From positions 3,033,648 through 3,097,647 of the forward strand of contig SMSO01000014.1 of the NCBI GenBank assembly GCA_004764695.1: a stretch of DNA of 64,000 bases, read 5' to 3'. This document shows, in pieces, positions 1 through 64,000 of this stretch. The position numbers and the translations under genes were made by a program. Each line of letters begins with the position of its first letter. Positions within the stretch are counted from its first letter, which is position 1. The notes beneath the pieces were generated by a model. It ran no database searches. It was not told where the DNA came from and saw only the letters and a list, made by a program, of their open reading frames with translations. The stretch comes from Schizochytrium sp. TIO01 (taxonomy: Eukaryota > Protista > Bigyra: Labyrinthulomycetes).

Positions 1-375
1 TCAACTTTGTTTTTCAATCTTTCTTTATTTTTTTTACATACAAACATACATACATACATGTAGAATATATAATTAAAAAAACATTTTAAATTAAAACTAT
101 TCAATCTTAAAAAAGAGGCCTCGAGAGTTGCCAGGAAGATCCAAATATCGCAAGGCCTTCTTTCGTCCGCTTCTTCCGACACCCGCAGCCTAAGAGTGTC
201 CTACCGCGCCGCTGCGGAAAACCCAGAGGGCGCCTTCTTTCCTCCCTCCCTCCCTTCCTTCCTTACGTGCCTATCTACCGCTGGATGCGAAGAAAGCTAA
301 GCTAAGATAGGCTTTGCGTTCCCAGGCGGGCACCAAACCGATGCTGAGGAGCCAGGAATTCGAGAGAACTCGCGG

Positions 376-423
376 TTCTTCTTCTTCTTCTTCTGCTTCT
401 GCTTCTGCTTCTGCTTCTTCTTC
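376..423. repeat. (TTC)n/(TTCTGC)n microsatellite
   Basis: Direct reading of tandem TTC and TTCTGC units; explains the low-complexity ORFs at 297-538. Confidence 0.9.
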
Positions 424-1606
424 TCGTGGTCGTGGCGCCGTCGCGATCTTGAAAAAGATACCGCTTCTGGTGAGTTAGTTGGTAGGTAATTGACAATCGT
501 GGGAAGTGAAAACTGCGCGGACTCACGAGCACACACACGCGGCAGAGGGTCGCGGGCTACCGTAAACTGTACCAGTCGGGACCAGGGTTATCGAGGTGTG
601 GAGGGAGGGAGGAGGATCGTGATCTTACGATCGATGCCTTCGCCTTCGAAGTTTGCCATTCTTTGCCTTTGCCACTCTTTGCCTCTGCTGCCTCTCGGTC
701 CCTCAGTCTCTACGTCGCTCGCTCAGCCTGCCATCCGAAACGCACAGACGGACATACATAAACACACGCACACGCACGAAGCGACGCCAGCCCAGAAGAT
801 CTCGCTCGCCCTCGATAACCCAGGGCCCGATGGAGCCCAATCGATGATGGTGCAAACAGCGGCTGCACTAACTCCCCCCGTGACCCTCCCTGGCGCTCCA
901 ACACCGCAGGAGATAGGCTGGTTCGCGACCGCCAAACCCGAAAAGGCCAGAACGGGGGCAGTCTCTAATTCCTCGCCCTGCTTGGAGGCATTGTTTCTGC
1001 GTACATATACGTATATATATACATATGTACATATATACGTATATATTATTTACATCTATATATTTTTAAAGGAATTAAGAAGAATAAAAAACTATGAGTT
1101 TCGATTCATTGAAAACTAATTTATTTTAGTGTAATTTGTGTTGAAAAAGATAATTAGATCTTCACTCAATTCGTAAAGTTAAAGGGATAATGAAATGAAG
1201 GATGATAAACTTCCTCTTCCTGTTGCTAATAACACTCTGCTAGCTAGAACGAGAGGGAGAAATAAGAAAGAGGCGCTTTCTTCGTTGCTATGTCCTACCG
1301 AGAGAGGGGCGATCGATCTATCTCTGCTCTTGAGGCGACCGGGATGCCGCCGCAGCTGGAGCCGAGAAGGAGAGGCCTCGCCGCGCGGCAAACAAGCCGC
1401 CGAGGCCTCCGCAGACTGGCCAAGCCCAGGCAGCAGCCGAGCCATCCTTTGCAACCGCTCCTCGGCCTCTTCGGGCCAGGACCGCTGCGATGCGCAGGCT
1501 CTTGTGCTTTCTTTCGTTTATGTAGAAAGTTTCGGCGAGCTGCCGTTTTCATCGAACTGTTAAGGCGGCTTTGCTTTGCTTTGCTTTGCTTTGCTTTGCT
1601 CTGTTT

Positions 1607-1835
1607 TCATTCATTCATTCATTCATTCTGATTGATTGATGTATTGATGTATTGATTGATGTATTGATTGATGTATTGATTGATGTATTGATTGATGTAT
1701 TGATTGATGTATTGATTGATGTATTGATTGATGTATTGATTGATGTATTGATTGATGTATTGATTGATGTAATGATTGATGTAATGATTGATGTAATGAT
1801 TGATGCATTCATTCATTCATTCATTCATTCATTCA
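1607..1835. repeat. 12-bp minisatellite (ATTGATTGATGT)n flanked on both sides by (ATTC)n
   Basis: About 14 tandem 12-mers from ~1631 to ~1805, the last three with a T>A variant; (ATTC)n tracts lie either side. Confidence 0.95.
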
Positions 1836-2143
1836 TGCCCAGAAAGCAAATGACGATTCCAACTGCTGAAGCATGGAAACTTGAGCTTTGCAGAGCGCCC
1901 AAAGCGAAGGCCTCGCGTTTCAAAGAAGGCGCGTGTCTGTGCGACGCAAGCGGCTCCAGAGGGCCTCGGCTGCCTTCGAATAGGATGAACGTCTGCGACG
2001 CGATGGACCTTCAACTAAATTGCGCGATGATCGCGTCGGATGGGCCTTAGGGAAGAACGAGAAGGTTGGCGTCTTGCTCTCTTTGCCCTCTTTTGCTAAT
2101 TCCAAGTCTACTCTCATTCTTTTCACGGGTTCTCATTGAAAAC

Positions 2144-2157
2144 AGAAGAAGAAGAAG

Positions 2158-2187
<30 letters not shown>
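2144..2187. repeat. (GAA)n microsatellite
   Basis: Uninterrupted GAA run. Confidence 0.95.
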
Positions 2188-2188
<1 letters not shown>

Positions 2189-2644
2189 TACGGCCGAGCG
2201 AAGGGAATTGAGGCACTTTCCTCGAGTTCTCCAAATAAATACTCGAACTAAAGGCTCTGGCCCTAAAAGAGTACGCGTGGAAAACTAAATATTGCAGAAC
2301 TTGAAAGATAAGATGCGGCTGTTTCTATTTATATATATATAATTTTAAATTAAAATAATCATATATGTGTGGTGTGCTTTAAATGCTTCGTTTGTTCAGT
2401 TTTTGTTTTTAAGTTGAGTAAAGAAAACAGTAAATTTTATTCAAATCGAGTTCACGGTCTTTGAAAAGGCTCAGAGAGGCTTCAGCGGCGGCGGTTCTCT
2501 CGTTCCGGAGGGCGTAAACCCGGTCGTGAGAAACAAACAAACAAACAAAGATGCAGACCCACAAACAGGCAGATAAACAGCCGTTAGGTAGTTCGTTTGC
2601 TTATCTCTCGTCAGTCTGTTCGCTGCTTTCCAAAGAGCCTGAAA

Positions 2645-2695
2645 AACAAACAAACAAACAAACAAACAAACAAACAAACAAACAAACAAACAAAC
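2645..2695. repeat. (AAAC)n microsatellite
   Basis: Uninterrupted AAAC run; a shorter copy lies at ~2531-2549. Confidence 0.95.
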
Positions 2696-4325
2696 GAACG
2701 AAAGCGCACGAAGCCGTCTCTCCCTCTGGGTATCCGCTACCTAGCCAAATGCCTAGCCTTGCGAGTACTCCTCTAGTAGCGAGCGGCGGTGGGTTAAAAA
2801 GGTTTTGGCGTCTGTTGCCGGCTCTGCGGGAAGAAAAGGGAACTTACCAAGAACCAACTAACTAACTAATTTCTAATTCCTAATTTCTAATTTTAAAACA
2901 AAATTAAAAAATAAGTAACTAACTAAGTGCAGAACTAACGATGATGATCAATCAATCAGACCATCCTCGATTGATGATTGATACCAATTGATCAATTGAC
3001 CGAATGGTTTCGAGTCGGTTGGCGCATTGACTACTTGCTTAGTTACCTGCTCGCTTGCTTGCTTACTTGCGTACTTACTTTCTGGTCGCGAGAAGGAGAG
3101 GAGGCCGGTGGTCGATGAGTCGATAAGCTGGATCCGAAGGCGATTCAGCTGAGCCGCTCCAGTTGTTCGCCAGCCCAGCTCGAGCACCCGCCACCTCAGA
3201 GAAAGAAGGGCTCATTCATTCATTTTCATTCATTTGTTTGTTTGTTTGTTTATTTGTTTATTTGTTTCCTGTGAGTTTCAAGGTATGAGATTCTGATTTT
3301 CATGAGCATCATCTTATGATTTTATTATTTGCAGATAAATAGTAAGAAGGCTGACGAACAACGTAAAAGGTACGGCTGTTCCTCCTGGTTTGATGCAGGT
3401 TGCTTTAGTTAGGTAAATAAGCCGCTCAGGTGGGGCGGGAAGACACCTGTAAAGCGGTAGTTTCTACAGCTATTTTCCTTCGAAAGCGCTCGCCCATCGC
3501 GGGTTTGGATGATTTGTACAAAGGTCGCACACCTCGTTAAAAGTTATTCCTTTAAAAATAAATAAATAAATAACTTTTTTATTTTTATTTTTTTAATTTA
3601 TAACAAAAAGAAAGTTAAATTGTTATAGAATTAAGTGAAGAGGAGAGCGAGGAGGTCCATAGCGACGGTATTGGCTTCAAAAAGAGGCCCATCCCGCGCG
3701 AGGCAGATCGCGTTCTCTCGGGAGCGCCCAAAGGACTTGCTTTAAAGACTTTGCTTCTTTGCTTCTTTGCTTCTTTGCTTTCTTGCTTTACTCAACTCGC
3801 TCGTTCGCTTGGGTTGGATGAAATCTTTCCTTTGGCCCGTTGGCTCATCTCCGGAGAGCGGGTGATCCGAGGCGCCGCGCGGACAAGAGCTCAGCTCTGG
3901 AAAGCCGTCAAAGACGCAGAGGTGCATCACCGAAGCGTACGAAGGAAGGCACAGACAGCTTTCTTTGGGCAGATCGAGATTCGGCCCAGAGGGGCGGCGG
4001 CTTTTTTCGCGGTTCTGTGATCGTTCCACGGGTTCCGGACAGCGGGATGATGGATGATGGACTTTTAATTGAAGTGAAAATGTTGAACTTGAACTTGAAC
4101 ATTCATTTATTTATTTATTCATTCATTCATTCAGGATGGATGGATGGATGGATGGACGGTTTAAGAGATCAGAGATAGACGTGGGCTTGCGAAGAGACTT
4201 GACTTGAGGGTCTTAGGCTCTGGAGGGTGACCTTTTAAAGAGCTGGGCGGAGGAGCGAGAGAGGAGAAGAGGAGGCAGCAGACGGCTTTGAGGGAAAACG
4301 AAAACGAAAACGAAGAAGAAGGGAG

Positions 4326-4326
<1 letters not shown>

Positions 4327-4384
<58 letters not shown>

Positions 4385-4426
4385 TATTTCTTTATTTCTT
4401 TATTTATTTATTTATTTATTTATTTT
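4327..4426. repeat. compound (TTTC)n to (TTTA)n microsatellite
   Basis: TTTC units grade into TTTA units. Confidence 0.95.
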
Positions 4427-5307
4427 AGGAGGAGAAGAATGAACAAATCAAACTAAACGCGAACCTGCATAGATTAGTCAGTAAGGTAGGGCTGGAAAGA
4501 AAAGAAAAGAAAAGAAAAGAAAATGAAACCTGCTCTTCTGACGAATAGTTCTCTATATCGAGAGCCCGGCAGATAGGTGTACATACGTATAAAACACTCT
4601 ATCATTTTAAACAATTCAAACAATGGCGCTTGAAATATTAAAAGCTGCAATAGGATCAACCTAGGTGATACCATAACGACAAGACATGAAGACTCCCCTT
4701 TTATTCAATTTTTGCTTTTAAAAGGACGCTTCTTTTTGCTTTATCTATCAAAGTTTAAAAAGAGAGAGAGAGAGAGAATTGAAAACTTGAAAAGGGCAGA
4801 CGAGCTGGAGAACCTGGAGCAGAATAAAGCAGAATCAGAACCCGGTTGGCGGCGAACAAGACGGACACGCGAAGAGCACGCGGAGCCTGCGCAGGCCAGG
4901 CCAGGGTTGTATAGAAGCCATCGGTAGGCCGGACGCTGCTGCAGAGGGAGAACAGAGGCCAGCGAGGCCGGAAACGAAGCACCTAGCTAGCAGGCTGGTA
5001 AAAATTACAAGAGGAATTTCTATTTGGTAGTAGCAGAAGTGAGTGAGTGAGTGAGCGACTTCTTAGTTGGCTAGCCAAGGCAAGAGTGCCTACAGATAAG
5101 CGAGCAAGCATTAGCGGCAAGCAAACACGCAAGCAGCAGCAGCAGCAGCAGCAGCAGTAGCAGCAGGTCATAGAAAAGAGTAATACGTACCTAGAAGTGG
5201 TTTTGTTCGTGCTCGAGCGGGAGGAAGGCAAAACCAAATCACCTCGAGGAGGCGGGCACTTGAGTTGTTCTTGATGTCAAGTTAGGACAAGAACAAACGA
5301 GAGCAAA

Positions 5308-7149
5308 ATGACTGCCTTTTATGTTGAGGATAACTTTCGTAGCGAAGTCGTACTGTCGAAGATTGCGAACCATGTGCACGAGCATTATGTTGAAAGTCGG
5401 AGGCTGAGGTTGAGTTCGTCACTTAGCTTGTCAGACTCGATTGAAGACTCAGAGGAAGAGGAGGAAGAGGACACGGAAAACTCTTCAGAGCAATTGCAAA
5501 GGGATTATCACTATGCTGTGGGGGCCGAGGCGCAGACTCGCTGGGATCCAGCTGACCGTACCTGGGCGACAGACCTTTGGGAGATCACTGGTGTAGAACG
5601 AAGTACACTGCTTATCCGTAACACTTGCAAGTGCTCGGTCGTCGTGCTGAGTCAAGATGGCACCTTGATGAGATCGATCATGCCAGGACAAGAGGTGCTC
5701 ATCGTGCCTTTGGACTGGCCCACTGTGAATCGAATTTGGATTGCCGAGACAGGCCGCCATCTCTTCCGCTATGTACAAGTCGATTTACGCGTACCGCAAA
5801 AGCGAAAGGGCATCGTCGTACGGTCTTCACACTTGCGAGATACGCGAGGGTGGTTTCAGCCTAATGGCGCACGCAAGCGTGAACTGGTACTGGCAGGCCA
5901 CCAAATCGCTGCGACCCGGATTCAAAGCATAATCCGTGGTTTTCTTGTCAGGAAACCAACTCGTTGCCACCATTGCTGGCGCGTTGCCATGCGCTGCTTT
6001 GTTCAGGACGTGGTCCCGAGCGAATGTGACCAAAGAGCTATGCTCCGAATTTTACCCATGCTCCAAGAAGCTGGAATTGTACAAAATATTTTGCAGCATG
6101 AAAAACTAGAGCGAAACCAGGATCAGGCATTCCTACGCCCTTCATATTACAAACAGCACTCCACGAACAACTCAAAGTCTGCACAATTTGTGTGGTCTGC
6201 TCTGTACTACACTGCGCAAGCAAAGGAACTCCCCCAGCAGAGTAATCATGGTGTGAAACCAACAAAGGCTCAGTTTTGCCACTTGTGCCTTGAGAAGGTC
6301 ATTAAGGAAGAGATCGAGGTCCATCAAAACTTAAACATTGCGTTCCCTTGTTTTCACAACACCTTTATGAGCCAAGATTTAATTCATAAACTTGCAACGA
6401 AGTCTTGCCTCGACAAGACTACTGAAATTCAAAAACGCCAAAACAATGCCGCAACTCGTCTTCAAGCTACATGGAGAATGTCTGTCCTGAGGAGACGCGT
6501 TGTTTGCCTTATTTGCGCTGAAGAGAAACCCAGTGGCTTTATGGAATCGCATGACCACGATAATGGTGCTGATCCATGCTTTTGCTGCAAAGCGTGCTGG
6601 ATGCAGCATATTCGTGTTTGTGTTGAAGATGGTCGGTTCCAGGTACGATGCCCGTTTTACGCGTCCTGTGGTATGCCGCTCCAGACTGAGGATATCCAAC
6701 ACCTGGCTGGTAGTAACCTTATGCAACGCTTCATTATGAACCGTGAACGAAACCACGCCGAGTATGTCTCGACACTCCGTGAAGGCAATGCAGATGCGCT
6801 CTTCCTTTCTTGGGCAAATCAATATACTCGGGTTTGTCCGCAATGTTCAGTCATTATTTATCGGTTCCGTGGTTGCGACCTCATGCATTGCACCTGCGGA
6901 TATTCATTCGATTGGAAAGCCGGCCCTCGATTAGAAGCCCCGCTACCAGAGGGTACCAAGCAAGTGCTTGATAACGATCCATACGTTGTCGAAAGGGAAA
7001 ACAACACGATCAGCATTCCGGACCATGCTCAAGGAAATGAACAAATGTGGCAAGCCTCCACAAGCTCCTTGCCAAAAGTTCGTTCTTATCATGGCCGTAA
7101 GTCTCCACTTCGGAAGTTTTCCCGCCTTCGACGCTGGTTCGCTTTCTAA
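5308..7149 (+). CDS. IQ-motif, RING-finger (RBR/Ariadne-like) E3 ubiquitin ligase-like protein, 613 aa
   Basis: ATG in AAAATG context. Two IQ motifs (AATRIQSIIRGFLVRK, AATRLQATWRMSVLRR). RING1-like CLIC...FCCKACW...VRCPFYASC. RING2/Rcat-like CPQCSVIIYRFRGCDLMHCTCGYSF. Confidence 0.85.
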   Translation: MTAFYVEDNFRSEVVLSKIANHVHEHYVESRRLRLSSSLSLSDSIEDSEEEEEEDTENSSEQLQRDYHYAVGAEAQTRWDPADRTWATDLWEITGVERSTLLIRNTCKCSVVVLSQDGTLMRSIMPGQEVLIVPLDWPTVNRIWIAETGRHLFRYVQVDLRVPQKRKGIVVRSSHLRDTRGWFQPNGARKRELVLAGHQIAATRIQSIIRGFLVRKPTRCHHCWRVAMRCFVQDVVPSECDQRAMLRILPMLQEAGIVQNILQHEKLERNQDQAFLRPSYYKQHSTNNSKSAQFVWSALYYTAQAKELPQQSNHGVKPTKAQFCHLCLEKVIKEEIEVHQNLNIAFPCFHNTFMSQDLIHKLATKSCLDKTTEIQKRQNNAATRLQATWRMSVLRRRVVCLICAEEKPSGFMESHDHDNGADPCFCCKACWMQHIRVCVEDGRFQVRCPFYASCGMPLQTEDIQHLAGSNLMQRFIMNRERNHAEYVSTLREGNADALFLSWANQYTRVCPQCSVIIYRFRGCDLMHCTCGYSFDWKAGPRLEAPLPEGTKQVLDNDPYVVERENNTISIPDHAQGNEQMWQASTSSLPKVRSYHGRKSPLRKFSRLRRWFAF

Positions 7150-7726
7150 ACTCCACCCCCCATATTTTGCGACAACTATTTAACACATCCTACTAATGCT
7201 TTCATAATATTAATAACTTATCAAGTTTAGAAATTAATTACGTGCATACGAATCGAAGTTTTGCCATAAAAGGGATAAATTCAATCGAAAAGCCAAGGAC
7301 TTATTTCCTACCTCCACGCGACTGGTTCCTGTTAAAGTCTCCCCTTTTCCCCTCGTTGATAAGAGACTCCTCTGAAATATCAATTGTAATCGTACTTTTG
7401 AAATGATATTTTGTTTGTTTTTTTATCACTTCGTTTCTCTCGGCATCTACTAAGTACGACAATGCTTGGCATGTAAAACCCATCTCGGCTTTGTAGACAC
7501 CTGACACGACAGTACATGAACCTTTCCAAAATTCACTTACGCCTGGCTAGACTACCAACTACTACTAATAGATTACTAGGCAGACCTTTGTAAACCAGAC
7601 AGCACGAATCCCCAAATTGGAAAAGGTAATAAAAATAAAAAAAAAAGAGCATGAGGAAACTGCAAAAGGCCAATCACAGGCCGCAAATAAACACGACGCA
7701 GCGGCCTCAGATCAGGCTGCACTGCA

Positions 7727-9769
7727 ATGATAGGTCGCAAGAAGCGCCCCACTGTTAGTTTGACAGACTCGGACTCAGAGGTTTCCAAACGCCGCAACAC
7801 TCGCACTCATGTTGAGGAAACTGACGCCGCTGGAGTGCTGCCGCAATTAGCCACGGACAATAACAATAGCAGCAACGAGAATAACAATATCAGCCATAGC
7901 TTTATCGATTCGAGAGACTTCGCGCAAGAGAGCGACCTTGAGAACGAAGACATTGGTCAAGAAAATGCTGATCACGGCATACACAGGCTTGGTGATCAAG
8001 GAGATAATGAAGACTCAACTCATCATCCGCATAATCACCAGCAGCTTCAACAGCAAATTCATGATCTGAATGAGATTGAAGAGGAAGATGACAATACGGT
8101 TCAACATGAACTGCAGCCAAATTATTCTCTGAGCAATCATGAAGCTAACAACGATGATGATGCTAACCTTGACTCGGAAGCCCATGTAGTCGACATGAAC
8201 ACAGAGCATGAAAATCATGTACAGCAGAACGTTCATGATGTCACCAGCATTAACGATGGGCATGGTCATAATGACATAGACATTCACCCCGGTGAGGATG
8301 AACAGCATCATGTGGAACATCATAGTATTCAGGAAGAGACGCATTTTCACCAAGCAGATGAAAGTCAGGTCAGGGATTCGCATCACATACATGTAGAAGA
8401 AGGACATGACCACTCTGGTGCTGAAGTTGATGCACAAAATCAACACTCGAGTGACCTCACAGGATCTGGCCATGAGGAAGTTGGTCTATCTGCACTTCAA
8501 GATAACATGCCAAGCTTTGATGAATCAGGAATGATCAATGAGGCAGCTACGGGGGTGTCGGAAGGAGATCTTGATCATAACGGTTTGTCTGGAGAGGGCG
8601 ATGAAAATCAGCCACCCCTTGAACCTGACCGCGAGGTAGCTGCTCTACTTGCGATGCGTGCATTATCAGCTCACTTCAAGGCCACTGCTGGTCTATGGCT
8701 TCGAAGTCGATTGCAAAATCATTTTGAGAGCTGGCTTTGGCGACGAAGAGAGGATGTTGGTGCTCAATCAGTTTTGTTTCATGTTAGCAAGGAAATGCTA
8801 CCTGAAGAAGAACTGTGCCGCAAACTTTCAGCGGTTGGAGCAGATGATGCTGTAGGCATCTCTGCGTCACTAGATGCTAAAATTTCTGAAATTCATGATC
8901 AGATTGCTATTGCAGACCGTCACAATGAGGATAGTATGTTACCCAGAGGTTGCGTAAGTCGAGAAGATCTATCTGCACTTATGTGCTCCTTTCGGTATAT
9001 TGGCCATGATGGGACTCCACTAGTTGCAATTCCTTTACTAAAGTCATATTACGAAGGTCGTTTGCGGGACCTCTGGCGGAGTGCCAACCCTGATGTGGAC
9101 GAAAATGAAAAGCCACATGCCTATGATGAAGCAGTTTTCTGCTTGCTATGCCGATACCTTGCCTTGCAAGGTGGTGAGTTGAAGGGTTCTGGTGTGAATC
9201 AATGTGGTGTACTAGACACCGTTCTAGATGTACTACAAACAGAGTTTGATATAGAAGGAGAATGTTTTGGTTCACCACTGAACTCTCGTCTTCCTTGGTT
9301 TTGCACAATGTTTCCAGATGTAGACCGTCAATTTGGGAGCCAGGGTGACTTTTTTGATCAAGATTTTATCCGAGGATCGTTTGAGGCTCATCCACCCTAC
9401 ACACCTTCTGTGGTTATTCGTATGTATGAACACCTACGCGGCGCTTTGGAACGCGCCGAGGCAGCAGATGAAATACTTCAATTTTTTGTGATTATACCGC
9501 ACTGGCCGTCTCGAGCCCAAGTTCTTGCCTCAGATGCTTACGCGCGCTTGGACGAATCATCTTTCAAAACCAGTGATCTAGTTTTACGTCGATCTCGTCA
9601 TGCATTTCGGGAAGGCGGCCAGCACTACAAGGGTGATTCAGAGGTGAGAGTATCATCTGATGCAAGCACGGTTTTTATTCTACAAACGCGAGCAGCCTCG
9701 AAAGTCTACTCAGTAACGGCTGCACGGAGAGCTGCCTTGGAAAAGTCCTTTGAACCTCCTAGTCATTAA
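7727..9769 (+). CDS. PCIF1/CAPAM-like cap-adjacent adenosine N6-methyltransferase-domain protein with an acidic His-rich N-terminus, 680 aa
   Basis: PCIF1-family motifs CLLCRY, ECFGSPLN, FPDVDRQFGSQGDFF, GSFEAHPPY and FFVIIPHW; basic NLS-like start GRKKRP. Confidence 0.85.
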   Translation: MIGRKKRPTVSLTDSDSEVSKRRNTRTHVEETDAAGVLPQLATDNNNSSNENNNISHSFIDSRDFAQESDLENEDIGQENADHGIHRLGDQGDNEDSTHHPHNHQQLQQQIHDLNEIEEEDDNTVQHELQPNYSLSNHEANNDDDANLDSEAHVVDMNTEHENHVQQNVHDVTSINDGHGHNDIDIHPGEDEQHHVEHHSIQEETHFHQADESQVRDSHHIHVEEGHDHSGAEVDAQNQHSSDLTGSGHEEVGLSALQDNMPSFDESGMINEAATGVSEGDLDHNGLSGEGDENQPPLEPDREVAALLAMRALSAHFKATAGLWLRSRLQNHFESWLWRRREDVGAQSVLFHVSKEMLPEEELCRKLSAVGADDAVGISASLDAKISEIHDQIAIADRHNEDSMLPRGCVSREDLSALMCSFRYIGHDGTPLVAIPLLKSYYEGRLRDLWRSANPDVDENEKPHAYDEAVFCLLCRYLALQGGELKGSGVNQCGVLDTVLDVLQTEFDIEGECFGSPLNSRLPWFCTMFPDVDRQFGSQGDFFDQDFIRGSFEAHPPYTPSVVIRMYEHLRGALERAEAADEILQFFVIIPHWPSRAQVLASDAYARLDESSFKTSDLVLRRSRHAFREGGQHYKGDSEVRVSSDASTVFILQTRAASKVYSVTAARRAALEKSFEPPSH

Positions 9770-10452
9770 AAACCAGGCAGGACAGAACCACATTATTTGA
9801 GATGGTCGGATCTGTGATTTGTTTCAACAGCTGCATATAGAAAAATGTTAATAGTTTCACGGAGGATAAATTATCTACCTTTCGATTTTTCCTACCGCTT
9901 CATTTAAATTTTTGAGGGAGCACATGAAATGACTTTGCTCATGACATGCTACTGTGTACCAATAAGTAAAGAAGTAAAGGTTTGCCTTATTTAAATTATC
10001 ATTCTCATTTACAATCGCAAACTGAGTATCTCATTTGCATTCCCCTTTTGTATGCTTGGTGATGATGTATCATCATTAATAGTAGCGCAGTGCAGAAGCG
10101 TAATAGATACATAAATTAAAGAAAAACGAAAATTTAAAGGCAAAAGTAGAAACCTCGACTTGTTTTGCGCTTTTCCTGCCAGAATTTAATGATCATAGTA
10201 TGGCAAGAGCCGGCTTGGGAACTATCCAGCTGAATGCACGGAGGGACCTGGAGGTTTCGTGTTGATTGTAATGAATAAGCACTAGTGATTAGTTCAACGA
10301 AGAAACCTCAAACTTCACAACCAGTTTCAAACCCAGATAGAGATGTACTGAGGCCACCGTTTACTTTCGCCACCGCTATGAGCGGGTCTATTGCGATTAG
10401 GTGTCCTACATATTTATTTAAGGAATACAAACAATCGCGCAAGATGCGATTT

Positions 10453-11838
10453 TCAAGTTTCTCCACGCAAAACAGCTTTGGCAAGAAGGATTCCTGCAGT
10501 GCGAACACGATCGACTTCAGAAACCCCAAAGGCACTGAGGCATTCTTGGTAAGCCTGTGTATAGCTAAAATCCGAGTCATTGACGACTTTCATTTGCCCA
10601 CGACTTTGCTCTTCGCTGGGATCCCACCAGGTGGACATAATGGTGCAATTTCGATGTGGAGCCTGCGCATGAATATGCGCAGGCGCCTCCTGTAACACAA
10701 AATAGGCATGGAATACATTATCATCAACAAATATCACGCGGCTACGTTCTGGTGCAATTTCGTGAGCCACAAGATGAGCGATAAGCTTGCCCTTTTCATA
10801 GCCGGCACTAAATATATTTGTCCCAGAAACTCGTTTTATTTTTGCACAGAGATGTTCGTTACGGACCTCCTCAATTAGTGCAGGTCCGCACAATTCATTA
10901 TGAGCTTCGTTCTTAAAGAACTCAAGCATAGAATGCTTTCCACCCACAGCTCTAAGCTTCGTGAAAAGGTCCTGAAGAAGTGCAGGTGTTGATCTAGCTG
11001 TGGCAATGAATAGCGGCACCCCTGCTGCCTGTAACATTGCTAACGACTCAATCGTACCAAACCCACCGCGAATATGGTCCACCGAGGTTATTTGCTGCAG
11101 CGAATCGTCAGGAACATTTGTGAGGACTTTATCGAAATCAAAAACTATGGCTGTATTACAAAGATCACCCCGTAGTTTTTCCATCAGCGTAGCTAAACCT
11201 TCGCAAGTCAAAAGTCGGATTGGTATAGCTCGAGCATTTCCTACCGAGATACCATTTCCCGGCAAAACTGTCAGTTTATTAGGAACTTGAGGCGCAAACT
11301 TGGGAGGACAACTTTCAGTTCGATTGAGCACAGTACCGCTCGGCTTTACAATTTCAAAGATATTATCTGCAGGGTTTGAGTTTTCAACTCCGCATGTTGC
11401 TGACACCATGCTAAATGTATTTTTCTTCGTCGCATTACCTTCATGAATACATTTGTCTTTATCATCCCCTCTATCCAACTGTGACAGTGTCGCTGGGTTC
11501 AAGCATGCTGTATGCGTCTTATGACGTACATGAAAGGCTTTCGCTGGTGGTGTCCATGCTAGCTCCTCCAACAGTCTGCGCGGACTTGGAATAACTGACG
11601 CCCTCCGCGGTGTTGTCTCTGCCCTCAAGGAGCCCAGGTTGCTCAGTCCTGCGCAGGAAGTGGACCCAGAGCGTCTTGCACGGGAATTTGGAGTGGATCT
11701 CGGTATACCTACATTTGTATTACCGGAACCCACATTGGCATTAGATATGAAGCCTGAATCTGTATCCACAATCACAGGTCCATGAAGGCGGCAAGGTGGA
11801 TGCGAATCGACCTCGCTGTTCTGAGGAGGTGACGCCAT
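10453..11838 (-). CDS. HAD-superfamily hydrolase/phosphatase with a disordered N-terminal extension
   Basis: HAD motif I IVFDFDKVLT, motif II FIATARS, motif III EKG and motif IV IFVDDN. First ATG at 11838 (MASPP). Confidence 0.8.
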   Translation of the reverse strand: MASPPQNSEVDSHPPCRLHGPVIVDTDSGFISNANVGSGNTNVGIPRSTPNSRARRSGSTSCAGLSNLGSLRAETTPRRASVIPSPRRLLEELAWTPPAKAFHVRHKTHTACLNPATLSQLDRGDDKDKCIHEGNATKKNTFSMVSATCGVENSNPADNIFEIVKPSGTVLNRTESCPPKFAPQVPNKLTVLPGNGISVGNARAIPIRLLTCEGLATLMEKLRGDLCNTAIVFDFDKVLTNVPDDSLQQITSVDHIRGGFGTIESLAMLQAAGVPLFIATARSTPALLQDLFTKLRAVGGKHSMLEFFKNEAHNELCGPALIEEVRNEHLCAKIKRVSGTNIFSAGYEKGKLIAHLVAHEIAPERSRVIFVDDNVFHAYFVLQEAPAHIHAQAPHRNCTIMSTWWDPSEEQSRGQMKVVNDSDFSYTQAYQECLSAFGVSEVDRVRTAGILLAKAVLRGET

Positions 11839-12786
11839 GAACCACCTCAAGCGAGGAATTTATAGTGCAAGAACCCTAGATTTTGATTCACGAGTCAATG
11901 GACACAGAAAGGGGCTTCTACTCGAGATGAAAACTCTGCAGACACCTTAAGTCCCGGAGCTCGTGCGTTTGCAGGCTCTGGTAGTCTGAGGTCAAGAGCT
12001 CAGTGAGGCGTCGATGGATATAGCAATCGAGGGGAATGCAAACTCACCAAACGGGTTGGAATGGATTTCAAACGATGGAAAGACGGTTCGAAGGACAGAT
12101 AAGGAATGTAACAGCAGTAGACGACGTCAAGGAGCGCGAATGGGATCCAAGAGCAGGCAAGGTTACCTCGAGGCGACCGTTGCGGCTCGCAGCCGCGCCA
12201 ATGTCCGCACGGATTGCAGTCAGTCTGCTCTTAATTTTCTTCCTAACCTTGCCCTTACATTTCTTTTCTCTGGACTTAGGCTCGTCATAGGACCTACCTT
12301 ATTCTACTACTATGCAGGAACTTGCACTTTTTACTCATAGTAATTTTAAACACGAAACTAGTACCGAAGTAGGTAGGTAGGTACTACTGCTGTATTCCTC
12401 CCGATCACATGGTGCTTAGGACTCTGTTAAGCATTAGCTACGGCGGGTCCCATTTGAGGCATTTGAGGGAACTCGGCCTAGGAACACCACAGATAGAACG
12501 AATTTTGGTTGGAACGCTACGATACAGCTTTGAAAAGGACACGAAGAAGAGCTTTTTCGCGTAGAAACCCTCTCGAGGCAAGAACTTCGAGGTACCTAGC
12601 TGTGGCCTGGCCGGGGTCTCGCGCAGAAACGGGGCCCTGCAGCCCCTGGCGGAGGCCTGTGGCCGGGCGAGGGCGGCGTGGCGGCCTGGGGTTAGGGCGG
12701 CGCGGGTGGGACCGGCTTGCTCCTGGGCTTGGTCTCTCTGAAGAATAGCAGGAGGAGACCGAATGGGATTGAAGGAAGAACTGAGG

Positions 12787-12828
12787 AATTAATTAATTAA
12801 TTAATTAATTAATTAATTAATTAATTAA
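12787..12828. repeat. (AATT)n self-complementary microsatellite
   Basis: About 10 tandem AATT units. Confidence 0.9.
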
Positions 12829-15189
12829 CAAATGGCTAACTGACTTATAGGGCTGTTCTAACATCCCGGCGGCTCTTGCTGTGTTCCATTGGATCGTTCT
12901 ATTTTAAGATCTTATTCTTTTTTACTGTTATTGTTATTGTTGTTGTTGATGTTAGGAGAAATTATGATGATACTTTTTTAATGTATTTTAAATTGAAAAG
13001 GGTTTTGGTGAGAGAAGTTGAACGATAAAAGAACACTGAGAGGTCGAGATGGGGAACCGTGAACCGTGCAATCTCGAGCAATATCGGCGCCACCCTTTGC
13101 TCTTGGCGCAGGGGCTTGAAGGAGCATGCAAGAAAGACCTCTTGCAAAATGCAAAAGAAGGATGGCAAGGCAGTGCTCTTCATTTAGCTTTTCGTGCTTT
13201 GCAACCCACGATCAATTAGGCCATGGTTCCTAAACTTGAACTTTGGAGTTATCATGAGAAACTAAAAATATTAAAATAAAATAAGATAAAATGAAATAAA
13301 ATAAAGCCATGTACCAAATTTTTTCTTTCTTTTAAGTAAATGAAAGAGAACGGAGAGAAAGAACGACCCACACAGGTAGGGCGTGCGTAGGGCTAGTGTT
13401 TAGGTTAGGAACGCTTAAGGGAAAAGCCTACCAGGGGTTTCAAGATCGATGAATGGAATTATCTATTGAATTTAACAAACTGACTGATCTTCGAGCTCAG
13501 CGATGGACAAATGCCCCGCCTTCAAAGCTACATTCCAAGCTGCCTTTCACGTTGTATCGAGCCGCACGATATTCTGAAGTGAGAAAGAAGTTCCTCGCGC
13601 CAATAGATTTGCAGATGAGATTTTGTGAGACCCTTGTCCACCGTCGTGTAAAATTCGGCAATGAATGCCCTTCTTTACTATCACAAGCGACCACGCTTGA
13701 GCTCTGCGAAGGAGAGTCTCCAAAGACGGAAAACGTTCGAGAAGATGGATTTATCGTATTCGCACGAAGAGAACGACCGCTCACAATCCACAGAAAGTTG
13801 CATTTGCTTGAGGCCTTACAGAACATGACCAAACCAATCTTGACGACAGGAACAACAACGTCTAAAACGTCGGAAACGAGCGTTGAGAACGGTGATGGCG
13901 TGGTAAACCTCTCTTGAAGGTTTAGGCATGATTTGTTCGGGCATTTGACGATGCTCCTCTGTAATTCGAAGGGAGGTTTTCGAGTAACATGCGTAAGCCA
14001 CACCGAAAGCCTAAAATGGACGGTTTGCAGAGCATCGATGTGGCGACCGTGATTTTTGAGATGTGCGAAGATCGACTGCGGGTACGTGCGAAGATTTGAG
14101 GATGTCCATGGGTTCTGTAGAGTGGGCTCTACGAAGAGTGAGTGGAGACGAGCCTCTCTTAACGGAACCCCTTGCATGTGCCACAACGGTGGGAACAACG
14201 AGGCTGACAAAACGACAGCCGAGGCGCCGATTGGGCTTGACTCATGGACAGCGCGCAATTCCGTGTATCATATCAGGACTCCGAGGCAGGCTCGAGGTTA
14301 CGGAGATTGATGTACTGTTGACCAATTGAATATCTAGCTAGGTCGAATATAACATTGGTGTTTTAGAAAGCTGTTTGACCTGGGTTCTGCACGCGTTCTT
14401 TGCTTTTTTATTTATTTAGTTTTATATTTGTTTTGAAAAAAATAAATAAATAAAAAGTTTTTAATTTTAATTGATGCATATATATAAACAACATTAATTA
14501 GCATGATCGAGAGAAGAACCAGAAACTCAGAAGGACTCCGATAAAAAGCAAGCAAAGCGCAGCACACTCAAGAGCTCTGTTGAGCATACTTTCGATCAAA
14601 GCGCGCTAGCTTCCATGCCGTTTTCTAGTCTTCTCTGTCACTAGGGCCAATTGTTTGCTACCAAGAGGCATGCGAAGAGAGAAAGAAAGAAAGAAAGAAA
14701 GAACGAAAAAAGTGGTTGTTTGGCTTCTAAATTTATTTATTTGGCTGTTTAGTTGTTTGTTTTCACTTCTTTATTTTATCTATTTTCAATTATTCATAAG
14801 AACGCCAACCCGAATGAGAATGAGGGTCTGTCTCCAGGCACGAAGATTATGTGAACCCGGTACAGCTGCTGCGCACGCTATGGTATGATATGATATGATA
14901 TGATACGGCTTGGGGTCAGAACGAGCAGGAGCGTCGAATTGCGGGACTCTGTGCAAAACGAGGAGGAAGAAAGCAGCAGTCTTCGTCGGTTTGCAAGTTC
15001 AAGAAAGCCACGTCAGTGGGAAAGAAGAAAATCAAAAAAAGAAAGGAAGGAACTAAAGAAAAGAACTAAAGCAATCAATGACACGGAAACGGTAGGAAGC
15101 GCTAAGTAGTCCTATGGACTGCTAGACAGGGGATTGATTAGATTACATTACATTCCAAAGGACCCTCATCGCAGACCGTTCTCTCCGCT

Positions 15190-15700
15190 GCTTGGGTCCT
15201 CCCTCTGCAGTGCGTGCTACAGAGCTGAGCGAGCTGGTGCAGCAGGAAGAGATCGGGCTTGGCGCTGAGGAGATGGCCTCGAAGATCCTCTTTGTCAGCA
15301 CGAACTCCTGCGGCACGGCGTAGGCGGCGAGGTCCGCTGACCGTCTGCTCGATGAGGCATTGACTGCCGAAGCGAAAGATTGAGTGAGTGAGTGAGTGAG
15401 TGAGTGAGTGAATGCTTTCTCTCCCTTCGTCTTAAAACCGGACTTCGTCAGTTCATCTGTGGCGACCAAGCCAGCTCCACCTCGGCGTCGTCCCGATTAC
15501 ATCCTCTCCCTCCACGGAGAGGACGACGCAGACGTCACCGTTCCAGAGCTGGGTTTCTTTCTGCATGAGCGAGACTGAAACGAAGCAGGCAGGCAGAAGG
15601 AGACGGAGTACCTGCGAAGGGAGACCGCTCTGCGGAGTCAGATACAGCCCAGTATATGCGGACACATACAAACCTGTAGTATCACAGATAGATCACTTGC
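15190..15700 (+). pseudogene. putative decayed coding fragment of unknown family
   Basis: One frame with GC3-rich codons (ELSELVQQEEIGLGAEEMASKILFVSTN...PDYILSLHGEDDADVTVPELGFFLHERD). Broken by TAG 15321, TGA 15576 and a frame-preserving 30-nt (TGAG)n tract at 15381-15410. Confidence 0.3.
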
Positions 15701-16252
15701 GCAAAGTTTGGCCCTTTCACGCTCTGTGTTTCTGAAGAATTTATAATTTGTTTATTTGTTCATTTGTTTGTTTGTTCATTTGTTTGTTTGTTTGTTTGTT
15801 TGTTTATTGTTTATTTATCATTCACTCATTGTTGTTGTTCTTCTTCTTCTTTGCTTTTTTAAAGTGTTCTTTCCATTCCCATTTCTTGGTTTCTTTCTTT
15901 TAAGTTTCCCGATGGTACGATTTGAATGATATGAAGTGCATGATATGGTGATGATTTACGTAGGCATGATATAATGATACTAAGTAGGGAGGTACTTGTA
16001 TTTGAATGGAACGAGTAGAAGGTTTATACGGAAAGGTATATATAGATATATATGTATTTATAGATATATGTACATGTATATATTGATTGTAGATGATAGG
16101 GTAATTGAACAATCGAAATCGAAACAGAAGAGGACAGAAAAGGGAGGAGAAAGCAAAGCGGCTTTGGCGTCGTCGCTCGCGTCGTGCTCGCGTGTGGAGC
16201 GAGCGTTGGCGCGGAGGCGTGTGAAAGGGCCTGATAATCGCGGCTGCCACCC

Positions 16253-17925
16253 GTGGCGGCCGCGAGGAGTGGAGGCAGAGGAAGAATTGGCTGCATCGTC
16301 TCAAGCCCCGCCCGCGACTCGACGCCTCATCCGGCGGGCGAGGCTGGGTCGCCTGCTGCGGCCCCTAGAGAGCATATTGTTGACGCAAGCGCAAACTTGG
16401 AGAATACCAGCACTGGAATTGCTGGTCGAAACCTCAACGCAAACACCAACTTTGACAACTTCGGCTACCAACTGAGTAATTTTAAAAAAGGCATCAACGT
16501 CAATAACAACACTAATATCATCAGCAACAACAGCAACAATAACAGCGTTCAAGAAAGCTCGCTCGACAGCAATATAGGACACTCTTATATTCAGGGAAAC
16601 TTTCAAGGCTCTACAGAGTCCTCGTACTCGAGTCGAGGGCTTGCGCTGAGAGGCCTTGGGGAGACAAACCCAACGAGCACCACGGACTCGCAGGGCGACA
16701 ACCTCGCGGTCCAGCTTGGCCGGCAGCTGCGTGAGGAGCAGCAGGCTGAGCTGAAGGCAAGACTAAACCTAAGGCGCGAGAAGGCTTGTGAGAACAGCGG
16801 CGCAAGCACAAGCTGGTCCGTAGCGTCGTCGTCTGCAGTTTCGGAGGACACCAAAACAGCACGGCTATTGAAAGATAGCGCAGAAGACCTGGAGCCCCAA
16901 GACCAAGATCAAGATCAACATCACGCGCAAGTGCTGAGCCTTTATCAACCACCGAAGCTTCCTGCTAGGTCTGTTGAGAACCAAAGAGCACCCGTACTTA
17001 GTGACGATCTGCAGCAATCCAAGATATATAGCGACGAGGAGCGCATCCTTGCCCAAATCCAATCCCAAACTAGAATTCAAGCTCAGCCAGGCTCGCATCT
17101 AGCTCCTGTACCTTTGCTGACCTCTAATTCGACATTTTCGAACTCCACTTTTGAGACCAAGCATCCGGTGGAATCCTCGACTTCATCTTCATCGTCTGCA
17201 TCGTGGACTTCAGGCGCACCATCGCCGCAAAGCACTGCTTGCCAGGGACTTGTTCACCAAGAAAGCAGCGGAAGTGCAAAAGAGGGATCTTCTTTACCGA
17301 AGCACGAGGCGTCTTTCTCTTCACAGTCGTCAACTAGGTCGCGAGGTGGTTCGCGAGTTGTGCGAGCCTCTGACGAAGGCAGCTGGAAGGTAGTTCAACC
17401 TCGAGCAAGGACCATGGCAGGCGGCGGCAGTGGACGGCTGCAACTTAAAGTATGCAGCGCGCGCAACTTGACCAGCGAAAAGACAATTTACCCTTTTGTC
17501 CAGGTGGTTAATGGATTATATAAGGAGAAAACGTCCCATCGTAAATGTTCACTCGGACAGAAAACTGTGTATTGGAACCAAAAGTTCGTAGTCGACGAGG
17601 TTTCAGCCGGGGGTTCTGTGCGTCTTGAAGTCAAGAACAAGGAGTCTTTTCTGACCCCACCAACCCTAATGGGTGTCGTTATTCTGCAGGTTCCTGAGAA
17701 TGCGAATCAACTTGAAGACGTGTGGATCCCTATCATGGAGCCCAAGTCAATGGAATCTACAATTGCCGAGTTGCACTGTGTTTTTCAGTTCGAGGGTTCC
17801 CTCCCTAACATGCCACACCCCATGTCGCCCACACGATACAATATGGGTCCTGGGTACCACTCGAGTTCGATGAGCTCGTATTCAGAGACTTCCCCTGTAT
17901 TAGGGTCTCGCTCTCCATCGAATAT

Positions 17926-17958
<33 letters not shown>

Positions 17959-19846
17959 ACAGCAGCAACAAATAACAATGGCCAATTCGTCTAGTGCAGC
18001 CGGGTCGCGTTTCGAAATCTCTCATGCTGTGGCCGAACCGCCAGCACCTAGGCGAGCACAACGATCTCCGACACAAGAAGACGTAAACAAAGCCATACGT
18101 CCTTCATCTGGTTTTGATGGACACGCTGCTGCACTTACGATCAATGAGTTGATGGATTCCTTGGAAAGAGTTAAGCACATTATTGAGTCTCACAGTGGAG
18201 CCGGCGCTGGGGCTGGTACTACAGTAATTGTTCAAGCCTCGGATCCTGAAAGGCTCGATCTTCTTCGAAGCGCGCGTGATGAACTAGAGAGTATTCAAGC
18301 CCAGATCGAAGCTGAAGCCACCCTTTCTCCTGAATGGCGCGCCAAGCTTGTGGACCTTGCTGCAGCATATGGTTCAGATCTAGCTGTGCTCCTTAGCACA
18401 GAAGCTTGGGATGATGTGAACCGGAGACGGTCTCGTGTTGTTGGAGGTAACAGTAAAATGCAACACCAGCAGCAGCAAAACCCTCTTCAAGAAGCATTGT
18501 CTAACCACAACAATAGCAGTAGGTCGTCTAATGGAAAGGCACCTGTGTTCAAAGAAACCACCAAAACCTTTGCCTTAGAAAGCCTTGAGCTTTTTGATTC
18601 ACTTCTGGATAAAGGCTATGCAGTGGAGATACTCGAGCCAGGACAACCTGGCGCTGCACCGATCGCTAAGGGCGATAAGGTTTCTCTTGAGTATATTGTG
18701 TACATATGGGATTCGGTGAATATGCTTGCTGTGTCTTATGCAGATTCTGCCTCTTCGGGAAACTTAGAGTTCGTTGTAGGAGATGATGAGCAGCCTGTGG
18801 GACTTAGTTTAGGACTTGAATCACTCAGCGAAGGCGCACGATTTAACATTTGCATTTCGCCACCACTTGCCCATGGTGAGAATGGCACAACTGACGTCCC
18901 ACCCAATACACACGTCCTCTATGAAGGCAAAGTTGTTGGCGTTGAACGCCATGCGGCTTCAGTAGCCTCAGAAACAGTGGAGCTTGCCGAGACTCATCCA
19001 GACGCGTTATTGAAAAATAAACGCGCTTCCTTGCGTTATCCTGCACGCCAAAATCGGGTGTCTCTTGCTATTCCGGGTGAACCTATTGACTCTACAGATT
19101 TGCAGCAACCTCCACCTCCAACTTTGCAGACACCACTCATTTCTCCTGCTGCATCTTCGTCGTATAATTCATCCTCATCCACGAATACTCTCACTACCTG
19201 TCCCTCTGGAGACGGGGACTCTAACTCAGCTCCTGGAGCACTCCCTGCACGCACCAAATCACCTTTCCAACAAGAACTCTCGACTGCTGTGACTTCGAAG
19301 TCTAATGCACGTGCTAATGCGGAGTTAAGCAACACCAAAAAACACTCAAGTCATGAGCAACAGCCACCACCATTGCCTCCACGCAGTGATTACTTGTTCC
19401 CCAAGACTGGAGGCCCTATGAAGGTCCCCCCTCGCCCAACCCGGAACCTAGCTCCAACCGTTTCTGCTTCTAGTACAGCGAGTGCGCCAGTGCCCCCTGT
19501 ACCGCATACTCGTAATCATGGAATGAAACCATCTACTTCTGACACCCCGCCACAGACTGTGTCTTCTATATCCTCAGCGCCTGCCTCAAGAGCTACGCAA
19601 GCAGGAGCCAATGCTCATAATGACATTCCTACGAACGGCAGTCCTAACCTTGGAAAGTCAGTGAATGAGTGGCTTGCTGATGTTGGCTTTGAACAGTTTG
19701 CACCCGCTTTCCATGAGTTGGGGGTAGAAGAACTTGCGGATTTTGGTCTTTTACACAAGTCCGATCTCGAGAGGATTGGTATGCGCCTCATCCAAGTTCG
19801 CAAGTTTATGGCTCATGTGGCCAATCTTGGAATTAGTATCGAATAG
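16253..19846 (+). CDS. C2 domain + FKBP-type PPIase-like domain + Pro-rich region + SAM domain protein; first ATG at 17414, probable non-AUG N-terminal extension
   Basis: C2 (LQLKVCSARNL...VYWNQKF...LEVKNKE...LMGVVIL) at ~17434-17795, polyQ, FKBP fold (KGDKVSLEY...ISPPLAHGENG..VPPNTHVLYE) at ~18610-18945, and C-terminal SAM (SVNEWLADVGFEQFAPAF...DLERIGM). The frame is open from 16238. Confidence 0.85.
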
Positions 19847-20488
19847 ACCATACATACAACTACTACATAACCTGTAATACCAAAATGATGTTTGCCAGTG
19901 CCACGAGTCCTATTATTCTATTTTTATTCATTATATACCTTTTTTTTTTAATTGCTGCAGTCAGCTAGCTTGTAACAAATAATCAAGGTTTCGAAGCGAT
20001 TATGGACTAGACTCTGTCTAATATTTTCAGTGTCACGACATCAAAAAAATCTGCTATTTCAAAACGCAGAAAATCTTTCAGCATTTTTAAAAAAGAAATA
20101 ATTTCGTATTTGTAAGAGAGGTATTCAATTTGTTATCTGATCACGTACATTTATCAGTTCACCTTATCATTCGGTATTTCTTTCTATCCATCTATTGTGT
20201 TTACGTTGGCTCAAGTTCCTGGTTTCCTCCCATGTGTCTCTTGTCTTCAATGTTCAATTCAGAAGGTATGATATTTTTCTAGCGGGGAAATAGTGTAGAG
20301 CAAAATAGGTTGCCCTCATGTGTCGCTAATGCTGAGGCGCGATCCTTTCACGTCTTTCAAAATAAAATTGAATAATAGAAAAACGTTAAAGAACCATATG
20401 CATAGGCATGGTCTGGCAGCTGACACCATGAACAAAACTTTCTCAGCTTCGTTCAAAAAATCCCTTGTTTACTTTTAACATGAAGGAA

Positions 20489-21544
20489 CTAGGTTCGCTC
20501 TAAGAGGTCCGTGCTGAAGGCCTCGTCCATGCCCAGGGAAGCTGCGTGAGCGCGACCCTGTTCGTCGACATGTCCATCTTGGATTCGTGTGCGAGGAAGC
20601 CAGTAATACACAAAGACCGTCGCTGTAATTGGCAGATGGTAAGCTATCAGCTTAAGAAAGATGCGTACAATTTCCTCGAATGCGGTCTCAAAAACAACGC
20701 ATTGCTCTGGATCCCTGTGAAACTCGCTCATATACGTATGAAATATAGTCCCCGTCGAAGAGTAAGGATAAGGAGAAAAGTGTCCGTGAATCAATGTCAA
20801 AGTTAGTAAACGTGTTTCAATTTTTCGCAATACCAATCAAAGGAGAACCAAAGCAACTTACTCGTAAACGAACTTTAGCCACACATCGAGCACAACCTGC
20901 GCCGAAGCGCCCAAAGCATTGAAAATAAGGAGTGTGCGAAGAGCCTTTTGTTGCAGCGCTACATCGATTTCATCGCGAATAGAAGCATCTGCATATACAT
21001 GGTGCCACTGCATTGCTCCAGCCAATTTGCGCATAACCTTGAGTCCTGGAATGGAGAAAAGTGCAACGACCATTAGTTGAGACACAGACATGACTAACCA
21101 TCGCGGGTGGAAACAAAGGTCTTGTTTACGGCCCATTGCCACAAGAAAAATGATCGTAAGGTAGAAAACCACTACGCCTAACAACGGAAAGTAATACCTT
21201 GAAAAGATCTCTGGATCGGTGCCGGTTTCTGCAGCTGTTTTAGCATAATTTGCGCAAGTTATCAACGATTGGACTCCTCGAGCATAACCTGCGGCAAATG
21301 TAAGCTTTTGGTTCCTGTCTATAAGGTATTTGATAGTCAGAAACAGTGCTTGCACAGTGCCGAGAATGAGCATTAGCAAGTTGAGACCATACCATCGCGT
21401 GCGCACAAAGACCACAAAAATTCGGAGAGTCGCCAAAACGCAAATAACAAGCAAAACAGCGCTAGCAGTGCCAAGCGTGACACCTCTTACGCAGTCCCAG
21501 TTCAAAAGCAAGTCCGACTCGGTCGAAGCGCAGTGAGGCCACAT
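20489..21544 (-). CDS. seven-transmembrane (GPR137/TOM1-like, GPCR-like) protein, two exons join(21544..20862, 20714..20489), 302 aa
   Basis: ATG at 21544 (MWPHC). Six hydrophobic helices in exon 1; GT-AG splicing adds a seventh (IVRIFLKLIAYHLPITATVFVYYW) in frame (683+226=909 nt). Family assignment is by resemblance only. Confidence 0.7.
20715..20861 (-). other. spliceosomal intron (147 nt) in the 7TM gene
   Basis: Donor GA|GTAAGT, a TACTAAC branch-type motif at 20802-20808, acceptor TTTCACAG|G. Removal joins two ORFs in frame. Confidence 0.8.
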
Positions 21545-22508
21545 GGTAAATCGAAACGAGCCAGCAACAGGCTTGAAGCGAAGTAGATTTGAAGAAACAC
21601 CACTCAGCACCTATCAGAAGTAAAGAAGACCAAAACTTTAGCTAGAAACGAACTCAAGAGAGCTGGTGCAGAAGAGCAGGTCCCTACGAGTACATATACT
21701 TTTGCTTTAAGAAGACGGTCTTGACATGATAGGGATGCCTCTCTGCATGACAAGCTGCCTCCTTTCCTCGTTTCTTTTTAGAATTGTTTTTATTTTTTAT
21801 TTTCCATAGTTTCCTTTTCTTATATACCTGCTTAGAGTCCATGTAGTAGACAATGAAAACTGAGAACATGTCTTTTGCATTCATTGCTGTTTCTATCGCT
21901 ACGCATTATGTGGTACCATGGTAAGAATGAGCGCATTTATAGTTGGTATTCTCATTTATTATTGCAGTAGATAGTGCGCAACATATTTGCAAGTGAGTGC
22001 CATAGATTTGAAATCGGAACATAGGTACTAGCTCTTTTATTCATGTTTGTCTCTTGATTCGTATTATCGACGCACGTGCGCTGATAATCTCCTAATAATG
22101 TCTAGGTGAAGTACCCTGGTCCTAGGCAAGGGCAATATAACCAAGCTACGCATACTGATGACTGTCATATCAAGGCTACATGAAAGGCGCAGAGTTTCTT
22201 GCAGATGTTATGTTTTGTTTTGTTGTTTACGCTTATATAATCAATCAAGAAGGGGGAAGAACGTTTGGAACAACGATTTTTAAGGGTGAGATTTGACCTA
22301 TGTCCGTTACGCATGGAAGCCCATTAAATCGAGACTAGCGTACAGAAGTCCAACAAACTAAGTGATAGGAGCATACAGCAGTAAAATCACTGGCAAAACT
22401 TATGATACAGACAAAAAGTACTCCAGCTGTTTAAGAGGAGGATCTTGCTTTTAGTGGAACAAAAGCAGCACAAGGTCCGCACGAGAATAAGTAAAAACTT
22501 TGGTCCGA

Positions 22509-25500
22509 ATGTCAATGCAATCAGGCCTACGAGATTCCAATGCAAAAAACACTGGAAGTCATTCACAGCCCGCTGATGCGGACCAAGGGAGCTTGGGAGA
22601 AGAAGGCGAGGATGAATTTTTAGACACTTCACGAAGGGAAACCCATCGAATTGCATCTCAAGCTGTTTCTGAGGCAACAAACAATGCATTAACAGCACAA
22701 TTGCATCGCAGCGAGACCTCACGCTCAACCACGCTGCAAGCAATCTCTGACGCAACAACCAATGCAGTAAATTCCCATATGCAGAAAAGATGGGATGCCT
22801 CACGGTTTGCTGCTACCCACGCTATTACAAATGCAACGAATGATGCACTCGCATCTCAACTCCGACGTAGTGAAACATCACGTTTACTTACAGAGCAAGC
22901 TATCGCAGATGCAACACGAAATGCCTCAAAATCACATATTCAGCAGAAAAAACAGGCTTCTCGTATGACGGCTACCCAAGCAATAGCAGATGCAACAAAT
23001 AACGCCCTTCACGCCCAAATTGAGCGTAGCAAAACATCCCGCTTCGCTACTGAGCAAGTCATTACTGATGCGACAAACAATGCTTTGAAGGCGCAATTGC
23101 AACGTGTCGAAACTCTTAGACTTGAACGTGCTGAAACATTTCACCAAGCAGCAGCACAGGCGATTTCTAATGTAACGGCAGATGCGCTCAAATCTCACCA
23201 TGACCGAAATCAAACATCTCGAGCTTCCGCAGAAAAGGCAATAGCTGATGCGACGAGCAAAGTAGTGGATAAAAATATGCAACACCAAGATACAACTAAC
23301 GAGCGAATTGCCGAAGCCTCAAGGCTTGCAGAAGGTGAAGTAGTATCAGGATCAATGAAGCGCTCTGATAATCAGGGACAGCGCATCGAGTTTCCCTCGG
23401 AACTTAGTGCTCAAGCTGATGTAAGACTTAAAGACAATTCTTCGGATTCTTTAGTGAGCAGCAAAAGTCGCGACCTCACCAAATTTGACTCCTTTCGCTT
23501 TAGTCCATCATTCCCTCAATCAGATGATAGCAATGAAACCAGGATTAGAAATATGTTACAGCATCCAAATAAAAGTAGACTAGGTAGTGGATCTCGCGAA
23601 GAATCTCAGGTCGATGAAACCGACCGTGGGCATTCGGAGATGTCGATTAACTCTAAGCGCCAGGGCTCTTTAGGTTCGCTAGACTTGAGGGAGGAAACTG
23701 CTTTTCCGGTTTCAAATCGTTCACACGACAGTATGAAGAGAAGGAATACTTTTAAGGCTCCGGAGGAGGACAGATACATACTTGAGATGCTTGCTTCAAA
23801 AAGAGATAGTATTCATCGCTCCATGTCCTCGATTCGAAGTCAAAAATTACTTCAAGGTAGTCGTCGATCTCTAGCTTCATCAAGCAGCCCTGGGCGCGAT
23901 TCTGTTGGAGAAGCTTTGATCGATTCGCTGCTTGCAAAAGATGCAAATGAGCTAAATATGACGGACTTAAAGCTTTTAGAAGCGGAACTTACTCAATGGC
24001 AAGTTCGTACTGATGATATGAGAAGCAAATTGGAACAGCACAAGCAGTATCACCAGGTGAAACATTCTGAGGAGCTTCGAACAGAACTAAATCACATAGA
24101 TGTAAAGGTTGAAAAAGAACGAGAAGAAAGACAGAGACTTGAAGCCAAGCTTCAAGAATTACGCGAGAGAGAGGCTATTTATGCTATTGCTGATGATCGA
24201 GTTGAAGAAGAGCTCCAAGGTATGGAACTGCAACATCAGCTTGAGCATATTGCAATGCTTCGTATCAAGGCAGACCGCCTGCGGGAAGAGCGAGAAGCAT
24301 TAGAAGACTCAGAGAGAGTCAGAAAGGTCGAAATCGATGCTATTTCTGAAGAAAATAGTCGCCGCTCAATTTCAGGAGAAGCAACATTACAAAGACTCTT
24401 GACCAAAGTCGATGAGCTAAGGAAAGAACTAAGTCATCCGGAATACAAAAAGGACACCGGGTTCACGAAGGAGCTGCATTCGTCCTTTGCTATCGAAGGG
24501 CACGAAATAACGTCAGCAACAAGAGAATATGGCCGGTTTGCGAGAATGTTTGACAAAGTAGCACAAGTAAGAGAAGAAAGATGGGAGAGTAAGTTAAAAG
24601 AACTCGAGACGGAGCTGGGAGATCTTTGCGATGAGCGAGCCCGCCTCGCAAAAGAGGAAGAAGACTTGCGTGATCGCCGTGATCACCACAAGCGTCTTGT
24701 TAGACAAGGTCTTGATTACTTGGTAGAGCTTGAGCTTGGGAATGCCCCACCCCCCGAGTACGTCCTCAAGAATCTCCATAATAACAACAACCACAACCAT
24801 GAGGAGGATGCGGCTGCAGGTGATAGAGCTTCTTCGAATGAGCCCTCCCAGAGCGGCGAAGATAACAATGATACTCAAGCATTCGATGTTTTTAATTTTG
24901 ACGAGCTTGCAGATAGTGTTGAAGCCCACATGGAAATTGCCCAGTCTCGCATTGCCTCGTATAGTGCCAACCTCAAGCTCTTGGATAAAGAACGTGAATG
25001 GACAGCTACAAGTTCTATTTTAGCTCCTCATGAGCAGAAGCCATACAATGGTTTTCTTGGTGCATCTTCATATCAGAAAGATCGATTGGCATCTTTCCAC
25101 TTAGTACGTGGTGTGCTCTTAGATGTAGTGGACAACTTTTTGGAGACTTATACACCTATTGACCAAACTCAACTCAGAAGCGAGGCAGTCGCAGCTATTG
25201 AGAAATGGAGAGCTAGCGGTCATTTCCTGGAGCGCCGCATTCAAGCCGAGATTGAAGAAGACGCTGTTCGCTTAGTCGCAGATGAAGTCGTTAGCACAAC
25301 ATTAGACTCTGTGTTACGCGGTATTTACGGAGAGGTCCAAACGGCACTCTTATTGTCTCAAAAAATTGCTGATAAACTCGTTCTAGGTTCCGTTTTCAGT
25401 TTATGGCAAGGTGATGGTCCAGTGCCTGATAATGTTAAAGATCAAGTAACAAGTACCTTTACAGAACTACAGCATCGGAGAGATGTAAGAGATATTGCAC

Positions 25501-27701
25501 AAAGGGAACAGTCGCGAAAACCAATTACGTCACTTTCTTTACGACTAGAAAAGGCAATGTTGCCTCAAGAAGTTAGTGTTTTTTATTCAACTCACGCGGC
25601 ATACAGTGAAGCTTCGATGGCTCGAATTCGCGAAGAGTTACAAAAGAAAAGAGCACAAGAAGAGGCTTATGAAGATGAAATAAATGAAAGAAGGTTAGAT
25701 CTTGACATGGAGGCAGAAGAGGCGGCACACATGATCGAGGAACCCGATGCATCACAAGAATCTGATGACGAGGAGGATGACAGTTCGACTTCCATTCAAT
25801 TTGCTCTTGCGCATGTCTTGGAGCCCGAAAAGGTCCAGTTAAAGGCACCAGAATTCCGGCTTTTAGAGAAGGCCTTTTGGAATAATATTTCCTTTCGTTC
25901 AAAACATATCAAAGTTTCCCATAGCCTTGGAAAACCTTCAGCAATAGCTGGTTCATCTGGTGGGGAATATATGGCAATTGGAACTACTTACGGTTATGTT
26001 TTAGTGTACGATGTTCGACCTGATAAAGCTCTTCTCCTTCGCAAATTTATTGGTAAAACTGGTCAAGGTGCTATACTTCAGCTCGTTTGGAGTATGGATG
26101 TAGGATCCTTACTTTTAGCATTAGAAGAGGGGGGTACCGTTCGCCTTTTGAGTACTTCAACAGCTTCTCAACCAAGCAAAGGCCGCGGATGGGCGAAATC
26201 CTTTAAACCCGTGCCATTAGAAGAAGTGCTCGTCTTATCTTGGAGAGACTTTGACCGTCCTGTACAGGAGGATCTTTTTGCAGAGGCTAACGATATTCAG
26301 CATTACAAAGCAAAGATTCAGGCAAACCAGCGACGAGCTAAACGAAAGCGTAAAGGTACCGTTGAAGTATCAGAGAGTGATTTACAACCTGTCTACGTTG
26401 CTTTTCATACCGCTCATACACTATTTGGGGTGCAGCTTAGCATTCTCATTGCTCTGCAAAATGGAGATATTGTCAAGTATAATTCAGACTATAATAAAGT
26501 CTATGGTGATAGAAGTGTCTATTGCCCATCGCATGCCCACGTTGAGCCTCCTAACCCCCGAGATGACAGTCTTATTCCTGGTCAACCACGAGGAAAAGGA
26601 GAACTGTTTGGATCAACAATTCGTAGAGAGTTTTTTCAAGATCACAAAAATGTGCCAATCTTTATTGGTTTTGTCAATCGCTGCTCAGAGGTTATGTATT
26701 CAATTGATTCTAAAATGCGTATGCGGCAATGGCCGTATGAACCAAGCCAATTTTCAGGCTTTGGATGGTTTGTCCCTGCCCAACGATATTCACTTGACCT
26801 TCGTGCAGTTGCATATTCATCAGACAAAACCTTTCCTGTGGAGAAGTTATTTCCTCCCGAGGGTGTTGAAATACCAACAGGAACGATTGCAGGCGGGGGA
26901 GGTAAACCCCCATTGAGTGAGGATGAGATTCTTAAAGATGATCAAAATTTTGTGACTCTTGCTCGTGAAGAGGAGCGTTTGATTGCTACCTTGAGTCTCC
27001 AAGACCGGCCCTGGCTGGTAAGAGAGGCTGGTCAAAACCAGCGAATAATGCAAATTTTCGCGCCCGAGGAAGCCGCATTTGATAAGAGTAGTCCTCATCA
27101 TGTTTTAATTCATTCAAAGGGAGGAATCCTTGTGCAACATATGGTCTCCTACTTTGCACCTAAAGTGTCTGAGGGGGTACTCGAAGATGTGACACTTTCG
27201 CATTCAGGGTCCGAAATTTTTTTTCTCGTCCGTTATACTGCTACTTCTGAAAAGCCAGCAACAGTTCGGATCTTCGTATTTGATACAGCCACAGCAACAC
27301 TTGAGCCTACTGCTGTTGAAATTCTCATGGAAGGCAAGATAAGACCACGCCTCGTTGTCTCCCCTCTTCTAAATGAACTTGATTCCGATTATGTCTATGT
27401 ACTGATGAACTCAAATGTCTACGTTGTTTCACTGACAAGCGGGCTCTTTGCTACTCAGCGTCTAAGTCCCCTTGGTCAAAATGCAGAGCCTGGTGTAAGT
27501 TTAACAGACATGGTACTTTTTCGAGATCATGAACACTTGGCATGCATTGGAGCAAATAGCGACACGATATACTTGTTTGCTATCGAAAATTTAGGGTCAG
27601 AGGATGACCAGAAAAGGGACAAAGATGCATCGAATGATTCACAAAGTATTTCAAAGTACAGACCCCGAAAGCAATACTCTCCACGAGAATGTACAGTTTA
27701 G
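22509..27701 (+). CDS. large protein with N-terminal 26/27-aa tandem repeats, central coiled coil and C-terminal WD40-like beta-propeller region
   Basis: Single 5.2-kb ORF. Repeats SR..xQAIxDATxNAL, E/K/R-rich heptads, and WD-like blades (AIAGSSGGEYMAIGTTYGYVLVYDV; ILQLVWSMD..LLLALEEGGTVRLL). Confidence 0.8.
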   Translation: MSMQSGLRDSNAKNTGSHSQPADADQGSLGEEGEDEFLDTSRRETHRIASQAVSEATNNALTAQLHRSETSRSTTLQAISDATTNAVNSHMQKRWDASRFAATHAITNATNDALASQLRRSETSRLLTEQAIADATRNASKSHIQQKKQASRMTATQAIADATNNALHAQIERSKTSRFATEQVITDATNNALKAQLQRVETLRLERAETFHQAAAQAISNVTADALKSHHDRNQTSRASAEKAIADATSKVVDKNMQHQDTTNERIAEASRLAEGEVVSGSMKRSDNQGQRIEFPSELSAQADVRLKDNSSDSLVSSKSRDLTKFDSFRFSPSFPQSDDSNETRIRNMLQHPNKSRLGSGSREESQVDETDRGHSEMSINSKRQGSLGSLDLREETAFPVSNRSHDSMKRRNTFKAPEEDRYILEMLASKRDSIHRSMSSIRSQKLLQGSRRSLASSSSPGRDSVGEALIDSLLAKDANELNMTDLKLLEAELTQWQVRTDDMRSKLEQHKQYHQVKHSEELRTELNHIDVKVEKEREERQRLEAKLQELREREAIYAIADDRVEEELQGMELQHQLEHIAMLRIKADRLREEREALEDSERVRKVEIDAISEENSRRSISGEATLQRLLTKVDELRKELSHPEYKKDTGFTKELHSSFAIEGHEITSATREYGRFARMFDKVAQVREERWESKLKELETELGDLCDERARLAKEEEDLRDRRDHHKRLVRQGLDYLVELELGNAPPPEYVLKNLHNNNNHNHEEDAAAGDRASSNEPSQSGEDNNDTQAFDVFNFDELADSVEAHMEIAQSRIASYSANLKLLDKEREWTATSSILAPHEQKPYNGFLGASSYQKDRLASFHLVRGVLLDVVDNFLETYTPIDQTQLRSEAVAAIEKWRASGHFLERRIQAEIEEDAVRLVADEVVSTTLDSVLRGIYGEVQTALLLSQKIADKLVLGSVFSLWQGDGPVPDNVKDQVTSTFTELQHRRDVRDIAQREQSRKPITSLSLRLEKAMLPQEVSVFYSTHAAYSEASMARIREELQKKRAQEEAYEDEINERRLDLDMEAEEAAHMIEEPDASQESDDEEDDSSTSIQFALAHVLEPEKVQLKAPEFRLLEKAFWNNISFRSKHIKVSHSLGKPSAIAGSSGGEYMAIGTTYGYVLVYDVRPDKALLLRKFIGKTGQGAILQLVWSMDVGSLLLALEEGGTVRLLSTSTASQPSKGRGWAKSFKPVPLEEVLVLSWRDFDRPVQEDLFAEANDIQHYKAKIQANQRRAKRKRKGTVEVSESDLQPVYVAFHTAHTLFGVQLSILIALQNGDIVKYNSDYNKVYGDRSVYCPSHAHVEPPNPRDDSLIPGQPRGKGELFGSTIRREFFQDHKNVPIFIGFVNRCSEVMYSIDSKMRMRQWPYEPSQFSGFGWFVPAQRYSLDLRAVAYSSDKTFPVEKLFPPEGVEIPTGTIAGGGGKPPLSEDEILKDDQNFVTLAREEERLIATLSLQDRPWLVREAGQNQRIMQIFAPEEAAFDKSSPHHVLIHSKGGILVQHMVSYFAPKVSEGVLEDVTLSHSGSEIFFLVRYTATSEKPATVRIFVFDTATATLEPTAVEILMEGKIRPRLVVSPLLNELDSDYVYVLMNSNVYVVSLTSGLFATQRLSPLGQNAEPGVSLTDMVLFRDHEHLACIGANSDTIYLFAIENLGSEDDQKRDKDASNDSQSISKYRPRKQYSPRECTV

Positions 27702-27842
27702 ATTGAGATTCACCCTTCTACCTCTCATGCCTTTCTCCTGATGATATAGGTATATATAAAAATCAGACTTCATTTTTGTTTTGTTTGGATGATTCGCTTA
27801 AAACTAACTTATGATGTCCGGTGACAAAATGGCACATCGGGC

Positions 27843-30800
27843 TTATGCTAAAGGGTGCCCATCACTGTCATCATCTGTAGTATCTTTGGGACGGGGCGTT
27901 AATGATGGCCTCTGAGGAACGGCACGTCCTGTTGATGCTACAGGAGGAGGTGGTCGCGAAGAAGTGCGAGCCATTGAAGTCGGACGCGCAGGAGTAGGGC
28001 GACCACTGCTTCCATTTTGTGCATCAAGACGGGCCATTATTTGAGATCGATTTTGCTGAAATTGTTGAGCTGAGGTGGAAGAGCTTTGCACGCTTACTTT
28101 TGGGCGCGGGGGTTCCTGACGCGAAGGAACTGGGTCGTTCGAACGAGTTGGCAGTGAAGAACCTATACTTGAAGATGATGGGCTTCTAGCAAAAACCTCT
28201 GCAGACTTGTTTGGTAGAGGAGGGGGGACTTTAGCCGAGGTGGATGCAGATCGAGTTGGGTTAGGCTGTGACTGGGGCGCGGGTGGTCTCAAGCCAGACA
28301 CTGAAGAAGAGGTTTGCCGAGCTGGAATTTGGTTAGCTGAAGAGAAGCTTGCATGGGGAAGACTCCGCGACGGCGGACGAGTTGGAACCTGGCTCGGTTG
28401 TGATACAGGCACAGGTGGTGGAGTATGCATCGCCGTGCCGGAGTTAGCTTGAGCGATATTTCGTGGAAGAGACGATGTTCGCGGAGTGACAGGCGGAGGA
28501 ATGACTTGTTGGGCTGCTTGACTAGGTACAGGAGGCGCGGGGGGTGAGCTTGCTGATGTAAACCCAGTACGCGGCATTGATTGACGAGGCTGTACTGGTG
28601 GGGGGGGCATCGAGTAAGAAGATGCTGATGGGTCAAAACGCGGTTGAAGCGAACGATTGCTTGCACTTGGCTGAAGTGAGCGGTTGCTTGCACCCTGTTG
28701 CATCGACGTTGTTGCGATTGGGGCTTGAAACGGAACCTGAGTTACAGTATCCTGAGTTGACACTGCACCATGCGCATTTCTTGTCTGGGCAATAGCTTCG
28801 ATGTCACTCTGAGTCAAATTGAAAACACGGTCACGAAGGTCCCATACGATTTCCTTCTCTGGAAATTCGTGTCCTTCCACAACAACCATGGTACGTAGCG
28901 AATTTACAACCCACATGGAACCTGGACGGCCTCCGGAAGCACCAGAGTCCTCCCAGACCTTTTCAGGCTTGAGAGAAGAACGAACACACCAGTGCTTCGG
29001 AACACAATGTACAGATGTCACATCGGGTGGGGAATCTGTCGTTGTGGCTACCATACCAAGTGCAACGAAAGCAGGGCTAGGAGGAATTGGCCTCCATGCA
29101 AAAAACGGCGAGCCATGCTGTTGACTCCAAACCTGGTTGAAGCGAACCGGGTTGGGCATGATCCGATTAATAAGTGGCCGCATGAGTTCGTTCTGGCCTG
29201 AAACTCCCCAACGCTCATTATCACGCATCTCTAACGTGTACTTCACACCACGAATGGGGTCGGATGGGGAACTCTTGGAAAAGATACCCTTGGACCCACC
29301 TGGCTTGTCAAGGGAGCCATGGGCATAGTGACCCAAGCAAACCTTCGACCGGTTCTGCTTTAGGAGCGAAGACTCAACATCTGGGTTCCATACACTCGCC
29401 TTGAGCTTAGTCATAGAACCACGCGAATTCCAGACACGGTTGAAGTGGTGCACCTCCTTAACCTTAACACGAAATTGCGAAACAACATCGGCCTGAAGAG
29501 CTTTATTCTCAAGTGCAATCTGTTGACCTTGACGGGGATCGGAATTCAGTTCCTCAATGCGTTTGGGTTCAATCACAATATCGTTGAAGTTCTCTTGGGG
29601 GACTATCAAGCCACGCTCAGCCATAGAAGCCTCAAGGCGGCGATCAAAAAATGCGGCGCGGAATTCGTCCAGTGATAGATAACCGTCCATATCACGATCA
29701 AGGTTTCGCATAACCGCATAAACTTGATGAGGCTGAATATGAATGCCCAACCACTCAAGGGCGCCGTATAACTCAGAGCACCCAACCTTGCCGTTCCGGT
29801 CCGAATCAAAGGCACGAAAAGCATCCAAGATGAACATACCACGTTGATAAATTCTACCCTTGATTCGGCTAATTGTGGCACGCTCCTCAAGTAAAGTATA
29901 CTCATGGTCAGTAATAAAGACACGATGTAATGTCGTGTCACGAAGGGGCCTTCGTGACCTACGACGACACTCCCGGACTTCTTCAAACCAACGCTCTCGT
30001 GCTTCAGGAACATTGACCTGTAGTGCGCGTAGGAGCATGTTGAGATGGCGCTCCTTAAAGTACACTTCACTGTTAATAAAGCGGTACGTTTCATAGTATG
30101 AGGTTTGGTGGTATTCGCTACCGCCTTTATATCCTAATGAGGAATCGAGCAACGATTTGGTGTAGAGTGAGTGCATACCCACAAATGTATTAGGATTATT
30201 GTCAATGATGGTTTTGCCTTGCCTCTGTCGCATGTGCATGAGGCCACGCAAACATTCTGCTTCGTAAAGCGAAAGCACTGAAAAGTGCCGTCCACCTTGC
30301 AGATGATAGAAGACTCGTTGCTCAACAAGAGCTTTGAAACCCTCCATGTCGACACCTCCAAACTGATTGATATCGACATTTTGTTGATAGAGTCGTTTTA
30401 AAGAATCTGCAAGTTCGTAAATCAAAAAGTTTTCCAGATACTCGCGTTGCTCCTCAGAAGAAAGTGGTTCGCCATCAAACCCACCAGATGCGACGAGCTT
30501 GCCCTGTTTTTCATCAGCTTCTACCGTAACATCATCGAATCCCACAACTTCGTTTGTGCCTCGCAAGAGGTTATCAGGAGCGACGTCAAGAGCTAGCATT
30601 AGCTCAAAGAGTTCATCTTTATCAAGTCTCTTATTACCATCAAGATCGAGCATTTCAAAAGCACGAGCAAGGTGGCTGCGTTTTTCATCCGTCATACGCG
30701 TTTTAGTATCCCCAAGTAAATGTGGAGCGTTGGTGATAGCGGCTAAATCTGGAACCCACTCCATCAAAATGATCACATTTTTGATGCGACGGTGCGTATG

Positions 30801-33800
30801 CAAACTCCAGCCTGGATCGTAATGATTTCGGCTAATAAACATAGACTGTGGGAAAGCAATAGGCGCAGGAGACTCATTAAGCTTCCTGTGCATAGCAAAT
30901 TCAGAACATGAGAAAAGACCCATGGCAGGAGCTGCATTCTCTTTTCCGAGTAGATCAACATCCCAAGGCCTAGGCTCTTCGTCTTTTCTGGAGTACTTCT
31001 TCTTAACATACTCTTCAGGCTCCATTTGTTGCACCTGCTCTTGCTCTTGTTCTTGCTCTTGCTCCTGCTCTTGCTCTTGCTCTTGCTCCTGCTCTTGCAC
31101 TTGTTCTGCATTGAACACTTGCTCTTTGGCAACCTCATCATTTGATCCAACACCCTCTACCCCAGCCAGCGTTGGTGCTAAGGAACCAGAATGAGCTGCA
31201 GCCCGGCTACGCTCTTCAGCTTGTCGCATATTCTCAATGATCATATTGATGATGTTGTGATCTGATTCGGAAGCAATCAAATCTTGATGATCTGTAACCA
31301 TGGTATTAATCTTTTCCAGGAATGGACGAGCCTTTGGTACAGCTGTAGCAACGGAAAAGTCCATTCGTTCGCGGAATGCATCAACAGATTTTTCCAAATA
31401 CTGGCTTTGGGGTGAAATGTCGCCACGAGTGCCAACCTTATCGGTGTTACAAAGAATGTAGTAATGTGCACGTTTCCTCCAGACATTGCTTGTGCTCTGT
31501 TCACAAAGAAGGTTGAACTGAATTTTTTCAGATCGCATTGAGTTAATCACTAACCACTCTGTAACCTCCCTTAAATTTTCAGCAAGCTCAGCTGAGTACT
31601 GGTAACTACCTTCTTGGTTTTGAGCGCGTTGCGCAGAAGCATTTTGCGCAGCTAGTTTTGATAGTTCATTAGGACTGACCGTCTGACCACGGCCTGCAGC
31701 AATCTGGAGCTTAATCAACATGCTCACTTCTGGAATGATAAGCACTTCAAGAGTTTGGCCAATTCCAATACCACGCATACGAAATGCACCCTGAGCATAG
31801 TCCCGGAATGTCATATCCTTACCTAGAGTAATTGCGGCACGGGCACTGATTGCTTGTTTAATGTCCATACCAGTTGTATGGACCTGGTCATAAAATGAGA
31901 AGCGTCGGTCTGGAGCAATACCTGAGCGATCAAGCGGAATCACCTTTCCAGACCGCGTTAAAACCATCTTGCGGTCAGCACTATCCAAGAAGACTACACC
32001 CTCTAGCTCCTCGGAAAGACCGTTGCGAAGTAAGAACGCAGCAACTTCAATGTTGCTTAGGCCTGTAATCAATGCACCTGTATCAATAAGTGCGTGATAT
32101 GTTGGTTGAGCTGTCGCGATTGCTTTCAGCAAGCTTTCAACTGACCATCCGTTCTCAATGAGACGAATTGACATTACTGAAGGATCAGTCAGGTAGTAGA
32201 GCATTTTACCATCAGAGCCTTTCTCATAGTGGCATTCACCAAGTTCCACCGGCAAAAGATCCGAAGGGGTTCCACTGAAGCCAATGCGCCTTTGAAACAT
32301 GATATTACCTCCGAGTTCTTGCCCGCAAGCGGAGATTTTAAGACCGTGATGCTGCATGGTCTCCGGGAAAATATACGCTGAAAGATAATAAAGGATAGCA
32401 TGGGGTGATCTGTGTAAAAGTCGATAGAGGACGTCGATCTGGTGTGCATCTGATAGATCAATCAATTGCAAAGGCCATAAGTCATCGAACTCAGGATTAC
32501 GCGGGGTGCCAGTAGCTCCTCCTGATTTATCCTCAAGTGCAGTACCCTCATCGCTAACATTGACCTCCTGCTCGCCAAACTTTGTTTCTTCAGTTGTAAC
32601 ACCTGCAGATGCTTTGAAGCGACGCTTATGAGCTTCGACCTTGGTACCTCGCACACGGCCGCCCGCAAGGGATACCCACTTGATAAAAAGTCGTGAGGCT
32701 TCTCGCTTCATGTATGGACCGACATCCTCCTCCAGGAGCTCACGGAGATGGCGAAGGAGCCACATGAAATCTGACATTCTCAGGCCTTCATACCGATAAG
32801 CAAGAATGGTTAGACCTAATACTACGTCAGGGTGAGAAAATTCTGAGGCACGGGAAGGACAATCCTTGCCCACAAAAGGAATAGCAAGAAGCTTGCGGTT
32901 CTTCGGCATGAAGGGATCGAGAGCCATAAACTTCTCGAGATCAGACTTATTCAAAAGACCGAACTTAACGCGGTTAATCTTTGCCATCACAAAGGGCGTG
33001 AATGTTCCAATCCACTCGCGTGCAAGATTAATCATCTTAACGCTTTCATCAGTCAAGCTAGTATTGATGATCTCTGCTGCCTTGGGTGCCCCCTTTGCGC
33101 CTCTTGTCATGTAATCGAGAGCATCCTGATCAGAAATACCATGAAGTCCACGGGTGGATAGAAAAAGAAGCATCCATTGCGCCAACAAACCTCTCAATTT
33201 AGCTGTATAAAACGAACGAGACAATAAGACCAAGTGTGGTTGTTGCTGCATCAGATTGAGTTCGCAGCCATTCTTGATAGCCTCGTTGATTTCTTTCAGC
33301 AATTTGTTTGCTGTGCGCGAACTAGTGTAATCTAATGTGGTTTGACCAGCATCTTTAGCAAAGAACGCATCAAGAAGATGAAACGGAATCATCCAGCGCA
33401 TACCATCATGGCCCCGGAGATGACTTCTCGTGAAGTCAAGCGGAACCTTGTTACCAATGGGCCAGTTCAGCTCAGAACGAAGCGGGTGCAAAATCAAATC
33501 CACTTCATCAAGTATCAACACGCCATCACGGAAGAGATCGAGGATTCGAGTGGATAGACGCATTTGTTCACGCAGCATATTCGCCTCACCTTCCGTAAGC
33601 ATCTTCCGCGGTTTTGTTGTCATACGGAATGCTTCCTTAAAAAAGGAAGCAATCATGCTAGGCGCTGATCTCATTTCATCATCGCTCTCATACTTTGCGG
33701 CATCTAGAAGATGTGCAGCTTCAACAAGCTTTAAAAAGAAGCTTTTTAAGGCCGTAGGTGTTGTACATACCACCGCACGGGACTTGCGGGCAATCAAAAG

Positions 33801-36800
33801 CTTGCGGTACATCAGCTTGTCTACACTCGTAAATCGATCAAAGACAAAAGTGTAGACAGGCTTCTGAATGATAGCAGAGAATTTATCACGCATAACTGCC
33901 CGAGAGAATTCCAAAAGCGCGTGTGGAACAACTTGGACGACTAGCGATTTACCGTCGCCAAGAAGAAGAGCCAGAAGTGGGCCGACGACGGTAGTTTTAC
34001 CAGCACCCATAATCATTTGGTGACAACGTGACTCGCCATTTTGCAATGCTCCCATGAAGTCATACACAAGCTCAACCTGTGACTTGCGCAAAAGAATACT
34101 ATACGTAAATTCGAAAACAAGGAATCGTGGATCGTAGGTGTATCGAGATTGTCCACTGGTTGGTTGGTGAACATAGTGGCGATGAGCCGTTAGCTCGGAG
34201 ACTACTGCATCACTTTTTAATTGGAGGGCCGGCTCGGGTTCCTGAGCCGCCAATGCACGATAGAGCTCGTGTGCGGCACCAATGGCTCGCAAAGTCTGCG
34301 CCATGCGATTCACACGCATTAGAATAGCAGTACACAAATCATGCACCTCGGTGAGAGTTTCCCTTGTTAAGAACGGATTCAGCTGTGAAAGGTGGAAATC
34401 ACCAAGTCGTGACATTAGGTTTCCAACAAGAAGCTCAAACCATATCTTGGGTTCGTTACCACTGTACTGATTCAATAAGTAGCCAAGACGCTTCCGCATT
34501 CCATATTCCCCATATGTTTCCTTTGAGGAAACATCAACCCAATTGACGAGGTCAAGCATGCTTGTCACAGACGATTCAGCAATTTTGCTGTCTCGTTCGT
34601 ATAGCTGCTCTAGCTTGAGAATCAAATCCTGGATTTTATCGCGCTGTCGAAGCTTATCAATTGTTGCTGTATTTGAAATGCGCTCAAACGCAGCAGCATC
34701 ATCACGCATACGCTTTAAGAGATCCAGAGCAATATGAGAGCGAGCCATAGCATGCTTATCAACCTTGAGCAGCTGTTCTGGGTCTCCCTTCGGGACAAGG
34801 CTGACTTCGGCCATACCAAGACTCTGACGAGATTCGTGTGAAACATGCGGCTCCAAACCGATGGATTCAAGTGGCGCAGAGGAGAACGCCCTCGCTTCCT
34901 TCGCCTCGAGACCGACAAAACTGCTTCCGTCTGGGCCAGTGGCTTCCAAAGGTCCAAACTCTCTAGATTCCAAGCCCAAATCAAGGACACGAGGCGCAAG
35001 CCAAGCACGATCACGGCGATGATTTGCACTTAATGGAAGGCTCACGTGTGTTCCTGGACGCCACGGTGTAAATTGGGTTGTTGTAGGCGGCCAGTGAATG
35101 GCTGCTGCCTTGCTTCGAAGCAAGCTGTTACAGCGTTCCAGGAGTTTTTGTACTACATTTTGCCCCTTGAAAATGACCGTGAATTTGTGTTTACGATCAT
35201 CCTCGTACTTAGGCATTTCACGAATAAGCTCTGGGTTATTAGAGAGGATCCGTAGAATTGAAGTCATTGTCTGAGTCTTTTTGAACTTGTGGGGAGGCAT
35301 CATATGTAAAAGTGCACACGCCCAGTTGTACGGGTTATCATCATCCAGGATGCGAACGGACAAGGTACCTGTCATTAATTCATAAAGAAAGAGAAATCCC
35401 TTCGATGTTTCACCTCCTCTGATAGAAACACCCCGCTGCACCATATCGTTGAAGATTCGCAAAGCTTCCACTCCGCTCGTGTCTGCAGGACGTTCGTACG
35501 ACATTGGTTTGAGCGATGAAAACGCGCGCAATGTTCTTCGCCATGAGGATGCATTCTTGCGATCCTCAAGTGCAGTGTCATCTCGGACTTGATCAAAGCA
35601 CACGCTTGGTTTCGGGCGTTGAGGATGAAAGACTACAAGCTCATCAAGATCAGTCTTGGAAGTTTGTCCAAGTGCAGTAAGTTGCATAGCGTTTAAGAGG
35701 GCCCGGCGATTGAACAAAAGCTGACCATTATTTCGCTTTGAAGCGCGTAGCAGGTTTCGTGCGGGTGCACTATTTGCAATTTCCTCCAAAAGGGTCAATT
35801 CTTCTGATACAGAAAGGCGACAACTCGCGCTTACGCGTCGATGTTTGATTGCATACAGGGACATTTCTTGAACCAAATTCCATGGAAGTCGCATCACATT
35901 GCGAGATCCTATTGTCACAAGACTGAGCTTCAAGCGACAAGCATGAGCATCGGGATGCATATCAAAATTCATACTTCCAAGGAGATCTAGAAGCTGATCT
36001 TCCTCGGCTGAAAGCTCGGTGTCAGTGACACATGCATCTGCAATTCTATATGCCTGTTCATAACGACGAGACATGAAGCGCATGAGAAACAGATAAAGTG
36101 CTGAGCTCAATGTTGGGGTGAACAAGAAAAGCTTGGATAAATGCACCGGGTACAGATAGTGACGCACATCGCCAAGGTTTGAGTTCCATTCAGGACTTGT
36201 TTTATTCAGAACTAGTTCCGTGGCAAAAAGGAGCTTTGGAACGACTGGGCGTGTTGGAAATGCTGTAGCTGCAACCAAAATGAAAAGTTCACCCTTCCAG
36301 TTCTCCAGGAGCACGGCATGTGGTAAGCCTTGAAGGAGATTGATAACTCGTGGATCACGGTTCGAGCTGATGTAAAGACCAGTATGCTCCTGGCTAAATA
36401 ATTTCAAGTTTGATGGGGTGCCAGGCTGAGCAGCCTCTTCCTGCAAACGGAATGAAAGTCTCACTCGAGGAAGTTCCACAAAGTCAATGCGGCATACGTC
36501 ATCTGGTTTTTGCACATTCGAATACGTCCAAACAAGAATATGTGATAAGTTGTCAAGACGCAGCAAGATGTTTGAGAGCTCTTTCAGAGGGCTTGAGGCA
36601 GGGGCATGCAACAAGTTAAGTAACGTATGGCATTCCTCAGTTCCCATACGAGGACCAGAATCTATTGTGATGTATCGCCGAATAAGTGCATAAGCCTTAG
36701 AATTGCCATAACCACTTGTATCATCTGGACCATGAGGTATAATTTCCACATGAAGACGTGATTTAGGCTTCACAATTCTGCTCATACGATCCTGCGAGGC

Positions 36801-39800
36801 CTCTTCGTCCTTTGGAAGATGATCTAGATTACCCCCCTCTTCGTTTCCGTCCGTTCGAACAATCTCATAGCCAATAAGAGCCTTACTTTCGAGATCTTGC
36901 CAGAATTCATACTCATCGAGAAGACTCTCAGGAATGAGACCTTTCAGAAGACGGCGTGGGATGTATTCTTGAACTCCCATTTCCTTTGTTAAGTTTCGTG
37001 TGATGACAAGGGATGACGCGGGTGGACGTGGTTTGTCACGAACGGATCCAATGCTAAGTACTGGCGAACCAGTTGACCAGGACAACGAAGGGACCTCTCC
37101 AAAGTCACCAAGGCAAAAACTTGGATCGGAGCTGTAGACAAGTGAGCGGTACCAGCGGCGGCCGTGTTCAATGACTTCATACACATGTACAACACGAGGT
37201 ATCTGGAAGACGACAACCTCAAGGAGCGTTGGCGGAATTGGACGAGAAGGGGTGTCGGGTGGAAGATCGGGATCGAGATAATAGTCAGGTCCCTTTACAA
37301 AACCACCCAACACAGCAAAACTCTGCTTGCCATAAGAGTTCTTTGGTAAACATAGCTCAACATGAGAAAGAATCGTATTCGCGTATGGATCCAAGGTGGC
37401 CTTGATCCAACCTTCAGTGGCATCGAGAGAACTTGGGTATGGGCGTGGGTATGGGTTCTCTGCATCCGCGCGCCAGTCTGGAGTCCATAATTGCACATCA
37501 TGGCGACGGCCAACGAGACGCTTCCAACTGCGATTCTCGGTGTCCTTGACCTCTGCACATTGAATTCCATGGCCAAGGTTGGGATTGATATCACCAAAAA
37601 CATCCCGAAAGTCCTCCATATAGACAAACTGATCATCCAGCAGTTTCATAGGGTGCTTCTTCAATGTAAACTCGCCTATTTGCACATTAATTTCTGTATC
37701 TACGCTTTGCGTAGTCACAACACGCATCCATTCTTCAAAGTCTCGTACCTCACGTGCTTCGTCAAGGCAGCGCCGCAGCTCGTTCACCTCTGTGTCAGGC
37801 ATGAAGCGGCCAAGACACCCAGCGATTTCCGGCGATTGCCATGTACGAATGAGAATGTCAGGCTCTTCAGATGTTTTTGACTCTGTGACCATACCACTCT
37901 GCTTATCTTCAGTAAGACTGATCACCCTTACAATAGCCTCCATGGTCTTATTTCTATCTTGTGGGTTAGCCTCAAGCCAGCGAAGCATTTTACCACGGTG
38001 TTTTTGATATAGAGAGAAAAACTCGTTCGGTGAAATGCCCAAGTTTAAGGTGTCGTCTGCTTCTCCATCAGCCTTCTTACCAGATCGTTTCACACCCTTG
38101 GCAGCAGACTCTGGGTCAAGTTCCATGTGAAAACGAAAGTTGACTGTGACGAAGATGTACGAAATGAGAATCGCTGATACAACACGACGATCCATATCCT
38201 CCTCTCGAGTTCCCAAACAGAGGTAAGCCATATGAGCATGGAACACACATGCAAGTTGCATTTTACGTGCTTTGGTTGCAACACGACACCATTGATCAAG
38301 CATGGGGTAAACTGAAGAGTCCAACTTGGTTCTGAGCTTGCTGCGCATTTCCACAATGTAGGGGATAGAATCCGTTGTTCCAGGTACATATAAACCACGG
38401 ACCATTGATTCGGGTCCAGAGCGAGAAACGGGATCTTCTGCGACCCTGCGTGCCACTTGCTGTTCAATCTCATCCCGCTCAATAAGAAAATCCATGTACT
38501 CAAGAATGCGTACGACTAAACGGGTCACATATAAGATGACTTGCGAGGACCCAGGTGAGTAATGTCCAACATCGAGTTCAATAGCATAGAAGAGCATATT
38601 TTCCACAGCATCCAGAATGACTCGAGGAGCATGCTGGAGCTCATTAAACAACAAACCCACCGGAGTACAAAGGTGAGAACGATCTTTTGTTGGCACAACT
38701 CGAGGTTCCTCAACAAGGCCATCTGGCTGGAACATCCCTGGTTCGTAGAGGCAAGCATCAAGCACTTCCTGAAGTTTTGGTTCTGACAGCGCAGAAATGC
38801 GAATCTGATCAGAGAAAAACTGTAAAATGAGAGGAATACGTAGGTATGGAGCAGTCAAATACTGCAAAAGCAACTCACTGTCACTTGCCCTAATTTTGCC
38901 TCCAAAGTCGGGAAGATCCTTGACGTGCAAAACATCATCTTCTGTTTCGATATTGGTACCAGCCAAGTTAGAAGCATCGCCTCCAGACGGTGGTGCACGA
39001 GGGAGAGTGTCCGCGCCAAGGCCAACAAAGTCGAGTAGTGAATGCAAAGCAGACTTTTTGACATGTGTATCCGGCCGGTATGTGCGAACGTAAGCTGCAC
39101 ACGCAAGTTTATCTTTTCCAAATCCAGCAACATCTAAGGTAATGCGACGCTCAATTTGAGGAGGATGTCCCTCAGTAGAAATAGGTGCGTTTTCGTCATC
39201 TTTGACTTTTCCAATAGTCCAAATTAGTCGAGCGTCTGTTGCCTTCCAGTGACGAAGCTCCGGCAAAGCATTTGCTGTAGGTGCAAGGAGTGACTTGAAA
39301 AGAAAAACAATATCTCGGAAAAGAGCAAGTTCTGGGTAATGATCTACAAGAGCTGGGTTCTGACCCGCAAAATATGCTGCAAGGCCACGACTACCATCAG
39401 AACGATCAAAGCCCATTTGCACACAAAGCTGGTTCACGAGTCGCTTATCAGCGTCACCAAATTCCATAGAGTGCTCAAAGCGGAACATAACATGATCGAG
39501 GCGCACGGTTTCCTTCAGTGCAGTGAAGTAATCCAATACTTGTGTTCGAGCTGTAGTTAGGTAAGGATCCGCAAACGCCAAGAAACCACTCTCCTCCACG
39601 AAATAGCCAATATCAAAGGCAAATGGATGCACCGGTCCTGCAGCCTGGCCGTCGTAATGAAGTGAGAATTGTGACGGGATATCAGAAGCGTAGACACGAA
39701 CAACACAATCAGCAATCGTTGCAATGCACGCCATCGTAATAATACGCGCTGCATCAAAACTACGGGTAATGCGCACAGAAAGCGCCGCACTGACAAAGTG

Positions 39801-42338
39801 GCGACCTACGAGTTCCAACAAGCGTAAAATGTCAGCTTGTGTCTCGTATCGCATTGCTCTAGAGTACCAAAAACAGTGATCGGGGCGGCGCGGGTCGTTG
39901 CGAGGAAGCGGAAGAGGAATAACTTGAGTAAAAAGATGCTGGATCAGTGCAACACGAATACAATAAGTGTTGCGAATCAGGTCCTTTTGGTTGTCAAGCA
40001 GCGTACACACATTGACACAATGACGAAGGGCTAACGCTACATCGTTGAAATTTTCGACTCGGTCTGGAACTAAGGTGAGCTGGACTGGGCGTAAGATAGG
40101 TGGGGGAGTTGCCTCGCCAGCCAGATGTTCGACACTGCAATCACGACGAAACTGCCCAAACATAGGCATACAAGCTGCCCAGGCAACCTTGCCACTATTT
40201 GGCAAAGCCAAGGCCGGTGGGAGACTTCGCTCATCGAAGGGTTTGCTAAGGGTTGCAATGCGTCCGTCAATTGAGTTAATAAGGGTGGCAATCTCTTGTA
40301 AATGCTCAGTTGTGGTCGGGGAGTTTTTCTCTTCGAGACTGCGTTTTGCAGCATTATCAGCAAGTTGCTTGAGCGCTGTCCGCATTGTCACAGCATCACC
40401 TCCGTAGACCATGTTTACCCTGCTCAAGTCATGCTGCATCATTTCGCAAACTTCCATACGAAAAAGAAGTGACACATGTTTAGCCTGATAATGATTCAGA
40501 CCAAGGAAGATAAGACATTGGCGCATGCATGCTTTGAGCAAGTGAAAGAAGGAGCCATCGGCGACGTCTCGCTGCGTGCGCATATCCATGACCGAGATAT
40601 CATAAGAGGCACGATTATTGTATAAATGCTGACGCGTGAGGTATGACATGAGAGTCTCATAAATCATCTTGGCATTGTTTTTAACATGGTAGAAAATCTT
40701 CGCTCGAAAGAGAAGAAACCAAAAGGATGAGTCGATCAAACGTTCTGCTGGGATGTCTGCGACCGTGTAACAAAGGTTTCGTTTCATTTTGCCAGTTTCT
40801 TCATCCAACCGTGCGGCGTGATAATCGAACCCATCCCAGCGCGGGGTTGGCTCGCCAGCAAAGTTCTGCTGCATTTGTTGTTCTTGCTCTGCCAGAGGAT
40901 GACCAGTGTTACATATAGTAATAGAAAATGTACTCTCCTGTCTTACGAGGATGTACATGACCAAATGGGAAAGGACGCCACGAGTACCCGAGGTCTTGTA
41001 CCCAGTATTCTCCTCAGATCGTCGGTTTGGCTTTGGGGGTGAGGGTGGTGCTGTTTGGCTCTCCGGCCTGCTGTCATCGTCTTTGTTTCCATCAGTTTTA
41101 GAGAATCGCTTTCTCATACTCTGTCGCTTCTTAAAGCTTTTGCGACTGCTAGGGTTGTCAGGCTGCTCAGCTTCATCTTCAGAAGAGTCGGATGATTCAT
41201 CAACGAGATCTCCAACAGATGTATCTGAAGTCCACCCACCGGGGAAGCAGATTACATCTCCGCTGCGCATGCTACGCACTCGCTGCACGAAACCGTGTAA
41301 GAAAGCATGGAAGTCAGCCTTCTGGGTCTGTGGTTGCAAGGGTAGGTTAACGACGACCCATGCAGCCAATGCAAATGCATTTTTGAGACTACGCAATGCC
41401 CACTTATCTCCGTTCTTGGCAACAAGCCTTTCCATAGCAGAACTAATGAACTCCAAAGTCATTCCAAGGGAAGTGAGTTCATCTGTAGGATTAGAAGGCC
41501 AAGTTCCCATGATGTAGCGGTCAGCAGACATACCGATAAATCCCGGATGGCGCCATAAGGGCTCCTTGCCGAGCATAAAACCAGAGGTAGGACCGGCTAT
41601 TGTCACGTTTGATTGCGGAGTGCTTGGAGGTGGCACGTTGAGGGGCATAGAATTCTGAGAAGATGCAGGAGGAGGAGGAGGCTGGGGAACTCCTTGGTTA
41701 ACCCGCAGCGTTGGCATTGATGCCACCGGCGGTGGTCCAGGTGACGTAATGGAGGACACAGATGATGCAGCGGGACGACCTGCAGGGGGTAAAGAGGAAG
41801 CTGACACTGATGAGACCATTCCCGAGTTTGCTGTAGGTCTCAAAGCTGCTGATTGAGCCTGTGATGAGGGCGCAACAGGTTCACAATAGTTTTTAGGGAT
41901 AAGGCCTGATCGTCCCCGAATTGTGCCATACCACCATTCAGGATCCTCAGATTCAACAACTTCAACAATATCCCCGACCTTGACTTCCAGTTCATCCTCC
42001 GCACTAGGCTCAAAATCCCATAGAATGCGAATCTGCTTTTTGCTACTTGAAGGCTTGGACGATGACGGCGTTGCCGATCGTGCCTGGGATGCAGTTGCAG
42101 CAGCAGTTGCGCCAGTCTTTGGGCGAGGTGGTAGCGCGGTGCTAGATGTCCCTGATGAAGCATCATCAAGTACCTTGACATAATCACGTGGGAAGAGTCC
42201 CTCCGGCCCTCCTGGCTTGCGACCTTTCCACCAACCGGCTTCGTCCGTGGAGTTCGTTACCTCAATTATATCACCGGTCTTGAGGCTAATCTCGTCATTG
42301 GACTGAGCATCAAAATCATATAATGCACGGGCCCTCAT
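27843..42338 (-). CDS. giant intronless protein (4,831 aa): 2x SH3, DUF3638/DUF3645 P-loop SF2-helicase-like module, QE repeat, EF-hands, Vps62-like domain, Pro-rich tail
   Basis: ACCATG start. SH3 motifs ALYDFDAQ..EISL...GWWKG..GLFPRDYV and ILWDFEP..WWYG..GLIPKNYC. DUF3638 PRFLVFEF...MGAGKTTV and ILDEVD. DUF3645 LAIPFVGKDCPSRASEFSHPDV. EF loops DLDGNKRLDKDE, DSDRNGKVGCSE, DRDMDGYLSLDE. Vps62-like WRPIPPSPAFVALGMV. Confidence 0.9.
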   Translation of the reverse strand: MRARALYDFDAQSNDEISLKTGDIIEVTNSTDEAGWWKGRKPGGPEGLFPRDYVKVLDDASSGTSSTALPPRPKTGATAAATASQARSATPSSSKPSSSKKQIRILWDFEPSAEDELEVKVGDIVEVVESEDPEWWYGTIRGRSGLIPKNYCEPVAPSSQAQSAALRPTANSGMVSSVSASSLPPAGRPAASSVSSITSPGPPPVASMPTLRVNQGVPQPPPPPASSQNSMPLNVPPPSTPQSNVTIAGPTSGFMLGKEPLWRHPGFIGMSADRYIMGTWPSNPTDELTSLGMTLEFISSAMERLVAKNGDKWALRSLKNAFALAAWVVVNLPLQPQTQKADFHAFLHGFVQRVRSMRSGDVICFPGGWTSDTSVGDLVDESSDSSEDEAEQPDNPSSRKSFKKRQSMRKRFSKTDGNKDDDSRPESQTAPPSPPKPNRRSEENTGYKTSGTRGVLSHLVMYILVRQESTFSITICNTGHPLAEQEQQMQQNFAGEPTPRWDGFDYHAARLDEETGKMKRNLCYTVADIPAERLIDSSFWFLLFRAKIFYHVKNNAKMIYETLMSYLTRQHLYNNRASYDISVMDMRTQRDVADGSFFHLLKACMRQCLIFLGLNHYQAKHVSLLFRMEVCEMMQHDLSRVNMVYGGDAVTMRTALKQLADNAAKRSLEEKNSPTTTEHLQEIATLINSIDGRIATLSKPFDERSLPPALALPNSGKVAWAACMPMFGQFRRDCSVEHLAGEATPPPILRPVQLTLVPDRVENFNDVALALRHCVNVCTLLDNQKDLIRNTYCIRVALIQHLFTQVIPLPLPRNDPRRPDHCFWYSRAMRYETQADILRLLELVGRHFVSAALSVRITRSFDAARIITMACIATIADCVVRVYASDIPSQFSLHYDGQAAGPVHPFAFDIGYFVEESGFLAFADPYLTTARTQVLDYFTALKETVRLDHVMFRFEHSMEFGDADKRLVNQLCVQMGFDRSDGSRGLAAYFAGQNPALVDHYPELALFRDIVFLFKSLLAPTANALPELRHWKATDARLIWTIGKVKDDENAPISTEGHPPQIERRITLDVAGFGKDKLACAAYVRTYRPDTHVKKSALHSLLDFVGLGADTLPRAPPSGGDASNLAGTNIETEDDVLHVKDLPDFGGKIRASDSELLLQYLTAPYLRIPLILQFFSDQIRISALSEPKLQEVLDACLYEPGMFQPDGLVEEPRVVPTKDRSHLCTPVGLLFNELQHAPRVILDAVENMLFYAIELDVGHYSPGSSQVILYVTRLVVRILEYMDFLIERDEIEQQVARRVAEDPVSRSGPESMVRGLYVPGTTDSIPYIVEMRSKLRTKLDSSVYPMLDQWCRVATKARKMQLACVFHAHMAYLCLGTREEDMDRRVVSAILISYIFVTVNFRFHMELDPESAAKGVKRSGKKADGEADDTLNLGISPNEFFSLYQKHRGKMLRWLEANPQDRNKTMEAIVRVISLTEDKQSGMVTESKTSEEPDILIRTWQSPEIAGCLGRFMPDTEVNELRRCLDEAREVRDFEEWMRVVTTQSVDTEINVQIGEFTLKKHPMKLLDDQFVYMEDFRDVFGDINPNLGHGIQCAEVKDTENRSWKRLVGRRHDVQLWTPDWRADAENPYPRPYPSSLDATEGWIKATLDPYANTILSHVELCLPKNSYGKQSFAVLGGFVKGPDYYLDPDLPPDTPSRPIPPTLLEVVVFQIPRVVHVYEVIEHGRRWYRSLVYSSDPSFCLGDFGEVPSLSWSTGSPVLSIGSVRDKPRPPASSLVITRNLTKEMGVQEYIPRRLLKGLIPESLLDEYEFWQDLESKALIGYEIVRTDGNEEGGNLDHLPKDEEASQDRMSRIVKPKSRLHVEIIPHGPDDTSGYGNSKAYALIRRYITIDSGPRMGTEECHTLLNLLHAPASSPLKELSNILLRLDNLSHILVWTYSNVQKPDDVCRIDFVELPRVRLSFRLQEEAAQPGTPSNLKLFSQEHTGLYISSNRDPRVINLLQGLPHAVLLENWKGELFILVAATAFPTRPVVPKLLFATELVLNKTSPEWNSNLGDVRHYLYPVHLSKLFLFTPTLSSALYLFLMRFMSRRYEQAYRIADACVTDTELSAEEDQLLDLLGSMNFDMHPDAHACRLKLSLVTIGSRNVMRLPWNLVQEMSLYAIKHRRVSASCRLSVSEELTLLEEIANSAPARNLLRASKRNNGQLLFNRRALLNAMQLTALGQTSKTDLDELVVFHPQRPKPSVCFDQVRDDTALEDRKNASSWRRTLRAFSSLKPMSYERPADTSGVEALRIFNDMVQRGVSIRGGETSKGFLFLYELMTGTLSVRILDDDNPYNWACALLHMMPPHKFKKTQTMTSILRILSNNPELIREMPKYEDDRKHKFTVIFKGQNVVQKLLERCNSLLRSKAAAIHWPPTTTQFTPWRPGTHVSLPLSANHRRDRAWLAPRVLDLGLESREFGPLEATGPDGSSFVGLEAKEARAFSSAPLESIGLEPHVSHESRQSLGMAEVSLVPKGDPEQLLKVDKHAMARSHIALDLLKRMRDDAAAFERISNTATIDKLRQRDKIQDLILKLEQLYERDSKIAESSVTSMLDLVNWVDVSSKETYGEYGMRKRLGYLLNQYSGNEPKIWFELLVGNLMSRLGDFHLSQLNPFLTRETLTEVHDLCTAILMRVNRMAQTLRAIGAAHELYRALAAQEPEPALQLKSDAVVSELTAHRHYVHQPTSGQSRYTYDPRFLVFEFTYSILLRKSQVELVYDFMGALQNGESRCHQMIMGAGKTTVVGPLLALLLGDGKSLVVQVVPHALLEFSRAVMRDKFSAIIQKPVYTFVFDRFTSVDKLMYRKLLIARKSRAVVCTTPTALKSFFLKLVEAAHLLDAAKYESDDEMRSAPSMIASFFKEAFRMTTKPRKMLTEGEANMLREQMRLSTRILDLFRDGVLILDEVDLILHPLRSELNWPIGNKVPLDFTRSHLRGHDGMRWMIPFHLLDAFFAKDAGQTTLDYTSSRTANKLLKEINEAIKNGCELNLMQQQPHLVLLSRSFYTAKLRGLLAQWMLLFLSTRGLHGISDQDALDYMTRGAKGAPKAAEIINTSLTDESVKMINLAREWIGTFTPFVMAKINRVKFGLLNKSDLEKFMALDPFMPKNRKLLAIPFVGKDCPSRASEFSHPDVVLGLTILAYRYEGLRMSDFMWLLRHLRELLEEDVGPYMKREASRLFIKWVSLAGGRVRGTKVEAHKRRFKASAGVTTEETKFGEQEVNVSDEGTALEDKSGGATGTPRNPEFDDLWPLQLIDLSDAHQIDVLYRLLHRSPHAILYYLSAYIFPETMQHHGLKISACGQELGGNIMFQRRIGFSGTPSDLLPVELGECHYEKGSDGKMLYYLTDPSVMSIRLIENGWSVESLLKAIATAQPTYHALIDTGALITGLSNIEVAAFLLRNGLSEELEGVVFLDSADRKMVLTRSGKVIPLDRSGIAPDRRFSFYDQVHTTGMDIKQAISARAAITLGKDMTFRDYAQGAFRMRGIGIGQTLEVLIIPEVSMLIKLQIAAGRGQTVSPNELSKLAAQNASAQRAQNQEGSYQYSAELAENLREVTEWLVINSMRSEKIQFNLLCEQSTSNVWRKRAHYYILCNTDKVGTRGDISPQSQYLEKSVDAFRERMDFSVATAVPKARPFLEKINTMVTDHQDLIASESDHNIINMIIENMRQAEERSRAAAHSGSLAPTLAGVEGVGSNDEVAKEQVFNAEQVQEQEQEQEQEQEQEQEQEQEQVQQMEPEEYVKKKYSRKDEEPRPWDVDLLGKENAAPAMGLFSCSEFAMHRKLNESPAPIAFPQSMFISRNHYDPGWSLHTHRRIKNVIILMEWVPDLAAITNAPHLLGDTKTRMTDEKRSHLARAFEMLDLDGNKRLDKDELFELMLALDVAPDNLLRGTNEVVGFDDVTVEADEKQGKLVASGGFDGEPLSSEEQREYLENFLIYELADSLKRLYQQNVDINQFGGVDMEGFKALVEQRVFYHLQGGRHFSVLSLYEAECLRGLMHMRQRQGKTIIDNNPNTFVGMHSLYTKSLLDSSLGYKGGSEYHQTSYYETYRFINSEVYFKERHLNMLLRALQVNVPEARERWFEEVRECRRRSRRPLRDTTLHRVFITDHEYTLLEERATISRIKGRIYQRGMFILDAFRAFDSDRNGKVGCSELYGALEWLGIHIQPHQVYAVMRNLDRDMDGYLSLDEFRAAFFDRRLEASMAERGLIVPQENFNDIVIEPKRIEELNSDPRQGQQIALENKALQADVVSQFRVKVKEVHHFNRVWNSRGSMTKLKASVWNPDVESSLLKQNRSKVCLGHYAHGSLDKPGGSKGIFSKSSPSDPIRGVKYTLEMRDNERWGVSGQNELMRPLINRIMPNPVRFNQVWSQQHGSPFFAWRPIPPSPAFVALGMVATTTDSPPDVTSVHCVPKHWCVRSSLKPEKVWEDSGASGGRPGSMWVVNSLRTMVVVEGHEFPEKEIVWDLRDRVFNLTQSDIEAIAQTRNAHGAVSTQDTVTQVPFQAPIATTSMQQGASNRSLQPSASNRSLQPRFDPSASSYSMPPPPVQPRQSMPRTGFTSASSPPAPPVPSQAAQQVIPPPVTPRTSSLPRNIAQANSGTAMHTPPPVPVSQPSQVPTRPPSRSLPHASFSSANQIPARQTSSSVSGLRPPAPQSQPNPTRSASTSAKVPPPLPNKSAEVFARSPSSSSIGSSLPTRSNDPVPSRQEPPRPKVSVQSSSTSAQQFQQNRSQIMARLDAQNGSSGRPTPARPTSMARTSSRPPPPVASTGRAVPQRPSLTPRPKDTTDDDSDGHPLA

Positions 42339-44662
42339 GGTATGTGTCCAGCCTTCTCTCAATAATACCGAGTGCAATCTGGTCTTTCAGACCTTTGGTC
42401 ACGAAGGCCAAACCTCAAGTGTATTCTAAGACAGCACGAGTCACAAGCGTCTATTAGATGCTACGAGTTAAGTCTCTGATCAAAATGTCTCAATGAGTTC
42501 CTTTGGCAATTGGCCGGAAAAAAGACCTTGCTTGCAAGTTATCGTTCGACTTGCAATTTAAATCGTCAAAGCTCAAACTCGTAAGTTTGCTACCTTTGCA
42601 GTTTTTACCTATGTGCTGAGAGGTCTTCTATTCCTTACGTTTCTGCTTGGTTTCACAGCAGGGGTCAAGAGCAGCTGAGGGTCACAGGAGTAAGTTAAAT
42701 TCGAAAGTCGTCTGAGTCGGAGTCTCCAGCGGATGCCTCGTATCCTTCCCTGGAAAAACGAGCTTCGCAGGCACCAAGGCCCAGCGGAGGCAACTAGCAC
42801 CGGGCAAGCACGGGACCCCGAGAGGTCCACGCCGTTACGGAGCTGTCCCCCGGGAACGCAGCGCCTCCTGCGGCGAGCGTCGCCGTTCAGAGTCTGGGTC
42901 TCAGGCCGCTGACAAATATTGCCTTCAATTACCCTCCTTTATGACAGGTAGATGATTATAACGAGTACTATGCCAATTATCTTTTTTCCTTGTTTTCTTT
43001 TCTTTATTCTTTATTCTTTATTCTCTACTAATGAGATCATCGATATCACTGATTAGAATATCGTTGTCAACAAGAATTATGAACACCAATTGAGCATGAA
43101 TTCGAGGTCGAGAGAAGGCGAATTTCTGGTCGACTTTTGCTGCTTTGACGTGGCCCTGCAGCGCAGATTATTGACGGCGGACCCCAGTTTCTAGTTCGCT
43201 ATGGAGGTAGGTATATGCAGTAGGTACCCTGCTAGGGTGCTTTCTCGCGAATGTTATTGTTCATGTATTACAGTTCTCGCTTTTATTTCCTGCTGCTGCT
43301 GCTGCTGCTGCTGGAAGCTGCCATTTACCCATTCTCTTCTTCGAATTCTGTACTGCGAAACGAACGTCGATTTGCTCAATCTGCTCAACGCCGCTTCTTC
43401 AGAAGATTTAGCTTGGCGAGGAGAGCCTGCTAGGCATTGACGGGCCGTCGACAAGATGTAATGCAGGGCTGCTGTCAATAGTGAGGAGGAGTTAGTGAGT
43501 TATGGGTCAGGAACACCACGAAGGAGCACAACAAGGTTGCTGACTCGCTGGACTCAAACTGGCTGTGGCATGATGCATAATACTTCAGTTCGCCTTGGCT
43601 CCATCGGATCGAGCATCGAACTTTCGCAGACCGACCGATGGGCCGATTCCTTCTTGCGAAAACCGAAGGTCAGAGGTCTTCGATATCGCACAGAATCGAC
43701 AATGTATTTGAGAGAGCGAGCGCTGAACCTGGTGTAATGCGTGAGCTCTGTGTATTAGGACGATGTGGCATCCACTTCGCAGTAGAATGATGCCGACCAG
43801 CTCGTTCTCTGCCTCATCCTGTCACCTTTTCAAGAACCGTGTCACTCGCCAAACGTTCTCTCCCAAAGGGATAGCAACGCGAAGATCAGCCAGGCAAGCT
43901 CGACATATCCAGCGAGACCACACTAAAAGCACCACAAACAAGCTAATCTATGTTCGCCTGTACATGTATAGGCGTTTTGCTTTGAAAGCAACGCGGCCAA
44001 TGTCTACGTAAGCACCCAAGCAGAGCTTGTTCGTCTTGGCGCCGTAAACTACTATTTCCATGCATTTCTAGGATGTATGCTTTCGTAGAAAATGTTGCAA
44101 TAGTTGCAATAGTTTACAGCGTGGTCGCAGCGGACCCGCACTGCTATGGTTTCTGTTAGATACTCCCTACTGCAAGTGTTCTCCTTACCTTAGTACGTCT
44201 CTAGATAGGTAGTCTGTTCTATTGCATTTACTCCACCTTACTTACAATAGTAGTAACATCGTGAACAAATGGAATGTGGCAAGCGAGCACTGAGCAGATT
44301 GGCAGGCATAGCACATTTGCCCATCGCGCGTGGGTCTCCAGTTGCTCTGCGGGGACCACGCGTGCTGCGGGTATCCCACGAAGACAAATACCCAGCCTCC
44401 CCAAAGCATGCAGGTTTTGGCTGGTCTGCGAATGAACTGGCCAAGCCACAACCTGAGACGTGCAGCAGCAGCCGAGGTGCTCCTTAGACCATGCCAGAAC
44501 TTCACGAAGAGCGACGTAGACTTGACGGGTTTGAGAGCGCGCACGATATCTTTAAAATCGAATTCTCGCTTTTCTTCAAGCAGCATGCTTAATGGTAGTC
44601 AGAAGGCACGATATGGGATTTGGGAAATGCGAGCGAATGTGAGCCTAGCTTTTGATTGTGGC

Positions 44663-45760
44663 ATGTCCGCAATTGGTTTTCAGAACCAAAAGGTCCTGCG
44701 GAGTATTCTGCATCAATGGAGCTTACGTCAGCAACGGTATATGCACACAGAAGGGGCCGGTGGCGATGATGAGATATCTTCAACTCCTGAAGAAGATGCC
44801 ATGATTGAGCGTCACGCGGCTCTCTCGGAGGCCATCCGGGCGAGTTTGACAAAGCTGAAACGAGAACAGGCTGCGCTTGAACGAAGTGCAGCCCAGCTCG
44901 GGGACCTGGACGCAGTCCGGGAGATGGGTGATTTAATTGTTGCCAATATGGCTAGCGCTAAAAATGTTTTCTCCAAGGCGCGGTCACAGCAGGCTGCAAC
45001 CGTTGTACTTAGCGCTGATAAGTATCTAGACGATGGCAGTATTGTTAAAGTAGATATCAAACTCAACACGGCGAAATATGCTAATGTGAATGACCAGGTG
45101 GGAGCAATCTTTAAGAAGGTGCGGCGTATGGAACGCGGTGTAGAGGTGGTAGAGGAGCGTCTTTTGCTCTCTATGGAAAAACAAGACCTAGTAGAGGCTC
45201 TTGCCGAAAAGGTTGATGCTTGGGACTCGAACATTCTTGCGGAACTTGAGGGATTAGAGGCCCTTGCGACCAAAAATCCGCACATTAGCTGGCCCCCACC
45301 ACAGAGCAAAAAACAAGTCAAGACAGGCCTTCGTGCAAAGAAATTCCGCCGTTATCCTGGTTTTGAGGAAGGAGTACAGATTTGGGTGGGTCGAAACCGC
45401 AAAGAAAACGAAGAACTCACTTTACGCATTGGCCGCCCAGGTGAGATTTGGATGCATGCACGTGGAAGCCCTGGATCGCACGTAGTAGTGCGCACGCTTG
45501 GGCCAATCAAAACGCCGAGTAGGGAAACATTGCAACGGGCTGCTGACCTCACGGCTCTATATAGTAAACTGAAGGCAGAGGCCAAGGTACCAATCACCCT
45601 TGCGGATCCCCGACACATTCGCAAAGCTCCTCGCACGCCTGTTGGCACTGTGATGCTGATGGAAGAGATTGGCACGATGATCGGAATTCCAGACCGAGTC
45701 CATGATTTAGAAGAAGTGACACAGGAGGTTGAACCGTCCAATGAAACTTCCTCAACTTAG
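44663..45760 (+). CDS. NFACT RNA-binding (NFACT-R/DUF814) protein of the FbpA/RqcH/NEMF family; start uncertain
   Basis: Coiled coil (GDLIVAN...IFKKVRRMERG) followed by IWVGRNRKENEELT...IWMHARGSPGSHVVV...AADLTALYSK. The ORF is open from 44330 with several ATGs; 44663 is chosen for its presequence-like character. Confidence 0.8.
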   Translation: MSAIGFQNQKVLRSILHQWSLRQQRYMHTEGAGGDDEISSTPEEDAMIERHAALSEAIRASLTKLKREQAALERSAAQLGDLDAVREMGDLIVANMASAKNVFSKARSQQAATVVLSADKYLDDGSIVKVDIKLNTAKYANVNDQVGAIFKKVRRMERGVEVVEERLLLSMEKQDLVEALAEKVDAWDSNILAELEGLEALATKNPHISWPPPQSKKQVKTGLRAKKFRRYPGFEEGVQIWVGRNRKENEELTLRIGRPGEIWMHARGSPGSHVVVRTLGPIKTPSRETLQRAADLTALYSKLKAEAKVPITLADPRHIRKAPRTPVGTVMLMEEIGTMIGIPDRVHDLEEVTQEVEPSNETSST

Positions 45761-46150
45761 GTGACTAAATTTGTAGTGAATAACCCCCCCCCCCCCCCAA
45801 AAAAAAAAAAAAAAACATTTTGTGCTTTTTACGTATCTACTTCGGCATTTTTCTTGTTCTTTCCACAGTATTACATCATTGTAGTATATGTGAGTCTGGG
45901 ACAAGCCTGCTATGATTTACGCCATAGGGAAGCCAAACGGCCGAAGATTAGAGAAATCTTATAATTGTTTTCAAGCCTATTCGCAACCAAGATTCCTTGT
46001 TTAAAAGCAAAGAATTTAGAATTTATAAAAGGAGAATTTAAATGGTCTAATAAATGGACTCGCCTGTGGCAATGCTGCACAAAACTTGGCGAGACAAAGT
46101 CAAATTTCACATAGGGTCTAGCTCTCAGAAGACATGAGACACAGGTAGAG

Positions 46151-48280
46151 CTAGATTTGCTTGTCAATGTCAATGTCAGTGACATGATCGAGGATTTCGA
46201 CCCGAACAGGCTGGGTGGTACTACCATCATCAGAGGAGGAGTCACTTTCATCATCGTCATCGTGCTCATAAACCTCGAGAAGACCAATGCTTGCTGTTGA
46301 TTCGACTTGGGACTGTGTGATAGAATTAACACGAGAGCCTCCAAAGTTGGAGCCCATTCGCGAACCAACACGCAATGAAAGCTGGCGATGTGATGGCGGA
46401 CGGGTAGATGCTGATGGGCGATTGCGACGTAAACCATGAGGGCGAATGTGCGATAAATTTGCTGATGAGCGAGCGTTGCTGAGTAGGAAGTCAATATCTT
46501 GCATATCCTGGTGAACAAAGCCTCCCAAACCAAACTGGTCATCATCCTGTTCCATACGGTTGACAGAGACCTCAAACTCTTTGTTACGTTCCTGCAGGAG
46601 TTTTTCTGCGAGACCAAAGGCTGCTTCGGTTCCAATCTCGTCCTCCTCTGATTGAATGCCGGCATACCAGCGTCCCACACGCACGTTGCCGTTTTCAGGA
46701 TCTCGGAGAGCCTTCTTGACGTCTTCGTAGAGCGTGCGGAGGCGCTGGCGGATAGCACCCTCTTCATCGTGATTAGGTGAGCGATATCTTGAGGCAGGCA
46801 AGCGCATTGTGTGATCACAGAGAAAGGCCTCAAAGATAATGTACACGTCAAAGTCGTTGACACGCGGATGATATGAGCGAATATCGACGATTTCCAAATT
46901 GGAGTCCATGATGGCACGCAGGAAGCGGTCCTGTAGACCCATACTTCCTGTACAGCGCGTCTGCACAAAATAGTAGAGGGGTGGGTTGCCTTTGGCATCC
47001 TCACCGGTTTCGTTACGTGCTTTATCTACAGCACGCTGGGCCTTGCGAGTGAAGTATCCAATAACGAGACGCAGTAAAATGGGCGAAATGATAATGGTGA
47101 TGAGGATGGTCAGGATGATACTTGCTGCAATATCATCTGAGACAAACGCTTCCTGTTTAGCATAAACAACAACGATGAAAGCAAATTCACCGAGCGCGCT
47201 CATTGCTGTAGAGACAACCATGGCATTGAACTTGGTGAGTGGACGAGCCCAAATGAAGGTGGCAATTTTACCAATGAGAGCAATGAGAATCATTGCTGCG
47301 TGTTTGACTACCTCGACATTTGCGAAAGAGCTCACAGGAATTTCAAAGGCAATAGTACAGCCAAAAAAGATTCGTAAGAGCCAAGTTAGGATACGCTTGA
47401 CCTGGCTCACCCAGACGCGCTGTACTTGCTCGGAGGTACAGAAAGAAAGACCAGCAATAAAGCAGCCGAGCAAGTAGCTACCACCTGCAGCTCGTGCAGC
47501 AGGCGCGAGTCCAAGGGCAAGTAAAAAGAGCAATGCAAGAGCAAGGTTGTCTTCGTACTCGGGTTTAACTCGCGGGAAGACAAAGCGGTTGAGAATGCGC
47601 GGGATAATGTAAATGGCGACGAAGCCAAAGCCAAAGAGGAGAAGGAAGGCGACTAAGATGGGTTTTACGATATTCCATCCGGTAGGATCCTCCAGAGCAC
47701 TAAGTTCGGAGAGAAGGATGAGAGCGATGATATCATCAAGCACGGCTGCTGCAATAATGAGTTGGCCTGTTGGAGAGTTCAATAGCTTGCTGGCACGAAG
47801 CACAGAGAGCGCAATACCCATACTTGTGGGTGAAACTGAAGCGCCGACGACGAAACTGCCCTTCATGTCAAGGCCCATGAGCTTGTCGCCAATGAAAAAC
47901 CCGATGGCTAAGGGGACCATACTACCTGCAACCGCGACGATCGCTCCTCTGACACCAATGAGACGCAGCATTTCAAGATCTACTTCGACACCAGCCTCAA
48001 TGACGAGGAGCATCAGTCCAAGTTCTCCAATCATTTTCCATGCTCCAACCTTGGGAACAAATTCGAGGAGGTAAGGTCCGAGGATCATTCCTGTGATAAT
48101 TTGGCCTACAAGTGGTGGTGCGCCTGCAAAGGAAACAAGCTTGCCAATTCCCCAGAGTGCTATCATGAACACGAGAGATGCATAGAGCTGGTCCCACGAG
48201 TATTCATCTTCGCCTTCACCTGAACCCGACAAGTATCTCCAGTCTCCGCGCAGGAAATCCTCCATTAGTGAAGAGAACAT
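46151..48280 (-). CDS. CPA2-family cation/H+ antiporter (NapA/KefB-like) with C-terminal ACT-like domain, 709 aa
   Basis: Multiple TM helices with PPLVGQIITGMILGP, IGELGLMLLVIEAGVEVD, PTSMGI, AAAVLDDII, LLGCFIAGL, IGK and GEFAFI motifs. Confidence 0.9.
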   Translation of the reverse strand: MFSSLMEDFLRGDWRYLSGSGEGEDEYSWDQLYASLVFMIALWGIGKLVSFAGAPPLVGQIITGMILGPYLLEFVPKVGAWKMIGELGLMLLVIEAGVEVDLEMLRLIGVRGAIVAVAGSMVPLAIGFFIGDKLMGLDMKGSFVVGASVSPTSMGIALSVLRASKLLNSPTGQLIIAAAVLDDIIALILLSELSALEDPTGWNIVKPILVAFLLLFGFGFVAIYIIPRILNRFVFPRVKPEYEDNLALALLFLLALGLAPAARAAGGSYLLGCFIAGLSFCTSEQVQRVWVSQVKRILTWLLRIFFGCTIAFEIPVSSFANVEVVKHAAMILIALIGKIATFIWARPLTKFNAMVVSTAMSALGEFAFIVVVYAKQEAFVSDDIAASIILTILITIIISPILLRLVIGYFTRKAQRAVDKARNETGEDAKGNPPLYYFVQTRCTGSMGLQDRFLRAIMDSNLEIVDIRSYHPRVNDFDVYIIFEAFLCDHTMRLPASRYRSPNHDEEGAIRQRLRTLYEDVKKALRDPENGNVRVGRWYAGIQSEEDEIGTEAAFGLAEKLLQERNKEFEVSVNRMEQDDDQFGLGGFVHQDMQDIDFLLSNARSSANLSHIRPHGLRRNRPSASTRPPSHRQLSLRVGSRMGSNFGGSRVNSITQSQVESTASIGLLEVYEHDDDDESDSSSDDGSTTQPVRVEILDHVTDIDIDKQI

Positions 48281-48796
48281 TCTGGCTAGCGTCCTTGCAG
48301 AGAGGTCTGCCTCTTCTGCCAGTTCGCCAAGGCAAAGCTAGAGGCAGGAGCAAACGCCACCACCTCCGCCAGCAGTAAGGGGTTTGTTGGTCACTTGCCT
48401 GATTTACAGTCAATTTCACTTTGCTTTTTTAACAGAGGGGTCTCTTTTTATTTTTTTAAACAAAAAAATAAAAAGAGAAAAGAAAGTAAATTGGTGTGCA
48501 AGTGCTGCAGCTCTTTTATGGGCCACTCCTGATATTCCGAATGGAGCCTACGCTATCAGCTAAGCCTATTCTACCCACACACCACGAGCTTGGCCCTGTG
48601 TATTGTTCGCGTTGTTCTGTTACCTCTTCTTTTTCTGCAACTACCTTGAACAGCCAAACCTTCTTCCTTTAGGATTCTTCCCTTGCTTTACTTTGCTTTA
48701 CTTTTTGTTATTGCTGAGCAGAGTTTTTTTTTTTTTTTTTTAAAATTAAAAGTTTCTTTCAAAAAGCTCAATTGATCAAAGGTGAAAAGAAGTTGA

Positions 48797-48851
48797 AGTG
48801 AAATGAAATGAAATGAAAAGAAAAGAAAAGAAAAGAAAAGAAAAGAAAAGA
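48797..48851. repeat. (AAATG)n/(AAAAG)n pentanucleotide microsatellite
   Basis: Direct reading. Confidence 0.9.
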
Positions 48852-50487
48852 ACAGGAAACGAACTGTAGGCAATTCGAGGGGAAGGAAAATACTGGCAAT
48901 CGGCGAAGGTGAAAGGTCCCAAGATTACTCGGACTTGAGATAGCCGAGAGTCCGTTCTTTAACTGCCGACGCTTCAACTCCTGTCGTCCTTGCGTGTTGC
49001 CTTCCGTGCGTGGAGCGTCAAAGCCAAGCCTCTTTGCGCCGGCTCGCTCGTTGCTTGTAGGCAGCTTTTAGTGCTGCTTTTGTTGGTTCCTTCAGCAATT
49101 TTGGCAGTGCAGTGTAATCAAACAAGACCTCTTCGCGAGCAAGTCTTGCAAATCATGCAAAGCAAGCACAGCTTAGCTCAAGTGTCGCTGAGCAACCTGG
49201 GCAACCTGCTCGCCCGACTCTATGGTAAGCCTGCCTGTCCTACGCGTGGCTTTGGCCACGTCTGATTGTGACAATGAATCAAAGTACTCTCGCTATTTTA
49301 GTTGAGTTGAACTGAGTTGAGTTGATCTTAGTTTTAGTTTTAGTTTTAGTTTTTCTTTTCTTTTTCTGTGCACGCGCGTTTTCCTTGTTTTCAAAGGTCT
49401 CTCTTTCTGCCAAGCACGTGCACAACTCGTTCGTGCTCAACAGCTCAAGTTGCTCAACAGCGGGCACTCACCAACACGGGTTTACTTGCGCAGGCCGATC
49501 GGGTTTGCAGGTTTCTCTTCCGATCTGCTCGTCGAGTTTCCACCGGGTTGCAGGCGCTGACTCGGATGGACTGATCGATCGACAACGATGAGCTTAGGTC
49601 CCAAGGCCTCCAACTGGCAAGGATCCACAGGCTCAAGGCAGCAACAACTGCAGGCACTGGCAGGATCAGAGGTGGATTCGCTCTGTGCGTAGGTGGTAGG
49701 CAGCTGCCAGGCTTGTGGTGGATCTGGCGAATGTGATGGAGGAATACAATGTGCAGGGGTGACGGTGGTCTCGATGGATTTTCTAGCAGTTTAAGTAAAA
49801 AACGAGATGGACCGCATTATATATATCATTACTATCATTATTATTATTATTACTAAACAAAATTAGGATTTGAAAAATGTTCATAAATGCTCAGAGCCTG
49901 GTGACTCTCTAGGATGGTGGATGACAATGAATAGCAGCGCTTGAAAGTGATTATGCGCTCCGCGAGCGATTACAGAAACTATGTACAAGATTAGGGGCTC
50001 CGCGGGATCCTTTTCCAGGTCGAAGAGCAGCCGTGGTAATCAGATATTCTCAGGCAGCTCCTCCTCTTTCTTGTTTTTCTGGATAATTCAAAATCAACTT
50101 TTGCAAAAAAAAGAAAAGAGAAGCGGTAATTTCATTTTAAAAAGAGAGAAAGAAAAAGAGAATAATAGTAATAAAAGCTTTAGCGAGATGGATTGAAGTG
50201 TATCTGACTCTTAGTGTTTCTCATAGTGACAGAGACTTGTAATCAGAAAGAGAGCAACGAATGATCCCCGTCGATTGGGCAACGATCTCCAATTTGTGTG
50301 TTCGCCTTCCCCCTCCATTATCAGTTCGGGTGAGGGGGAGAGGGGGGTGTTCGTAAGCATTGAGGAGCAGTCTGCGCTGAGGGTAGCTAGGCCAGAGGGG
50401 GAACCACGGCCTTAAAGCTGACAAATTACCAGCGGTCCTCACTCGTGGTCCCGCCCTCCCGACATTAGCATTTTTATTATTGTGCTG

Positions 50488-50540
50488 TCTTCTTCTTCTT
50501 CTTCTTCTTCTTCTTCTTCTTCTTCTTCTTCTTCTTCTTT
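50488..50540. repeat. (TTC)n microsatellite
   Basis: Uninterrupted TTC run. Confidence 0.95.
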
Positions 50541-51529
50541 ATTCTTTTTTTCTTTCAGGCTCAGGATGAAAAAACTGCTTTCAACTTACATTACCAGCTT
50601 AGTGGTGTTCTCCATAGTAGCAAACAGCCAAAGTTGATTGATGAGTGCAGACCAATTCCTCCAAGTTCCGAGTTGTTCAACACCGCTGATTGTTCGTTCG
50701 TCTCCCTTCGTGAGATGGAACCAAAGGCTGCCTTGCAACCTATTACCACATCGCTTAAGCAGTCTGTCTCATGTAATTGTTTCAGCCTGAGAGTTCATTA
50801 TACACATAGTGCCTACTGCTGTGCGAACGTCGCGAGTGTTTTTTTACAAAAAAATAATAATTTACTTATCATGATAATTTTAATTAAAATTAATTAAGTT
50901 AAATAAGTTTTCTTAAGTTTTTTTAAGTTTTTTTTTTTTTTTAATCTGGTGGAGAAGACGAATTATTGAAATCGCGACTACCACAAAACGTGGTTAGAAC
51001 TGGGTTCTCCGAGCATCTTACTGATTGGGGGACCTAGAACTAAATCAACCTGGTGTCTTGACGGCAGCAGCAATAGATGTTTCATAGCAGAGACACTGCC
51101 TATATTGCATGCAGCACCACCAAGTCAGACTCACTGTGAAAAATTGTTATGTTCTTCGTTTCTTTTCACTACAAAGTCAAGGGGAAAGAGAGAAAGGGCG
51201 AGCGGCGCGCGCCAATAACCCTGCATGTGCTGGCGCGTACCTGTGTCACTCAGTCGGTTGCTCTCCCTTTCTCTATCTGTTTATCTCTACCTTTGCGTGC
51301 GCCTGGTGGTATACAAATAGTGCAGCACGGATCAGCGGCCAAGTTCAAGTCCAAGCTCATCAAAATGCCCACTCTTGCAAGAAACGAGGGAGCAGTTTCC
51401 AGCAGGAGCGATGACGCAGCTCTTTTATTACTATTATTGTTCTTAATAAATTAAAAGAAACTTGACAAAAGCGAATAAGGAATGACAAATAAAAAATGAA
51501 TAGAGGAAAGTGGCGAGGGAACAATGAAT

Positions 51530-52190
51530 TGAAGACAACGCACGTGGAGCTAGGGTTTCCTGCAATTTACACTGATGGTTTCGATAGTGGCCAAGCTAGG
51601 ATGGAAATCTCGGCGGTGACGGCCTTCGCAAGCACAATGGTCGTTACGCTCGCTATGAAGGACGATGGTTCAAGACTACCTGTTATTTACCTTGTTTGAC
51701 TCCTGAAATCAGCTCTGGAAGCCCAAATGAACTAGTAAGGAAAGAACCAGGAGGAATCGCAAAGTCGTAAATCAGAAGCGATGAAGAGCAAATCAAACCG
51801 ATCTGCTGAATTCGCACGTGCAAACATTCTCGCTGCAGCAACTTGAGCCTGTGAAGTCCAAAACGAAACTATCCGCGACTAAATGAGTTCAAACCTTTCG
51901 TTGTAACGAGCAATCATGGATATATTCATCTTGCATTGTCGCCATTCTCATCGGAATCATTCATAACCTCTCATGATTTGTACGACACAACTGCGTCCTG
52001 ATGGTTCTTGATTTCAGGCTATTTGATGTGCAGGAAAACAACGCTCCCGTCCCTCGCGGTTCACGCTGCCAACTCCGTGACGATGCTCAGTTTTGGCGAG
52101 CATGGTTCAATCTTCTGAAGAACGACGCAAAGCGAAGCGAAGATTGAAGCTCCTATCTACAATCAATCGCTCGCCTACAAGATAGGCGCA
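51530..52190 (+). mobile_element. decayed pogo/Tigger-like (DDE_1) transposase catalytic-domain fragment
   Basis: Colinear motif remnants across frames: TMVVTLAMKDDGSRLPVIYL (51634-51693; cf. TVxLxxxADGxKLP), *MSSNL (cf. WMxxxL), VLMVLD (51995-52012) and VPRGS-CQLRD (cf. IPxGxTxxLQPLD). Many stops and frameshifts. Confidence 0.45.
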
Positions 52191-53289
52191 CACATGCCAG
52201 AATGCCGCAGAGCGTTTTTTAATTAAATTCGTGAATATTTTACTCTCCTCAGTACCTGCATGGAAATGCTAGAGGTAATAATAAATAAGAAGACCCCTGA
52301 TGCCTCTTCTTTTAGTAGTCTTTTGTATAGTCTTTTAATTCATTTCATTTCATTTTAAATAATTCTACTACTCCACCACTCGCTGTAATAACACAACAAC
52401 AAAATGAAGAAAACCATGGGAGAATGAAACAAAGCAAAGCATTGGAGCAGGGTATCCTCAGCTTAGCAGGCAGGAACAATAAGAAACGCCCTCACGCAGA
52501 ACCTACCTGCACCTACCTGCTATTAAAACCAAGCGACTCATGTAGTCAATCTTAATGTGTCTCGGTGAAACAAATGAGAGGTTGTTTTCATGCACCTCAT
52601 TGACCATGATGAAGAATCACTGCCCAGGTGTCGGCAATGCGTGAGCTGCAACTCGCAATTGAGCTGAGCGCCGTTGCGAACCAACCGTGAACTGCACTGA
52701 GTCGAGAATCGCGGGGCTCCCAGCCAGCGTAGGAGGTACTGTCAATCTGTCCTCTTCCATTTATCAATTACAGTGATCTGTATCTCTCACTAAGAACACA
52801 AGCAGAAGCAAGTGCAGACAAATCCTTTCTCGTTCACGGCCGCGCTGGACGCCATCGCCAATGCAATTCGGCATCACGACCACTGCAAGAGGCTCCACAA
52901 GGCTTCTGAGACGTGTGTGCTGAAGAGTTATTCTTAAGCACAGACAGCTTGCACGGCTTCGTCCCAGCTGATTTGCAGCTGCTCCTGTGTAGTGTGCAGT
53001 GATGACCAGTGATAGAGATGGGCGTGGACTCCAGCAGAGCTGGCTGCAGTCGCATCGTACAAATCGAAATGGAAACAACGTCAAAGAAGAAACTTTCGAG
53101 TGCCAGGTTGAAGCAGCTTGGTTCTGCTCAAGATTGCTTTCCCTGGAGAGGGCTCCTTCCCGATCTGGTTTTCTAGCGCGACTTTCTTTGATGAGACTTT
53201 CAGGAAAGTAGGGCACCTCGAAGCTTGGAACGATTGATTTCATACATGTGCTTATTCGTGAACTATTGCTTTTGATGAAGGTTATTTGA

Positions 53290-53660
53290 GGGGAGTCTCG
53301 TCGCGATTCTAGTTCTCGTTGGTGGTGTCTAAAAGTTCCGCCTCAACAATTCTCAAGTATCGCTCAAACATTTTTCAGGTAAAGGGGCAGAGAAGAGATC
53401 TGGGAAGTGGTGTATGCGACGACCATGGCATGGTTATATAGAGCAGCAGAAATGCGCAAGTGGGGAAAGAGGCGGTCGCAATCATCAGTCAAATAAATAC
53501 CTAAGCTTGAAGAACTTAAAGAACGAGTGGCTGACTACTCCGCACAACACTAAGTCCTACTAGCTGGCTGTGTAGGTGCACAGCACACACGTGCCGCGAG
53601 GAGAACACATAAACACTTAGATTGCTCAGGCCCGTAAGAAAGCTAAACAGGTATTAGGAT
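53290..53660 (+). mobile_element. decayed pogo/Tigger-like transposase N-terminal HTH (CENP-B-type) fragment
   Basis: GESRRDSSSRW/VSKSSASTILKYRSNI (cf. GESxRxIAxxFGVSKSTVSTILKNxxxI), KY/PKLEEL/NEWL and GEHINT*IAQARKKAKQV appear in the expected order with frameshifts. Confidence 0.5.
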
Positions 53661-55445
53661 CTCGCAATCAATTCTTTTATTTATCTGTCGTAGTTGCAAC
53701 AAGCTTTGAGAAGTTTCCATTTTCTAACCATTTGAATATTAGTGATTTTGCAAGTTGGTGATGAATCTCTCATCTGCAAGCGAATCTTCTCGACATGAAA
53801 GCACAACAGTGAACGTCTTGCAATTTCAAAGTGTTTGCAACAGGCATTTAGGCTAAAGGAAAATGAAGTCAGGCCCAAGGAGAAAAGAAACAAGGAAACT
53901 TTAAATAAAAACTTAAAAATAAATTTTAATTAAAACTAAAACTTTAAAATAAATAAATGCCCAGGTTGAAAAAATGTAAAGAATTAAAAAGAAATTATCT
54001 TTGGCCTCCTTCTTATTTTGTTTGTGGTATAGGTTCACGGGCTGCGCTGTTTTGATGCATTGAGGAAATGGTCGCTTTCCTTTGAGTAACCTATGTCCTA
54101 CATGCCGAAACTTCTGGCCTTACATGTTCTTTTCATTTCCTTATTGTATATAACCATAAATGAATAAAAATTCATTTATTTTATCTGCCCATCTAAAAAA
54201 TGCACGAATTCAGAGTAGACCCAGCAAAGCCGAACACAATTCGGTGATAGTGATAGCAGAATCCACTGCGTCTCCAGCTCGCTGGGGCTTGCTCTTGCGC
54301 TGCTTTGGACCTAGCGGCGCATGTTCTACTAGCCCAAGAACTCTCAATCGTCGTTATCGTCGTCGTCGTCGTCGTAGGAGGAGGAGGAGGAGTGCTTATT
54401 GTGTCAGCTCCTCAAACTTTATTTTTTTTTAAATTACATGCAGCTGTGCGTGCAAACTGCAGCTGCATGTGCTAGTGAGCTTCGAAGCAACGAGTTGAGT
54501 TTGGGTGGTGAGTCGTGTCAAATGGCGTCACAACTCGTAAGAAGCTGGTTGCAGCTGCTTACTGAGCCCTCTCCGAATCATGGCTCGTTCGCGTGCGTCT
54601 TGGAGGTTGCTGTGCGCGTGCGTAGGGTGGCGTCGGGTTCGGAAGGAGAGAAGATGCGAAACTTGTACTCTCTTTCCTCTTTCCTCCTTCAACTTTAAAA
54701 AGGGCGTCAAATCTTCCTCTCTTGATTCGTCGAGAGCGCAACCCCCATTATACTTGCATGAAAGCTTTTATGGAGGAATAGGTGAGACTGCGAAATCGGG
54801 GCTACCTATGGAGTGGTGATAGAAGGGACTCTGTGTACATTTTTGAACTAAATGGCCACGCTTGTTGTCTGTGTATGTTTGTTTCAACTAGACTCGCTTA
54901 AAACGCGTGGGACATTCGGATAGTGGCGTGAAAATAAACATAAAAACGTGCAACTGCAAATACATTGCAAATCGTACGTTAGAAGTACTGGATTTATCTT
55001 ATACTGTTTGCAGTGGTTGAAAATTTCCTCTTGTGAACCGCAGATATAATTAACTCAATAACAACTAGAATAGATTAAGATTTCATTGCATGGGGCTACC
55101 GTCGCTTGAATTAAGGCTCCAATGGGTTGTTTCAAGTGAGTGAACCTAATTAGAGAGCGCTGACCCTTATTTCAATTGTTGAAATATTCAAATTAATCAA
55201 TAAGCAGCTGCAAGTAGTTTTAAACCATTGCTCTTTCGTTTTACAGGACCAGAAAAAGCAAACAGACTCAATGAGCAGAATTACAAACAATAAATTCATC
55301 GTTCATACTATAAGCTTAAATTTTGGGAAAATGCGGTCTAGAGAAGGTGATTTTAAAAGGCTAAAATCATTATGACTCATCACTTTTAAAAACAAAATCG
55401 GTACACTCCACGTTTTGTCCAGGTACAGAATGTATGGGACTCTAA

Positions 55446-55760
55446 TTACTGCTGCTGCTGTTGTTTGCAAATGGCCTTGTGGCCAGAACGCCAATGGGCA
55501 AGCTGGCAGTCACGGCTGCAGTAGGTAGCCTTATGGCATCCACCACAGATCATCTCAGAGCGCTTGTTGCAACCGTCGTTGGAGCAAATGGAATCTGCAG
55601 GCTTGTTTTGGTCAAGGGTTACAACTGGTGCGGCGGCTTGCGAAAAGCTATTCTGGCGAGAAAGAGACGCCTTAGGAGAGCCTTGCGAAAAGCTGTTCTG
55701 GCGAGAGAGTGACCCTACAGGGGATCCTGGGCCCTGCGAAAAGCTATTCTGACGACTCAA
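55446..55760 (-). CDS. +1-frame C-terminal continuation of the channelrhodopsin: three LSRQNSFSQ repeats and a MYND-type zinc finger
   Basis: CSNDGC...ICGGCHKATYCSRDCQLAHWRSGHKAIC is a complete MYND pattern. There is no ATG before the finger. The ORF overlaps the rhodopsin stop and continues its peptide repeat. Confidence 0.8.
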   Translation of the reverse strand: MSRQNSFSQGPGSPVGSLSRQNSFSQGSPKASLSRQNSFSQAAAPVVTLDQNKPADSICSNDGCNKRSEMICGGCHKATYCSRDCQLAHWRSGHKAICKQQQQQ

Positions 55761-57495
55761 TGGAACCTGTTGGGGAGTTGGGAACGCTAAAGCTGTTCAT
55801 GCGATTCATGGCAACCTGCTGACCTGGCACCTGTGCTTGGATTTGTTGAGGTGAAACTGGAACGTTAATGTAGGGCATCTGGGGTTGCATTTGCTGCTGC
55901 ATTTGGGGTTGCATCTGGGGTTGCATCTGGGGTTGCATCTGGGGTTGCATCTGGGGTTGAAACGGAAGCCCTGCCGGAGCATAAAACGAAGCGGAGTGCG
56001 GCATGATCATGGGGCTTTGACGAGCGGCTAGGGCTGCAGAGATATCGTTATCATCGTAGGTATGTCCAGTGCTAGACGGAAATTCGGGCATGTCGCGGAG
56101 AGTCTTGCCTGGCGTAGCACGAATGAGATGCAGTGAACCAGCAGAACGACGAATCTCAGACTCGACCTCACGAGCACGGGCAGTTTCGCGCCACAAGTAA
56201 GCAGTCTGAGCCCAGTGGCGAATGAGGTCTCCTAAGAATGCCTCATCAAGAACGTGATGTACAATTCCATGGGACATCTCGTTGTTGCGGTCCTCCTTCT
56301 CTAGCATAGAGACACTGTTGTCGTCAAAGGTGTATCCAAGTACAGGAATCTGGAAAGGCTCCGAGCCGACAATCTTCTTAAAGTCCTTGAGGGAGTTCGG
56401 GTGATCAAAGTGCTTGGTGAGGCTGACAAGAATAGTCTCAAACTCATCAACACGTCCACGGCGAAGAATCTGTTTTGCGTTGTTGAGGTCCATAGCCATC
56501 ACACACTCCACATTGACATCCTTAAGCATGTACATAAACAAACGCTGGTAGCTCACTTCGGGCTCAATGACCAAGACCTTGACAGTCTGCTCAGCGTTCC
56601 ATACACGGCTCTTGTTGGCTGCGTTTTCTGCGTCTTCATCTTGCTCCGGGGTGGGTACAACCATATGCGTAGAGTAGCGCACAGTGTGGCTGACAGGGTC
56701 AAGCTCGTAACCAGTGTAGACACAAACATTGGAGCCACGGCTCTGAAGGTAGGGAAGAAGCTTGTTGTATCGCATGTACCACATGCCGAAGCCAAAAAGG
56801 TTCTTGCCAATCAAGTCGCCAATAGCATGTCCAATCACATCACCTTCGTGGGAGATCACATTTAGAACAGGGGGGCCAAGGAAGTAGAGAAGAGGAAAGA
56901 TACCCCAAGAAATGAAGAGCAGGGCAGTAATTCCGTGGAGCCAAACAAGAAGATCACCCTCTGCGAACTGCTCTTGGCGCATGCGCTCAAGAAAGTACAC
57001 GTCTGTCATGAAGTAAATGACTGTGGAAATGGCACAGGCTAGGAAGATGTAGCGCACAAGATCTGTCTCTTGAAATGTTGCTGTGATACCAAAACCCATG
57101 ACGAGGAGATCCTTCATTACCATGAAGTTAACTTTCACAGGTTCAACATTGGGACCAAGCATACTAATTAAACCAAAGAATCCAAACAGCATAACAGGGC
57201 AGGTAACCATCCATACAATGTATCGGCCAAGCGCAACATCACGAATTTCATCACCAAAAGCAACACGCGCGAATAACCAATTTCCCTTGCCAACAGCAGC
57301 TAGTCCATACACCACAGCAGTCACAAACTGTACATAGATCGAGTACAGCGTACTACGGCCGTAATGCCACTGGTACGTATAGAAGATTACAAAAAAGATG
57401 GATGTGGCACATGTTACACCACGAACCAACGAGCCAGCAATACCTAAAGGTTCATACTCGACCAAGGTCATCAGGACCTCTGTCTCGGTCGTCAT
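55744..57495 (-). CDS. anion channelrhodopsin-like microbial rhodopsin with C-terminal receiver (CheY)-like domain and QPQM repeat
   Basis: TM3 RYIVWMVTCPVML (cf. ChR2 RYAEWLLTCPVIL, with the counterion replaced by Val), TM4 Asp in MKDLLV, TM6 SWGIFPLLYFLGP, TM7 HAIGDLIGKNLFG (retinal Lys). Receiver-like fold from VKVLVIE (56583) to LIRHW (~56212). Confidence 0.92.
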   Translation of the reverse strand: MTTETEVLMTLVEYEPLGIAGSLVRGVTCATSIFFVIFYTYQWHYGRSTLYSIYVQFVTAVVYGLAAVGKGNWLFARVAFGDEIRDVALGRYIVWMVTCPVMLFGFFGLISMLGPNVEPVKVNFMVMKDLLVMGFGITATFQETDLVRYIFLACAISTVIYFMTDVYFLERMRQEQFAEGDLLVWLHGITALLFISWGIFPLLYFLGPPVLNVISHEGDVIGHAIGDLIGKNLFGFGMWYMRYNKLLPYLQSRGSNVCVYTGYELDPVSHTVRYSTHMVVPTPEQDEDAENAANKSRVWNAEQTVKVLVIEPEVSYQRLFMYMLKDVNVECVMAMDLNNAKQILRRGRVDEFETILVSLTKHFDHPNSLKDFKKIVGSEPFQIPVLGYTFDDNSVSMLEKEDRNNEMSHGIVHHVLDEAFLGDLIRHWAQTAYLWRETARAREVESEIRRSAGSLHLIRATPGKTLRDMPEFPSSTGHTYDDNDISAALAARQSPMIMPHSASFYAPAGLPFQPQMQPQMQPQMQPQMQPQMQQQMQPQMPYINVPVSPQQIQAQVPGQQVAMNRMNSFSVPNSPTGSIESSE

Positions 57496-60400
57496 TTTCC
57501 TGGCAAACTAATGCAGAGCTCGTTGACAAATTCAAGATCTTCAGCCTTGTCAATTGATAATGGCCTTTAAGACCTTTATCCTCTCTACAATGTTGTCTCC
57601 CTCTCCCTGCTATACTGCCAGATTGCTTATGTTTGGGTCAGATGATTTTCGAATTCAGGTTTGCTTCTGATCCTCGCCACAAACTTTGCCGGCTTCTTCA
57701 ATTCTTTTTAATCAGACTATTAAAACTCAAACAGTCTGAGAATAATTAGCTCGAACATATTGCAAAGTTGGAACTGATCAGTTGATTTACACTTGCTCTA
57801 GAATGTGATACCATCTCTATTATCCGGGACTTCTAGCGAATAAGACCTCGATGTACCCATGCATTTCTTTATACTCACTGTAAACCACAAGTGTGGCTTT
57901 TGAACCATCAACGGATAATAATAATTATGAGCAATATACTAACGGATCACACAACGGACCTTATTTTGTTCCACAGCGTAGACATGGTGCTTCAAGTGAA
58001 CAGTTTAGACTTCGAATACTTCGCAACGGTTTCAGAGAACATGTAAGTTTTGTTTTACGTATTCTCTGCGTATGCTCTGCACCAACTGAGTTGTTGCGGT
58101 AAAGGGTTTTTTAAAAGCGTCCTTTCTAGCCGACGCAGCATTGTGAAGGATTCACACGAAGCCTAGGGGAGGACGACATTTGTTTCATCTCAATTACCCG
58201 TTTCTTTTAAAAATAGAAAATAAAAGCATCTATGAAATCGAATTGAGAGACTTGAGATCAAGTGTACAAGAAATAGTCTGCACCATCTTGATTTCTTCTT
58301 CCTGGGAGTTAGAGATAGAGAGCATGGACATTCTTCTTGACATTAAAAGCTTCTCCAATAAACTGTCTTTGATATATAGATCAATGACCAGTACATCGTG
58401 CAGGCAAATCGTTGAGGTAAAGTTAAGGAGCTTTCACTTCAATGCTGCTATGAGTACAGATGGCACGCGTCACAGCATCACCACTTGAGGTAAATTTGTG
58501 GCAAATAAACTAAAATAAAATAACGGATTATCTTCATTTAATGGAAAGAATAAAACCGTGTGGTTCTTTCATATTTCCTTGACCAACATCAGTGACACAG
58601 GCTCTTTGGTCGACGTCATAGGTAGTTGCGTCAAGAGTAAAGCGAGCTGAAGACGTTGCAAACATTGCTCGAGTTATGGTCTATTTGCGGCACTAACTTT
58701 AATCATACCTATATATATTTATTTTAGTTTCTTTATTAAAATTAGGTTTTAAATAAGACCATAACGACAATGAGTATCAGATCTCGGTTATTTCATAGTT
58801 GAGGTAATTTCAGGATCTAAGGTCCATGAAACAGTTTTCTTTAGTATTGAGCTGGCTGGCCAACCTGCGAAGCCTGCTCTTTATTTTCTTTATAATCTAG
58901 TTTCTCAATAGCAACTTGAATATTGAAATTATGTATGTTGTTAAAGAAGTTGTACAATGACCTTCGCGCGCGAAACTTGTTTCAAGTGCTGCCGGCTCAA
59001 TAATATTGCAGAGGCTACCGCAAAACTTTGAGGAAGTCAACCAGTTAAGTTGTGTTTGCCTCAAAAAGTTCCTGTAGAAACTGTACACCATTCCAACGTC
59101 AAGGTGACTGCCGCTGCAGATTGGATTGGTGAAGAAGCTAAATTCAATGCTAGCTAGCTCTTACCTCACTGTGCTTCTCAGACTGTGATATGTTCCTCAT
59201 TCCTCCCACAACAGTGGATGAAAATAACACTCCAATAGCGCATTATCGTAACAGTGTAAGCTCAAGTTTGAAGGCCAACGTTGCGGAACATTCATGGTAT
59301 TTATATACATACCTGCCCTTTTTTTCCTTCTAACTTTTAAAATGACTGTTGATTATTACTATTATAACTATGATTATTTACTAAAAGTATGAGAGAGAAA
59401 GAGAAAGGGAGAGAAATCATTTCTTCACTATAGACTCCAGAGTAAACGGTATACACCCCTATTAGCTTAATGATTGAAGAAATGGTTTTCCAAAGGGGAC
59501 ATCCTAGTCCTCTGATGCGCGCTTCACACACTTGTGTGTCATGACTATAGGCTAAACTAGCATTTTCGCTTTCCTCAGGGTGTATAGTTCATCCTACGCA
59601 GTATGTATATCTTAATTTCCTACTCATGGCTTTATCGTGTCTAATGTCTAGGAAAATCCCCAAAACATAGCCGGACAATCAGCAATTACTGATTCAAAAA
59701 AAAAAGAATAACTTCCGGTATTTACTACAAACTATACTTTTGGTCATAGAGCCTGCACGTGGTATGTTGGGCAACCAGGAGGCAGAAAATTATTCTGAGC
59801 GGAGTGGCGTCATCTTTGGAGATGCCAGGTAAAAAACCATAATTGCAAGACCTTCCGTTTCTAGGTTCGCTTTTTCTAGTGAGCAAATATAAAAGCAAGA
59901 CGAGAGTTACTAGGGTTAATAAGAGTTATTTCGAAACGTTCAGAATCTCATGCTTGAAACGACATCAGCATATTTACGGCTCGTTTGTGCGCGTCTTCAC
60001 TTGTTTTCCCGAATTAATGCTGTCGATATTGAATCATACAAGGCTCTTTAAATGATGAAGAAAATAACTTTTTAACGGAATTCTAATAAATAAATCCGTT
60101 AGGAGAAAATAACAGTCTACCTTTTGTCAACAATATTGTTGTAAAGTGCCACGCAGCTTGTGAGTAAAGCCGCACGAGCCTGTGCATCCTTGGGGCTTCG
60201 TTGGTGCGTCATAAGTCCACTAGGACTTGAACTATTCTAGTTGATTACATGTTCAAATTTGGACATCTTTGTGAAAGAGTCTTTTGCTGCATCTCCATGA
60301 AAGTCGTTTTAGTACTATCAAAGACCTATGACAACACTAAGATATAAAAGGCATAGACATTCGAAGACTGTAGCTTTTAGTGGTAGTATTTTTAACATCG

Positions 60401-61017
60401 AATTATTGTGCACACGTCTTTCGAGAACTCTTAAAATGTATAACTCGAAATGTCATTCTTGTGCACATACCGGTCATATTCCTCGATTGTTATATTGGCA
60501 CCTATATTCTCATAGTTTATTTAGTTATCTCAAGTGCCCTCTCTTTCGCGTGCGAGCGCGAATACTGCAGTCTAGGCCAGATAGATCAAGGTTAACTCCC
60601 CCTAAGATAAGTAGCGAAGTGATCACGCCAGAAATACAGCGAAAACGAAGGACAAAGACTAGCCGAGATAGCACAAGTGATATCAAAATCAACATCGATT
60701 CTCTTCTAGAGAGGGCAGTGGATCCTTCGGAAGTCAAGGTAAGACTTCTGGATATGGTCACAAGTTGCCGGAGGCAAGCTCTAAGATCACTCACCCACTG
60801 AGGACAACTTATATGAAAATAATCCATTGACTCGCATATAGCTGCTTGCTCACGACATCAATACTGGTGATTTAAGGGTTATCAAAGAACAATAGAAGAG
60901 CGACCTGTTGCGAAGGTGTCTTGCTTGCAGGATCAACTATATTAGATTCACTGTCTTGGAACGTGGCTGCAATAGCTTCAATTTTTGCTGCGTAGGAAGT
61001 GAACAACGTACTTTAAA

Positions 61018-62781
61018 ATGGACAACTCTGGAGAATATAGCCAGGAGGAATTTGAAGACGATACACAACAGCTTCGCTACTCGTCTCAAGGCCGTAAAAC
61101 TAATGCACAAAATCCAGAAGATTATTCTGAAGATGCTGATGAGTATGAAGATATTGAGTCATCTGAAGACGAGGATGAAAGCGCCGGGATGGGCGAACAA
61201 GAGCAAATAGAAAAACTTCGCCTTGCGAATGATGTTTTACGAAAACAGCTTAAGGACTTTGGTCGTGTTTTCGAGGCGAGTATGAACAGCAAACCTGGAG
61301 CAGGACTCGCTTACAAGGCTAGTTCTGGTGGTTCATCTGATAATGGAAAACGATCTTTGCGAGCAATTATTCAGTCTAAGCAAAAACAAGTGCAAGGGAT
61401 GCAGAAAAAGCTGGATGCATACAAGAAAAACAACCAACAGTTGAAAAGACAAATGAAGGAAGCATTCACAACAGACCGCGTCCTCTTACTTACGAATGAA
61501 GTTGAGGAAAAACAAAGGCAAATCGATCAACTTGTGGAGGACAACCGAAGCTTACAAACCTTGCAGAGAACACACGCCAAGCGCATTGCAAAACAACAAG
61601 AGTCTCGAGGAAATTGGTCGACCAAGCTCACGAATCTTCAAGAAGAACTTCGTGTCGCTCGGGAAACCTTGCGTAAATACCGTGAGAAGTCAAGATTTGC
61701 CGAGGAAGAATCCAATCGTCATCGAGAGCACATTATGAAGCTAACAGATCGCAACAAGGAACTCAAGTCAGAAATTAAACGATATGAATCAGCGAATGGA
61801 AAGGCAAAGACTCGCGAAACACTTGATGCAGAGGAGCAGCAGTCCCGCTGGGACGAAGAAAGGCGTAAGCTTGAGCATGCTATTCAGGTCCTTGAGAAGA
61901 GCAATAAACAAGAGCGAATTAAAGCACATCAAGCTACTAAGCAACTAGAGGTCAAGGCACGTGAACACGAATCTGCAATCGAGAAAATGCAGACTGAGCT
62001 TGATCTACGTGAAAAGGATATGCGTTTTCAGCTTGTGCAGATTAAAAAGCTCAAGAAGGGTTTGCGCGAGCTTGCCCTTGGAGACACCCCTCTTAACATA
62101 GGCGACACACCTTGGTCGAGCAATATGCACCATTTCCTTAACAGTAGCGTTAACTTTGATGATGATGAAGGGAATGATAAACAGAGTCCAGCTGTTTCTC
62201 CACATCAAAGATCGTCACCAAAACATTCAGTGCAGTCGCCAACTATTTCTAATTCAGGTCGCGAACCAGCATCCCCCAGCACATCTCCAAAGCCTCGACC
62301 TGGTCCCCCCGAAGGCCGCAGCCCCCCAATTGAGCGTGGGCCTCGAGTCGCGCGCACCAGTGCATCTGCAGCCAGTGCAATTCCAAGTACAACACAGGAT
62401 TCCTCCGAATATGACGTCAAGAAAAGTGAAGACATGACTCAAGAGGAAGAAAATGGCTCTACTGAAGCTGGTGAAACAACCGAAAACGTGAATGCAAATG
62501 ATGCTGAAGTAGTCGATGACTATCATGAGGAACCCATAATTGCAAGGAACAAAACAACGGAATCCATCAACGAGCAGCACAACAATCGAGAAAGAATTGA
62601 GGATGAAGTTGATCAAACACTTGAAGATGAGGACTACACTGAAGGTGATAACATCGAGGATAATGACTCATCTGCCTCACGAACTAATTCAGGTACAGCA
62701 TCAGATATTTCCTCTTCCCAACCAAAGTCTGCATTCGCAAAACCAATGATGAAATCGAAAAAGAAGAAGAAGAAGTTTTAA
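61018..62781 (+). CDS. coiled-coil protein with a lebercilin (LCA5)-like domain, probably ciliary/microtubule-associated, 587 aa
   Basis: LTNEVEEKQRQIDQLVEDNRSLQTLQRTHAKRI...LQEELRVARETLRKYREK resembles the lebercilin core LxNExxELxxxLxELxxENKxLKxLQxRQxKAL...ExLRKxQEK. Acidic N-terminus and basic C-terminus. Confidence 0.7.
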   Translation: MDNSGEYSQEEFEDDTQQLRYSSQGRKTNAQNPEDYSEDADEYEDIESSEDEDESAGMGEQEQIEKLRLANDVLRKQLKDFGRVFEASMNSKPGAGLAYKASSGGSSDNGKRSLRAIIQSKQKQVQGMQKKLDAYKKNNQQLKRQMKEAFTTDRVLLLTNEVEEKQRQIDQLVEDNRSLQTLQRTHAKRIAKQQESRGNWSTKLTNLQEELRVARETLRKYREKSRFAEEESNRHREHIMKLTDRNKELKSEIKRYESANGKAKTRETLDAEEQQSRWDEERRKLEHAIQVLEKSNKQERIKAHQATKQLEVKAREHESAIEKMQTELDLREKDMRFQLVQIKKLKKGLRELALGDTPLNIGDTPWSSNMHHFLNSSVNFDDDEGNDKQSPAVSPHQRSSPKHSVQSPTISNSGREPASPSTSPKPRPGPPEGRSPPIERGPRVARTSASAASAIPSTTQDSSEYDVKKSEDMTQEEENGSTEAGETTENVNANDAEVVDDYHEEPIIARNKTTESINEQHNNRERIEDEVDQTLEDEDYTEGDNIEDNDSSASRTNSGTASDISSSQPKSAFAKPMMKSKKKKKKF

Positions 62782-63531
62782 AAACCTCCTTGGGTGTTAG
62801 AAAGCAGGACAGTAAATCCCTCTCAAATACAATTATTATCTTGTTCTACTATTGCATGCTTGCTTCATATTTGTATAGGTTTTCAATATAGGCCTCTCTC
62901 TCTCTCTATATATATATATAATATTATAACTCTTTTAAAGTACTGACTGCACTAACTTAATCCGAGCTGTATTGTTGTCGCACAAAATAACAGTGGAGGT
63001 TTGGTCAAGGTGTAACTTGCAAATACTTTGTATTGATTCATAAAGGGTTGTAAAGGGTTGTCACGGAAATCAAAAACGGCAATTTGGCCAGAAAGTTTTA
63101 TATATACCGACTACCTACGCAAACATATATATATATTCGAAGTTTCGAAAGAAAAGAAACAAGGTTCTGATTTCATGCTTGCTCGTGGTGTCCAAAGGGA
63201 GTTGTTTCTGCAAACTATACCATGGACTTCTTTGAAGTTCAGGACACGGTACATACAGAACACGATGATAGTGTCTTGACATTTCCATTAATTTCCTTGT
63301 TTGTAAATAGTGTGATCCATTGTTTCATCAATCTCTCATTAAGGGAAAACAAATTTCCTTTAAAAGTAGGACTTTCTAAGGATTATTTTTGTTGAACCAG
63401 CTTGTGAAAGCATCACTGAAGAACCGTAATAAGCTTCCCTTATCTAAGTGTCCATGTGATTATTGTCAAAGTTCAAAACTCGATGACAAACAGACATTTA
63501 TTTTGTATTGATAGACAGAGTATTCTTCGAT

Positions 63532-63999
63532 TTATAACCCCTCTAAGCAGGAATCTACCAGCGCCGCCTCAGCCTCATCGTCAAAAGAAAAGTTCAGGTG
63601 CTCGTTCAAGCTTCGCAAATTCGAGGAAGGACTCTTTGAAGGAGTCAAGGAAACTCCATTCATAAATCCTGGCGAGTACACAGGCAGAGGACTCGGTGGT
63701 ACACGAAGTCTGGAAATCGAATGGCGGCCTAATGAAGATGGTGTGCGTGTCTTATCATTTGCTCCCTTCGGGGTCATCAAAAGATGGTGGGCATCAGACA
63801 ACAAGGAACTTGCAGTGTCCGCAGATGCAGCTGATGTTGAGGTCATATTGCCAAGACGAGAACGAAAACGGGATGGAGCATCGTCAGATGAAGATGAAGA
63901 CGCAGCCGGTGTCGATGATGAGCCGCCCAATTCATCGCTATCCAAGTCGGTGCAGAACTCACCGGTAATGTCATTACGGAGACTGGAACCACGCGATAC
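63532..63999 (-). CDS. 3' end of an unknown Ser/Pro-rich protein, truncated by the window edge
   Basis: The frame stays open to the window end and finishes in an acidic-hydrophobic tail (FSFDDEAEAALVDSCLEGL). Confidence 0.65.
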   Translation of the reverse strand, partial: VSRGSSLRNDITGEFCTDLDSDELGGSSSTPAASSSSSDDAPSRFRSRLGNMTSTSAASADTASSLLSDAHHLLMTPKGANDKTRTPSSLGRHSISRLRVPPSPLPVYSPGFMNGVSLTPSKSPSSNLRSLNEHLNFSFDDEAEAALVDSCLEGL

Positions 64000-64000
64000 T

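Follow-up and report, generated by a model that had tools for sequence, protein, structure and literature searches.

In the genome assembly of Schizochytrium sp. TIO01, the gene that we assign to the anion channelrhodopsin AlACR3 is written with a single extra base, which would truncate the protein and leaves its last 104 residues stranded in the +1 frame. We consider it about as probable as not (roughly 0.5) that this is a real, recent and strain-specific 3'-truncating allele, the presence of the base in the cells being what we infer from the comparisons below. Under this reading the extra base, at 55758-55764, is unprogrammed and would have arisen by an insertion such as the duplication of a C that turns TCA into TCCA. 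The frame break is an ordinary mutation or an assembly error and not a recoding site. All positions refer to the analyzed window, a 64,000-nucleotide stretch of contig SMSO01000014.1.

The gene lies on the minus strand. As assembled, its frame-0 ORF spans 55744-57495, from an ATG at 57495 to a TAG stop at 55744-55746, and encodes a truncated AlACR3-type channelrhodopsin of 583 aa, as judged from the ORF translation, the Pfam search and the alignment to a natural homolog, P0004. Its C-terminal end reads ...PNSPTGSIESSE / ...SVPNSPTGSIESSE, followed by the TAG. The stretch GGTTCCATTGAG at 55767-55756 is divided into TCC (55764-55762), A (55761) and TTG (55760-55758), and the resulting break TCC-A-TTG holds one base above what contiguous relatives need; the assembled sequence across it is GGTTCCATTG. 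In the protein alignment, frame-0 homology stops at ...PTGS and +1-frame homology begins at LSRQNSF. The frame-0 codons at the break are GGU UCC AUU GAG UCG UCA GAA UAG, and the 583-aa product thus ends with the five out-of-frame residues IESSE. The break is located at 85% of the coding length, and joining 578 aa of frame 0 to 104 aa of frame +1 gives a protein of 682 aa.

The +1 frame is open on the minus strand from 55796 down to 55446, with 116 codons and a TAA at 55446-55448, and this stretch contains the stranded C-terminal tail. Upstream it is closed by a TGA at 55797-55799, which precedes the TTG by exactly 12 codons, and the overlap of the two open frames is limited to 50 nt (55796-55747). 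In the +1 ORF no Met precedes the one within its zinc finger, so that the tail lacks a start codon of its own. An earlier note, made from the letters of this stretch, had described the frame-0 ORF with its TAG stop, the break, the repeats and MYND finger in the +1 frame, the 682-aa sum, the closing TGA about 12 codons upstream and the lack of an ATG before the finger, and all of these are confirmed in the sequence.

Two Pfam domains were found on the two sides of the break. The seven-helix microbial rhodopsin domain that forms the channel (Bac_rhodopsin, PF01036, E = 7e-25) covers residues 28-242 of the 583-aa ORF, at 56770-57414 on the minus strand. The retinal lysine of helix 7 is present in the motif DLIGKN, and the solved structures nearest in sequence are those of the channelrhodopsins C1C2, ChR2 and iC++, with E-values from 1e-14 to 1e-15. 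A conserved cytoplasmic domain follows at about residues 300-470 (56086-56598, minus strand), where alignments show it to be common to the AlACR3-type gene and its two paralogs, with homolog matches extending to about residue 435-450. It has been described as weakly receiver (REC)-like, with E = 0.01 (bioRxiv 10.1101/2020.04.15.043158), and Pfam gave no match in this part of the 583-aa ORF. Further downstream, a 12-nt tandem repeat of 7.1 copies at 55875-55959 (minus strand), identified by repeat search and alignment, encodes PQMQ units, one more than in the homologs P0004 and P0002.

The tail opens with three LSRQNSFSQ repeats at 55760-55734, 55709-55683 and 55664-55638 (55638-55760 in all, minus strand), as read from the +1-frame translation. 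Each of them contains an R-x-x-S motif of the basophilic kinase type, so that they may serve as phosphorylation sites, and the repeats are kept in the aligned ortholog from Hondaea fermentalgiana. A degenerate fourth copy, NRMNSFS, is present just upstream in frame 0, and the motif therefore flanks the break on either side. The repeats are followed by a MYND zinc finger (zf-MYND, PF01753) at residues 63-98 of the +1 ORF (55467-55574, minus strand), with E = 2.4e-9, a score of 37.5 bits against a gathering cut-off of 22.7, and coverage of profile positions 3-39 of 39. The MYND finger is a protein-binding module. A MYND tail on a channelrhodopsin appears to be undescribed in the literature that we searched.

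A search of the whole genome (64.07 Mb in 37 contigs) with the rhodopsin domain returned exactly three genes. The other two encode 696 and 635 aa from their first ATGs and are both located on the contig C31. Three ACRs are known from the thraustochytrid Aurantiochytrium limacinum, and its AlACR1 and AlACR2 have 696 and 635 aa, respectively (Govorunova et al. 2020, bioRxiv 10.1101/2020.04.15.043158). Because the lengths of the C31 genes match those of AlACR1 and AlACR2, the third gene, at the break, is assigned to AlACR3 by elimination, on gene number and protein length. Like the published AlACR3, this gene completes a set of exactly three ACR genes, and it shares 99% identity with the A. limacinum proteins P0004 and P0002. 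AlACR3 is an anion channelrhodopsin that absorbs blue light, at about 485 nm (Govorunova et al. 2020), and the protein (JGI protein 143491) was detected in zoospore proteomes of strain ATCC MYA-1381 (PMC12221091). AlACR1 (696 aa; L004:217-2304, minus strand) and AlACR2 (635 aa; L005:1432-3336, plus strand) are arranged head to head, a few kb apart, at about 1,325,000-1,329,400 of C31. Both possess the conserved cytoplasmic domain and lack the MYND finger, which makes the MYND tail peculiar to the AlACR3 clade. No second copy or haplotig of the tail was found in the genome search, which gave only the AlACR3 locus and an unrelated MYND gene. The latter match is located on contig C33 at 4735899-4736039 (plus strand), in a 459-codon frame, with 40% identity and E = 6.4e-9.

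Compared at the protein level, six relatives from at least four lineages, P0004, P0002, P0001, P0003, P0010 and P0011, carry the rhodopsin and the MYND finger in a single frame. The 583-aa piece and the tail were searched separately, and the natural contiguous P0004 was used as a stand-in for the whole protein. P0004, with 670 aa and 99% identity, was predicted on Logan contigs that reach 31 kb in length and belongs to the cluster of P0002, the 436-aa product of an A. limacinum transcript (MMETSP0958) with 98-99% identity. P0001 is the Hondaea ortholog, with 680 aa and 73% identity over 99% of the query, and P0003, of 630 aa, was found with the 583-aa piece at 46% identity. The more distant homologs P0010 and P0011, obtained by scanning 1.84 billion representative proteins with P0004, also have rhodopsin and MYND in one chain. 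Pfam places both domains in one chain in P0001, P0003 and P0004; the N-terminus of P0002 is missing and its MYND finger is present. The public name of P0001, "Programmed cell death protein 2", is misleading, as it reflects only the MYND finger of a protein that is a channelrhodopsin.

At the junction, P0004 and P0002 read ...SVPNSPTGSLSRQNSFSQGPGSPVGS..., which is frame 0 up to GS and then the +1 frame from L, with nothing gained or lost. The Hondaea protein P0001 reads ...SVPNSPVGSLSRQNSFSQ... at the same place and has its parts in the same order, with the rhodopsin followed by the cytoplasmic domain, a Q/P-rich linker, three SRQNSF repeats and the MYND finger; it differs from our gene in being contiguous in one frame. 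The product of the +1 frame is residue-for-residue identical to the tails of P0004 and P0002, and so the open +1 frame is not a matter of chance. Further evidence comes from the repeats themselves. Of the 27 bases of LSRQNSFSQ unit 1, 7 are different in unit 2 and 6 in unit 3, and all of these differences are synonymous in the +1 frame, which indicates that the tail and the channel have long been translated in the same phase. These comparisons show the one-frame state to be ancestral, and in the natural protein the rhodopsin, the repeats and the MYND finger are fused in one frame. An exact look-up in the protein collection found neither the 583-aa product nor the 104-aa tail ORF, nor the AlACR1 and AlACR2 of this genome, and it turned up no independent assembly of the strain. 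A metagenome pattern scan allowing zero to two bases at the break gave no match.

The earlier note had offered three readings of the break, and two of them, a natural truncating allele and an assembly indel, stand after the comparison with relatives. In favor of the allele is the way in which the genome differs from the A. limacinum proteins of the Logan and MMETSP data. We found four conservative substitutions in 691 residues of AlACR1 (Y/F, I/V, Q/H and I/V), one in 635 of AlACR2 (Y/F), and in AlACR3 two conservative substitutions (D/N and S/T) together with the 12-nt repeat indel, that is, the one additional PQMQ unit relative to P0004 and P0002. Such differences resemble natural variation under purifying selection rather than sequencing noise. 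The difference in PQMQ units is a repeat-length polymorphism between strains, and it indicates that genuine indel polymorphism exists within the AlACR3 gene. The conservative substitutions and the 12-nt indel thus mark the genome as belonging to a different strain or haplotype, in which the additional base may be real. The location of the break at the far end of the coding sequence also favors a real allele, since truncations are best tolerated there. Other observations weigh against it. The intact tail, identical in protein to that of the other strain, fits an assembly error and a very recent mutation equally well, and the conservation of rhodopsin plus MYND over several lineages means that selection should oppose the loss.

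The alternative that survives best, to which we give somewhat less than an even chance, is an error of assembly or consensus, in which the cells carry a normal one-frame gene of 682 aa and the base was added by long-read consensus or polishing. The tail is intact over its 116 codons and identical to that of P0004, all relatives are contiguous, and the multi-megabase contigs of this assembly suggest that it was made from long reads. In long-read assemblies, the errors that remain are usually single-base indels. However, the site is outside any long homopolymer, the usual place of such errors, and the other large ORFs in the window, with 4847, 1736, 1202, 728, 692, 624 and 592 aa, amount to about 40 kb free of frame breaks and contain full-length Pfam domains where tested. 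These intact neighbors argue that the assembly is not riddled with indels, and the remaining differences from the reference strain, being conservative substitutions, point to real variation and not to noise.

The third reading, a programmed +1 ribosomal frameshift near UCC-A-UUG or elsewhere in the 50-nt window, which would yield a tailed and a tail-less isoform of the channel, is very improbable. The geometry would permit it, as both frames are open between 55796 and 55747 and the tail lacks its own start codon. Well-known +1 sites are those of antizyme (UCC-UGA), yeast Ty1 (CUU-AGG-C) and Ty3 (GCG-AGU-U), and Euplotes (AAA-UAR). The present site resembles them in having a downstream domain in the +1 frame and, as in antizyme, a UCC codon, and in nothing else: the A site holds neither a stop nor an evidently slow codon, the break is not conserved, and a stimulatory structure is missing. 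UCC is followed by AUU, which is not a stop codon and not evidently rare, and UCC AUU GAG matches none of these motifs, nor any other known +1 motif. For the 131 nt from the site onward, the predicted minimum free energy of -33.2 kcal/mol is no better than the mean of the shuffled sequences (-33.16 kcal/mol; z = -0.01). The same note had proposed aligning the orthologs to see whether the break is conserved, taking orthologs contiguous in one frame as evidence against programming. At the protein level the break is absent from the conspecific P0004 and from the five further relatives, which leaves a programmed frameshift unsupported, and the synonymous divergence of the repeats likewise speaks for a tail that has long been read as ordinary in-frame sequence.

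A mixed situation, in which the base is real and the tailed channel is partly rescued through +1 frameshifting at a low level or through cryptic excision of 67 nt, so that two isoforms arise, seems similarly far-fetched. The least probable reading is a short 3n+1 intron that restores the frame, for example the 67-nt GTTGCC...CGTCAG at 55811-55745 (minus strand): its removal would join ...PGQQ to NSFSQGPGS... in frame, but the stretch encodes VAMNRMNSFSVPNSPTGSLSRQ, which is kept in the transcript-derived P0002 and conserved in Hondaea, and no CTAAC branch site was found within the 67 nt. The note was right to argue against an intron from the peptide repeat that spans the junction. The GT...AG bounds of 55745-55811 look like a coincidence, though they might allow cryptic rescue splicing in this strain.

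Returning to the truncating allele, the gene as written would give a 583-aa protein in which the channel and the conserved cytoplasmic domain are retained; it would lack the MYND module and the last three SRQNSF repeats and would close with five foreign residues. Residues 1-300 of the A. limacinum ACRs, AlACR3 included, are enough for photocurrents (bioRxiv 10.1101/2020.04.15.043158), and because of this the truncated channel should still conduct. The loss would thus likely be one of regulation or anchoring rather than of conductance. Should the base be genuine, the strain would be a naturally occurring AlACR3 mutant that lacks the tail, and it could serve to study the role of the SRQNSF repeats and the MYND finger in the light sensing of zoospores. 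An erroneous base would point to a place in the assembly that requires polishing. Annotators working from this assembly would report AlACR3 as truncated and overlook its tail. The finding carries some weight for annotation and little for biology; the gene is already known, and the lesion or artefact is an ordinary one.

Elsewhere in the window, a possible second frame break, between the minus-strand ORFs 45913-47025 and 46154-48337, was considered and rejected, as the Na+/H+ exchanger domain (PF00999) is complete in the longer, 728-aa ORF. The other one, a 371-codon frame, overlaps the 3' part of the exchanger gene by 872 nt; no Pfam domain was found in it, and it probably represents a shadow ORF. 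On the plus strand, at 61003-62778 and about 3.5 kb from the gene of the zoospore channelrhodopsin, we also found a gene for a lebercilin-like ciliary protein (PF15619, E = 4.9e-8, just under the gathering score).
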